From assembly GCF_964355755.1 (NCBI RefSeq), contig NC_092672.1, positions 15,748,001 to 15,812,000 of the forward strand: 64,000 nt of DNA, in the 5' to 3' direction. Made by a program: the position numbers and the translations under genes. Numbering within the stretch: the first letter of the stretch is position 1; the number at the start of each line of letters is the position of its first letter. The stretch comes from Antedon mediterranea. Taxonomy: Eukaryota; Animalia; Echinodermata. Shown piece by piece: positions 1 to 64,000 of the stretch. Under the pieces are notes generated by a model, which was not told the DNA's origin, ran no database searches, and saw only the letters and a program-made list of their open reading frames with translations.

Positions 1-165
1 AAAAAAAAAATCTCTGTTTGCAATTTGTTTCACTCAAAATGCTAGATTGACTAGCCTAATTAACAAAAAATGAAATTTTGAGACAGAAAAAGAAAAAAAA
101 ACAAAGTGAGATTAGGCAAAATATTTACAACCCCAATTTTGCAGTAGCAATATAGTAGCTAGCAA

Positions 166-475
166 TTATGTTTCAAATATCATCTTTTTAATATTGTACT
201 TTAGCATAGGGAGCGAGGTCATGTGATTTTGTTCTAGAGTAGACTGGAGTTTATTCCAGTAAGTTGGTCCTTCAATGAAAATTGATCTTTTATTAATTTC
301 TAGTCTACTGTGTGGAATATATATCTTATTTGCGTTTCTTAATGTCTTTAAGCGATCAGTTTTAGGGTTTAAATCAATCAGGTTGTTTATAGGGATGGGA
401 AGTTCCTGGAGATGATATTTGAACATAAAGCATGCAATTTGAATTTTATTTATATCGTATATATTTAACATTTTT
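166..475 (-). pseudogene. Non-LTR retrotransposon (CR1/L2-group) ORF2 C-terminal fragment
   Basis: Translation LNIYDINKIQIACFMFKY...SIFIEGPTYWNKL resembles the post-RT tail of L2/Crack-type LINEs (G..WN.L motif). Confidence 0.55.
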
Positions 476-899
476 AAACTTTGTAATACATTGTAGTATA
501 TTGTATATAAAATTAGTGGCCATTTTGAAAAATGGCCGTCATTTCTATTTTAAGCAACAGTGTCAACAAGGCCTAATGGATTCCGTGTCTGAAGTACAGG
601 GCTTAGAGTGATCAAAAGGGATTAATTAGGATATCTGGCTATGTTGACTGCCTCTAACATTCCACTCCCCCTATAACTTGATTTCTAAGCATCTTTTCAG
701 ATTTTTTTTTTGTCCTATTTTAAACACGATCACCCAAGATAGTAATAGTAACTAATCAAACTATTTTAAATCGTCTTTATATTTTACAAAAGAAAGCACT
801 AAAGAATTGTTTGCAACGTTCCTTTTCATCATCCTTCTCTACCAATCTTTGCCCGCACACAAAGATTAAAATTATCTGAGCTGTACCAAAAAAAATGTT

Positions 900-1210
900 G
901 CGATACTTATGTTTAAGTTTCATCATAAGAAGTTGCCTATTACTTTTGATTCTTTCTTTGCTACAAACAATTCCAAACATAATTATGAGACCAGGGCTAA
1001 AGACAATTTAAGCACTGCTTTCAAAACGACCCTATTGGGCCAACAAAGTGTCGCATACAGAGGCACTTATGTGTGGAACTCACTACCCATTAATTTTTTA
1101 TATATCTATATATATATTTTTGTTATATTTATAATAATGTACACTAATTTGTTATTGAGCTATGGAGAATTTTTTTTTTCCGAAATAAAAGATGAATGAA
1201 TGAATGAATT
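900..1210 (+). mobile_element. LINE 3' end fragment (L2/Crack-like) with (TGAA)n tail
   Basis: MFKFHHKKLP...HNYETR...YRGTYVWNSLP, then AATAAA and gatgaatgaatgaatgaa at about 1183-1208. Confidence 0.6.
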
Positions 1211-2043
1211 AAAATGTCAACCAGTATTGGTCTGTTTAAACATAAAATTCATGATATGTTTGTCACCAGTTATCTTTAATTTTAAGCTACTGGTAAATTC
1301 ATTTTCTCTCGACATTTGATTTGTTATTATCACTGCATTATTTCTATTGTTAGTATTTTTATTGTTACAATTAATATGGTACATTATACTGTTTTTATGT
1401 ATTTATTTATTTAATTATTTATTAATATTTTTTTTCGTTTTAAGGGGCTTTGCATCTAAAGCATTAGCTTAAAGCAATTAACTCTATTCACAACTTCAAT
1501 TAATTTTGTATGTACTTTGTATTAATCTGAGATTGTGAATAAAGTTATATATATTTTCATAGTACTTCTAGCAGAAACAGGGTACTCAAAATACAATACT
1601 ATGTTTTTATACCATATTTTGAGGATATGCAGCAGAAACAGGCTCCATGTAAAAACTTTTAAGAATACTAAAAAAAAAAAAAATAAAATAATAAAGTGGA
1701 TTTATTTAATGATTTTGTTACAAATGCAATAATAAATTTGTTTCATGCACTCAGTAAAGTTATTTGCATTTTTATGTTGCTTGGAGGTGTGCTGTTTATA
1801 ATTAACTATTGATTGAATTAATTATACAATTTTAATAGTAATGCTGCAACATATAATTTTGCATAACAATTAAACATTATCTTCTTTTTATATAATAAAA
1901 TTAGTTTATTCTATACCATCTGTGTCTTGACAACAATGAGGCTGATTGCAATTCATATTTTGCTGCTGTTTTTCATGAATTTGTAATTTATTAGCTTTCA
2001 GTGTACTTGTCATAATTTCTTTGATAAAATTTAAAATGATAAA

Positions 2044-2342
2044 TAAATAATAATAATATCCTGGATTTATATAGCGCATAATGTTGTGAAAACTCTAAGC
2101 GCTAAACATTATTACCCCAGTCATTTTTTCCTGATCAAACACGTATGGAAACATACTCCCATAATGCATCTAGTAATCAGTGCAAAGTTGTGTCTTGATC
2201 TAACTGGGTTCCCATTTATACACTTGGGTGAAGAGAGGCAAACGTAAGTAAAGTTTCTTGCCTAAGGATACAAGCAATGCGGCGAGAGTTGGATTCGAAC
2301 CTCGATCTCACGGTCAGTAGTCGAATGTGCAACACGCCCTCA
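2044..2342 (-). mobile_element. tRNA-derived SINE
   Basis: Minus strand has a B-box (GGTTCGAATCC), a central CCTTAGGCAAG motif, an L2-type tail GCGCTATATAAAT and a (TAT)n end. Confidence 0.65.
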
Positions 2343-3210
2343 CATTAAAGACATATTTATGTCTTGCTTAAAATTGTAATGTAAATACAGATAAGCTCTA
2401 TATTATATATAAAAAAGAATGTACTTTAATAATTTGAAGAAATATACACTTTGACCAAAAACTGGATTGAGAAAAAAAATGTTTAACTGAAAAAACTGTA
2501 ATTTAAAGAAAAAATTGTTAAATTTAATCGGAGTTAATTGTTTTTTTTTTAAATTTAATAGCTTATTTTGTATTTTTACAGGTGAAAACATTATTTTTTA
2601 AAAGTTTTTTTCCTACAGAAGGAACCATATTTCATAGCTGTAATATTAAAATTTATCCCATCTAATATTAATGCTACTAAATTGTTCGCGTATTTTATGT
2701 ATCTCCTCCAAAACCACTGAAGGGTACGTGCTCACATTTGGCACACTGATGTTTGTTGATGGGCTGCACACAATAGGCTATGTCACTTTCCTGAATTTTA
2801 AGGATAAATACGAAAAAAAGCAACAAATAGCAGTAATTTGACGTCTCAGTGACCATGTTATGTCACTGTATAAACTACGCAACCTCCTTGATTGAGATCT
2901 GTTGTGTACTGCTATGGTCGGATCTACAAATACCAGGCCGGGCCACAAAATAGTCTTTAGTCAACCGAATTAAATGATCGCGTCGTTGAAGGTATAATGA
3001 TTTTCGTAAATCGTAGCCAGTATCCAATACAATGCTTAGTATATTCGAGTTTAAATCTGCGACAAGATAATCATTATGTATCACCGCTTGAAGCTAAAAA
3101 TCAAAACTAGACCACAATGTAATTACTAGAAAAAAAGATACGATACCTCACACAAAAAATTTGCAAAATATAAAAAACCATGAAATAAAAAAAATGTAAA
3201 CGAACAAAAA

Positions 3211-3214
<4 letters not shown>

Positions 3215-3243
<29 letters not shown>
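3215..3243. repeat. (AC)n microsatellite
   Basis: Direct reading. Confidence 0.95.
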
Positions 3244-3245
<2 letters not shown>

Positions 3246-3674
3246 AAATATTGTGTTTCTGCTGAATATCAAATATCAACGAAAAATACACCCAAAATGT
3301 AAAAGTTTGTGTCTGAGCGCATCGAGTCTAATTTCAACGTGCATGTCCCTCTCATGCACGTTGTCACTTTTTGGGGCGCACCCTAGATTAATATTCACAC
3401 AGCACAAAGTCCCATATCCAGTATTGCTTTCATTTTGTAGCATACAGATATTTAAGTAAAGGAATACTTTGTGTATAGGAAAATCAATGGCCGTGAATAG
3501 TTCCGAATTGTATTCTTGAACATTTTTTTTTTTTATAAATAATTTGTCAGGGGCTTTTATTACTTAATCATGCCATAAGAATTATTATACAGGCAATGCA
3601 GACAAATCGTGCGGAGCAAATAGGTAACACATCTCCCATACAAAAAAAATTGCAAACTAGATTTAATTCTACAC

Positions 3675-4814
3675 GTGACAGACATAATGGAGCTCCTCGG
3701 TTTAATTGTGAACAAAACCTATTTCTCGTTCAATGGTAACATTTATAGGCAAATACAAGGCATTGCTATGGGAAGCCCAATAAGTCCTATATTGGCAAAC
3801 TTGTATCTAGAGTGGCTCGAACATCAAGCCATAAACACGGCACCCACTAACATCAAGCCTGTGTATTGGAAACGATACGTTGACGATGTATTAGCTATCA
3901 TCCCCACAGGTACAGTACATACATTTAACACACATCTTAATAACATCGATATAACTGACAACATCAAATTCACCACAGAATCCATGACAAACAACACAAT
4001 ACCTTTCCTGGACATGCTCATCACACTCAATGACAACGGAACAGTTACCACCTCAGTCTATCGGAAGCCCACTCACACAGACCAATATTTACATTTCAAC
4101 TCACATCATCCACTCGAACACAAACTGGGGCTTATAAACACGCTTGTGGACAGAACTGAGAAGGTAGTGGGAGATATGGATTTGAGGAAAGTTGAGATGG
4201 ATAACATCAAGAAAGCGTTACACAACTGCCAGTATCCAGAGTGGTCCTTCCAGAGAGTTATGGAAAACCGATGAAGAAAAAAGAACAAATGACACGAACC
4301 ACAGATAAGATCAAGATGAGACGTAGCATAGGAATCCCCTATGTAAAAGGAATGGCAGAAAGAATATGACGCACTCTCTCCTATCACAATGTCGGAACCT
4401 ATTTCCTACCCCAAAATAAAATCAAGAATGGCATCGTCCACCCAAAAGATAAAATCGAGAAGATGGATACATGTGGAGTAATCTACGAAGTCACCTGCCG
4501 CAACTGTCCACAAGTATACATTGGGGAAACAGGGAGGGCATTAAACACAAATTAATGATCACAAAAAAGATGTTACAACAAACACGGGGGGAGTAATGAC
4601 TAGGGCCTCCAGAACATCCACATCATCGATCATACACAAATCTGCCATTACAGAACATGTCATAAAACACAATCATGTACCGAACTGGGAGGCGACCATC
4701 TTAACCAAAGAGCCTAAACGCAAAGACAGACAGATTAGAGAATCATTACATATAAGGAGAAATAAGGAGAAGACCATGAACCGGGACACTGGAGCCCACG
4801 AACTCTCGCATTAG
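3675..4814 (+). pseudogene. PLE reverse transcriptase + GIY-YIG endonuclease, frameshifted
   Basis: GIAMGSPISPILANLY, RYVDD, PFLD, VYRKPTHTDQYLHFNSHHP; GVIYEVTCRNCPQVYIGETGR at about 4474-4537; SAITEH...RQIRESLHIR...MNRD. Confidence 0.9.
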
Positions 4815-4934
4815 TACAATGATTTGATAGACACATCACCTGGCCGAGCCCCGCACAACCTCCAACCTACAACCGGAGGCGTACGACGTCATCAACAGAT
4901 GACGTCAAGCATGACCAAGCTGCATTAACACTCC

Positions 4935-4985
4935 GCAGTCAGTTGAGAATGATCTCTGATAGAGATCGAAACGTTCGAGTAAGTA
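4935..4985 (+). ncRNA. Minimal type I hammerhead ribozyme-like motif of the PLE terminus
   Basis: TTGAGAA core (U3-A8 variant), T, GATCTCT-gat-AGAGATC stem II, then GAAACGTTC with a palindromic stem III and a GTAAGT donor, as is typical of PLE pseudo-LTRs. Stem I is weak. Confidence 0.6.
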
Positions 4986-5057
4986 CTCCGTTAACTTGTG
5001 CTTTTACAAAAACGAAATTTGTCATCTATACAAAATCGAAGCTAAATGAAATTTTTT

Positions 5058-6488
5058 CTAGATTTAATTCGTCACTATGACGAATTATAGGTTATATGCA
5101 TTGATTTAAATAAAGATAACTGATTTTTAAAAGATATATTGATTGATTGATTTTCTCAGAATCTTTAATTATTTATAATATATAATAGGACCTTGCTAAC
5201 GCGAACACCATAGCCGGTATCACAACCCGATCAAAGATCCATATGCGTATAATGTCATAAACCACATTTGTTGTTACATAATAATAAAGACATAAGTTAC
5301 TTTTTATCTAGATTTCATTATAAATCATGTGTATAATCAATACACTAAGAAATAAATTTGAACAAACAATACGGATAATAAAAAAAAAATCTTATTTCGT
5401 TTCCCAAGGTTAGACTCGATCTCGGTACCTTGAATGCCATAGACACGAGCACAGACCATCGAGCCATACACAACTGACTAAAAGTTGTAGAAAAATTCCT
5501 CTGTGTATTTACTATGCAGTAACCACTTTTGGTGGAAATAGATTATTACATACCGCAATGAATTATTATTTTTTACTATGATGACATCTTTAAAAATGTA
5601 AAAAAATTATGCATTGTCAAACTATATACTTATAACTTTAATATATGAACTTCTTAAGAAAGAAAGTTAATGTTAAGTTTGTTATTTCGGCCTAAGAAAA
5701 TGTCATAATTTGTTTGATTGTCGAAATTATTTTCTTAACTTAACTTAATCAACTTTTGTTCTCTTAACTTGATAATAAATCATACATATGATACATACAC
5801 TTCAAGAAAATGAAATAAAAAATAGGTGTTCCCCAGCATTCTGACGATATACAGTATATTAATTAAAAAATTTAGCATATTTTCACCATTTTGAACTTAT
5901 ACGTGCGTAGCCTGTCACTTTTGACATGCTCGTATAATGCAATTTCGAGTTGAAAAGTGAATCAAATATGATGATATTATTAAAGAAAGACTGTAAAACA
6001 GAAATCGGGTAAAAAGAGTGCGCATTAACGTTTAACGCAAAAATCTGCGCACTCATGGCAATTTTTTAAACGCCTAAAATTGCCTGAAACGTACTCTAAT
6101 TTCATCGAAAATAAATTTGGACAATTTTGAACATTTTAAGTGCGCGTGCGCAAGCGTTATATGCGCTACGCACGTAATTGTATTGCCATATGAAATATGA
6201 CCTGACATTTATGAGTACCAAATTTTGTTTAATTGTGATTCATGCTTGTGAAGATATGATTACAAACGTGATTTCGTTAAATCCCGCGTCATTTTTGATT
6301 GCGCACCATGAAAACATAACCACATCGATTCCTGGCCATAAGGAATATACTCTGAAAAATTGACTTAGCTAGATGAAACTGATATCAAGATAATTGACGG
6401 ACAAAATAGTGCTAAGGAAAGAATAAATAAATAAATAAAGATCCTGACAGAATCAAGAGGTTATATGCATGATATGCATATAACCTAA
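5058..6488 (-). mobile_element. Non-autonomous Helentron/Helitron-like element
   Basis: Subterminal repeat AGGTTATATGCAT at 5089-5101 and 6458-6470, with its inverse at 6474-6486. Hairpin AATTCGTCA-cta-TGACGAATT (5066-5086) lies next to the CTAG end. Body is related to 35810-38378 and 60702-63806. Confidence 0.7.
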
Positions 6489-7307
6489 ATATCAAAACCA
6501 GTGTCAAAATAAAAATAAAATGTATGAATAAACTTAACAATTCACGTTTCCACAGCAATGTGTTTTTCATTCAGATTTTTGTCCACTTTTATATTTTATC
6601 TCTATGTATCAAATAAATAATACACCACTAAAAACACCCAAAATAATATAGTTTGGCATTATATACTTTCGTTATGTGTTTGCGCGCATTATCTAATTCA
6701 CACAGCACAATTTTTCTTTAGTGTCTTTTATTTTCATAAAATCTGAATAGTAAAAAATAAAGTCTAAAGTTCCATATCCACTATTGCTTTCATTTTTTAG
6801 CCTACCGTACATATATTTTAAAGTGAAGGGATAGTATATAACAAATCAATGGCCCTAAATACAGTAGTTCTGAATTTTATTTAGAATTTGTTTTTATTTT
6901 AATAATTTGTCAAAGTACTTTTATCAGAGTGCGCTTTTATAACCACATATTATGGCAGAAAAAGACCGTGCAGAATTAAATAAAAGATCACCTATTGCTA
7001 TTTTACAAAATCTTTATTTATTTCTTTCTCCACAGATTTTATGTATTTTATGTATATTTCAAAAAGTTCAATGTCAATGATTTTCTTTTTTTACAATACA
7101 TAAAAAATAGGCCATCATAGCTTTATGTGATTACTCATCCGTGATGTCATCGAGACGCAATTTTTAAATTCATCTTTTCCATCATATTTTCATAACTGCT
7201 TGTGTTAGATATCAATTAAATTATCTACACATAAACTTCAGGTAGATGGTCATATAACATAATTATAAGTTAAAAAAATGTGCATGCGATCATATTTTGC
7301 ATTTAAC

Positions 7308-7535
7308 GCAAACATCGGGGGGCAGTCTCTGATAATAACGTACTTCCAGTATGGTAAACAATGCAAACATCGGGGGGAAGTCTCTGATAATAACGTACTT
7401 CCAGTATGGTAAACAATGCAAACATCGGGGGGCAGTCTCTGATAATAACGTACTTCCAGTATGGTAAACAATGCAAACATCGGGGGGCAGTCTCTGATAA
7501 TAACGCACTTCCAGTATGGTAAACAATGCTAACAT
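7308..7535. repeat. 55-bp minisatellite, 4 near-identical copies
   Basis: Unit GCAAACATCGGGGGGCAGTCTCTGATAATAACGTACTTCCAGTATGGTAAACAAT starts at 7308, 7363, 7418 and 7473. Confidence 0.95.
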
Positions 7536-8512
7536 TATTAGATTGCATTGTTACTCTTTTGTTCGTTAATCTGTAATTCAACGTTATTTTCATTGTGATT
7601 CTTGAATTTATTTTATTTAAAAATTTCCTTTTTTGAAGGGTAAAAATTGAACTGATGATGGATAAAAGCACATAACATAATGTCACTGTGTCATGTCAGA
7701 CTGATGTATAATCGCCCATCTTTTGTCACGGCGAGAGACCAGAAAAAATTAAATTGTAATTTTTCCCTGATACTATGTATTTTTGTTGATATGCGTGGTG
7801 TTTATTAACGAAATACTCAAATAATGTTCTAAACTTTAAAAATATACCAATTAATTTGAATGCATTTCCTCTCAAATTGTGATAAAAATAATAACTATAT
7901 AGTTCTGCTAAATGCGTGACAAAATGTGTCTGTTCAAAATGCGTGTTTCATAAAAAATTACTTTGAAATACAGGAAAATCCAACACGATGGCCGCTAATA
8001 TGTTTCATTTATTTTTGTCCCATCCTCATCATCATTATGAAATTTGTATATTAATTTTACTTACTTTAATTGACTAGAAGTATGTAGACTTACTACTAAA
8101 ATTTCACACATCGATACTGTGCATAATACCGATTTTTTACGTTTTCGATCTACGGATTGCAGTTCACAGATTTATTCGTTGAAAATTAAATTAAAACTGA
8201 AACATAAATTATTTGCAAAAAATGCAGATATCTGTGATGAAACATAATAAATAATAAATTGCTGATTTAACCCCTGTATTATTATTGTTAGCAGCTAATT
8301 TATATACACATAAAATCAAGCAGATATTTTTTCTCATTTGCATTATGATGACAGATCTAATGCATCAGCAGAATGATAGCATTCCATAGCGTTTCATTAT
8401 AAATTTTGTAGGCCAAGTCAATTTAGCTTATTTTTTAAACCAGGAAGAAAGGCTTTTTATAATCATCATAAAACAAAATAAACTACAAATTTAAATTTCA
8501 AAATAAGAATTT

Positions 8513-9799
8513 TTACATTATAGTTTTTCTTTCACCTATTTCTAAGTATATTGATTCTCTATCAAGATCTGAAGGTAGGCCTACTTGAGTACCTATTGAT
8601 CTCTTCCATACACCAGCAATTTGTGCTGAAGTCCTGTCCATTGTAGAGATGCTGTCTTTTGGCATAAAGTAAACATCAGGTTGAGGGACACGTACCCCTG
8701 GTAGATACCGTCTTGAATGAGCAACAAATATACATAATAAAACAGCCATAATACAAGCAAGCAGTAACAAACAGGATCCAACAAAAGATAATATCTTGGT
8801 TGATGACATTTTTCCAGAGTTTTGTTCCTGACCTGTATCAATTGTACTTGAGATTGGATCTGGATTATTTGAAGGGGGTAGGTATAGTATTTTTGACATA
8901 GTGGAACTACCAATATCATTAGTTGCTTGGCAATTCATAATCGTTCCATTCTGACTTGGATATAATTGGTTTAATCTTAGTGTCTGATCACCAGTTTCTA
9001 TTTGGTATTGACTTTCACTTATATTTGGTGTAAATATCCACTTGTAATAAATTACCTTCGGATTAGCTTTTACAGAACATATGTACACACTTCCTTGTTT
9101 AACCATGATTTCACCATTTAACTCAATCAGTGGTTTGTAAACAACATTCAGTGGACCAACAGTGCAATTTCGTTCAATTTTTGCAGCTTTTAGATTACAA
9201 ATGTATATCTTACCATTGAATTCAGGAGTAAGTTTAAGTTGATGGGTTAGCAAAATCTTATTATTTTTTTTGTTTAGCAATGATTCAAGTTCTGTTCCAT
9301 TTGTAATCCATCTCAATGTTTGTTTTTGAACTCCAATTTCTGATTCGCATGATAAACGTAACATTTCACCACTTCTATATTTTGTTTGTCTATTCTGACA
9401 ATCTGGGTTTGGTATTTCAATTACTGTGATTTTAACATCTTTTGAAATTGTAATCTTCTCACCATTTTTGTAAATCCCACAAGAATATTTAGATGTTTTG
9501 TCAGTTCTTTTAGCTGGATCAATAATGAGAAAATAATGACCATTATCTTTATCAACATCAATCTCGTAGCGACTTGATTGTTGTAAGATGTTCTTTCCTT
9601 CGCTAATCTTTACCGAGTCTTTAAACCATGATACAATTTCATCATTCTCTAAGTCTTGAACTATACATATGATCTGAATTTTACTTCCCTCTGCAACTGT
9701 AACATCTGTTGGAAAATTTGAGATGATTCCTGCAAAATTGCTTTGAAAACACCATAAGAAAATAAAATACAACAAACTAGCTTCAGATAACTGGGTCAT
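8513..9799 (-). CDS. Single-exon type I membrane protein with three Ig-like domains (KIRREL/nectin/CADM-like architecture)
   Basis: Open 428-aa frame from MTQLSEASLLYFIFLWCF (signal peptide). Three C..W..C Ig patterns (IICIV/VSWFKD/YSCGI; LSCES/LRWIT/YICNL; YICSVKANP/YKWIF/NCQATNDIG), TM ILSFVGSCLLLLACIMAVLLCIFVA, and a tail containing SIYLEI. An upstream ATG at 9826 is possible. Confidence 0.88.
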   Translation of the reverse strand: MTQLSEASLLYFIFLWCFQSNFAGIISNFPTDVTVAEGSKIQIICIVQDLENDEIVSWFKDSVKISEGKNILQQSSRYEIDVDKDNGHYFLIIDPAKRTDKTSKYSCGIYKNGEKITISKDVKITVIEIPNPDCQNRQTKYRSGEMLRLSCESEIGVQKQTLRWITNGTELESLLNKKNNKILLTHQLKLTPEFNGKIYICNLKAAKIERNCTVGPLNVVYKPLIELNGEIMVKQGSVYICSVKANPKVIYYKWIFTPNISESQYQIETGDQTLRLNQLYPSQNGTIMNCQATNDIGSSTMSKILYLPPSNNPDPISSTIDTGQEQNSGKMSSTKILSFVGSCLLLLACIMAVLLCIFVAHSRRYLPGVRVPQPDVYFMPKDSISTMDRTSAQIAGVWKRSIGTQVGLPSDLDRESIYLEIGERKTIM

Positions 9800-11581
9800 T
9801 TTTATATAATAAAAAATATAATACATTTGACAACTGTTCTGACTCTTTGAAAAGTAGTTTTAAAACTAGCATATGTGCCAAGTTCTACTGTCAATGAAGT
9901 TTTTACATTGAAACTAGGTAGTTTTATGTATGGTCATTTAATGCTTTAATAACACTACTGTATACCATAGTTGAGGCCAGTCAATTCTATAAATTTGTTT
10001 ATGGTTTCTGAACTAAGTATCATGTAACAGTATTAAATTGCAGTGTTGATGATACATTGACTGTTTGAGATATACATGAGTAGTAATAGAGAGCTGTGTA
10101 GATGGTGTTTATGACATCATTTAGTGGTCGGAACTAGCCAATTAGTTTCTGTTCAAATTTACGAATCATAAATTAACTTATATGTCCAACATTCATTATA
10201 AAATTAGTTTAGATTTTCCATTTTCATTTTTGAGTGACACAGATACAAGATACAGTCTTTTGCTTTCTTCTCTCTGTCACAGAAATTCACTCAGTTGGAT
10301 TTACATGTTGTGGCATTAATTATTAAGAAATTAATTATTCAAACAAGTTGAAGTGAAATTTCTGATGCAAAAATATATATTTAACTTTACCTAATACCAA
10401 TCCAATATTGGTCGGTGCAGTATTTTTAAAGCTCTAGAAACAGTATATTGGCCTACCCGTAATATTTTTTAAAATGTTGTCACCTCAGGTGGTAGTAAGC
10501 CTATTTGTATTTCAATTTTATCCTGACTGGAAGACATTTTAAGATGTGCCATTTTCTCAAGAACCTAGTCTATATTCCAAAAATATTCTCATCTGTCTTA
10601 ACCATGGTCAGGCTGAGGCGGCAAGATATATGATTTAATTTGATTAAATAGGTTAATGGTTTAGTCAATTTGTTTGCTGCAATAAAAAGTTATTAATTAA
10701 GTTAGTTATTAATATTGTATATTTTTTATTTTGGCCTATTAATTTATAGTTCATTTACATTGTTTCATGTATGTCTGTTAGTGAAATATTATGCTAGATT
10801 TTCAAATTTTCATTTTCATGTTAATGCTCATAAAGCCTAATTCCGTCAACCGCTTCTATTGCACACTGTAAAAAGCTTATTAGACTGATTCCGGCCCTAA
10901 GGAATATACTCTAATTGATGTTGCTTGACGAAGTTGATCTCAAGATAATTAATGGACAAAATACAGAATTAATAAAGAAATATTCTTACAAAATCAATAA
11001 GGTTTATTGCATGATAATGCATGTAACCTGAATGTGAGGAAATTATTTATGAGAAACTTTGGAATATTTTAGAATGGCCACTTCTTTATTGCTTAAAAGC
11101 ATTATTGTAATAAATAATACAAGGAGATAGCAAAATATATTTTTGTAGAGGACAAAGGTTAATTTAATGATTTTCTTTTTTTTTTGCATAATTGTTATTC
11201 TATTCTATATTATCTTTTACGAATTTTAATGTAAAACATTATGGTACACATGCTGTTTCCTTATGTACGAGCTGGAATCAATGTCTATGTAAACACATCA
11301 ATATCGCATGTTTAACTCCAAAAATGTATGGTGCATATCTGGTTGACTAGTTTAGTTGGTGGAATTTTTTACGTTATGTCCCACTATCAACCCTGAACTG
11401 CCTGCTTTTCAACATTTTTTTATAAAAAAAAAAGTTTCTTAGTATAGTATTTTAATTTTAATTTATTTTCATGTAACAATATCTGTACGTATGTCGTGCA
11501 ATGATATAAGTGAATTCCCGGGCTTTATCAGTGAAAACATGTAACTGATCTGAAGAGAAAACCACTGCTGAAGAAGTGTAG

Positions 11582-11610
11582 GTCAATAGTCAATAGTCAA
11601 TAGTCAATAG
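11582..11610. repeat. (GTCAATA)4 tandem repeat
   Basis: Direct reading. Confidence 0.85.
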
Positions 11611-11671
11611 TACAGTGAAAATTTTAATTTTCACTGTACAATGGTCACCAGCAGTATTATTTAAATTAGGC

Positions 11672-11803
11672 TTTTTTTAGTCGCGACTCTACAGCTCGCT
11701 CGGTCGGTCGGTTGGGCAGTCGGTCGGTTGGGCAGTCGGTCGGTTGGGCAGTCGGTAAATACTAACTTGAGCACATGACTGCAGCCATGTATATGGCCTT
11801 GTT
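11672..11803 (+). mobile_element. Short DINE-1/Helentron-like non-autonomous element
   Basis: TTTTTTAGTCGCGACTCTAC start, internal (GGTC/GGTTGGGCAGTC)n microsatellite and a terminal hairpin GCCATGTATATGGC followed by CTTGTTT. Confidence 0.5.
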
Positions 11804-11984
11804 TCTCCCCAATACACTACCAAATGAAACTGATATTTAAAAGTACTGTTACAAGTTTTGGGAACTCTCTCACAACTAATCACTAATATTCATGCTGAAT
11901 GGAATATGACAACAAGTGTTCACTTTTACCAAAAAATTAAATTTAATTTATTGCAAAAAATAGTCTGTCAGACAATAGTTTTTT

Positions 11985-12790
11985 AGACCGGGCGCCCAGA
12001 GAATTTATTCATGTGAAAAGCCACAAAAGGTTTGATGGGCTGATTATGTAGATATATGGCAAAGATTCAATAATCAATATTGCTGCCGGGTCATATCTTG
12101 TAAATTTTTCCTGGGGACACCAAATAGGAGGGGTAAAAAATGGATTTAATCATGTGAAAAGCCAAACGGATAAAAGTTGTTGGACATAGTCCGCATGTGT
12201 GTATAGAATGTTAAAACAGCAATTACACACCACACGGCTAATTCCTTTTGCATTGTAACTGTTACACATTAGGATGCACAAAAATACCATTGACAGCAAC
12301 TTTACCTGTAAGTTGCCCCAGACAGTAGCCCCAAAATGCCCGTTGGGCCATACAAGATTTTATCATGCGAAGAGCCACACGGCTAAATTTCTTTTGCATT
12401 ATAATTGTTACACATTAGGATATACAAAAATACCATTGACAGCAACTTTATCCTGTAAGTTTCCCCAGACAGTAGCCCAAAAATGCCCGTTGGCAATCAT
12501 GCAAAGAGTCACACAGCAAATTCCTTTTACATTGTAACTATTATCTTTTGGGATATACAAATACCGTTGACAGCAACTTTATCCTGTAAGTTGCTCCAGA
12601 CCGTAGCCCAAAAATGCCTGTTGGACCATACAAGATTTAATCATTGTAACTGTTAAACATTGAGATGCACAAAAATACCATTGACAGCAACTTTATCCTG
12701 TAAGTTGCCCCAGATAGTAGGCCGATTCCAATCCCTAATAATAACTCAAAGAGCCACACGGCATATTGTTTAACTTTCCATTGCAGGGAA
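11985..12790 (+). repeat. Dispersed repeat with about 140-bp degenerate internal tandem units
   Basis: Recurring AATACCATTGACAGCAACTTTATCCTGTAAGTTGCCCCAGA units at 12230-12790. An inverted relative lies at 16785-16825 plus 17460-17741. Confidence 0.7.
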
Positions 12791-13649
12791 TATACGAAAA
12801 TACCATTGACTATCTTAAAATGTAATTGTTTTTCTCGATGCCATTAGTCGAACTAGGATTGCTAATTTCTGTACGTACTTCCAAACAGGGTATAAGTCAT
12901 AAAACTTAACATTGTCCCACCAACAAGTTACATAGGGTACGGCAGAGTAACCTTTTGAACGAGAGCACTCATTTTGACATACGTTCTGGTGATTTCAACT
13001 ATACAGTATATAAGAAGTTAATTAAAAGAATATTTTTAAATAATTGCATGCAATATACCAGATTTAAGGATTTGGAGCATTACATAAATGAGGCACGGTA
13101 AATATCTTTTCTTTGCAAAATATATCGATATGTCAGCCATGTCTGACGGCTCCTCGAAAATGCAATGATGAATCGCTAAGTACGTCGGTCATCAGTTTGA
13201 TGATATACTCTATGTTGTCCAATTAATATTTTTATCCCGGTCAATCCATGACTTTGGACGTCCTGACTTCCGAGCTCGCTCGATTTTTTACCATGCAAAA
13301 ATATCTTTTCTATATAGCCAACGTAAAAAGCGTTTTTCTTTAAACCTATTATTTTAATACTACAGAATGCTGGAATTTATCTTCATCTATGTAGCATACC
13401 CCAATTATGATATCATAAAAAAAAGCACTGATCTTTGGTCATAGATCGTTTTCTTTTGCAGCACCCACACTCAGGAATTCACTCCCCACCACAAATTAAA
13501 CACTGCTCTTCTGTTGCCTTATTTTTAAAATTGCTCAAAACTCATTTTTTTGACCACTAACATGCCCAGCGCCTTTGATTTTGTACCTCGGTCTTTGAAT
13601 TGACGCTTTATAAATATTGATATAATATAATAATATAATAATAATTCTC

Positions 13650-14520
13650 AGAGGAGTAAGGCAAGGGGATCCAATATCTCCTAAATTGTTCACAGCTGCT
13701 CTAGAGGAGGTCTTTAAGAACACAGACTGGAGCGACAAAGGTATCCTAGTAGATGGTGAACGATTAACACATCTTTGCTTTGCAGACGATATTCTCATCC
13801 TAAGCCACACATGTCAAGAACTTCAAGAAATGATGCAGGACCTTGACAAAGAAAGTAGGAAGGCAGGTCTCAAAATGAACATAAAGAAAACCAAGTCATG
13901 TCAAATACCAAACACCAAAACTTCAAAGTAACTGTACTTGGAAAGGATTTGGAAGTAGTTGACCACTACATCTATCTTGGAAAGAAAATAACCTTCATAA
14001 ATAGCTCAGGAGAGGAGATCAAAAGAAGAATCCAGCTAGGTTGGGCAAAGTTCGGTTCCTTGGGATACATATTCCGCGACACATCATTACCTATCTCGTT
14101 GAAAAGACAGGTTTTCAACCAATGCATCATACCAACCCTTATCTACAGTTCGGAAACATGGACCATTACTAAGCGTCTCGAAAAAAGGCTAAGAGTAACA
14201 GAAAGGGCAATGGAAAGAGTAGAAAAGAGAAAGATAAAGTGTCAAATACAAATCTCAGATTTAGATCAGGAGTTCAAGACATAATAAGAAATCAAAGAAA
14301 TGGAGGTGGGCAGGACATTTGGCCAGGAGATGTGACAATAGATGGACAGTCAGACTGACAAATTGGACTCCAAGAACCTACAAAAGAGGCAGAGGGAGAC
14401 AAAAGATGAGATGGAGGGATGAACTAACAACACATGGTGGCATTGCATGGCAAAGAGTAGCTAGAGACAGAAGTAAATGGTCAATTGGTGAAGAGGCCTT
14501 CGTCCTGCAGTGGAAATAGT
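13650..14520 (+). mobile_element. 5'-truncated RTE-clade LINE (RT 3' half, frameshifted)
   Basis: GVRQGDPISPKLF, HLCFADDILIL, YIYLGK, EEIKRRIQLGWAKF, WRWAGH, RGRGRQKMRWRD, EEAFVLQW. Confidence 0.9.
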
Positions 14521-14920
14521 CAGTGTCCAGGTTTAATATGCATAGGCCTACTATAACATGCAATTTGAAAGAATAGTGCTTTTACTAAACGAACTTGCTT
14601 TAGTTATTCCTCTATAACTTTATTTCCGCAAAATATCTATTTCACTGCCCCCTATGAGTATAACACACCCCAGAATCCGCATCTGCTGAATTTTGGATTT
14701 ATAACGATGTGCCTCGAAGGCCATCGCTACCACTAAACATTGCCAGGAGAATAAAAGCCGGGAAATGTTATATTTGATGTGATGCTGATAACTTATATGA
14801 AGCAAAATATGCGAATAATATGGCCAATCTGATACAGATAGTTATGAAGTATCATATAATATGTAAGCAAACCATGGAATGATGATTGGACAAAGAAGAA
14901 GACGATGATAATTTAGTCAT

Positions 14921-15258
14921 TGTATTTTTTTTTGTATTTTGTATTAATATTTGTCCTCAGTGAGGAAATTAGGATTAGGCCCTCCACGGACCCACGGCAG
15001 CCAGCAGTGCAGCGCCTACCAGATTAGGCAATGAGAGTAAAGCATCTTGCCTAAGGATGCAATTAGTATGGTACAGATAACCTCGAACCCATGCCTATCA
15101 CATGCTAGTCCGATATTACCATTACACCATCACTCTCCAGTATATACAGCACCCGCCACGATTTCTAGACGGTCTCCCATCCAAAACGCAACCGGGCCCA
15201 ACGTTGCTTAACTTCGGTGATCTGACGAGAACCGGTGTTTCAACGCAGTATGGCCGAC
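14921..15258 (-). mobile_element. Composite 5S rRNA-head + tRNA-like SINE
   Basis: 5S-like segment 15258-15143, then tRNA-like A/B boxes (TGGTGTAATGG, GGTTCGAG), CCTTAGGCAAG core and an (ATACAA)n/A-rich tail. Confidence 0.65.
15143..15258 (-). pseudogene. 5S rRNA-derived sequence (diverged)
   Basis: Reverse complement reads CGGCCATACTGCGTTGAAACACCGGTTCTCGTCAGATCACCGAAGTTAAGCAACGTTGGGCCCGGTT...GGATGGGAGACCG...CGGGTGCTGTA, matching metazoan 5S with substitutions and indels. Confidence 0.85.
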
Positions 15259-16825
15259 TGTTCGACACATTAAAACATTTAGGCATCTTATGTTTTTAAA
15301 TGATTTATTTTGGAGGAGGACGGCCATTTTAGGGTTAATCTGTGACAGTTATAATACAATGTATCCCATAGGGTCAGATCTAAAATCGTGTGTTTTCACA
15401 TAATTACCATATATCTATATATACGGTAATTATTATAATTTCGTATTGCTCAATGTTTAACAGTTAAAGCCTGGTTTCCAGTCGACGTAAGACTTGCTTC
15501 AGCTTCGTCGTTTTCTTACGATTACGCTTGCGTTCTGATCAGTTGACTAAAAACTAACGTCGACATTGGACCGCACAAATTTAGATTATTACATGTGCTG
15601 ATTCCGTCTTTACGAAAGTTGAATTTATTGCAAAGTCTGTCCTTCTTGCCCTTACGTCGAGTTGAAATTTTTCCTTGCGATTAAAACACATATGACGTGA
15701 TAACAAGAAATGATTTCTGATCGGCTCATAAATTCCGCGCGAAAAGAGGAGGCCATTTTCCAAAACATAAACAGTGCAGTGAGGCTATTTGTTTACATAA
15801 TCTTAATTAGTTATTAATTAAAATGTTTATCAGTTCTTCTTTTGATAATCGCCGACAAATTTAATCTTTTTATTCTGAGAATTATTTTATGAGCTGCTTA
15901 AACAATCCCATGATTTTACCCACCCTGGAGAGCTTGTTTATCGGAGTTTTACTTTTGTGTCTGCCGCCTTTTGTTTTGATTTTCTTTGTACCACCCTGCA
16001 TGGCTTATTGTTTGTGATTAGACTGTATTATATAATTGTCTGCTTTTCTAATTATTTTTTATTCCTGATGATGATGATCTTTATTTGATGAACGTTGAAT
16101 ATCATGACTTGCCTACGATGTTATTTACATATACAGTTTATCTATTGGTTTTTTTTTACCCGGTTTTGATGTAGGCTAATAATTATTTATTTTCATCCTC
16201 AAATTATCATATGCCTATAAATTGTGTTTAGATTCAAGCAAACACTACGGTGAATTTAATAAATATATATTATTAATTTATTACCTAACCTACCTTCATC
16301 ATACAATTAAAACAAAATCATTACGTAATTTTCCCCCACCTGCTTTTGAATGCAAACTATATACCAGGTGAACGTATTGTTATCCTGATGATCCTGATGA
16401 TGACACTGTTCTCTAACATTTTATGAAATTTTATTGCCATAACGTCTTTAATTTAGTCCGTCTGTGTGTATTATTTTTACAGATTATATCGTATTTTTAC
16501 TATGTTTATATAATTATATTTAAGTAACAAGAAAGACAATTTTGTATAGTTCTCACATCTATTTTGTATTTCATCCACCTAAATTATTACATTCTATCAC
16601 GAATTGAACAACATCGTGGTTCAGGTTTATTTATTGTCAACAATTCTTATATACGGTACTTTCTACTTTCTTTCACCTTTCCAAGCTTTGACCTTCTTGC
16701 CAACGTCACATAATCCACGTCACTGATTGGCTGGCGCTTACGAAAGTTGACTTCGAGTTAGGGGGGAATCGGAAATTGTTGGGATACTGTTGCTGTCAAT
16801 GGCATTTCTGTATATCCAAAGGTAT

Positions 16826-17459
16826 TGTAACGGTGGTATTTTAGTGTATCCGTTACTATATCATATAGTCTCAGCGGCAGGATTTCCCACAGTCACAAAA
16901 TGTACCAACAGCACATATGGTTTATGGTCAGATACAGTTTTATTTAAATATGCAATGTAATACAGTCTGTTCTGGCTATATTACATACCTTTTCTTCTCT
17001 CTATTATAAATGTTTTATTCTACCAAGCTCTTTTCCTTCTCTCTATTATAAATGTTTTATTCTACCAAGCTCTTTTCCTTCTCTCTATTATAAATGTTTT
17101 ATTCTACCAAGCTCTTTTCCTTCTCTCTATTATAAATGTTTTATTCTACCAAGCTCTTTTCCTTCTCTCTATTATAAATGTTTTATTCTACCAAGCTCTT
17201 TTCCTTCTGTCCTCTTCTCTTACCAGTACATCCATATTTTAAGGAACGGTCCTAATTAATATGCATGTACTGGGAGGGGACTATTTAGTAAAGGAAACAT
17301 TCCATGATGATGAGGAAACAGTAATTGATTAAGGATGTGGGTTATAGGAGAGTGAATAAAGAGTACCTAGGGATAGGAAGAAACCACTAGGAATGTTAAT
17401 AGATGGAGTAGGGAGAAATAGTGAAAAAGGGTTGTTGACCTGATGGTCAGAGTGTTACA
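16826..17459. mobile_element. Probable solo LTR
   Basis: TGTAAC...GTTACA termini, imperfect 4-bp flanks GTAT/TTAT, and it cleanly interrupts a copy of the 140-bp repeat family. Confidence 0.6.
16990..17208. repeat. 42-bp minisatellite, about 5 copies
   Basis: Unit TTTTCCTTCTCTCTATTATAAATGTTTTATTCTACCAAGCTC at 17031, 17073, 17115 and 17157, plus flanking copies. Confidence 0.95.
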
Positions 17460-17754
17460 TTATTAGTTACAATGTAAAAGGGATTTTGACATGTGGCATG
17501 ATTAAATCTTGTATGGCTCAACAGGCATTTTTGGGCTACTGTCTGGGGAAACTTACAGGATAAAGTTGCTGTCAATGGTATTTTTGTGCATCCCAATGGG
17601 TAACAGTTACAATGCAAAGGGAATTAGCCGTGTGGCTCTTGACGCGGCAGCAATATTGATTATTGAATCATATATCTACATAACTGCCATCAAACCTTTT
17701 CTGGCTTGTCACATGAATAAATTCTCTGGACGCCCGGTCTATTTTGGTTAAATT

Positions 17755-18490
17755 GAAATGCTTTTTTACAGTTTTATAATTAGTTAAAAACATAATTGTT
17801 TTGCATGAATTATGTATTTCCATCCTTATTTAGTAAGTTTACAAAATTCGAAATCATTTCGATTAAAAATCATGTCATACGAGCATGTCGAATTAGACAA
17901 TTCGTGCATGTTTTTGATAAAAAAGTTAAAAAATTGGTCAAAATTATGTCTTTTTTACACAGTCATAGTTTCTAAAATTAATTTTTATTACATATTCTAG
18001 AAGTTAATGAGTTGTAGATATCGTATCATGCATCAGTATGGCTAACCGGACATTGTGGCATCATCGTATGGCCACCCGAATATAAATATAAGATTTTTGT
18101 CTCTTTTGTCATAGCTTATCACGTTTCATAAAGCGCATCTCCGCTTATCTGTACCTCAATTTCCTTTTGATATAATATTTTGATATTGTCTAGGTCAATC
18201 AATTGTCTTCTGGATAATTTACAATCTTTTTCATTTTGATGACATCATCATGTTCATAAGCGTGAATAACTTGGGTCACTTAAGCGTGGTTCCCACTAGA
18301 GACGCAACAGAAGGACGTAACGCAACGCAAATGAATTGACCAATCACAAGCGATGGCTTATTCGCTTGTGATTGCTAACTATCTATAACTTCGCTTGTCA
18401 TTGGTTAAAATGCCTGCGTTGCGTTTGCGTCCTTGCGTTACGTTCTAGTGGGAACCAAGCTTTATTTTCATCATTACAGTAAATTTCAAT
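17755..18490 (+). mobile_element. Internal fragment of the Helentron-like family
   Basis: Colinear similarity to about 62760-63250 (e.g. GCTAACCGGACATTGTG, ATCGTATGGCCAC). Confidence 0.6.
18283..18461. mobile_element. PIF/Harbinger (Tourist-like) MITE, TTA TSD
   Basis: TIRs AGCGTGGTTCCCACTAGA / TCTAGTGGGAACCAAGCT, with TTA at 18280-18282 and 18462-18464. The paralogous empty site GGGTCACTTATTTTCATC is at about 61730. Confidence 0.85.
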
Positions 18491-18597
18491 ACCGTATATT
18501 TCAGTGTATAAGTCGCACCTGTGTAAAAGACGCACCTCCTAACTGAGAGTAAAATATCGGTATTTTTTATATCGTCGATGTATAAGACGCACCTTAT
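18491..18597. mobile_element. pogo/Mariner-like terminal fragment
   Basis: TA-CCGTATATTTC start with repeated TATAAG(T/A)CGCACC subterminal motifs. No second end found. Confidence 0.4.
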
Positions 18598-20336
18598 ATT
18601 CATAAAAACAATTTAAAAAAAAATTGTAATCAATATTATTGTAATAATAATTTTGTTATATCTACAACGGCGTCCTTTATTTAGGTTTTTTCTTACCTAG
18701 GCCTAGGCTCGGCCGCGCCCAGCCTCAACAAGTTCTTTCTAACTTGTTATTCATGAGTTTCGCACCCGCAACATCGAGTGGACAATCGTATTCGATTAGT
18801 GTCTATGTATCCAAGAAGTGTGTACGCTAGGTCCATGCTATAATCACCCGGAGATAGATCACTAGTCGAATACCGTACACCATGTGGCCGCCCAAGAAGG
18901 GCTTGCGCTGGGGGGTTTGTGTTATTTATATTATCTATAAGGATGGAGAAGAACTGACTGTAAAGATGGATTTGAAAACAAAAATTGATACCCATGGATC
19001 AATGAAATTAGCGCCGATCATTCACCATTAAATCAACAATTCAGCGCAACTGGGGTTTCTTCTTATTTTTTCTTCTTTTATTTAAACAACATACCAGGAT
19101 ACAGCTTATTTTCAATAGGATCCTGATTTTAAATTTTTAAAAATGGTTCATAATAATGCACACAGCATCATGTAATGAGTATTTTCTTGTGTGTGTAGGC
19201 ATGTGAAAACTAAAAAAATATACTAGACCCCATAAACTTCTCAATATTACGTTATATAGGGCCAGAGGCGTAGGCTGGTTGCTGTCTCTGGGTGAAATAG
19301 AGTTGCTACAGTAGGTCCCAGAAATTGGACTTATACTTCGAAATATGAAACGAAATTTTTAAGTATCCAGTACCAGCGCTATGGTTGGGGCTGAGCTAAG
19401 AAAATTTGACAAACTTTTTAACAGACCCCGTCTAAAAAGTAATATTGAGAAGTTTTTGTGAACAGAGACCTGTGTCTCAGGTCTCTGCAGTGTTCCAAGG
19501 TCTCTGTTTTTGTAAGACCCTGTTGGCTACTTAATTTAGATGTGAACCGTGTATAAAATGTAAACATTGAGAAGTTTTTTGGGGTCTTCTAGAACAGGAA
19601 CCTATGCGCTTCGAGTTTCTGGCGTCTGCAGTGATTTTTATTATCTCTAAAAAAAAGGGCACCTTGTAAAATTGGGGGGGGGGGGGGATATAATCCCTGG
19701 ATCTCCCACTGGATCTGCCCTAGATTTGAAATAGAAATAAATATGCTAAAGCTGAATTTTTCAGGCTAGTTCCCAAATTTAATTAACGATTACTAAATTA
19801 AAAGCACTATGTACTTAACATATACATTTAGAATTGATGTATATCTATACAATAGAACTTAACTATGTGGATTGTCAGATTTTTTTAAAAGTGGGCATGT
19901 CATGTATACTCTGTGCATACACACAAATATATCACAGGATTAATTGAACCTCTAAAATTTAGGGGATCCGTATCCGCTTTTGGACCTGTCATATACAAAA
20001 CAATCAAACTATTATAGAAGGTGTACTAATATAAACATAACTGGAAATATATTTTGGCCTTTAACCTTCCTTAAGGTACGCCAATAAAATGTATCTATGT
20101 AGTTTGCCATGAGCACCGTAGTAAATAATCGATGCTAATTTTTGTATTCACTCTTGTTAATTATACTCTTGACAATGACATTGATAAATATGTTTTTCTT
20201 CATAATCTGCCTGGTTTGTAAATAGGGGGCAAGGGGACCATCCAGTGATTGTACCACAGGAATGTCCAACTAATGTAACCATTAGTTGTAATATTTTGGA
20301 AGGCCTAACCCATTAATGAATATTAATTAAGTTCAC

Positions 20337-21424
20337 GGGTGTCACGAAACCTAAGACCACGAAAGCTAAGACCCCCTAGGACCTAAGATCACGAAAGCTA
20401 AGACCCAAGACCTAAGATTACAAATTCTAAGATATACTACAGCTTAAAAACAATACTTGTTTATCCATACATAATTTTAAACACAGTAGGTTTCATTTAT
20501 TACCATAAATATAATTAAATACTACCGCAAAACATAGATAAATTTACATTATTTTCGCCCGTTGAGTAAATGTATATTTTTTTCTTTACAACAAACAAAC
20601 TTGATGGGTTGTTTGTTGGTATATATTTACTCCATTGTGTTGGTTCAGAGGATGTTTTTCTTACGCACCTGCCTTTCTTGTATTTTGACTCCAAATTTGT
20701 TGACGAACTTTATCCTGAATACCACACTTTAAAATTAGGATTTATAAGTACTTTCAGACGGAGAAACACATAAAAACAAATAAATAATCCTTTTAATTGA
20801 TGATTTTACAGACATGTTTCTTTGTATACTGTAACTCCTCGAGCTCCCCCGATGCTCAATGTTTTTGTTTCTATGGAGCGCCAGAAGAGCAACAATAATA
20901 GTACAAGTATAAAAACAGAAAGAAAACGAAACAAATCATGATTTTTAAATTAAAATTTATTTGCCAGTATTTATTTCTTCGTACTTGCATGATTATACTA
21001 TTATCATTACAATTTTAATTTTACATTGTTCCATCCACACTGTAGATGGACTCCACAGAGTTTTCAGCCCTCTATATAATTTTTGCTCTTTTGACGTTCC
21101 ATAGAAACAAAAACATTGAACATGGTGGAAGGCCTACTGCTACTGTACTGTAGGCTAGTCATGCGAAATTCGCAAACAGTGTGTGTGCGCGAGAAAAACG
21201 TCTGTAAAATGATCAATTTAAAAATGTATTTGTTACTTTTTATGTGATTCTTTTTCATAAAAGTGCCAATTCTAAGGTGTGGTATTCAGAATAAATGTTG
21301 GGAGTTAAAATACAAGGCAGGTGCGAAAGATAAATATTTGTAATCTTAGGTCTTGGGTCTTAGCTTTCGTGATCTTAGGTCTTAGGGGGTCTTAGCTTTC
21401 GTGGTCTTAGGTTTCGTGACACCC
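20337..21424. mobile_element. Foldback/MULE-like non-autonomous DNA transposon, copy 1, 10-bp TSD
   Basis: About 85-bp TIRs GGGTGTCACGAAACCTAAGACC... built from CTAAGA subrepeats; TSD TTAAGTTCAC at 20327-20336 and 21425-21434. Confidence 0.88.
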
Positions 21425-21921
21425 TTAAGTTCACTGTACATATTATATCACAGTAAAAAAAAGTACTCATGGGAAATGCTCTAACTTTTAGTGTTACTTT
21501 ATCTGTCATTTACATCAGGGAGTACATACCAATGCTCCAATACACGATGCTAAGCCAATGATGATAATGAGTTCAGAATCTGTTTGGGCTTTAGCTTATT
21601 TTTAATCCTGGTGACCAAATAAATACTATTATTTAATATTCGATACACAATTTAATTAAAGCTGCAGTCCTCCAAAAAATATATACCAATTGTTTTAGAA
21701 CTTTTAATACAGAATCTTTACTGGTCTAATGAGAAACAATTAGAACTAAAACGGCACTCTGAGAGTGCATACCGCCGCCTACTGTATAATTCACCTACAT
21801 AAGATTTTTGTGTCTTAATGCAAATTTGGTGTAATGGTTATGTAACCAGCCTTTCAACTAGCCGAATAGTTTCAGTTGACTAACAATAGAACAGCAACGC
21901 CAAAAACAAACAGGTGAATTT

Positions 21922-22382
21922 GGGCCTGTTTCTGCTGCAACTGCTCAAAATACGGTATTAAAATACGGTATTTTTTATACGGTATTTTTAGTACCCCGTT
22001 TCTGCTAACAATACTTCTTGGGTAGTCGTGTTAAAATCCATCCTTTTAACCTTAATTTGCAATAAATAAATAATAAATGTGGTTGTCCTTTTTATTACCT
22101 TTTAGTTGGCCGGACAATTTAACTTCCCCTCCCCCTCCCTCCCCACACAGATTTATATAGTAAATACCATAACGTCTTCGCTCCACATTTTCGCCGAATA
22201 TATCTATACACGTGTGTAAAATAGCTAATAGCGACAGAAAATAAAAACACGATGTTGACCTCATGTTGCAGGTTTAAAAAAATATGGTATTTTTTATTGG
22301 CAGCAGAAACAAAATACTTAATAATTAATAATTAATTAATACGGTATTAAAAAAATATTTTTTTGGCAGCAGAAACAGGGCC
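21922..22382. mobile_element. MITE with GGGCCTGTTTCTGCTGC-type TIRs
   Basis: GGGCCTGTTTCTGCTGC at 21922 and GCAGCAGAAACAGGGCC at about 22366-22382; internal ATACGGTATT repeats; related ends near 1570-1645. Confidence 0.55.
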
Positions 22383-24797
22383 TTTGAAAAAAAAAAAGGT
22401 TTTTAAAAACTATTACTACTGTACATTAAATCAAATTATGTTTTTATGTTTTAAAATTACAAATCACAAATTATAACTCTTGCCTCTTGTACAAAAATGA
22501 AGTTTTTTGGAAAAGAAAATGCAATTTCAGTTTACTTGTTACTTTAAGAGTACTGCTTGTCGGCTTTTGAAAATTGTCTTTTACCACTCAGGTCTGAAAA
22601 TAATAGTAAAAAGTGGTCCAGAACTGGGACCCTGGTCCGGATTGCCTCCAAAATTTAATGGAGTGGTCCTTGACTACCTGTAATCAAATGACAGGAATAT
22701 ATTTAGGTTTTATATACAATATACTGAATTGGAATTTATAGTACACGAGCCTGTATGCTAATCATAGTATGATTATCTTAATCTAAATTTAGGAAGAATT
22801 CGCCGAGAAAAAACATAAATATAAATTTTGATCAACAGTCAGAATGAAAGCTCTTAAAAGCAATTAAGCAAATGTACACCATGGATGCACAGATCGTTTG
22901 TTAATGATTTATACCTTTGATTTATTTTGCTATGCATTCAGAGAATAAAGATTAACTGTATATGTGGCTTGTTTGAGGTTGTTTGCTAATATTGTAATTC
23001 ATAGGTTCAATTAAGTGAAAAGGCAAAGTTTAGCAAACTGCTCTTGGGTGTATTGAAATTACAGTGTTTTAGTTTTAAGCTCTACTTAAACATGATTAAC
23101 ATCATATGGTAATTGGTCAGTTATGTCCTTGTATCTGCCTCTACACAGTTTCATCAATGAAGAATAAACTCTTTGCCATAATTATATAGTATCAGAATTT
23201 CTTTATAATTCAGATTTGCTGTTGAACAGTTTAGATAGAAATAGTTAGTATTTTTTAAGGTTTTATATTGTGTTCTTGATAGTAATTACCAAAAATGTAT
23301 CCTAATACTTTTTTTTTATATGAAAATATTTTTGTTTAAAAATTTAATTTAAAATGATTTTATAGTTTTACTAATTATCGATTTAATTAAAACATGACCA
23401 ACTTCAACAAAAAATCATCATAATATATAATATCATTGGCCATTAAGTTACATTTTAAAGTAGTTGTAGTAGTGTAGTTTAACTTGCATAATTTTAAAAC
23501 GATATAACTGGTTTAGGTAGAATAACATTTTTAAAATGAGTATTCAAAATTATGTAAAACTCATATACGTTTCATGAGAAATAACTTAAAATCCATTTTA
23601 CTTAGGGTCTGTCAAATAAAAAGTTTACATAAAAAGTATATTTTTAGACCGTCATTTCTACTAAATTTGTGTTCTTAAATAACTGTTTGAATTAGTCGTT
23701 GACAAAGTTGTTAACATTGCCCAACCAATGATCAGGCAGTCAAATGTTCAATATATATACAACTGTCAGTAAAATAACTATGTTGTAGCTAACCAGTTCA
23801 AGGACGTTCTAACCCCAATCGTTTGTTTGTTTTCACAACACGCCTTCAGGAAGTTATATTCAAGAGAATGGGAGAATTAGGAAACACTTACCACACAGAA
23901 GCTTATAGTTTACTAAGGCTGAAAAAATGGAATTCTGTAAACTTGGACTGGGCATACACATACCCCAAAGCACGATCTGGAAGAAGAGTCTAATAATAAA
24001 TAATTTCTCAGCCACTGGCCACATAACAGTGTATTCAATCTTCTCAGGCATATAACCACCAACTAACTGCATAACCACCGGGGGACATAAGTCTTTAATT
24101 CCCAGCCAGTGGCGGTCCGTCAGCAAACAAGGTTGCCGGGAAAAAAAGTTAGGCAAATAAGAATAAACTATTATTATTCTGACAATAATTGAACTGTAAG
24201 CATAATTCTTTCATCAGTAAAACTATTGTTTATTTACATGTAAAAAAATGTAGTTATTATCTAGCGCGTACAGCCGTACGCGCTAGATTGTTTACTTACA
24301 AATCTTCAAAAGGTCTGGTGACCTAACCCTATTCAACCTTGTTTATGTAGTAGTTGAGCCTCTCATGACCTGGGATTTGTTTGTAATATAAGTCGGTAAA
24401 TGTAATTATAAGTGCCAAAAACAGGGGTTTTTTTTCTCGAGGCCTTCATTATTCAAATTCTTTTAGAGAAAAAGCTCAAATACCATAAAGAATGTCCATT
24501 TATTTCATTTTTTTAAACAAAATTGTGAATCCATGAAGCTGAACTATAAAACCACCATTTTATGATATGGTGTCATTGGAAGCCAATCAAAGCTGAGAGG
24601 CATTGCTGACCGTTGAATGATTTTGGAATCTGGCTATTTGATTGGTGGCAATGGTGGATGCGAATCAGTGGCAATGGTGGATGCGAATCACTGACAACGG
24701 AATGTTTTCTCTCGTGTGTACCGTGAAGTCACATGGTCTCTCTCTACTGATCGTTAATACACAAATTTAGAGAAATGAATTTGTCCGGATTCCCTTA

Positions 24798-25705
24798 CGC
24801 CCGTATTCTTAAACCGGACTTTAGTCGTAGTTCGAGCTAAAACTAAAAAAATGACATCATTTTAATTCATAAACCGAACTTCAACTAAATCACCGACTAA
24901 ATCAGGCCAACCTCGACTAAATCGAGACGGATTTTGATCGATTTTTTCAGTCCTTGAGGGGGCAGGCTAAATGGTCGACTAAATGGTTTTTAAGCGATGT
25001 TTATAAAAAACGTAACAGTCATTGAGTTGTTATATTGGACAGATATTGAAGAATGAAATATCTATATTTATATTAGCTTAATTAAATATACATTGGTATA
25101 AGTTACAATAATGAAAATCATCTTTATTTACAACTGTATACAAATTACATTATTTTCATCGCGCAAGTCCAACTTGAACTACGTCACGCCATAGCGACAA
25201 TGGGAGATGCGGCAATTCACCACGCGATGGAATGTTTAGGGGGCCTAGTGCTTTCTTGTCACGCTATGAAGTGCGTGGTTCATCGCGATCATACTTTGTT
25301 GGAGGCCTAGAAAATACCGTACCGCCATGGTTCCTAAATATATTTTGAAGATTTTGTTTGTTGTTAATCAAAAGTACTTCACTGTTAAATTAATACTGAT
25401 CTTGTTCTAATAATTAACAATTAAAATTATTTTTCATGTATATAGTCCTGATGCGTAAAAGGTTTTGTAAGAAAATGGAAAGTGATATCAATTCGCAAAA
25501 TTTTGTCTGCTCCTCAAATACTCTCTTGTCATTGGCCAATGTTTAGCCTTTGTTACCCAGACGTGTGCAACTCGACCAAAAGCTCGACTTCATTAAGTCG
25601 AACTGCAAACTTCGACTACTTCGAATTTGAAGTAATAGCTCGAACTACGACTTTTTCAAGTCGAACTTCGAACTACGACTAAAGTCCGGTTTAAGAATAC
25701 GGGCG
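24798..25705. mobile_element. PIF/Harbinger-type MITE, TTA TSD
   Basis: Perfect TIR CGCCCGTATTCTTAAACCGGACTTTAGTCGTAGTTCGA at both ends, with TTA at 24795-24797 and 25706-25708. Confidence 0.88.
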
Positions 25706-27954
25706 TTACACTGCGGAGCATTATTCCCACCTCTGTGCGTAATATATATTTAAGAAAAACATATGGTATTTTAATAAATTGCAAAAAAATATTAATTGAG
25801 ATAATTGTGTAATTATTTTTGTGGTGTGTGATGGGCAAAGGGTTAGTCTACAGTTAGGTATAAAAAAAAAAGTAATTTGCATATTGATGACGTCATGTGA
25901 CGTCATTACAGGTATTTTGGATTTCGTGTTTTCTATCGAATCAATGATAAAAACTATATTTTCTATAAGAAATTCTTATGGAATACGTTTTTCCAACTGG
26001 ATATTAATGAAGATACGTACAAAAAAAAAAAAAAAAAAAATTGAATTATTTTTATTGTTTTATAAAAATTATTCACAAATCAAAATTTTGGGGCAAAATC
26101 ATGAAAATAATGACATTTTACAAAAATTCACTATAGTACAAAAACTAACTATTGTTTCAGAATTTTTTTTTTTGCGTGTTGTGATAAACACAATGTTGCC
26201 CTACTGGGGCTGGTAAATTTTGGTTACTTTCAAAATGGCCGCCATTACGCTACTCAAAACAACTTTCCAAGATATAATACTATTAAATACTATACTATAT
26301 AATATAACTATAGAGGGCGCATTATTTTCAAGACGATAATACAACTATAGAGGGCGATTTTTTTTGCTGGAAATTTTTTTTTTATGACTTGCAAAAATAT
26401 TCAAGTCCTTCGAAAAAATATAGAGGGTATTATAGGCAAATACGATTAAATCATTGTTTTGCCCATACCCAGTATTACCGTGTATACGTATTTCAATGAC
26501 GTCTGTTTATACCCGGTAGTACCGCGGTATACGCAGTGAAAGGATGGTTAAATAAACAACTTTATATATTTTATAAAACTTTAATAACAAGTTTTATTGA
26601 TATTTCTAATGGCAATATATAAAATATATTACTAAAAAACTAAATTTTAACAAAAAATAGCATAGTTAATACAATTGTCGACTGAAGACGCAAATTGTTT
26701 ACATACTTCGTGGCCGGCTAAAAACAATCATTTCCGGCAATGTTTTAGACCCTATATTTAAAAAACTACAAGTCAGATTTTTGTAATTCTTTCTTAATTG
26801 TAATATTAATACAAAATACTAACAGATAATATTTAATTTGGTTGAAAAATAACAACTTTTAATTTTACATCGTTATCCCTATATAGACAACATGAATTAT
26901 TATATTATGCAGTCCTAGATTGATCACCATCATGTATAGGTAATGACACTAAGGTCGTGTTCGTACGGTGGTTAAAATAAGCGCTTAATTTCACCCATGC
27001 CTCGGGTTATAAATTGAGCGTTGTTCGTACTTGAAATATTTAACCGCTTATAAATGCTTAATCAATGAATCACAAACCGGAAATTACGTTTTAAGGTCAG
27101 TTGTCTTTACAACCTACGACCCCATTTTCGCACGCTAGTTTCGTGTTGTATATTTTTTACTCGCGATCTTTCTTTACAATAACAATTACTTGCTACCTTT
27201 TACACTGCTTATCCTTGCGACAAACCTTATGCCTCTTAACGCCGATAATCTTGCCGAAATATGCCTTCTCCTGACGACCATTATTTTACTCCTTGACGAA
27301 GAATTTGAGCCCAATGTAACACGAAACACCACCCATGTAGACCAGCTAGGCCTACTAAGCGGTCTACACCAACAAGGACAGCACCAGCTGACGATCGCTC
27401 TCGAAGCGTGTATGGAAGAGCTTCGTAGGAGAAATGACGGGCCTAGGCAGCGAACGTTTGTCAAAATTTGACACATTGCCTCTATCGGAGATTTATTATC
27501 CTCGGAGGCCGAGTATAATTGGATTATCGCTGAAATAACCTGCAAATTTGGTGAACATTTTGCCTCGAATTTTTTGTAGCCTGAGGCAAAAGTTAATTGG
27601 ATCACGCGAACGGAAATCGGGAATAAGCTGGTATTTTCAACCCCTACGAACAGGCCCTAATTTTGTCAGCAAATTGGCAATTCCTGTCCTCCCCGAATTC
27701 AAAATACTGGAATCGCTACTGTTCCCAGCCACTGTCCACATAACATTCAATCTTCTCGGGCATAACACATTGCCTACTCCATACCTCAACTGCCCAGCAT
27801 TCTGTCCATTTGTCGTGCTTGCATACCTGCTGCACAATTCCCCTATGGAAAACAGTTTTAGTCTACTCCATATTCAGGCCTAAACTTCCTCCATGTCTAC
27901 TCCCCTCAGCCCTGCTCTCAGCCATCTCCCTCTTCTCCCCATGCCTTCCCAGTA

Positions 27955-29030
27955 GGGTGTCACGAAACCTAAGACCACGAAAGCTAAGACCCCCTAAGAC
28001 CTAAGATCACGAAAGCTAAGACTCAAGACCTAAGATTACAAATATTTATCTTTCGCACCTGCCTTGTATTTTAACTCCCAACATTTATTCTGAATACCAC
28101 ACCTTAGAATTGGCACTTTCATGAAAAAGAATCACATAAAAAGTAACAAATACATTTTTAAGTTGATGATTTTACAGACGTTTTTCTCGTACACAAAATG
28201 ACTAGCCTACAGACAGTATAGTACACTAGTAGGCCTACCCGGCATGTTCAATGTTTTTGTTTCTATGGAACGTCAAAAGAGCAAAAATTATATAGAGGGC
28301 TGAAAACTCTGTGGAGTCCATCTACATAAACAATGTAAAATTAAAATTGTAATGATAATAGTATAATCATGCAAGTACAAAGAAATAAATACTGGCAAAT
28401 AAATTTTAACTTAAAAATCAATCAAGTTTTTTTGTTTCGTTTTCTTTCTGTTTTTATACTTGTACTATTATTGTTGCTCTTTTGGCGCGCCATAGAAACA
28501 AAAACATTGAGCGGGGAGCTCGAGGAGTTACATTACAGTATACAAAGAAACACGCCTGTAAAATCATCAATTTAAAGGATTTATTTATTTGTTATTATGT
28601 GTTTCTCCTTCTAAAAGTACTTATAAGTCCTAATTTTAAAGTGTGGTATTCAGGATAAAGTTAGTCAACAAATTTGGAGTCAAAATACAAGAAAGGCAGG
28701 TGCGTAAGAAAAACATCCTCTGAACCAACACATTGGAGTAAATATATACCAACAAACAACCCGTCAAGTTTGTTTGTTGTAAAGAAAAAATATACATCTA
28801 CTCAACGGGCGAAAATAATGTGAGTTTATCTATGTTTTTCGGTAGTATTAAATTATATTTATGGTAATAAATGAAACCTACTGTGTTTAAAATTATGTAT
28901 GGATAAACAAGTATTGTTTTTAAGCTGTAGTATATCTTAGAATTTGTAATATTAGGTCTTGGGTCTTAGCTTTTGTGATCTTAGGTCTTAGGGGGTCTTA
29001 GCTTTCGTGGTCTTAGGTTTCGTGACACCC
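27955..29030. mobile_element. Foldback/MULE-like non-autonomous DNA transposon, copy 2 (inverted relative to copy 1), 10-bp TSD
   Basis: Same TIRs as 20337-21424; TSD CTTCCCAGTA at 27945-27954 and 29031-29040. Confidence 0.88.
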
Positions 29031-29559
29031 CTTCCCAGTATAGTCCTTCTTCTCTACTTGCTCTCAAGCCATGATCATCTCGCTCCCTGTCTGCTCTCCT
29101 CCATCAGCTCTTTCCCAACTCCACCCTTTTTTGCTCTTCAGAGAATTAGCCTATCATGTGACCATTATCCTGGCCAATCAGCTTTCACATATACCATAAA
29201 TTTGTTACCCTATTGTCAAGAATTTCATTTTTTCTGCTTTGCAGCAGATTTTCTGAAATTCTTAAATTGACTATAAATATAAACCTAACAACCTTTTTAA
29301 AATGAAACTTGACACATATGATTCATGTCAAGAGTCATCTCCGTACACACGCTTTGAAAGTTAAAAATACTCAAAATCAATTTCTAATCAAATGAGAGCA
29401 CAGGACATTTTAAGCATTTTACATTTTACACAAATGTGCGCGTTGCACACACACTTAATGCGCACAGCTTGTTTGCGGCTTAGAAAAAAACGTTTTTGCG
29501 CTTGATATTTTATTCTTTGTACCTTTTATGTTACTAAATGGCTGGATATGGTAATCTTG

Positions 29560-30440
29560 CACATAAAATTAAACAATTAAATGAGACTTACCTGCAAGTT
29601 GAAGTTTGGTTGTGGTTCTACACTGCCCTCCAGTTGATAGTAGGAATTTGGTGTATTGCACACCTGCTCTATAAGCATGTGACGTAGCTACAGAACGTAT
29701 ACTATGAGATTTAAATATACCTGTGTCAATTCCAGATTTTTGACATCATATCTTTTATTCACTTTATTCCTCTATGAGGCCATGTTACTGATGTTACCAA
29801 TTGTGCAAACTATAATCTGTGATAGAGCACTCCTTGCGGTGTTAACCGCACTATAGCCTAGTCCAAATGAAGCATAGTAAGAAATTCTAAAACTGATTCT
29901 ATAGGAGGTTTAACAGGTTTGACTGAAGGAGTAAGTTGGTAGTCCCCTGAAAAATGTTTCTCTGTCAGCACATTTCCCTGATAACCTTACCGCTATCAAT
30001 ATAATCTTCTCTTGTCGTACGTTAGTAACAAGTTCATCCTCGGTATGATAATAGGGTTGTCTATCAGTAGATCCATCAATGTTGTAAAGCAAGGTTGGTT
30101 TGGGCCTTCAATTTGGGGAAAGGGGGCAATTATATTTTTGAATTGGGTATTAATTTTTTGTCTGTTGTCCACCAGCTTAATTCCTTCCTCAAATTGTTTG
30201 TGATACACATCATAGCATCAAAGTTGCCCGTGTTTCTTTTTAATGCAAAGTCCTTAGCAAATTCTAAATTCCTGTAATGCAAAGGCCCCATATTTACTGC
30301 CGGGAAGCTTTCCACAACACTTCCGATGACTTTTGCTACCCCTCTAATGGTATCCTCTTTTTTGGTAAAAGTATCTGAGCATAAACGTTTTATGTTGTCC
30401 TCTTTTTCTTTGGGTAATGTAACCTTAATGCTTATTCTTC
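29560..30440 (-). mobile_element. Degenerate DIRS1-type tyrosine recombinase retrotransposon
   Basis: RT-thumb region VTLPKEK...VAKVIG...FPAVNMGPLHYRNLE...ELSWW; MT-like QPCFTTLMDLLIDNPIIIP; YR remnants LGYSAVNTARSALS and GIDTGIFKSHSIRSVATS. Confidence 0.75.
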
Positions 30441-30756
30441 TTAGTGTAGTCTTCTGCAATAAGCAAAAACTACTCGTTAACACATGCACGATCACATCTT
30501 ATGGAATTACCACATCAACCCAGAGGGCAGTGTAGAATTCATGATAATGGCACCTCTAATTCGCCAGAAATGACACTCTATATCGGGCTATACGCTATCA
30601 AACACCTGACTAACAATAGAATAACATTTTTTGCGTTCGATGTGAAGGTCAGAGGAAGTCGAAATCCCCGACAAAGGCACTTCCGGTAAGCTAATACATT
30701 CTGCCAATTATAATCAATTAATACAAATTAATTATTATTATCAATTAATAATTTTA

Positions 30757-30870
30757 AAAAGTTGAAGGTGCTGCTATAAATATATTGGGCAAAAAAAGTT
30801 GAAACTGCTGCTATAAATATATTGGGCAAAAAAAGTTGAAACTGCTGCTATAAATATATTGAGCAAAACG
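30757..30870. repeat. 37-bp tandem repeat (3 copies) inside a dispersed repeat that recurs at about 49841-50007
   Basis: CTGCTATAAATATATTG at 30771, 30808 and 30845. Confidence 0.8.
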
Positions 30871-30877
30871 CTGAATT

Positions 30878-31090
30878 GTCGTGAGGTGGTTTCCCGAAAG
30901 ATCGTAAAATCAAAACGGTACTGGGTATGACCAACTAGCGTTATTGTCACCGGCTAGTCATCCATTCATAGAAGTACTAATGTAGTAGCCTACCTGTACG
31001 GTGACCATAGAATGTGACCCGAGGCATGACTAACTACGACTTTTAGATGATAGAAAGTTGAGAAAAATTGTTACGAGTAGTTTTACGACA
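30878..31090 (-). repeat. 3' pseudo-LTR of the EN-minus PLE
   Basis: Matches 35039-35251 base for base by eye (offset 4161). Confidence 0.9.
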
Positions 31091-31279
31091 TGAAGATGTT
31101 TATGAAATTATGTTAAAGATGTAAAAACATATTACATTGGTATATAAACAGTAATGAGTGTTAGTAAAAATAATATAATGTAAAAAAGATATAAGGAAGA
31201 AAAGCAAAGAGATTATGGAGCGGCTGTACCTGAATATACAATATAAATATTGTAAGGTTAAAAACTAGAAATTTAGGCG

Positions 31280-31350
31280 ATCTTGTCAAAGGTCAAGCAC
31301 CTTCAGCCTGCCACGTTTCGATATTCAATATTGAACTTGACCTGACGTGG
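31280..31350 (-). ncRNA. Putative permuted/pseudoknotted hammerhead ribozyme
   Basis: CCACGU-C-AGGUCAAG ... AUC-GAAA-CGUGG ... CUUGACCU-UUGACAA-GAU: stems III (6 bp), I (8 bp) and II (3 bp), with core nucleotides in register. Confidence 0.55.
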
Positions 31351-32191
31351 TTCCACAATATCTTTATATGAAAAATTTGTAGAGTGGATAGAAAATTATT
31401 AAACTGGTTATTGTTAAATTGTTTTTAAAATACGTTGTTCGTTTTAATGTTAAACAATGTTTAAATTTTCTCACCTTTTTAGAAAAAATATTATTTCAAT
31501 ATGAAGGAGATTGAAAGTTTATGTTACGTACTTGTTTCTGTGTATACAGGACGCTAAAAAATTATTAAAATTATTATGCCTAGGCCTAGGCCTAACTAGC
31601 CTAGCTTAGATAGGATTTACGTAATATGATTAAATTTTATAGTTTAACTGAATGTAATTTAAAGTAGAATTTATTTAGTTCTAAATATAATATTAATTAG
31701 TCTTACCTTGTGTACAAAGCTATTTATTTGGTTTGGATTTTACAGAAAAAATGACAATGTCGGAGCTGTAGAAAATTTAATATGTTTTTACCGACCTTTC
31801 CTTAGTGAGAATGTTATGTTTGAAAGTAACAGGTTCGAATGTTTGCTATGCGCGTGTGTTAGAACGCGTTATTGAAATTGACGCGGGTGTTTATGATTAC
31901 GCGTAAAGGTCTGTATATATTATTCTTATTATTAATTAACGTACAGGGAAAATTTTCATTTAAAAATTTTGTCAAAAGGTAAATTTATGTCAATAAAAAT
32001 GGGTGCTTATAATATATTTAATCTGGTATAAAAACATTTTATAAGTCATAAAAAATTCAAAATGAATGAATAAATATAGAGGTAAACATAATGGTACAGT
32101 ATGCACAACGATTTATTTGACAAAATAAAGGTGTTTATAATACAAGAATATTATAAAATACAACAATTTAGTATTAAAATATTATAATACG

Positions 32192-32193
<2 letters not shown>

Positions 32194-32229
<36 letters not shown>
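32194..32229 (+). repeat. A36 tract (T36 on the RT sense strand) just after the RT stop codon
   Basis: Direct reading. Confidence 0.9.
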
Positions 32230-32236
<7 letters not shown>

Positions 32237-32262
32237 TATATAAATTATACAAAACTTTTAAT

Positions 32263-34757
32263 TTAATATGTTTGATAGGTTGCCAGTTTGTTGTGCAATT
32301 GTTTATTAGTGCAGCATATTTGTTTAATCTTTCTGTCGTTATAAAAAACGTATTGTATTTTATACTTGTTTTTGAGTAGGTGTTTGTGGTTATTTATAAT
32401 ACCTTGCATAATATTTGTTTTATCTGTGGTTTTATCAAATTTGGTTTTAATACAAATTGTTTGTTTATTAATATTCTTTGTAATCTTTTCTTTGGGGTTC
32501 TGTTGAAAATGTGTCAAATGTTTATTTATGAATTTATGGCTGTAACCTATTTTCTTTAGTCGTAAAGAGAAGAGGGAGGTGATGTGTAGATATTCTTTTA
32601 TATTACATGAAAGTCGGTTATAACGATGGGACTCTGTTTTGATAATACCTTTAAAAATTGATGGGTTATGGTTGGATGTTTTATGAATGTATGTATATTT
32701 TTGGTATGGTTTTTGATATATTGAGTAGTGTATTTTGTTTGTTGTTAGTGTTGTATAGTTGATGGAAATGTGTGTGTCCAAATATATCATGTTAGTAGTA
32801 TTAAAAGTAAAGTTGAGTGGAATATTGTGTGGGTAGATGTTGGATATGGATTTAATAAGGTCAAGAGAATTAATTTTAGGGTTGCTGATAATTAGTGCGC
32901 CGTCGTCTATGAATCGGGTAAATAAGAAGTTGGAAGGGTTTAGTTGAAATCTTTGTTTTAATGTGGTGAGGAAGTTTAATTCTTTCAAAAGGAGGGTAAG
33001 ATTAGCGATTTGGGCGCTGTGGTAAGACCCCATAATGATTCCCTGTATTTGCTTATATAATAAGGTCCGGCTTTGAAGTATGCGTTTTTATTAATTATGT
33101 TGTTTAATTTTGTGAGATATAATTTGGTTTCATTGTTAACATTTAAGAGGTCGCAGGCATTTGTGATGGTGTCATTGGTATCTTGTATAGTGATGTTAGT
33201 GTAAAGGCTTTCGAAGTCCCAGGAAATAAAGAAATTTGTGTCGGAGAATTTTGTGTTAATTAATTGTGTTTTGGAAACAAATTCGTTTGAGTTTTCAATA
33301 ATGGGAAAGGGTACATTTTTGTCATAGAACATATCTTTAATTTTGTTTAAAATTAATTTAAGATGGTGGCCTAGTGTTTTGGATAGGGGGGTAGTAGTCC
33401 AGCTATGGGCTGTAATAATTGGTCGTCCTTTAAGGTCTTGTTCTGTTTCGGGTGAGGGTGGTTTTTTAAGTTTATGGGGTTTGGGTAGAATCTTGAGGGT
33501 AGGTAATTGTAATTTGGAGTTATCGATCCAGTTTATAATTTGGTTGATTTCTTTGATAAAATCGTGGTCTTTGATGTCTGTATCATTAATTAGTTTAATC
33601 ATGTCATTTCGAACTTTAAGTTTTAATTTTGTTATATAATTTCTTTCATCAATTTTAGGATCGACTTTTTGATATATTTCGTTGTTAAGTTGTCTATCAT
33701 ATTCTTGTTTGTACCATTTTGTAGTATTAAGGCATAAACCTAAATTCTTGTCTGATGTTTGTATTATTATTTCTGGGTTTTTGGCAAGTGTTTTCAATTG
33801 TTTGAGTTGTGATTTAGTTGTATTTCTTTTATCTATACATCTAAAATTTTCGATGCATTCTTGGTTTAGTTCTTCGATATTGTTGTAGCAGAAAGCAGTT
33901 GTGTTTGGTTTAATGTGAGGATGTGTAATTAATTCATGGAAAAGTGTTTTGTGTTTATTACGTATAGGCAATGAGTGTGGTTTAGTGTGAGTTGTTTTGA
34001 TTTTATGCTTGTAAATGTCATGTTTCAACATTGTTGTAAAGGAGGACTTCATATCGTTATGTAGTTCTGTTTTAATCTGCTGTCCGTTCTTGAAGGTTGT
34101 GGGTATAAACGATGGTCCCTTGTTCAATATTGTTTTGGTGTGTTTATTGATTTTAAAGTTAGTAAAATTGTGGAAGTTCAAATCATCTTTCTTGTTTTCG
34201 TTTCTAATTTCGTCTTCCTTCTTTTTAGCATCATAGTTTTTCATAAGTTTTTTAATTAGTATTGTGTGCAAAACACTTCTCTGTTGACATAAATTATTTG
34301 CATAGTCAAAATCTGAGGTGGTTTTTTTAAAAACGTATTTCTTATTAATTGCATTCTTCTGTTTAATTTCTTCGATTGTATCTTTATATTTCTGTAAGAT
34401 ACTTTGTTTCAAGAGTTGTGTTTGTCGGTATCTATGTTTAATAATATCGCTCAATTCTTCCAATGTGTTAATATTGTCGCTCAATTCGGTGTCCTCAATA
34501 CTTTCCCCGGTATTTATATTAATGGTATAATTCCTGATTTGGCTGATTTTGTTGTCAACGAATTTTATTTCTACGTTATGGTTGTTGTTTATTTTGAGTA
34601 GGCTAGGTGTCAGTTGTTCTATTTTGTTATAATATCGACTACAGTTAATTATTTCTTCTCTGAAAATATTTTTAGTCGTCTTGGTAGGTATCCTATTCCA
34701 TTCGTTGATTGTTGTAATTTTCCTAATATCTTTTGGTTTAAATGTTGGATGAACCAT
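32263..34757 (-). CDS. PLE reverse transcriptase of about 830 aa, split by one frameshift near 33055
   Basis: KGPSFIPT, SDKNLGL, LPKPHK, KGRPII..HSWTTTPLSK, SWDFESLYTNI, then after the shift KQIQGIIMGSYHSAQIANL, RFIDD, IYLD, YQKPYQKYTYIHKTSNH, GIIKTESHRY. No nuclease motif follows. Confidence 0.85.
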
Positions 34758-35038
34758 ATTCTGTGGGTGTTTAAATAGTTATGTAATATTAAGCTTAAAA
34801 TAATTATTGTGTGTTGAAAAATTATATTGTGAAACATGATGTTTATGCTATGAATGTCGTACGTAGGTAAAGGAATAGAAAAAACAAGGATCTAAATGTA
34901 GAAAAATGAAAAAAGTAGTATAGAATGTAGAAATAGGAAAAGTTTGTTAATAAAAAGAATAGATTTTGAATGTGAGGAATGACTTATGACGGTTAGATCC
35001 CACTAGAGATCTATGTCGGCTCCTAGGCCTGTATAATC

Positions 35039-35251
35039 GTCGTGAGGTGGTTTCCCGAAAGATCGTAAAATCAAAACGGTACTGGGTATGACCAACTAGC
35101 GTTATTGTCACCGGCTAGTCATCCATTCATAGAAGTACTAATGTAGTAGCCTACCTGTACGGTGACCATAGAATGTGACCCGAGGCATGACTAACTACGA
35201 CTTTTAGATGATAGAAAGTTGAGAAAAATTGTTACGAGTAGTTTTACGACA
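35039..35251 (-). repeat. 5' pseudo-LTR of the EN-minus PLE
   Basis: Identical to 30878-31090. Confidence 0.9.
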
Positions 35252-35283
35252 CACACTATTTGTATGCCTAGTGTGTAAACATT

Positions 35284-35525
35284 ATTGACATAATTTCATA
35301 AAGATCTTCATGTCGTACAACTACTCGTAACATTTTTTCTCAACTTCCTATCATCTAAAGTCGTAGTTAGTCATGCCTCGGGTCACATTCTATGGTCTCC
35401 GTACCGGTAGGCTACTACATCAGTACTTCTATGAATGGATGACTAGCCGGTGACAATAACGCTAGTTGGTCATACACAGTACCGTTTTTGATTTTACGAT
35501 CATTCGGGAAACCACCTCACGACGA
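35284..35525 (+). repeat. Inverted, slightly diverged pseudo-LTR copy
   Basis: Reverse complement matches 30878 to about 31115 with several substitutions (e.g. CGGAGACC vs CGGTGACC). Confidence 0.85.
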
Positions 35526-35809
35526 CGTATATATATTTTAATGTCATTGATGCATCACCCATTTACATTACGATTTTATCAATGATTTTATAGGAAAAGG
35601 GGGTAAAAATCAACATTAACAATTGTTACAATTTTCAATCGTTGAAGTTGAACCGAGTTCGATCGTTAAAACTGACCAATCAAATGGTTCACAAATTACG
35701 TCATCATAGTTTGTGAAAACATACGTATGCGATGACAATTCTTGAATTTTTACATATGACTTTAAAAGAGTACAAAAAAGGTTAAAAACATCAAGTGTAA
35801 GTAAAACTA

Positions 35810-38378
35810 AACTAAATTTGAACCGTCGTCGAGTTCGGGTTATCCGCGCAAACGCAACATGCACCACATACATTATATAAACGCCGACAATTATTATGCC
35901 ATCCAATGACATGAATTAAATATGTTTACAGTGTTGAATTGTACCTATTTTGTGTCATAAAGAATAACAGTATTTACGGAATACTCTGTATATGTTATAT
36001 ACAGTGTAGCAAAGATGAAATTACGAGACCCATTTTTTAATCCATTTTTTAACTTGATGACATCAAAATGTAATATAAAGATAGAAATTTTAGAAGATAA
36101 TAATCTAAATAATTACATTAATAAAAATGTAAAGAATTTTAGACACAAAAAAGCGAGATACGCGCTATTTTAAAAGCGGTGAATTCTTACGAAAGAGATG
36201 AAAATCTGACCTTTTAATTTCAACTGGCCATATGATGACAACAGATCAGATAGACAAAATGTTAATAGGAATAATTAGCATTGATGAAATTATGTAACCC
36301 ATCTTTTAATCCAATTTTTAACATGATAACGTCATCAAAATGTAACTTAAAGATAGCAATTTTAGAAGACAATCATCTAAATAATTACATTTTAGACACG
36401 AAAAAGTGAGGTGTGCGCTATTTTAAATGCGCTGAATGTTTACGAAAGAGATGAAAATCCGACTATTTGAATTCAACTGGCCATATGACAACGTCATGAT
36501 TTATATCTACAATTCAACAGCTTCTACAATAAGTTTTAATCATACAAGTCACTTTTTATTCGGAGGAGCTATAACAGATTGAAATATACTGTATAGACGA
36601 AATTACTTTATGATGACGGAATAAAAATTGAAATTTTCGTAACTGATGTGAAAGAGAATTGATTGAGAAAGAACATATTATAATCTAGAAGAAAATGGGA
36701 AACGCATTAGCGTGATGCGCTCTATTAAATTGGATTTACTAGTACAAAAGTGAAAAAAATCATGTTTTAAAAATTTGAGTGGCCATATGGTGACGTCAAA
36801 ACATTCGATTTTAGAAATTTTACATGAATTGATATCTACAACTCATCAGCTTCTATAATACATAAATGGGGGTAACCAGCCACCCTGAGGAGCATAACTG
36901 ATTACAAATAGGTATATTTTTGCACAAATTTGCATTTAATTACCTATTCTTTCGCACACGATTTCTAAAGTTTAACGTGCACATGCTTAGTTATTTTGCA
37001 ATTAAAGTTCATCAAAATAAATGAAATCTACTATCAAAAATATGAAAAAAAAAAATCAATACGCCTTGTACAAGATGTGCGTAAAACGCCGACAATTTAG
37101 AAAATGTTGAAATGTTAAAAATGACCTGAAATGTACGCGAAATTGATTAGAAATTAATTTTGCACATTTTGAAATTTCAAATATGCTAATCGCATATTTT
37201 TTTGTGTAGCCAGCTATTTTTACTGTGTCAAAATTTGCATTATTTTATGAAATATACTTTTGTTAAGTTTCATTGAAAAATGAATTTTTGTTCAGAATAA
37301 ATGATCAAACATAAAATTTCATTAAATCGCACGAATAATAATAATAATAATAATAAGATTATACAGCGCACACAAAGTTTCTTGCACTACAGTTAGAGGT
37401 CAATCTTCTGACAAAGATAAACAATCTTATGTTAACAAGAATTAGAGATACGCTAAAAACAAAATTTGTGGAAAGAAAGAAGAACTAGACTTGAACTATA
37501 ATATGTAAAATATAGATGCGCGCTCTTTTAAATGTGATGAACTATGACGCAAAATATGAAAATACGACTTTTTTTATTGACGTCACAACATTTGATTGGC
37601 AAAATGTTCACATTAAATCTACAAACCAATAGCTTCCAGAAAACGTTTTAATAATGATTATCTCTTTTTATTCTGACAAACAGATTGAAATTTACTGTAA
37701 AGGTGAAAATAAGTGACCTACATTATTTAAATTATTATGACGTCATAAAAATTAAAATATTTAATTAATAATTATCTAATTTGACTTGTTTGTATGGCCT
37801 TATTTAAAGTGGAAATGGTCTAAATTGTTTTCAAAATTACTAGGAAAGGCTTGAAAAATATAATTCAAGAGAAAAAACGTTTTTTATACTCCGTGCGCAC
37901 CTTATGCATAAATAATTTCGCGCGAGTAGGAATTTTTGACATGCGCAAAATGTCATCAAACGTGTAAAAAGTTGATTAGAAATTAATTTTGCGCATTTTG
38001 AAATTTTGAATGCGCTTGAGCGCGCAACTTCTCGTGAAACATGCCTTTTTTAATCCATAGAAAGTTTGCCCTTGATATGACTTAAACTTTCACTAAGTAT
38101 CAATACAAAATGACTTTTGGTTTGTAAACTATGATCAATCATTTAAATTCATAAAATCGTGCGTAACTTACGCTGCGCGCCTCTATTAACGTCATATAAC
38201 AAAGTTTCTTGCACATCTACAGCTACAGGTCAATCTTATGACAAAGTATACAATCTTATGTTGACAAGGATGACAGATATGCATGCAACAACATTTGTGG
38301 AAAGAAAGAATAAGGAAGATGAAAAAAAAAAGATCCTGAAAATAACAAGGGGTTATATGCTAAGTGCAGATAACCAAC
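35810..38378 (-). mobile_element. Nested pair of Helentron-like non-autonomous elements
   Basis: Reverse-complement similarity to 60761-62306 at both ends; a second CTAG terminus at about 37485. Confidence 0.65.
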
Positions 38379-38701
38379 AAATCATCATTTAATAATGAAG
38401 GAACAATAATTTTCATCAAAATCTTACATCAAAAAGTCGAAATATTGCTTGTTTAATATCTAAATCATCAATCTGAGTCAATAAAATCGACAACAAGCAT
38501 TGTGTTTAAAAAAGCGACCAGATTTTTTATCAAATACATTTTTGTAATAGTTGTCACGAACTCCGTTTACATAAAATATGTTTATCAGCCATATTTTAAA
38601 TCTGGATGAGGGTCTTGTTACTTGCTAATCAAAGTTACCGAGACGTTCACAAGTCTACTGTTCCAAATATAATAATGTACTGTTCTTAAAACAATGGATG
38701 T

Positions 38702-39082
38702 TGTTAGTGACGCAACGCTTTATTTCTGCTATGTTAAACTGCACCTGACATAATATGTAAATTTCCCGTTCTTTTGTTTCTATTATTCCCTTTTACTGTG
38801 CTGCGCTTGTCGTTGTAATCCTATGCATACCTTTGTATTACACCAGAAAGGCCAGTGATGTAAGTTCATTATTTGCTTCCTTTGATTACTCTCTTTAGCT
38901 TAGTTTAGGCTTAATACCATTTCTATATTTTGCTAATTTAACCTGGATACATTGTAGTTCTTTATTGTATTATTTTGTTACATTTTCAGTTTGAACCACA
39001 ATAAATCAATTGTGAAGTGCAAAACCTGGTTGGAAGTTTTTTTGTTGTATACCGATTAACGTACGACGCTACGAGCGTTACA
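38702..39082 (+). repeat. BEL 5' LTR (381 bp) with candidate intron 38860-38989
   Basis: TGTTAGTGAC...GCGTTACA; GAT|GTAAGT donor, TTTTCAG|TTT acceptor and AATAAA at about 39000. Confidence 0.93.
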
Positions 39083-39096
39083 GTTCAAAATCAAGA

Positions 39097-41798
39097 ATGT
39101 CTCATACAGAATCTGAGGTTGCACGTATGAAGTCTAAGCGTGGATACGCTAGGGGAGCTGTTACCCGAATTATGGGTACCGTGCAGAAATTGATGGCAAG
39201 AAAGGAAAACCTTTCCCAAGTCCATGAACGAATGGAGGAGGTGGGAACCTTGACGGAAGCGTTTGCAGCTGCACATGCAGACTATGTAATGTTGTTAAAG
39301 GATGAGGAGGCCAAGCAGGAAGCGGAGGTTTATCGGAGAGAATTTGTCACGAGAATAAACGACTTCTGTGATGATATCGGCACATGGATCGCCAGTGTTG
39401 AGCACTCTGAGCAACATAAGTCTGTTTCGGAAGTTGGCAGCCGCTTTCACTAATTTTAACCACATAAAGTGCCTTGGATGAAGCGAGAGCTAAGGCTAGG
39501 GCGGAGAAAGCTGCACTTGAAGCTGAAATACAAGGCTTGGTGGAGCAAAAATCTTTAGAACAAGAGCAATTCAAATTGAGACGAATAAAACAGGCGCGCC
39601 AGATGGAACTTGAAACCCAGCGTTTTCAGGCCGAGATGAAATTGGCGCTAGAAGATCATCACGCAATGATTGAGATGGGAAGACAAGAGTTGGAGCTCGA
39701 TCATCGCCGTCGAGAGATGGAATTAAGTGCTAAAATGGCAAAAGCTGATGCAGTCCAGAAGGTCTACACCGAAGTTATTGAGACTGAAACTCAACCACGT
39801 TATCATTCTACACCGGAAGATTTAGTCCTACCAACTATACACCTACCTTCATTTGATGGCCGACATCTCGATGCGTCAAGGTTTGAACGCAACCCATCTA
39901 AACCCACTGAACCGATACTCCAAACACCTAAAGCAGACGATCCTTCAGTTAGAAAAAAGTCTGATTCACCAGCACTAAATACATTGCACCAACCGGAAGA
40001 ATTGTCGAATACCATATGCCAGATGTTAGCCGATTCTCGATTACACCAGCAATCTCTTGTGGAGGCTTTACATCTAACGAAAAATGAGCTACCGATGTTT
40101 GATGGTGACCCGCTGCATTACTGGTCCTTTATTAGAGCATTTGACAATGCTATAGACAGAAAATCAACGGACGATGGAGCAAAGCTTATATCCCTGTTGC
40201 AGTTTTGTACCGGAAAGGCCAAAACCTTACTACAGTGCTGTCTAATGAAGGAACCAGCTGAAGGTTATCGTCTGGCAAAAAAATTGTTAAAGGAAAGATT
40301 TGGCAATAACGACAACATAGCACAAGCCTGGATCGACAAAATAACAAAAAGAAAGAACGTTAGAGACGAACTTGACCTACAAGATTTCGCGGATGACATA
40401 AGATGTTGTCAGGAAACGTTAGAATCAATGGGATATTTAAGTGAGCTTGAAAACCGTAGAAGTCTTTGTAAGATAGCTGAGAAGTTACCAAATTATTTAA
40501 AAACACGTTGGCTAAAGAAAAATTATGATATTAAAACTAAGATGAAACAAGCTCCAAATTTAGATGACATGGTAAAATTTATCACTGCTGCTGCTGAGGA
40601 AGCAAATGATCCGATCTTTGGCAAGTTGGTTCGCAAGGATCGACGTGATAAACAGAAGCAGAATACAAGCTATAGTGCGCAGTCCATACATATTCCTTCA
40701 TCAAAAAAGCCTGAGGTACCACCTGTAAACCCACCTAAAGAAGATGAACACTGTGTATACTGTGGACATAATCACTATGTTACGTTCTGCAAATCATTCA
40801 AAGCTCTGCGGGTTAAAGACAGGCTAGCATTTGTTCAGTCGAAGCGGTTATGCGTTAATTGTTTTAAACCTGGGCACATAGGAAAGGAGTGTTTGCGTCA
40901 AATTACTTGCGACATAGATGACTGTGGTAAGAAACACAGCAAATATTTGCATATTCCACGTTACGTAACCAATTCTCCACCTAATCCACCTAACTCTTCA
41001 CCTCATCCACCTATCCCTACAGTGACTACAGCACCAACTACCACCGCCACTCCTCTGATGCAAGCGGCATTAGTTCAAGGAAACAGCAAGTTTATTCAAG
41101 CAAATCGTGAAAGGGTGGCGTTGCCGATTGTTGCCGTCCGTGTACGTGGCAAAGATCCGAATTCATATGTTGACACTTATGCTTTAATAGATACAGGCGG
41201 AACATCTAGTTACTGTACTGAGGAATTAGCTGACAGACTACAAGTGATAAGGCAGAAGTGTACGGCGGAGCTTACTACAATTGAACAGAAAAATATTTTG
41301 ATAAATACGGAGCTGATAAGCCTTAACCTGTCCAATTTAGAAAACACATACACTGCACGTATGCCACAAATAATAGTGAGACCCTCTCTCAACCTAGGCC
41401 TAGATAATCTAGCATGCCATGAAGACTTGATAAAGTGGCCTCATCTTGCCGATATACAGTTACCACCAATTCTGGACGTAGCAGAAGTTCAGCTTCTCAT
41501 TGGCCAAGATATGCCAGAACTATTGTGTCCACAAGAAGTGCGTAAAGGCAAGCCTGGCAAACCGTATGGAGTATGGACAGCTCTGGGCTGGGCAATAAAT
41601 GGCCCAATCAATAAAGATGTTAATCAGCCTCGATCAAGTCACCATGTGCAACTTAAAGCAACCTATGAACAGTCTGGTAGCTGTTGGAAGCTGAATACAA
41701 GTAATCCCAGCGCCGAAACTACCTTATCCATCAATGATCACAGGGTATTGCACATATGGGAAGACTCCATTAGTCTAAAGATGGCCACTATTCCATGA
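39097..41798 (+). pseudogene. BEL gag + aspartic protease (in-frame stop at 39451-39453)
   Basis: Coiled-coil N-terminus, FDGDPLHYWSF, three Cys/His knuckles (CVYC..H..C, CVNC....H....C, CDIDDC...H....H) and protease ALIDTGG. Confidence 0.9.
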
Positions 41799-42293
41799 AT
41801 ATTCCATTCTAGCACAGACCACCAAACCTACCTGATAATCGTCAGATGGTAGACCGTAGATTGTACCTGTTGGGTAAACGATTGTATGGGTCATCATTTT
41901 TCCACCATAGGAACCGCAGTGCGTCACGATCAGCGGGATTTACAACAACTTGGTGAAACATGCCTTACGGTTTGCCAGCCCAGAGCTGTCCATACTCCAT
42001 ACGGTTTGCCAGGCTTGCCTTTACGCACTTCTTGTGGACACAATAGTTCTGGCATATCTTGGCCAATGAGAAGCTGAACTTCTGCTACTTCCTGTACATA
42101 TCCGTAAAAATTATGAGACATTTAGTCAAGTTGAATTTAAACATCTTGTATAACTTCTATTGTACATAGTTTTAATATTGCTTTTACTTTTATTTTTCTT
42201 GTTTTTTTTTCCAAATCTGGACCTCTTGGGAGACCAGTACTTGTGTATTGAAAGAGCTATTCCAGAATAAAGAAAGATTTGTATTGTATAGTT

Positions 42294-45200
42294 CTGAAGA
42301 AAAAATACGTAACTGAAATTCATAAACTACTTGCTGATCGACACGCAGAACTTGTTCCAGAAGAAGACCTCTGCAGAGCTGACGGTTGTGTATGGTACCT
42401 CCCCATCACCCGGTGTTTAACCCCAAGAAGCCGGACAAATGCCGAATTGTCTTTGATTGTGCTGCTAGGGCAAATGGCACCTCGTTAAATGATCAGGTAC
42501 ACCAAGGACCAGATTTGACCAATAAACTAATCGGCGTCCTCCTTCGTTTCCGACTGTTGCGTTTACAGCCGATATCCAAGGCATGTTTCACCAAGTTGTT
42601 GTAAATCCCGCTGATCGTGACGCACTGCGGTTCCTATGGTGGAAAAATGATGACCCATACAACGTGCCTTTAGAGTATAGAATGACTGTTCATTTATTTG
42701 GAGGAGTTTGGAGCCCAAGTTGCGCCAATTATGCTGTTCATCGGACTGTCGAGGATAACGCAAGTGAATACAGCAATGCTGCAAGGCAGACAATTAAACG
42801 TAACTTTTACGTAGACGATTGCTTAAAGTCTGTAGCGTCTGTTGACGAAGCCATATATCTCATGAAGTTAAAAGACTATTGCAGTGTGGAGGGTTTCACC
42901 TCAACAAGTGGATGTCGAATAGCCGGGAGGTTATCTATTCTCTACCTCAAGATGAGTGGGCCACAGGATTAAAGAACATTAGTTTCGACAGCTTACCATG
43001 TGAGCGAGTCCTTGGAATGCTTTGGAATATTGAGCAAGACAAGTTCCAATACGATATTCAAGTTGCTGTTAAACCTATGACACGTCGCGGAGTGCTAAGT
43101 ATACTCAACTCTGTGTACGATCCACTTGGTTATGCAGGACCCTATGTACTGCGAGGAAAGATGATATTTCAGCAACTATGCCACTGCAAATACGACTGGG
43201 ATGATCCCATACCAACTGAGAGTGCTGATCAGTGGAATCGATGGCTCATTGACCTTCCTACTATAATGGATCTGAAAGTACCACGTTATTTTAAGCCCAT
43301 TGGGCTTCGCATCAAATCCAGCCAACTACATCATTTTGTCGACGCATCCGAAGCTGGATACGGGGCAGTAACGTATCTTAGAATGATAGATTCCTACGAT
43401 AAAAGCCATTGTAGTATTTTGATGTCCAAATCGAGACTTGCACCTTTGAATACCACAACCATCCCAAGGTTGGAGTTACCGCAGCCGTCGAAGCAATCAA
43501 GTTAGACAAGTTGTTGCTGCGTGAGCTAGAAATTCCGCTGTTGGAATCCACCTTTTGGTCGGACAGCATGATCGTTTTATGGTATATTCAAAATGATGAG
43601 CGTCGCTTCCAGACTTACGTAGCAAACCGTCTTTCGGTAATCCAGGAACATAGTTTTCCGCACCAATGGCGATACATTGACACAAAGAGTAACCCTGGAG
43701 ATGATGCATCCCGAGGTTTGACTGCAAGCAAGCTGGTTAATAACCGCAGATGGGTTAGCGGACCATCATTCCTGTGGAAAAATGAAGAAAGATGGCCAAC
43801 TCAACTTAAATGCGCAGAACTCAAAGCAAGGGCGGAAATTAAAAAATCGTCAAAAATCTACACAGTTGTGACAAATAATAACGCTGCTGTCGACCAACTC
43901 TTAAAACGATACTCTTCCTGGTACCGGCTAAAGCGAGCTGTGGCATGGATTATGCGCTTCAAAACCTTTATGTTGAAACCTGCATGCCTAATTACTGGGA
44001 AACTAACGGTAAACGAGCTTAAGAAAGCAGAAGAATCCATCATCCGGTATATTCAAACAAATAGCCTGAAGCCTGAGCAGATTAATTCGCTTAAAAGGTT
44101 GAATCCTATCCTGACAGAAGACGGTCTGTGGCGTGTGGGAGGTAGATTAGAAAAGGCAAATGTATCATACCAAACCAAGCATCAAGTGTTGCTACCAGCA
44201 AATCACCATGTTACTAAGTTAATTGTCGAACATCACCACTTGAGAACGGGTCATGCTGGAGCTGAACACACTTTGGCTGAAACCAGACTAAAGTATTGGA
44301 TTGTTCGAGGTCGCCCCACCGTGAAAGGTATCTTGTCCAAATTTATAACATGCAGGAAGTTGAGAGCAAGAACAGAAACACAAATGATGGGAAATCTTCC
44401 TGAAGCCCGGGTTAAATCAAATGAAACGCCGTTCAATAGAGTAGGTATCGACTACTTTGGACTGTTTATAATAAAAAGAGCCCGTAGCGAATTGAAAAGA
44501 TACGGATGTATCTTCACTTGCCTCGCCACTCGAGCCATTCACTTAGAGGTTTCACACACTTTGGACACCGACTCGTTCATTAATGCCTTACAACGCTTTA
44601 TTGCACGTCGGGGCGAGCCAGCCGAAATTCGCTCAGATAACGGCAGGAACTTAGTAGGTGCTCAACTGCAATTAAAGCAAGCACTTAAAGGATGGAACCA
44701 ACATAAGATAGGTGACTTCTTGCAACAAAAGGAAATCGAGTGGATATTTAATACTCCTACTGCGTCACATATGGGTGGAGCCTGGGAGAGGCAAATTCGT
44801 ACGGTGCGTTCCGTGCTGCGTGGCGTATTGGGTCAGCAGAAACTGGATGATGAAGGATTATCAACACTGATGTGCATAGTAGAAAGCATAGTGAACAGTC
44901 GTCCCATAACTAAACTTTCCAGTGATCCAGATGATCCCTCGCCCCTTACACCTAACCACCTATTGCTTATGCATGCTGGACCATCATTACCTCCTGGCAT
45001 GTTCGTTAACCAAGACTTGTATAAGCGTTGTTGGCGTCAAATTCAGTATATGGCGGACATCTTTTGGAAACGATGGTTAAGTGAATATCTTCCTGCCCTA
45101 CAACAGCGCCAGAAATGGTTAAAACCAAGAAGAAATCTACGGCAAGGGGACCTGGTTCTAATGAAAGCAGAGAACACACCTCGTTACCAATGGCCTTTAG

Positions 45201-45322
45201 GATTGATCACCAAGATTTACCCCGGCACCGACGGACGGGTTCGTTCTGTTGAAGTTAAAACCCAAACGGGTGTATATGATAGGCCAATTGTTAAAATTTG
45301 CTTACTAGAAGGATGTATGTAA
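42294..45322 (+). pseudogene. BEL pol: RT, RNase H, integrase (frameshifted)
   Basis: [83 protein letters not shown]. Confidence 0.92.
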
Positions 45323-45485
45323 TTAAATGTAGTTAGATTCAGAAAATCAGACAATTAATGATACACCATAATATTGATAAATTCTTAATTTTGCAAATCC
45401 GTGCTAAAAACATGGCACTGGGTTACTTATTATTTATTACTTGATATGAAAAATACATTATGTATACAATGTATTGGGGCCGGGG

Positions 45486-45890
45486 TGTTAGTGACGCAAC
45501 GCTTTATTTCTGCTATGTTAAACTGCACCTGACATAATATGTAAATTTCCCGTTCTTTTGTTTCTATTATTCCCTTTTACTGTGCTGCGCTTGTCGTTGT
45601 CGTTCTTTTCATTTCGTGCACGGTAATCCTATGCATACCTTTGTATTACACCAGACAGGCCAGTGATGTAAGTTTGTTATTTGCTTCCTTTCATTACTCT
45701 CTTTAGCTTAGTTTAGGCTTAATACCATTTCTACATTTTGCTAATTTAACCTGGATACATTGTAGTTCTTTATTGTATTATTTTGTTACATTTTCAGTTT
45801 GAACCACAATAAATCAATTGTGAAGTGCAAAACCTGATTGGAAGTTTTTTTGTTGTATACTGATTAACGTACGACGCTACGAGCGTTACA
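45486..45890 (+). repeat. BEL 3' LTR (405 bp) with candidate intron 45668-45797
   Basis: Near-identical to the 5' LTR with an extra 24 bp at about 45600-45623. Confidence 0.93.
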
Positions 45891-45974
45891 GATGTGTACT
45901 TACGATTAAACAAAACGTAGATCCACGGCTTCCGTAAAATATCACAGTATCGTAAGTACCGCTTCCACAAAATA

Positions 45975-47110
45975 TATTTTATTTTTATTTTATTTTATTT
46001 CTTCAAAACGAACAGCAACGAAAGTTGCCACTTAAAGGTATGAAACATAAAACAGATACAATAAATACTCTATATATGAAGCAAACTTAAATGAATAAGT
46101 CAATAGTAAAAAAAAGCCTATTGAGCATGATTATTTAAAAAAAGAATACAATGAGTCTTGAATGAAGAAAAAATCAACATTTGCATTAGACTCACTTAAG
46201 TGGTTATACAAGGAAGGCAAGCGTGTCTGAAACCCCCTTTTCGAGACATTTACTCTATTAAACGGAACATAGAAAGTGGACTTGACTCTGGTTTTACGAG
46301 AAGGAGAATGTAAACTAAAAAGAGAACAACAGTCGCATCTAAACAGACAATTGACACTCTTATAAAGGAACATTAAATCAGACATACTTCTTCTAGACTT
46401 GAGAGGCTCACGACAATTATCAACATCAAAACGTTTGCAAAGAAACCTAACAAACTTATTTTGAACACGTTGAAGCCTGTGGCATGAATATCAGAAATTG
46501 AATTAAAAATAACAGAGGATAATTCTAAATTAGGTCTAACAAGCATTTTGAAGAAATTAACAAGGGGTAGCCAATTCCCCTACAGTGTCTCCAAATGAAG
46601 CCAACCATTCTATACTATTACTAACAATGTGGTCAATATGCTTGGAAAATAAATGTTTAGAATCAAAGAATATTCCCAGATCCTTATGGTATTGGACTTT
46701 GTCCAAGTTCTGATTATTAATTTGATAAATAAACAAAATGGGTTTTGATTTAAGAGTAATAGTAATTGACTTACATTTGGAGGCATTGAGTTTCATACCC
46801 CAAGATTAGACCACTGCACTAGACCATCCAAATCCTCCTGTAGTAATACTGCATCGTCATTAGAAGAAATAATACGATATAATTTAATATCATCCGCAAA
46901 TAAAAGAAACTTGGAAAATTTAGGAATTATGGTAAAATCGTTGATAAAAATGTTAAATAATAAAGGACCCAACACTGAGCCCTGCGGAACACCAGAAAGA
47001 ATAGGTAACCAATTTGACAATTGACCCTCAACAAGAACTCTCTGCTGCCTTCCACTCACGTAAGATGATAGTAGCTGGTGTAGTTTGCCAATGATACCAA
47101 ATCTGTTCAA
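45975..47110 (-). mobile_element. 5'-truncated CR1/Jockey-group LINE
   Basis: SGVPQGSVLGPLLFNIFIND, FADDIKLY, MKLNASKCK, KDLGIFFD; (TAAAA)n tail at about 45975-46000. Confidence 0.85.
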
Positions 47111-47899
47111 CAGTACAGTTGATCCTAAAACAGCCACCAATCTATGGCAAAATACAGTAGATCAAACCCACTGCTACCAAAAAATATCACAACAGTACTG
47201 TAGATAAATCCACAGTTAAGTCGAACAGTAGATCGAAATAACCGCTGCCACCAAATTATGTCACAAACTCCCTTTACGGTTCCTGATTATTCTTATTAAT
47301 TTTAAATGGTTTCTTAAATCAAAACATCTTATTCTAGAATGTTCATGTAGATACTTAGATGTTACTGTATATGTTAAGGAATGGTAATTTATTAAATAGT
47401 GAAAAATACAAATCTCTCAAATAACATTAACCTCGAAGTCTCCAATTTATTAAATAGAATATCATTAAAAGCATTGTTAAATGAAGGACAATAATTAAAA
47501 CGTTTGCGTTAAAAAGTTGAGCAGCGTATTTTTGTAAGAAATATTTCTTATGTTCACACTACCATTTAACCAGTTTAAAAATGTTTTCCTTTTCTGTTGC
47601 AAAAAAAATGAGGGTAATTCACACGGTTATTAACCAGTCATTTCTTTTATATACTATGATAAATCTATCATTGTAAAGTTGAAAAAACTGTTGGTAATGA
47701 TCTATGGTATCAAATTAATTAATAATAGAACATTAAAAGTCTGTGTGATTTACTTTGAGTAGTCATTGTTCTTTGTGTGTTTTAAACTGCTCTAATCAAA
47801 TTTCCAAAAAATTACATACGATGTCGATAGAAGTCTTTCTATTTCATTTCAACAATTTAATGATTTTTGCTGTTGAAAAGTGAAGGGGACAAGGATCTG

Positions 47900-48220
47900 C
47901 GCCAGTGTACCTAGCATATTTGGCTAAACTAACATTAAAGATGCATTCAGTTTGATACCCCTACAACATTCACACACACAGTACCACCTCACAGGTTTCT
48001 CATAGGATTATATTAACTATATTACGACAAAGTACTACAAGGTTGTGGGTCATCATGTAATATTTTTCATCATAACATCATTCTCAGATGCAATAAAATG
48101 GATCCTAACAGATAAGCTTGAATTCAAACAAGTAGTTAAAATACTTGACGACTTCCTACTTATTGGGAAAAATCGAAATGAATGCCAGAGGTCACTAAAC
48201 TCTTTTCTCCTATTGCTGAA
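47900..48220 (+). pseudogene. Ngaro/DIRS-type RT fragment
   Basis: AYLAK..IKDAFSLIP, YYYDK, FSDAIKWIL...VVKILDDFLLIG...C...L..F. Confidence 0.55.
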
Positions 48221-48394
48221 CTTTATAAATGGTTAAGTTTTGCCATTGCCAGGTAGCGTACTGTAGCAGGCCCTACTAGGATACACATTCAGTGGCGTTT
48301 ATATTTACCACCTATGCCTAGGTATAATATTAATATATATTACTGAATGTGTATCCTTAGTAGGCATGTTTATACTACGACGATAACTATTATA

Positions 48395-49296
48395 CAGATA
48401 TTGACTGCTTAGGTTAAATATAAGATTTGACATCCCCGAGGGAATGATATTTAGTTCGAGGGAATATATATTTCCCGAAGCGCCAGCTGAGGGAAATATA
48501 TATTCCCCGAGAACTTAATATCATCATATTCATATCTGTTATATTATATAGCCAAGAACAAGTCTGCTGGGTTGGGTGAAGCTAGGCTAGGCCTCCTATA
48601 GTATTTGTATTGTATTTAAACAAGCCTGCATAGACACCTTACCTTGCGAAGAATAATATACAGATAATTACTAATTAATGATTCCTTGGCAATAAAATAT
48701 TCACTTAGGCCTAGGTCGTTTATATTAACAGAAGAATTTCCATCAATAAGCCTATTAAAAATAATATTATAATCAGGTAGGCCGAATAAACAATTCGTCT
48801 TCTTCTCGATCTTCGAGGAGCCGAATCACCGGATGTTCAGCGCGTACTAGTTACTAGGTTACTACCGTGAGTATTGACCAATCACAAACGGTGTTTCATC
48901 ACATTTAGGGTGGACTTATAACAAATGAGGGCGTTATGTATGCATAGTTTAAATAGTTCAGTTATTAATTTCTTCAAGCAACTTCCGTGGCGCAGCGGTT
49001 GAAGCGTTGTCTCTTGTGATGGAGTGACAATTTAATCGTGAGTTCAAGACCCAGTAGATGACTTTTGTTTATTTATCGGCAAACGCGAGTATTGCCACAC
49101 GAAAATTACAGTCAATATCATCGTACTCGAGAATTTATAGGATTAATGACAGGGACACGATAATTACGCAAAAATTACTCAGTCAATATCATCGTTCTCG
49201 AGGATATATACGATTTACGATCCTCACAGCGGTAGTCATGTGATGCAGTTTCAACCAATCACGTTCGCATATTTAAATAGGCTATGTAATATAACT
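48395..49296. mobile_element. Non-autonomous element with terminal hairpin (Crypton-like, tentative) and internal tRNA-like boxes
   Basis: Hairpin GGGAATATATATTTCCC-gaagcgccagctga-GGGAAATATATATTCCC; inverted repeat GTTATATTATATAGCC (about 48538) / GGCTATGTAATATAAC (about 49280); A/B-box-like 48983-49052. Confidence 0.4.
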
Positions 49297-49380
49297 GTAT
49301 ATTGTACACGATAATCGTTTTAACGCCACATCGCGTTTACACTACATACGCGCGCGACATTCGCCTTTTGTTTTACAATC

Positions 49381-49704
49381 ATGACGGTCTCAGAAGACGA
49401 CGATTATTTGTTATGCCTTCTGCTATTTAAAAAAAGGTGTCAACTGAAAAAAAGAGATCCAAATTTATGGGTTCACCTCATAAATCAATCAAGAGAGTCC
49501 TTTGGTGAATTCCATACGCTTTTTCCAGAACTTATTTGTTATGAAGACAAATTTTATAGTTATTTCCCAGTATCTCCACAAGGCTTTTATGGAATCCTAG
49601 AACTAATCAAAGTCGATATAGCAAAAGAAATTACCCAATTTAGACCAAGTATTTCTATCGAACAAAGGCTGGCAGTATGCTATGTACAGTATGCTACAGT
49701 CTAG
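49381..49704 (+). pseudogene. PIF/Harbinger transposase N-terminal fragment
   Basis: LWVHLINQSRESFGEFHTLFPEL..EDKFYSYF..S...F..IL..I...I.K..T.FR.SIS.EQRLAV is typical of Harbinger transposases. Confidence 0.7.
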
Positions 49705-50959
49705 TAATCTATAATTATAATTATAATAACTATTATTCCATTTTTGTCTTTTACAACGACAAAATTTAGCGTTACCTATCAAAAAATTGGAGATTTTTTT
49801 TATGACAATCTATATCGGGCTACCAAACAGCATTTTTGCCGTCAGAGGAAGTCCCCAACGAATGTACTTCCGGTAGGCTAATAAATTCTGGCAATTATAT
49901 CAATAAATACAAATTAATTACTATTATCAATTAATAATTAATTAATTGAAAAGTTAGACAAAAAATATGAAGCTGCTGCTATAGGCCTAAATATATTGAA
50001 CAAAACGTTTTAACGTTTTGTTCAATATATTTTTATCAAAATAATACAATTTAAAAATTGTATTATTTTGATCAAATAAGTCAGTAAACCACAATTTCCA
50101 AAATTCATTTTCATTTATCCACTATAAACTGTACAACAGTCAGGGCCGTAGCCAGGATCTGGGGGTGGGGCCTGATGCGAAGCGAATTTTGTTAAATGAC
50201 ACCCCTAGATGGCCGGAAAAGACACTCTCGTGCAGCATGATACCAATGAGCAAAAAGATCGTACTTTTTTCCTCCTTCTCAAACACGTCGATAATTTAAA
50301 GGACGATAACTATTTGTTGCCGTATGTTAGATGCGCATGCTCTGTGCGGAACCGCCGATTGTTTGATCATTTACTCCGTATTTTGTTTTGCGTTCAAGTT
50401 CAATACGAACGTACATCTAGGAGCAGCCCCGAAAAAAGCACACTGGTTGAAGGCAAATGCTATTTGCTAGCTCTATCTATAATATTTATTTACAGCAATT
50501 TGTTGAGGAATATAAATATGTAAATAGGTGATATTGATACATTTTAGTACGTATTGGCTGGTGGTCTAGAAAAAAATAATCGGATGCCATAATGTGAACT
50601 ACAGTACTTGATACCATAGATATTATAGTGTAAAATATTAATATTCACTATAATCCTCTATGATACATTATACTTCATAGTCACACATAAATACTATATA
50701 CTTTATGCATGCTGCCTGACTGCCAGTGATCTAAACAATTATAGGTACGCAGTTGTCTGGCGGTGCCCTTTGTACGAATCGTTCGTGCCCCAGTTCGCCA
50801 TGAGACACGTCGATATCATGTTACGGTGCAACAAATGCAAATTAATGAACCATTCGCTATTGTATGCAAACGGAAACCCAAGCTATGGTTTTGAAACACA
50901 AGATTCAGATGATAGTACACTGAGTGTAACTGAAGACAAAATTTACAATGTTTCAACAG

Positions 50960-53205
50960 GACCAAAATATAAGCAGAAATGACCATGAATGATGGAAGTA
51001 AAATACGATTCCAAGTGGACAGCGGAGCTACTGTAAAAGTGATACCAGTAAAATATGTTGAACTAGGTAAAAAAAAAAATTGGAACAATCACACACAAAG
51101 TTAACAATGTATAACAAGAGCAAAGTCATCCCATTAGGAAAATGTGTGTTAACGCTAAAAAATGACACCACAAACAAGTCATATACAGTTGACTTTCAAA
51201 CTGTCAAACAAGATTTACAACCACTATTAAGCAGAGAGACAGCAGAGAAATGAAACTGATCACGGTAAACTACAGTAACTTCAAGCAATTAAATAGTGTC
51301 ACACAGACAACATCCAAGATCCTTGAAGACTACAAAACAGTTTTTAATGGTAAATTCTACCAGGAAATTTTTTTATAAAGATTGCAGAGCACTCAAAAGG
51401 AACGCAATGTCCAGCTCGAAGAGTGAGTACCGATATCTGTGAAGCCCAAGTTAAAAGAGGAACTAGACAAACTACTAACAGAAGGTGTTATAACGCCGGT
51501 ATCTGAACCAACCGACTGGTGTTCACAGATATCTATACAAACCAAAAAGAATGGTAAACTAAGAATATGCGTAGATCCGAGACCGCTAAATGAAGTTTTG
51601 CAGCGTGAGAAATATCCACTACCAACCATGGAGGATCCTACCAGAACTAGCCAATGCAAAGGTATTTAGCAAGGTTGATCTGTCACATGGATATTGGCAC
51701 TGTGAATTGGACGAAAACAGCAGCCGTCTGACTATTCATCTGTCTGTTTGGAAGATTTCGCTGGAATAGATTACCCTTTGGTTTGAAAGTGAGCTCAGAA
51801 ATTTTCCAAAGGAAGTTAAATGAATCATTGACAGGATTAGAAGGAGTAGCATGCGTAGCAGATGACATATACTTGTCTATGGTAATTCGAAAATCAATAA
51901 AGGAACGTCTGCATGCTTCCTACCTTGGAGGAGATAGTATGCCAAGAAGAGCAAGGGAATGTATTTTTGGCCCGGAATGTCATATGAAAAAAAACAAATG
52001 ACACAAATGTGCGATGCTTGTCAAAAGTATCAAAAGGCACAGACAAAGGAAAAGAGCAAAGACTATATTGATAAAGTGCAAGAAAAGCAAAACTGACCCA
52101 TATATGGCATTACTTGACTTGATGTTCGAAACATACCTACTCAAGGAACAGGAACTAGTCCTACACAGAGACTTTTCAACAGACGCACAAGATCAATGTT
52201 ACCAATGACTGACACATTACTAACACCCAGAGGAAAAGAGTATCTACAGTTGGACAAGCTACAGATAAAAGCCAACAAGGAGAAACAAGTATCTAAATAC
52301 AATAAACATGCACATGACCTACCAGAACTGGTTGAAGGTGATACGGTAAGACTAAAACCACACCGATTAGGTAAAAAGGAGTGGCAAAAAGGAGTAGTTG
52401 TAAAAAGCCTAGATGAAAGATCAAATGAGATAGACACACCAACAGGACCTACAGAAGAAACAGAGTTCATATTAAGAAAACACCTGAATCACCCCTGATA
52501 CAACTCAACTCTACCCACCAATGGAAAGAGCAGATGATAATCCAACAATACCAACTACCGTACTGAACAGCAGGAGGTCACAACGCAACCAATACCAACA
52601 ACCAAACAAACTACACCACACAGACAATGGCGGAACCAACTCAACCACGCAGATCAATCAGAATAAAAAGACAACCTAACTATCTAAAAGATTATGTAAT
52701 GCATAATTACAAAAACAATCTTAGTTGCTATAACTAATTAATCAATAAAAGCAGTTTTAATAATTCAATAACTAGACAGGAACTATGTTATAAACCATTT
52801 TTTTTTAAATTTTTGCAGTTAAACATTATGTTAAAGAAGTTAAAGTTAAAAAAAAAAAGTTATCGATAGTTGTGTTAAAGTTACTCATGATAATATTTAT
52901 AATAATTCACTCACAAGAGATATGAATTCTAAACACTAATACTAATTGGTATACTATATTTTATTATATTCATCGCACTAAATAACAAATCTGGTACTGT
53001 TTAATCAAGTTGAGAAGTATAAAAAAAAATCATAAAAGCACATAACTAAAAAAAAACTTTAAAAAAGAAAGGATGTCACAATATCGTGCCCCCGACTGAG
53101 GGTGCTATGTCTTTTACTGAATAAATATAGCTACCACATAGAGTAACACAAGTTATTTAGTCCATATCTTTTATTGTTATTCTACCCTTCACGAGACGTG
53201 AAACA
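50960..53205 (+). mobile_element. Degenerate Gypsy LTR retrotransposon with a probable 3' LTR at 53074-53205
   Basis: FQVDSGATV protease; KNGKLRICVDPRPLN, RLPFGL, VADDI RT; integrase remnants; purine tract AAAAAAGAAAGGA followed by TGTCAC...GAAACA. Confidence 0.8.
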
Positions 53206-53640
53206 GTAGCGTACTGTAGGATACTGCTATAGGATACACATTCAGTAATATATATTAACCAGCAGTAACTCATACTACTATAGGATACACATTCAGTAAT
53301 ATATATTAACCAGCAGTAACCCGTGCTCCACACAGTCTTTTTCTGCCTTGATATGTGGTTATATACTTTGCATGGGAAAGTGCATTCTGATAAAAGTACT
53401 TTGAAAATTATTAAAATAAAAACAAATTGTATCAGGAATAAAATTCAGAACTACTGTATTTACGGCCATTGATATGGAACTTTAGACTTTACTTTGACTG
53501 TTCAAACGTCTTTATGAAAATAAATAACGCTAAAGAAAATTGTGTAGCAGATGAGAATGATGATTGAATAAATCGTAGACAGACGTTGAAAACAATCGTA
53601 GTATCATTTATTATCGATCAGTATGACTACAAATCCTACA

Positions 53641-53654
53641 GGTTATGGGCCCAG
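53641..53654 (+). promoter_or_regulatory. Copia primer-binding site for the 5' half of initiator tRNA-Met
   Basis: GGTTATGGGCCCAG immediately after the LTR end CCTACA, as in Drosophila copia. Confidence 0.85.
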
Positions 53655-54934
53655 TAGGTTCCAAAGGCTGCTGTTCAGTGGAGATCCAGACGAATATGAA
53701 ATCTGGGAAACGAAATTCCTAGCCTACCTAGTGACCAAGAAACTCGAAAAGTACATAACATCGGACGCCCCAACAGGCGCGGCGGAATACGCTGAGAAGA
53801 ACCGAGAGGCATACACTGAACTAGTGCAATGCCTAGACGACAAAAGCTTAGGTCTTATAATGAGAGAAGGTAACGGTGACGGTAAGAAAGCCATTACAAT
53901 ACTCCAATAACATTACCAAGCAAACACCAAACCACGAATTGTATCGTTGTATATGAAATTAATTAATATCCAAATGGAGAAGGGGGAAAGTGTAACTAGA
54001 TACATCATAAGAGCGGAAAAATTAATGGGAGCACTCGAAAGAGCGAAGGAAGCACCAGGCGAAAAACTCTTAATCTCTATACTCCTAAAGGGATTACCGA
54101 CCCAGAAATTTAAACCGTTTTCGATCCATATTACACAATCTAACGACGATATTTCCCTGAGAAAATTCAAAGCTGCATTAAGAGGATTTGAGGAAACCGA
54201 GTGTTTGATGAACCAGACGACACGGGCCTAGGCCTAGAGAAAGCTGAGGACAGAGTCCTGAAAATAACAAACCTATCATGTTATGGTTGCGGCTCTACCA
54301 AACACTTAGATATGTGATAAGCGATGCAAATACCATAAAGGAGCAAAACACCTCGAAGATTAATGCTACAGGCATTCAAAAGACAAAGTTAAAACAAACC
54401 ACACTTACAATTTTTGCGTTAGTGAGGAGAGCAAGAAAGATGCCATCATTGTGGACACAGGAGCCACCTTGCACGCAATCAACAAGGACACGTTCATAAA
54501 AATTGACCCAAATTTTAAACCGACTCATCACTGCATCGAACTGGCCGACGGAACCAAAATGAAGGGAAGCGCTATAAAGAGAGGAGACGCAGAAATAAAC
54601 ATCATCAACAACAAAGGCGAAAATGTGAGGGCAACACTCTCCAACGTCCTCTATTGTCCAACCTACCCACAGAGCATCTTTAGCGTGAAACGGGCCACAG
54701 AAAACGGGGCAGAACTAACATTTAAAGAGGGAGGTAGTTGGATGAAGAAAGGCAGCTCAACATTTGACCTTGAAGTCGCAGATGGCCTTTATCATCTGAA
54801 AGTAGGTGAAAACACAGACAAAATGAACTTCTCTATTGACCATTGGCACAAAGTATTGGGACACTGCAACAAAAAGGACATACTTAACCTTGAAAATGTT
54901 GTAGATGGAATGAAAATTGATAAACTACCAAATA

Positions 54935-55080
54935 ATCTTTGTTTAGGCATGTCTGTCACAAGCTTTTTGCTTTTTTGATCATGCCTTCTTCAATCATATT
55001 ACCTTTCTTTACACCATTTTGTTGACTGTTTTATTTTGAAGAAAATAAATGTTACTTTGAATTGAATTGAATTGAATGAA
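54935..55080 (+). mobile_element. Short LINE 3' UTR insertion inside the Copia integrase region
   Basis: Non-coding interruption ending AATAAA...(TTGAA)n; Copia frame resumes at ESTCDVCIKGK. Confidence 0.6.
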
Positions 55081-57998
55081 TCTACATGTGATGTATGCAT
55101 TAAAGGCAAATTTACAAACTCCCGAAACAGGGAAGCCGACAAAAAGGCAAATTACCCATTAGAATTAATCCACACAGACCTAGCCGGACCAATAGATCCG
55201 ATTGGGAAGGATGGGTTTAAATATTCTATAACATTTGTTGACGACTATTCAGGTATAACATCTGTTTATCTTCTCAGGTACAAGAGTGACGCCAAGATAG
55301 CTTTAACCCAATTTCTACTGATTGTTCCCCGATTGGTAAAGTCCAGCGACTAAGATGTGATAATGGTGGCGAGTTCACCAGCCATGATTTCACTACAATT
55401 TTAAGAAACCAAGGTATTAAACAAGAATTCTCATCGCCTGAATCCCCCGACCAAAATGGGACGGCTGAAAGATCATGGCGCACATTATTTGAAATGGCCC
55501 GATGCCTCATAATAGAGGCTCATCTCCCTAAAGACCTATGGACGTACGCCATAAAAACAGCGGCTTACATCAGAAATAGATGCTTTAACAATAGGCTAAA
55601 GAAAACCCCTTTCGAGGCTTTCACAGGGACCAAACCAAATTTAGCCAAAATGAACATATTCAGCTCCCTATGTTATGCATACTGTATATCCATGTAACAA
55701 AGAAATTAGATTCAAAATGTAAACAAGGAATTTTCGTCGGATATGACACCATAAGCCCAGCATACCTAGTGTATTACCCAAATGAAGACAAAATCCAAAG
55801 GGACTCATTAAAATGGCACCAAAATCCCAAAATAATCAAGAAACTCAAACATCAGATGATCATGAAACCGAAAATGAAATTCCTAACATAAATAAAACTG
55901 GGACACAAAACCCTACCCAAAACAATTGAAGAAAATGTAGTAATTGAAAACCACACATCAGATCAGAGTCCGACTGAATCTGAGAATACCCAACAAAATG
56001 ACCAGACCAAAAGATACCCACAAAGAAAAAGGGAACCACCCAGCTACTTACAGAACTATGAAACCAATTTCGAGGGTGAGGACTATGTATTCAATGTTAA
56101 AGAAACCTTTGGTAAAATCCCAACCACATACACAGAAGCCAAAACATCAGAGCACTCAGATAACTGGAGGGTGGCCATGGAAAATGAAATGAAAGCTTTA
56201 GAAGAAAATAAAACCTTTAAGTTGGTGAAATTACCTAGGGAAAGAATGTAGTGGGCGGAAGATGGGTGTTTAATATTAAAGCAGCAGCCCAAGGCAATAA
56301 GTCCTACAAAGCCAGATTTGTTGCAAAAGGTGACAACCAAATAGAGGGGGTGGATATTTTGAAACATTTTCCCCCACTGCGAACATGACTTCTGTACGCA
56401 TGCTCATGCAAATTGCAGTACAGAAAGAACTTATCGTCCATCAAATGGACGTCAGTTCCGCCTACCTAAATGCTAACATAGATACAGAAATTTTCATAAG
56501 ACAACCTGAAGGGTATGTGGTAAAATCAGAGGATGGCGATGAACTTCTTTGGAGGTTGGAAAAATTACTCTATGGGCTGAAACAATCAGGCAGGAATTGG
56601 AACAAGCTTCTCCATGATCATTTGGTCAACGAAGGTTTCGAAAGAAACACTGCAGACCACTGTTTGTATTTTAAATGTATTAAGGATAAGATTACCTATG
56701 TTTTAGTTTGGTTGGGTAGATGACCTCCTAATTGTAGCCTCAAACGCAGAGGTCATGAATCACTTCAAAGACTCTATGAAACATCAATTTAAAATGAAGG
56801 ATTTAAATGAAGTATCCTACTTTCTTGGCATAGACTTTGTACTGGAAAAGAGTGAGATATCAATGAACCAAAATAGATATATCATGAAAATATTAGATAA
56901 GTTTTCTATGTCAGATTGCAAACTCAGAACCACCCCATGTGAAATCAAAACTGATACTTACAATCAAACTGATAAAGTTGATCCAAATAAGTACAGAGAA
57001 ATCATTGGTAGTCTGATATACCTAGCCACATGTACCAGACCAGACATTGCATGGGTGGTGGGAAAGTTATCCCAGAACCTAGCTGACCCCAAGTTAGAAG
57101 ACCTTATTACTGCCAAGCATGTGCTTAGATATCTAAAGGGAACTGCTAATTACAGACTAACTTTATAGAAAGGCTAATTCTGACAAATTCAGATTATTTG
57201 GCTACAGTGACTCTGATTGGGCAAATTCAAATGACCGAAGAAGTACCACAGGGTACTGCTTCTATATGAGTGAGGGTAGCGCCCCAATTTCATGGAGAAC
57301 CAAACGACAGCCCACTGTTGCCCTTTCGACATGTGAAGCTGAGTATATGGCCCTAGGAGCCACTACACAGGAAGCCCTGTACCTCCTAGAATTGTTAAAG
57401 GGTTTTATGATTAATGAAGTATCAAAGGTCCTCATAATGGGAGATAACCAGGGAGCGATTGCTCTATGCAGGGACCCGGTGTTTCGACAGCGATCAAAAC
57501 ATATCGATATAAAGTACCATTGGCATAAGACAAATATTACAAGAAGGGAAAATTGATCTCCAATACTGTCGAACCGAGGAGATGGTTGCTGACGCACTCA
57601 CTAAACCCCTTAGTAAGGCAAAACTCCAGACATTCATAAAGTTTTTGTTTGGAAACTGGTAAAGTGAAAATTTTAAAATATGATTGAATCCCACAGCATG
57701 TAGCTGTGTGTGTTTGTTTTTTTTTTCTCATCTAAACATGTTTGTTCTTATTATGAGGTGAAGGGGGAGTGTTGTTGTCACCTCATATTTGTGTTATACG
57801 TCATAATTTTTACCCATAATTCCTTGCTCTTGTTAGAGCATGTTGTTTCTGCTGTGTGTAGCAGATGAGAATGATGATTGAATGAATCGTAGACAGACAT
57901 TGATTTATTATCGGTCAGTATGACTACCAATCCTACATAATTAACTTCAATGTTAGTTAGCTAGTTACTTCATTCTTGCAATTATGCTGTTTAAAATA

Positions 57999-58520
57999 CA
58001 GTAGAACCTCCATTTTACGTACGGTACGGGACCGAAAGGCGTACGTAAAACAAAGGATTCGTAAAATCAAGGTTGACCTTAAATTGACCCCAAATACGTA
58101 GAGATCGTAGCTCCCTATAAAGGGCGGCTACCCTGTTTGTCTACTTTACTGAACAGCATGCAGGTTGTCACTAGCTAGGCCTTGCCTAGACTATTCAGGC
58201 TAGGCTAGCAGGCCTAGCAAGATGTGAGGCCTAACTAGAAAAGTACAGTACTGTATATACAGGCTGTGAGATGTTTAAATAAAGGGTAAAATATCAATGT
58301 TCTTGTATTTTCAATCAATAAAAACAGTCGCTGCTTAAATGCACGTGCGTAGCTTGTCTCAAACACACAGCAGAATTCCTCACACACACACACAGCCACA
58401 GCTTTGTTGTTGTTAAATTGCGCCCTCAATGTACGAAAATGATGATGTCATCGGTTATTTTAAGCGTACGTAAAATCAAGGGAACGTAAAATCAGGGTAC
58501 GTAAAACACAGGTTCTACTG
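57999..58520. mobile_element. Tc1/mariner (pogo/Tigger-like) MITE, TA TSD
   Basis: TA-CAGTAGAACCT...TTTTACGTAC and GTACGTAAAA...AGGTTCTACTG-TA. Confidence 0.85.
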
Positions 58521-60701
58521 TACATGGCAACAGTCATTGTGCTTGATGTATAAAATTTATAGACACAGTGTTGTGCTATACTCCTGAATGTCATTTTTGT
58601 TTATGATCACTTTGAGTTTCCATACTTTCATTTAATTTAGACCGTCAACAATTTTATGTTTACAATTGTAACATTTTCACGCTGCTGCTCTAGCCCGCTA
58701 CGTCCCATTAGGACTACTCAATCAGAAGCTAAAGCAAGCAGCAGTTATAGTTCTAAGGACAGACAGTTTTGTGAAAATGGAAACTCCACTATAATTTATT
58801 GATTCCAGCTGCTACAGTAGACCCAAAAAACGTCTGGGAAAGAGTCTATTAGGACATGTCATGCTAAAATTACAAATCCCTAAGCATTTCTGGTATATTC
58901 ACTGTCAGATATTCATTGAATTATTATCGAAACAGTCCATTAAAGTTTGTGTTTGTAATAGGATACTTCACAATTGAAATATCTAGGGTGATGAAGTGAT
59001 CCCCAGATTTGACCTTAGCAATAAAATTAACTAAAGTGACAGAAATTGAGTATTCACTTCTGTAACAAAAAAATAATATTTATTCACATATAAAAAAAGA
59101 AAAGAAACCCAAAAACCATTGTCTGACAGACAATTTAAGTATTTGTTGCTTTAAATTACATTTTTTTCAGGTAAAATAACTATTATGTGACAATAAAATG
59201 ATACATTCAAAAACATTTAAAATAAAAAATATTTGTCAATAAGCGAGCAGCGTTTTTTGTAAGAAATATTTCTTGTTTATAAAGTATTTAATGAATTCAA
59301 GTTGAATGGGAATTATCCTGGTAATTATAAACATTTATGCCTAATTGACCCCTTCCTCAAGCTGCAGGCCAGCATTCAGCCATTACTGGCGCGTACTATC
59401 CTGGGGTTTGATGGATCTAATGCATAGCAACGGACTAGCTAGGCCTAGGTGGGACATATAAATAAAGTACTATTTTAACTTAATTTACATTTGAGGCATG
59501 TTTATATATACAATAAATTTATAAATACAGCAATAACAATACTATAGTAAAAGAAAAACTATACAAACTCTTACCATTCAACTTCCACAAAAAAATATGT
59601 GAGGAAACTTTCAGCCAATCAGGAAGCAGGAAGTTTGTATAGGGGCTCTGAGTGGCCACTACTGTCATAAAAACAATGGCTTTGCATTTACAGTGCTATA
59701 CAGTATTGCATTTAATATTAGCCCTATTGGAAAGAAAGATGGCTGCAATACATAACATGATATTTGTTTTTTTTATTATTTTGAATTTTGGCCGCCATCT
59801 TTACAATGAGTGACCGATGCCATGTAATATGTCTAAAATATGATTCAATTAATACCATGATTACCATTATTATGTTTTTCTGTTTCATTTGTATATACTT
59901 CTGCAACCAAATACATATGATTTTCAAATTTACTGGTAGCCATTTTGGATTTGGTCGCCATTTTGAAACATAAAATGCGGCCAGGGGGGCTCCTAGGCAA
60001 AAATCAATTGCTAGGTCCCAATTTTCAAATTGAAAGTCGCCACCAACAGCCAAATATCTAACAGATAGAGGGCAGCAAATATTAGTTGGTTTGTCTTGTG
60101 TTGTGTAGTATTTTGCATCGTTATTATTATTATTCCAAAGATAGGGTAGTGGGAAGATGTCACTTCGCTTAAAAATTAGAGAACCGCTCGAGTTAGGGTG
60201 CCTCTCACGACGAGTAGGGATAGACGACAATGCAAAGTGCAACAACAATTTTTTTGTTTTTAATATACAAACATAAAAATTATTGTCATGTTTTCATACT
60301 GTTTTTTAATCATTTTAATTGTCAAAACATGACTTTAAATAATACTGATAGTATTTAAAGGGTAACGTAGGCCTCCCCACGAATATTTTTTCCTTGATAT
60401 ACCTTACCAATCTCATAGGCTTATATTAATTAATATTATCAATAATATTGTCACATTACATAATTATGGCATGGAAGCCTCTATTATTTCATATAAATTA
60501 CGGTGAATGCACGACACTTTAGAGCCTTTCACACATAATAAGGTTATTCAATAACAGGTTTATAAAATCATAGATAATAACAATAATTGGTTTTTTTTTT
60601 TCAATTAAAAAACATAATTTTCGTAGTCCTAAGTTATGTTACTGGTATTCATTGTATTTTATCCTCTTATAGACAGTTTCCCTTGTACTTGTATAATATT
60701 A

Positions 60702-63700
60702 TTAGTTATCCGCATTCAGCGGATAACTCCTTGTAACTGTCCTGTTTCATCATCTTTTTTTTGGTTATCCGCAACTCCGCAACTTAGTAGTTGCGGATAA
60801 CCCTTGTTATTGTCACGATCTTTTTTATCTTCTTTGTTATTCTTCTTTCTTTCCCAGAATTTTGTGTCACACATATCTGTCATTCTTGTAAATATAACAT
60901 TTCATAACTTAGTCAACATATGGACATTTACATGAAGTTGTGCACCTCCATATTTTTAATGACGTTAGAGTCGCGCAGCGTAAGTTACGCGCGAATTTAT
61001 GAATTTCAATGATTGATCATAGATTATAAACCAAAAGTCATTTTGTATTGACACTTGGTGAACATTTAAGTCATATCAAGGGCAAACTTTCTATGGATTA
61101 AAAATGGCATGTTTCACAAGAAGTTACGCGCGCACGCGCATTTAAAATTTTAAAATGCGCAAAATTAATTTCTAATCAACTGATCATGACATTTTGAGCA
61201 TGTAAAAAATTACCGCTCGCGCACGTAGCGTTAAAAAACAGATTTTTTTGCATGATTTATGTTTTTTCAGCCTTTTTCTAGTACTTTTACCAACTTTTAA
61301 ACAATTTCGACTTAAAATCACGTCATACAAGCATGTGGATTTAGACCATTTGAACGCGTTTCTGTTGAAAAAGTTAGAAAATATTGTCAAAATAATGCCT
61401 ATTTTGAATCTATTATAGCTCTTCATGATCGAAGGTGACTCCCAATTTTTTTAACTTATTATGCAAGAAGATAAATTGTAGATATGAACTTATGCAGAAT
61501 TTTTACCTCTCGGATGTTATGACGTCATCGTATGGCCACACGAATGTAACAAATAGGATTTTTGTCTATTTCGTTATTGCTCATCATATTCAACAAAGCG
61601 CATCTCGCTCATACGAATTCCATTTCCCCCGAGATTTTATTATTGTCTACGTCAATCAACTATCTTTCGCATGAGTTAAAAATATTTTAATTGTTATGAC
61701 ATCATCATGTCTAAAAATGTAAATAACGTGGGTCACTTATTTTCATCTTTACAGTAAATTTTATTCTGTTATAGCTCGTCTGAATAAAAAGTGATAATCA
61801 TGATTAAAACGTTTTCTGGAAGCTATTGGATTGCAGATACGAAATCATGTGAACATTTTGCCAATCAGATGTTGTGACGTCATCATATGGCCAATTGAAT
61901 AAAAAAAGTCGTATTTTCACCTCTTGCGTAAAAGTTCATTGCGTTCTCACTTTTACGTGCCCAAAATTCTTCAAATTTGTATTAATGTAATTAATTAGAT
62001 AATTATCTTCTAAAATTGTTATTTTTGTATGTCAATTTGATGATGTCATCGTGTTAATAATTGGATTTAAAAGATGGGTCTCGTAATTCCGTCTATGCTA
62101 CACTGTATATAACATATACAGCGTATTCTGTAAATATTGTAATATGATGTATGCTACAAAATAGGTACAATTCAGCACTGTAAACATATTTATTGAATGT
62201 CAAAGGATGGCATAATAATTGTCGAGGTTCATATAGTTTAAAGTATGTGCATGTTGCGTATGCGCGGATAACCCGAACTCGTCAAAGTGACGAGTTCAAA
62301 TCTAGTTTTTCTGTATTCTTCTTTCTTTCTGTCATTTTTGTGTCATGCGTATCTCAAAAACGTGTAAACATAACATTTTATAACTTTGTCAACATGTGGG
62401 CACCCACATGAAGTTGTGCACCTGCTATTGTGAATGACGTCAGAAATGCGCAACGTAACTTACGCGCGTTTTTATGAATTTCGCGTTTTTAACATATATC
62501 GAAAACCATATAACAACGTAAATTGAAACTTAACAAAAGTTGAATTTATATCTTGCGCTAGCTGACTGTGAACAAAAAATGGCATGTTTCACACGAAGTT
62601 ACGCGCGCACGCGCGTTTAAAATTTAAAAATGCGAAAAATCAATTTCTAATCAACTTTCTACGCGTTTCATGTCATTTTGAGCATGTAAAAAATTCCCAC
62701 GCGCGTGCATTTTTTTACTCGCATGGTGCAAAAACTATTTTTTTTGCGTGATTTATGTTTTTTCAGCCTTTTCTAATAATTTTACCAACTTTTAAACAAT
62801 TTCGACTTAAAATTACGTCATACGGGCACGTTGAATTGGATAATTTACGTGCGTTTTGGATGAAAAAGTAAAAAAATTTGTCAAAATTATGCCTTTTTTA
62901 AACAGTCATAGATTCTAAACAACGAGGTGAACTTTTTTTTAATTACATATTCTGGAAGTTGATGAGTTGTAGATATCGGATCATGAATCAATGTAGCTAA
63001 CCGGACATTGTGACGTCATCGTATGGCCACACGAATGTAAAATATAGGATTTTTGTCTATTTCGTTATTGCTCATCATATTCAATGGAGCGCATCACGCC
63101 TATCTGTATTCCTTTTTCTCCGAGATTTTAATATTATCTAGGTCAATCAACTATCTTACGCATGAGATAAAAATATTTAAATTTTTATGACGTCATCATG
63201 CCTAAAAATTATAATTAACAGGGTCATTAATTTCATCTGTACAGTAAATTTTAATGTGTTATAGCTCGTAAGAATAAAAAGTGATAATCACGATTAAAAC
63301 GTTTTCTGGAAGCTATTGGACTGTAGATACGAATTAATGTGAACATTTTGTCAATCGGATGTTGTGACGTCATCATATGGCCAGTTGAATAAAAAAAGTC
63401 GTATTTTCATATTTTGCGTAATAGTTCATCACATTTAAAAGGGTGCGCATCTATATTTCACGTATTCAAATTTCTTCTACACGTTAATATGTTGTTTCTG
63501 AGATAATTTCCTTCTGAAATTGCTATCTAAGTGTTTAATTTTGATACCGTCGCCATGTTAAAAATTGGAATAAATGGCGGGTCCCGTAATTTCACCTATT
63601 CTACACTGTATGTAATATGTATACAGATTATACTGTTTGCATGTATATACAATATGACACAAAATTGAAAGAATTCAGCACTAACAGCATATCGTATTCT

Positions 63701-63806
63701 TCAGTTCTTGTCATAATGCCATAATCTTTATCTGTGTGACGTGCACGTGGCGTTTGTCGTGGTGCGGATAACTAATTTGTCAAAGTGACAAGTTTCATGT
63801 CTAGTT
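60702..63806 (+). mobile_element. Helentron-like non-autonomous element (outer copy)
   Basis: 5' AGTTATCCGC-attca-GCGGATAACT; 3' GCGGATAACT, hairpin TTGTCA-aag-TGACAA, then CTAG at 63801-63804. Confidence 0.75.
60761..62306 (+). mobile_element. Helentron-like non-autonomous element (inner copy, nested in a T tract of the outer copy)
   Basis: 5' GGTTATCCGC...GCGGATAACC; 3' GCGGATAACC, hairpin GAACTCGTCA-aag-TGACGAGTTC (62275-62297), then CTAG and T run; no TSD. Confidence 0.78.
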
Positions 63807-64000
63807 ATAATAAATATTGATTGATTAAACATGCCTACTATCCTCTTTTATTACCCCAACATTATTAGAAATAAACCTTACTCATAATCGATTAATTAAA
63901 AATCATTAATCTTTAGGCAGACACAGTATTATTATCACAGGAACATATTTATCACTCTGATGAAATTTCTATATCTCTGTCCAATTATAAACATTAAAAG

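Follow-up and report, generated by a model that had tools for sequence, protein, structure and literature searches.

A predicted hammerhead ribozyme of type-SGC strand order in the 3' tails of Penelope-like retroelements

Eckert et al. (2023; PMC10085705) divided hammerhead ribozymes into three blocks, S, G, and C, and described type-SGC, in which the blocks follow one another in the order site, GAAA, core. According to the available text of that paper, five natural examples cleave in vitro at rates of 0.007 to 0.19 per min, single constructs cleave during transcription, and activity requires a fourth helix that links stems I and II. The examples came from metatranscriptomes of soil, spruce, and sludge and occurred with hairpin ribozymes on the opposite strand. 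The same text reports that type-SGC RNA was not detected in the genomes of known organisms and that HRIMA-1 is RNA-only. Our literature search, for which most subscription papers were beyond reach, found no paper that locates type-SGC in a genome or a retroelement, and types I to III are the only ones mentioned in the accessible portion of a 2026 preprint about retrozymes of animals. The second system for comparison is the type I hammerhead of Penelope-like elements (PLEs). As described in the available part of Cervera and de la Pena (2014; PMC4209133), it is circularly permuted and lies near the 3' end of the element, it has a natural U3-A8 core variant, and its helix III is a palindrome that possibly allows dimers.

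We analyzed a 64-kb stretch of DNA from Antedon mediterranea (the window), in which an earlier note had placed a hammerhead with an unusual strand order. The minus-strand letters from 31350 to 31280 read exactly as claimed there (Table 1). Direct reading also confirmed stems I, II, and III of 8, 3, and 5 Watson-Crick pairs, a predicted cut after GUC between 31344 and 31343, and a perfect 12-nt palindrome in the first linker. Types I to III are circular permutations of core-GAAA-site; here that order is reversed, so the S-G-C order does lie outside them and is pseudoknotted. The further claim of a new hammerhead topology fell, since this order is the type-SGC published in 2023 and shown to cleave. 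Likewise, the note had held that the fold needs a pseudoknot or an intermolecular assembly. The pseudoknot stood; an obligatory intermolecular assembly was rejected because type-SGC single constructs cleave during transcription (PMC10085705, available text). The reading of UUGACAA as a core variant is supported: U3-A8 cores occur naturally in Schistosoma PLE hammerheads, and the 3-8 pair covaries between U-A and C-G among the relatives described below.

Table 1. Features of the motif and its host element in the window
Feature	Position	Strand	Basis
Whole hammerhead motif, type-SGC order	31274-31350	-	Direct reading, shuffles, four-helix scan, relatives
Block S: stem III 5' strand, GUC triplet, 8-nt stem I strand	31336-31350	-	
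Stem III 5' strand CCACG	31350-31346	-	
U16.1	31345	-	
C17	31344	-	
Stem I strand of block S, AGGUCAAG	31343-31336	-	
First linker (stem I to stem II), 13 nt	31335-31323	-	
Perfect 12-nt palindrome within first linker	31324-31335	-	
Block G: AUC, GAAA, stem III 3' strand	31311-31322	-	
Stem II strand AUC	31322-31320	-	
GAAA	31319-31316	-	
Stem III 3' strand CGUGG	31315-31311	-	
Second linker	31310-31298	-	
Block C: stem I strand, core, stem II strand	31280-31297	-	
Stem I strand of block C, CUUGACCU	31297-31290	-	
Core UUGACAA, U3-A8 replacing C3-G8	31289-31283	-	
Stem II strand GAU	31282-31280	-	
Joining helix 5' strand AGGUG ("interaction I" of type-SGC)	31302-31298	-	
Joining helix 3' strand CGCCU	31279-31275	-	
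Outer helix 5' strand, pairing with 31219-31212 (8 bp), would span cut	31352-31359	-	Predicted
Downstream box (outer-helix partner and pyrimidine tract)	31187-31243	-	Present in many ribozyme-bearing contigs
RT gene, first frame, 597 aa stop to stop: helical N-terminus, RT up to motif A	32985-34778	-	
RT gene, second frame, 274 aa: remaining RT	32263-33087	-	
3' terminal repeat of element	30874-31129	-	
5' direct copy of last 217 nt (pseudo-LTR, 99.5% identical), stops short of ribozyme	35035-35251	-	
Inverted, truncated 3'-end copy, 94% identical, beside 5' repeat	35272-35525	+	

To judge the motif against chance, we used a descriptor that covered all six strand orders and any Watson-Crick 3-8 pair, with G10.1-C11.1 obligatory. 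Across the 64-kb window it matched a single site, which is the motif itself. In 300 block-wise dinucleotide shuffles, 52 matches arose under a loose setting (4/2/3 pairs, with G-U admitted); at 5/3/4 Watson-Crick pairs or more there were none. Rfam returned no hammerhead in 28000-36000 at E values up to 10, as expected from the earlier remark that a standard motif search would miss this arrangement. The published type-SGC descriptor, as given in the available text of PMC10085705, would also skip the site because it accepts only CUGAUGA as the core and allows no more than 8 nt in the first linker. The silence of Rfam and a nested folding z-score of only -0.8 to -1.4 at the motif would suit a chance arrangement of short words, but an unremarkable nested z-score is expected for a pseudoknotted fold, and no shuffle was comparable. 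The identical wiring also recurs at the identical position in related elements, with covariation, which refutes a chance origin; we give it practically no credence.

With the published type-SGC ribozymes (PMC10085705, available text) the window motif shares the block order, a core with a 3-8 pair, GAAA, the NUH triplet, stems I to III, and a fourth helix formed by a 5' extension of the core-side strand of stem I with a 3' extension of stem II. This joining helix (31302-31298/31279-31275, 5 bp) is absent from the earlier note. In the same source the core is CUGAnGA, the first linker is about 3 nt, and stem II has about 4 to 5 bp, whereas in the PLE-borne motifs the core is UUGACAA with U3-A8 in the window and has C3-G8 in relatives, the first linker is palindromic and 13 to 16 nt long, and stem II has 1 to 3 bp. 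Stem I of 7 to 8 bp and the predicted outer helix also set them apart from the SGC alignments available there. Because its first linker is 13 nt, against about 3 nt and up to 8 nt in HRIMA-1 and the variant family, the window motif is not a member of the two published SGC sequence families. It also sits in a chromosomal retroelement tail rather than in metatranscriptomic RNA. Host element class, position near the 3' end, the U3-A8 variant, and a palindrome are shared with the type I hammerheads of PLEs as presented in the available part of PMC4209133. The window motif differs from these in being non-circularly permuted, in having its palindrome between stems I and II, and in lying just outside the portion copied into the 5' repeat. 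The strand order is known, and the genomic retroelement setting and the architecture are new as far as our searches reach.

In the host element, a frameshift where the two frames of the RT gene overlap breaks the gene. The ribozyme lies inside the unit, about 920 nt beyond the stop codon and about 150 nt short of the 3' terminal repeat, in agreement with the earlier placement in a PLE 3' region. The pseudo-LTR partial tandem with an adjacent inverted, truncated copy is the repeat layout described for PLEs in the available text of Craig et al. (2021; PMC8557442). Structural comparison of a model of RT residues 203-588 placed telomerase reverse transcriptases (TERTs) best (Z 6.5, rmsd 4.8, 229 residues aligned), ahead of R2 (Z 4.8) and LINE-1 (Z 4.2); all of these values are middling. 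Foldseek gave no match at E 0.001, a PDB sequence search none, and Pfam none in either window RT frame. The Atlas neighbors of the related protein P0003 are eukaryotic RT/HTH_animal clusters. Pfam matched GIY-YIG neither in the two frames of the window nor in 16 proteins from related loci, and the words GIY/YIG and CxC are missing from the element. The N-terminus of the RT gene product was modeled as helices, and full-length relatives terminate soon after the RT.

Athena, Coprina, and Naiad, as covered in the available text of PMC8557442, share with this element a telomerase-like RT (here a weak model match), the pseudo-LTR partial tandem, the inverted, truncated 5' copy, and the lack of a C-terminal GIY-YIG. 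Athena and Coprina are telomere attached and carry canonical hammerheads in that source, whereas the window copy is interstitial; our tree holds no named references. In Naiads the N-terminus carries a GIY-YIG, and there is also a CxC motif; the window element yielded neither, and membership in that group was rejected.

Several other features were seen at and around the element. A run of 36 U lies just past the stop codon (32194-32229, minus strand), and T-rich tracts likewise follow the gene in loci L004, L005, and L015. The terminal repeat, which has no match in the related loci, contains several long hairpins (overall z -0.74). Three 37-nt tandem units (30756-30868) abut the 3' end of the element, and no target-site duplication was seen at it. 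Elsewhere in the window are the frames of a BEL/Pao-type LTR retroelement (39468-45322; DUF1759, Peptidase_A17, rve, DUF5641), a 448-aa frame with immunoglobulin domains (8513-9859, minus strand), and nested inverted repeats resembling a MITE or foldback element (28000-29017). The first two of these would suit an animal host.

A metagenome scan yielded 79 related loci. A strict scan of these that required two stem II pairs was blind to all relatives, and relaxing stem II recovered them. Among the 79 loci, 9 carry the wiring in complete form and 3 in part; with the window included, it is present in three deep lineages. Family a comprises L002, L010, and L011, family b comprises L004, L005, L006, and L021, and family c is L009, whose motif was reached across a circular contig. 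In the four-helix scan the window scored 50 and these eight loci 47 to 65; the next best score was 38, and the best in 3.26 Mb of pair-wise shuffled sequence was 41. Searches with blastn and a covariance model added L067 (complete) and L045, L034, and L015 (partial); the covariance model did not recover L009. Every related motif lies 3' of the RT match and in sense orientation. A 7-bp helix analogous to the outer helix was found in relatives by eye.

The RTs of the relatives are 32 to 40% identical to that of the window. In a quick unrooted tree with long branches, which omits rows with fewer than 140 aligned residues (L015, L034, L045, and L067 among them), the window and the eight positive loci fall within one group of 31 rows (SH-aLRT 99). 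Two loci of this close clade, L008 and L020, extend more than 2.4 kb downstream, which is long enough or nearly so, and have no motif; most other close loci stop before the tail would be reached. Scans and the covariance model found the motif in none of the 41 rows of a distant, mostly freshwater group (L028-L079), and scans and Rfam found no hammerhead there. The RT frames of that group are 1,200 to 1,500 aa long, with no GIY-YIG match in the four scanned. It includes circular contigs of 5.5 to 6.1 kb (L043, L046, L059, L071, and L079) and a tandem (L035). Of the 79 loci, 40 were compared with Rfam, and no family reached gathering score in these; RT relatives were absent from the viral and prokaryotic genome contigs searched. 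In L037 (6520-8058), a serine recombinase gene adjoins the RT element. In L006, an upstream tail copy (651-1275, 73% identical) starts just past the ribozyme 3' end, so that this pseudo-LTR also excludes the ribozyme.

We next considered covariation. An 80-column alignment of the window, L011, L004, L021, and L067 has no gaps, and the spacing is constant: 24 nt separate the cut from GAAA, and 26 nt separate GAAA from the core. Eight of the 14 pairs in stems I and III and at position 3-8 have changed on both sides. Of 70 cells, 88.6% pair, compared with 34 to 59% for slid partners, and none of 500 shuffles reached the observed value. All eight double-sided changes come from a single contrast, the window against families a and b, and so represent one divergence rather than eight independent tests. 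The counts leave out L009 (misaligned by MAFFT), L045 and L034 (truncated), and the near-identical duplicates L002, L010, L005, and L006. The palindrome and the joining helix, offset by one column between the window and families a and b, were compared by script outside these counts. L009 meets the pairing in a third way: stem I has 7 pairs, stem III has 6, and the joining helix has 7. Family b has mismatches at two pairs in the middle of stem I.

Stem II behaves differently. It has 3 bp in the window and 1 to 2 canonical pairs in relatives, where these lack G10.1-C11.1: a single U-A pair after an inserted base in families a and b, and a C-A followed by two pairs in L009. The joining helix of relatives, which has 6 to 7 bp of differing sequence compared with 5 bp in the window, begins 2 to 3 nt past the core and would substitute for stem II. 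The earlier note had looked to covariation across related PLE copies for support and had named loss of the core nucleotides and stems as grounds for refutation. Covariation was found in stems I and III and in the 3-8 pair; stem II itself is weak in the relatives. The core letters and stems I and III are kept, while stem II is degenerate and L008 and L020 are without the motif. Taken together, the comparisons make a functional family motif, a predicted ribozyme, very likely.

Some findings weigh against a working ribozyme. The published SGC stem II has about 4 to 5 bp (PMC10085705, available text) against the short stems here, and in the window motif the 8-bp stem I joins the 3-bp stem II almost without a linker. 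In the one PLE reconstituted in vitro, that of Anolis, the available part of the report states that hammerhead mutants left insertion unaffected, that no reads began at the hammerhead cut, and that the hammerhead cleaved only upon addition of protein. With the degenerate stem II of relatives, this dispensability and need for protein would fit a conserved, knotted, hammerhead-derived RNA that no longer cuts alone and acts as a signal to which the RT binds or at which it initiates, or that cuts only with protein. We consider such a role improbable: the catalytic letters, the NUH triplet, and the 3-8 pair have been kept over three lineages while the stems turned over, which is the pattern expected from selection on catalysis.

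Contigs of sequencing runs were compared with the window over 31130-31480, and three of four runs gave matching contigs; X10 gave none. Among the 11 runs listed, none is recorded as RNA, and X8 is RNA only by guess. Contigs pile up over the motif (in run X1, summed depth, which is not copy number, reaches 36,000 compared with about 90 upstream) and a second time over the downstream box, with a spacer of variable length between them. Among the variants listed (40 of 70), three fall within 31272-31355, at 31299, 31303, and 31304. Position 31299 is U in the window and C in 96 to 99% of depth in the three runs (other base in 13,341 of 13,595, 24,550 of 25,563, and 6,658 of 6,707). The majority C converts a U-G to a C-G pair, making the joining helix fully Watson-Crick; the change at 31303 gives this helix a sixth pair, and 31304 is unpaired beside it. 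In folding calculations, the pair probability of the joining helix was 0.91 to 0.98 with the majority base and 0.13 to 0.14 in the window copy. An alternative register (31309-31306/31278-31275) is preferred in the window copy and falls to 0.01 with the majority base. The U at 31299 also permits a hairpin (31303-31299/31293-31289, probability about 0.77) that masks part of stem I, and the majority base abolishes it.

Because its gene is frameshifted and U at 31299 favors a competing hairpin, the window copy is probably a weaker allele. A stronger reading, that the family motif is a working ribozyme and the window copy largely inactive, draws on the same hairpin and frameshift and on the rarity of the U (1 to 4% of depth). 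However, the core letters and stems I to III are intact, U-G still pairs, the pseudoknotted fold is beyond the scoring of a nested model, and the copy is young, given terminal repeats that are 99.5% identical. We therefore regard large-scale inactivity as possible and somewhat doubtful.

The contigs also bear on the cut. Among 24 contig pieces listed, five lose their match at 31340-31345 while the contig continues, and four others end their match in or beside the palindrome. Summed depth, which is no copy number, drops 2- to 4-fold across the cut in three runs. These ends and the drop are a weak hint of copies that begin at the cut; the contig ends could equally be families with a different stem III. 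Many contigs match just about 160 nt (31187-31345: the 3' part of the ribozyme, the spacer, and the box) between AT-rich, unrelated flanks, and this stretch is possibly a short non-autonomous derivative.

The first linker has a self-complementary center in all eight loci examined, 6 to 7 nt after stem I and with differing sequences. The palindrome is 12 nt long in the window, 14 nt in L004 and L067, 16 nt with G-U in L011, 8 nt (or 14 with G-U) in L009, and 6 nt in L021, L045, and L034. As a hairpin it is weak (-1.2 kcal/mol in the window, including a flanking G-U pair, and 0.0 in L009) compared with the homoduplex (-13.8 and -11.8 kcal/mol, respectively). The active form might thus be a dimer with swapped strands, in which the cleavage-site strand comes from one copy and the GAAA and core strands come from the other, so that only tandem transcripts cut. 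In the text available to us, other metazoan PLE hammerheads are described as having a palindromic helix III and forming dimers, and a plain hairpin would leave its loop free. On the other hand, only two loop tetramers occur, with the same central dinucleotide, and they provide little independent evidence. The shuffle p value for a perfect palindrome is 0.001 to 0.05 in four loci and 0.25 to 0.30 in the other four. The swapped form has locally the same geometry as the hairpin, the topology demands no partner, and published SGC ribozymes with a linker of about 3 nt cleave without such a palindrome (PMC10085705, available text). We hold the dimer only tentatively; it refines and does not exclude the explanation that we prefer.

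That explanation, which we consider probable, is that the hammerhead fold in type-SGC order is a conserved part of the 3' tail in a PLE clade in which no endonuclease was found, and that it cuts the RNA of the element itself after GUC at 31344/31343. The modeled RNA would first form two hairpin domains, with stem III closing one and the joining helix closing the other. Stems I and II would then form as loop-loop pairings between these domains to build the catalytic core, and the outer helix (31352-31359/31219-31212) would bridge the cut. By analogy with proposals for the type I hammerheads of other PLEs, cutting may free unit-length RNA from tandem or read-through transcripts. The 3' product would start at the cut and, perhaps once circularized, serve as template; the pseudo-LTR layout is what copying of a tandem or circular template would leave. 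A bolder version, which we put forward as speculative, is that an undescribed clade of endonuclease-less PLEs in animals has kept, while its RTs diverged to about 35% identity, a type-SGC ribozyme that is genomic and gated by dimerization. Here the joining helix would replace most of stem II, the palindrome between stems I and II would swap the strands of two copies, and only tandem transcripts would be cut and circularized.

As far as our searches reach, type-SGC hammerheads have been described only in environmental RNA without an assigned host, and the retroelement tails give the wiring a biological setting. Descriptor searches for PLE hammerheads overlook a whole class. Short natural constructs could show how little of stem II suffices and whether the linker palindrome gates cleavage. 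Judged from its recurrence with compensating changes in distant relatives, the wiring is likely an old working part of these PLE tails, predicted to be self-cutting, and it offers a handle on the question of what hammerheads do for Penelope-like elements.

Follow-up and report, generated by a model that had tools for sequence, protein, structure and literature searches.

A BEL/Pao retrotransposon of Antedon mediterranea with a primer binding site complementary to a splice joint in its own LTR: probable self-priming with spliced RNA

Background

The retrotransposon Tf1 uses the first 11 bases of its own RNA as a primer after RNase H cleavage (excerpts of PMC7175516), the cut falling between bases 11 and 12 (excerpts of PMC7175516 and PMC4600332). 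Self-priming has also been predicted, from complementarity between the LTR and the primer binding site (PBS), for the plant TAR group of Ty1/copia elements (Houba, Osr-1) and for Tcn1 (available part of PMC6317226). Given these predictions, the mechanism has arisen more than once. Cer7 of C. elegans, a BEL element, has been reported to encode its own tRNA-like primer. For the family to which BEL elements belong, the Belpaoviridae, the ICTV description specifies a PBS of 18 nt, for tRNA-Arg or tRNA-Gly, and describes replication as "poorly understood" (PMC8742986). In searches of the open-access literature we found no description of self-priming or of an LTR intron in BEL/Pao elements. The available portions of the Sinbad paper, of surveys of metazoan BEL/Pao, mollusc and annelid elements and of a paper on LTR structure carry no remark on either subject, and those of PMC554778, PMC3118150 and PMC6238403 contain nothing relevant on primer binding, tRNA, priming or splicing.

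Here we describe a 7.2 kb LTR retrotransposon in a 64,000-nt stretch of the Antedon mediterranea genome (the window; NC_092672.1, positions 15,748,001 to 15,812,000, assembly GCF_964355755.1), in which all coordinates below are given. The feature of interest lies in its 5' LTR. From the comparisons presented here we consider it probable that this BEL/Pao element primes itself in the manner of Tf1, with a primer that would be present only once an intron has been spliced out of the LTR.

General features of the element

The boundaries and main parts of the element are as follows:

38697..38701, no strand: left copy of the target-site duplication, GATGT, 5 bp, identical to 45891-45895
38702..39082, forward strand: 5' LTR, 381 nt, TG..CA, defined by LTR/LTR comparison
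39097..45322, forward strand: broken gag-pol of BEL/Pao type with several frame changes and matches to DUF1759, Peptidase_A17, integrase and DUF5641
41474..42662, no strand: inversion/duplication inside pol, with inverted copies 41474-41591/41975-42092 and 41882-41966/42578-42662
45476..45485, forward strand: polypurine tract, ending directly before the 3' LTR
45486..45890, forward strand: 3' LTR, 405 nt, still containing the intron (45668-45797)
45891..45895, no strand: right copy of the target-site duplication, GATGT, 5 bp

Alignment of the two LTRs gives 374 matches, 7 mismatches and one 24-nt gap; the 24 nt are missing from the 5' LTR of the window and present in the 3' LTR and in contigs of sequencing runs. 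The Pfam matches to DUF1759, Peptidase_A17 and DUF5641 are above the cut-offs and those to integrase just below. Apart from the rearrangement, gag-pol is colinear with the intact 2018-aa ORF of a relative (L002), and it shows the Pao-type order gag-protease-RT-RNase H-integrase. Owing to the frame changes and the inversion/duplication in pol, this copy cannot encode the whole polyprotein. It is dead and, being broken, records the last transposition of an ancestor.

The best match among named proteins is to one of Antedon mediterranea, with 89% in the RNase H-integrase part, followed at 52-59% by proteins of fish, a priapulid and other marine hosts. The hosts of the named relatives are echinoderms, fish, a priapulid, a coral and a mollusc. 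This agrees with the aquatic distribution described for the Sailor (Sinbad/Sparrow/Surcouf) and Suzu BEL/Pao elements in the available parts of PMC554778 and PMC6238403. The element shares with the Belpaoviridae its TG..CA LTRs, polypurine tract, Pao-type gag-pol, 5-bp target duplication and size, and differs from the family profile in having no 18-nt tRNA PBS, so that membership rests on the proteins. The ICTV description of the family therefore does not cover this clade. Judged by its proteins the element is BEL/Pao and stands outside the Tf1/sushi group, while the predicted geometry of its primer is Tf1-like.

A PBS complementary to a splice joint

The features which concern priming lie in and just downstream of the 5' LTR, all on the forward strand:

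38845..38849: predicted second helix, upstream strand, partner 39098-39102
38852..38855: CCAG spacer before the primer, predicted to be a bulge between helices or an initiator-like motif
38856..38859: predicted primer, exon-1 part, 4 nt, complement of 39090-39093
38860..38989: intron-like segment of spliceosomal type, 130 nt, GTAAGT ... pyrimidine tract, CAG, which splits the primer
38990..38996: predicted primer, exon-2 part, 7 nt, complement of 39083-39089; a cut after 38996 is predicted to leave the 3'-OH
39000..39005: AATAAA poly(A) signal, 10 nt past the acceptor
39083..39093: PBS of non-tRNA type, 11 nt, without a TGG start, adjoining the LTR end

When 38856-38859 is joined to 38990-38996 the product is the exact 11-nt complement of 39083-39093; in the unspliced LTR the longest pairing with the PBS is 7 nt. 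Since the PBS matches the exon-exon joint of the LTR intron, the element likely uses the 5' end of its own spliced RNA as the primer. The first-pass annotation had claimed both this complementarity and a PBS that is not of the TGG tRNA type, and on both points it was right; its coordinates for the 5' LTR end, PBS, donor, acceptor, 3' LTR segment and AATAAA all hold as well. A splice-site score blind to the PBS ranks 38860-38989 first among the donor/acceptor pairs of the window LTR. Of 2000 random 22-mers from the window, none attains a match of 10 nt when only the three strict junctions of this LTR are considered; if each of the 144 possible GT..AG joins is allowed, 24 attain 11 nt.

Contigs of four sequencing runs, representing three organisms, cover much of the window LTR, and the differences listed for them leave donor, acceptor and PBS untouched. 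No joint across the intron of either LTR was found in the assembled contigs of seven runs, a result which is uninformative on expression. The only joint listed in the run contigs, 45596-45641, has TT..CT ends and is not a splice. A sister family is visible in two of the runs (X2 and X8, with loose ends at 39083/45891). It has the same U5 end, followed by another PBS-like sequence that shares the first five bases and then diverges; its splice junction is not visible there.

Covariation of junction and PBS among relatives

Ninety BEL loci were collected from metagenome and MAG contigs using an alignment of 21 proteins. They comprise 28 families with a split match, 10 with a contiguous match, one TGG-type element, five repeats of counted families (L024, L029, L036, L042, L068), three loci with the acceptor side only (L004, L055, L077) and 43 unclassed loci, the last mostly without LTR or leader DNA; 47 of the 90 are classed. 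With the window element the curated set comes to 39 families, 29 split and 10 contiguous. A viral collection held no relative of the window element, and a further locus from a second genome scan (L091) was an irrelevant bacterial match and was dropped.

The covariation test which the first-pass annotation had proposed could be run on this set: junction and PBS covary across the 29 split families, which have 28 different junction sequences. The sisters L002 and L003 differ from the window at one exon-2 base, and the complementary base of the PBS is changed too. The introns measure 74-1022 nt and have GT(A/G)AG donors in 25 of 29 families. Their position within the match varies, exon 1 contributing anything from 3 to 10 nt, so that a primer requires both halves. 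A poly(A) signal, A(A/T)TAAA, lies within 60 nt past the acceptor in 16 of the split families and is absent there in 13. In one subgroup (L010, L016, L026, L029, L032, L039, L040, L051, L057) short TTAC tandem repeats occur near the LTR start.

Across all 39 families the match is 10-15 nt long, and exactly 11 nt in 24. Its distance from the LTR end is 0-4 nt in 36 families, while the matches of the other three lie 6-9 nt from the nearest CA; the LTR-proximal end of the paired stretch is AC or AT in 38. A TGG start at the PBS was found in none of the 39.

The LTR end could be fixed by LTR/LTR comparison in ten elements. With strict splice sites six of these have an own match of 11-15 nt, while cross pairs reach 7 nt at most and 0/90 attain 10 nt. 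The own match of L017 appears when the acceptor filter is dropped, L012 and L068 need no splicing for a match, and the insect-type control L086, which has a TGG PBS, shows none (best 6 nt). A second test, blind to the PBS, used 34 loci that were picked after inspection, 11 of them judged intron-less or tRNA-type. Taking the top donor/acceptor pair, an own match of at least 10 nt was obtained in 14/34 against 7/1122 cross pairs, and with the top three pairs in 21/34 against 19/1122; all 21 matches start 0-4 nt after the LTR-end dinucleotide. The blind rule was also applied to nine unseen permuted loci with a downstream ORF, where it gave three split matches and one contiguous match; three more were found by eye and two loci had none at all. 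A loose scan of the 58 loci with upstream DNA reached at least 11 nt in 23/58 own pairs against 376/3306 cross pairs, a background too high for an unconstrained junction scan to be used alone.

Six loci (L053, L060, L063, L066, L007 and L076) were searched again and gave no match at the expected place. Five of them are seemingly truncated, deleted or interrupted; the LTR and leader of L053 are apparently whole. This last locus (positions 1-480) is a more distant BEL element with 42% identity, in which neither a contiguous nor a spliced match was found.

RNA folding and a predicted second helix

In the window the duplex energy of primer and PBS is -11.3 kcal/mol for spliced RNA as against -5.6 for unspliced. 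When whole leaders were folded, the primer-PBS helix had a probability of at least 0.5 in 10 of 15 spliced RNAs and was absent (0.03 or less) in the other five; in the unspliced forms it was 0.01 or less in 14 of 15. The window itself gives a modest contrast, 0.52 spliced versus 0.34 unspliced.

In 24 of the 39 families four nucleotides that precede the 11-mer, separated from it by a short spacer, are complementary to bases downstream of the PBS; cross pairs show such complementarity in 181 of 1482 cases (12%). The corresponding helix of the window has one mismatch (38848) in the 5' LTR and is perfect in the 3' LTR (45653-45657), and all four sequencing runs carry the 3' LTR base at this position. 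CA(A/G) is present in the spacer of 19 families out of the 39, the background being 8%. The simplest reading of spacer and helices would be a helix-bulge-helix in the RNA, although the CA(A/G) motif just upstream of the primer could be an initiator. The first-pass annotation had proposed a tiny first exon beginning at CCAGT. Conservation of the CA(A/G) motif is compatible with it, but a second helix upstream of CCAGT would place the RNA start further upstream, which makes the tiny exon doubtful and suggests that the first exon is longer than was guessed.

Families without an intron

The ten intron-less families have a contiguous own match of 10-12 nt, seen in only 1/132 cross pairs. Intron state was mapped on a quick tree of 41 rows, the root of which is unsure because of the long branches of L086 and L089. 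The intron-less state requires six label changes on this tree, at least four of them forced by well-supported branches; intron-less families are nested among intron-bearing lines, which fits repeated loss.

An apparent case of such loss is provided by L068 and L071, which are 99.1% identical over 5829 internal nt. The 3' LTR of L068 aligns to the L071 LTR in two pieces that omit exactly a 536-nt GT..AG segment, and this alignment continues into flanking DNA. Past the joint the identity is only 87.9%, so that this piece may derive from another subfamily copy, and the intron-less copy may be a short-read mosaic.

Comparison with known self-priming elements

As in Tf1 and the sushi group, the PBS of these elements is complementary to about 11 nt of their own LTR RNA, spliced in 29 families and contiguous in 10, and the match has the Tf1 length of 11 nt in most families. 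They differ from Tf1, Tf2 and Tj1 in belonging to the BEL/Pao superfamily, with Pao-type domains in place of a Ty3/gypsy (chromovirus-related) pol. The Tf1 primer is contiguous in the DNA and forms the first 11 nt of the RNA, whereas in the BEL elements an intron interrupts it in 29 of 39 families, and it is probably preceded by additional RNA with a second helix. Cer7 has likewise been proposed to supply its own primer, with a tRNA-like internal sequence and not with an LTR splice junction; ARAGORN detected no tRNA gene in the window or in the 27 of 90 loci scanned with it. TAR and Tcn1 are not BEL/Pao elements, and no primer intron is mentioned for them in the available part of PMC6317226.

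Proposed mechanism of priming

Splicing-dependent self-priming had been suggested in the first-pass annotation. Joint-PBS complementarity and covariation bear it out; the priming step is argued by analogy with Tf1. The transcript would begin within the 5' LTR, ahead of the donor and probably at least 10 nt before the primer, and the spliceosome would remove 38860-38989 from the cap-proximal LTR copy. The joint, the complementarity of which to 39083-39093 is exact, would then pair with it in cis, aided by the short second helix beyond the CAG/CAA spacer, for which covariation is seen and pairing predicted. By analogy with Tf1, the RNase H of the element would cut after 38996 and free a 3'-OH. 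As in standard LTR reverse transcription, minus-strand DNA would be made on 86 nt of template (39082-38997) and then be transferred to the corresponding sequence just ahead of the 3' LTR poly(A) site. During plus-strand synthesis the primer would itself be copied, so that the PBS is rewritten from the spliced joint, and this would explain the covariation of junction and PBS.

Since the sequence of both new LTRs upstream of the cut would be copied from the 3' LTR of the RNA, the 3' copy must be unspliced in the template, and it follows from the sequence that the template still held the 3' intron copy. That the 3' LTR copy stays unspliced had been part of the original claim, and it agrees with the presence of the intron in both LTRs of the window element, L064, L080 and L081. 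The 3' intron might escape if splicing is cap-dependent and restricted to the first intron, or if the poly(A) signal 10 nt past the acceptor competes with it. With the intron inside the primer, only the spliced cap-proximal LTR copy could prime; if this is true, the 3' LTR copy keeps the intron and hands it to both new LTRs. Accidental splicing of the 3' copy would yield offspring that are intron-less and still self-priming, like the ten families described above.

Alternative explanations

A chance match in an AT-rich LTR draws some support from the 24 random 22-mers that reach 11 nt when any GT..AG join is allowed. With strict sites none reaches even 10 nt, the blind test separates own from cross pairs (21/34 versus 19/1122) and the pattern recurs in 29 families; the own-versus-cross comparison refutes chance, to which we attach next to no credence. 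Priming by a host tRNA or tRNA half, such as the anticodon arm of tRNA-Gln, with the LTR match incidental, would agree with the tRNA-Arg or tRNA-Gly priming listed by ICTV (PMC8742986) and with the half-tRNA priming known in Ty1/copia groups (available part of PMC6317226). Against it, the 29 split families have 28 distinct PBS sequences, each tracking its own LTR joint and not a fixed host RNA, a diversity for which the tRNA explanation fails to account. Moreover, none of the 39 families has the TGG start, and the insect-type control, L086, has TGG and no LTR match. We regard a tRNA primer as very improbable.

The pairing of joint and PBS might be real and serve circularisation, dimerisation, strand transfer or translation control, another primer being used. 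The second helix of the window does overlap the gag start codon (39097-39102). However, in 36 of 39 families no more than 4 nt separate the match from the LTR end, which is where a primer must be, its usual length is 11 nt (24/39), the dinucleotide at its LTR-proximal end is AC or AT in all families but one, as a cut site would predict, and TGG is lacking throughout; a role in another step is accordingly judged unlikely. Somewhat less unlikely, though still not favoured by us, is a spliced primer acting in trans: a short capped LTR transcript ending at AATAAA, from any LTR including solo LTRs, would anneal to unspliced genomic RNA and be trimmed. A primer supplied in trans would explain why the intron is kept in the template, and the AATAAA lies 10 nt past the acceptor in the window, 16 of the 29 split families having a signal at a distance of 60 nt or less. 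The other 13 have no signal there, the ten intron-less families keep the geometry of the cis-priming Tf1 and Tj1, and 10 of 15 elements form the helix in cis on folding. Self-priming in cis by the spliced 5' end of the genomic RNA is the reading we prefer.

Other mobile elements observed

The window contains two more repeat structures. Inverted repeats at 20337-21425 and 27954-29030, 95-100% complementary and about 6.5 kb apart, probably belong to a DNA transposon that is young and has long terminal inverted repeats. Another mobile element is represented by minus-strand ORFs (32263-34778) flanked, at 30874-31129 and 35035-35488, by a perfect direct repeat of 217 nt together with inverted copies. 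Among the collected loci, L084 carries a separate LTR element (178-4897) with 331-nt LTRs and a post-LTR sequence without a TGG start, possibly another self-primed element. The complete TGG-type BEL element of L086 (6224-12203) is part of a contig that was deposited as a Wolbachia chromosome, and several MAG contigs (L080-L090) proved to be retrotransposons of animals; these are either host DNA in bacterial assemblies or an insertion.

Conclusions

The match between LTR joint and PBS is real, runs through a whole lineage and is strongly supported by comparison. The start of BEL/Pao reverse transcription has so far been assumed and not known, and a spliced primer would be a precise and testable answer for a large lineage. 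With it self-priming would gain a third superfamily. LTR-finders that require a tRNA PBS would miss or mislabel such elements. On present comparisons there is a good likelihood that a widespread BEL/Pao lineage of aquatic animals has handed primer synthesis to the spliceosome, being the first retroelement with a spliced primer, and has repeatedly reverted to an intron-less state. Replication through RNA normally erases introns; here an intron would be kept inside an element that replicates through RNA by being removed at one end of the RNA and retained at the other. The element would thereby offer a natural test of position-dependent splicing, and its transposition would be tied to the splicing state of the host.
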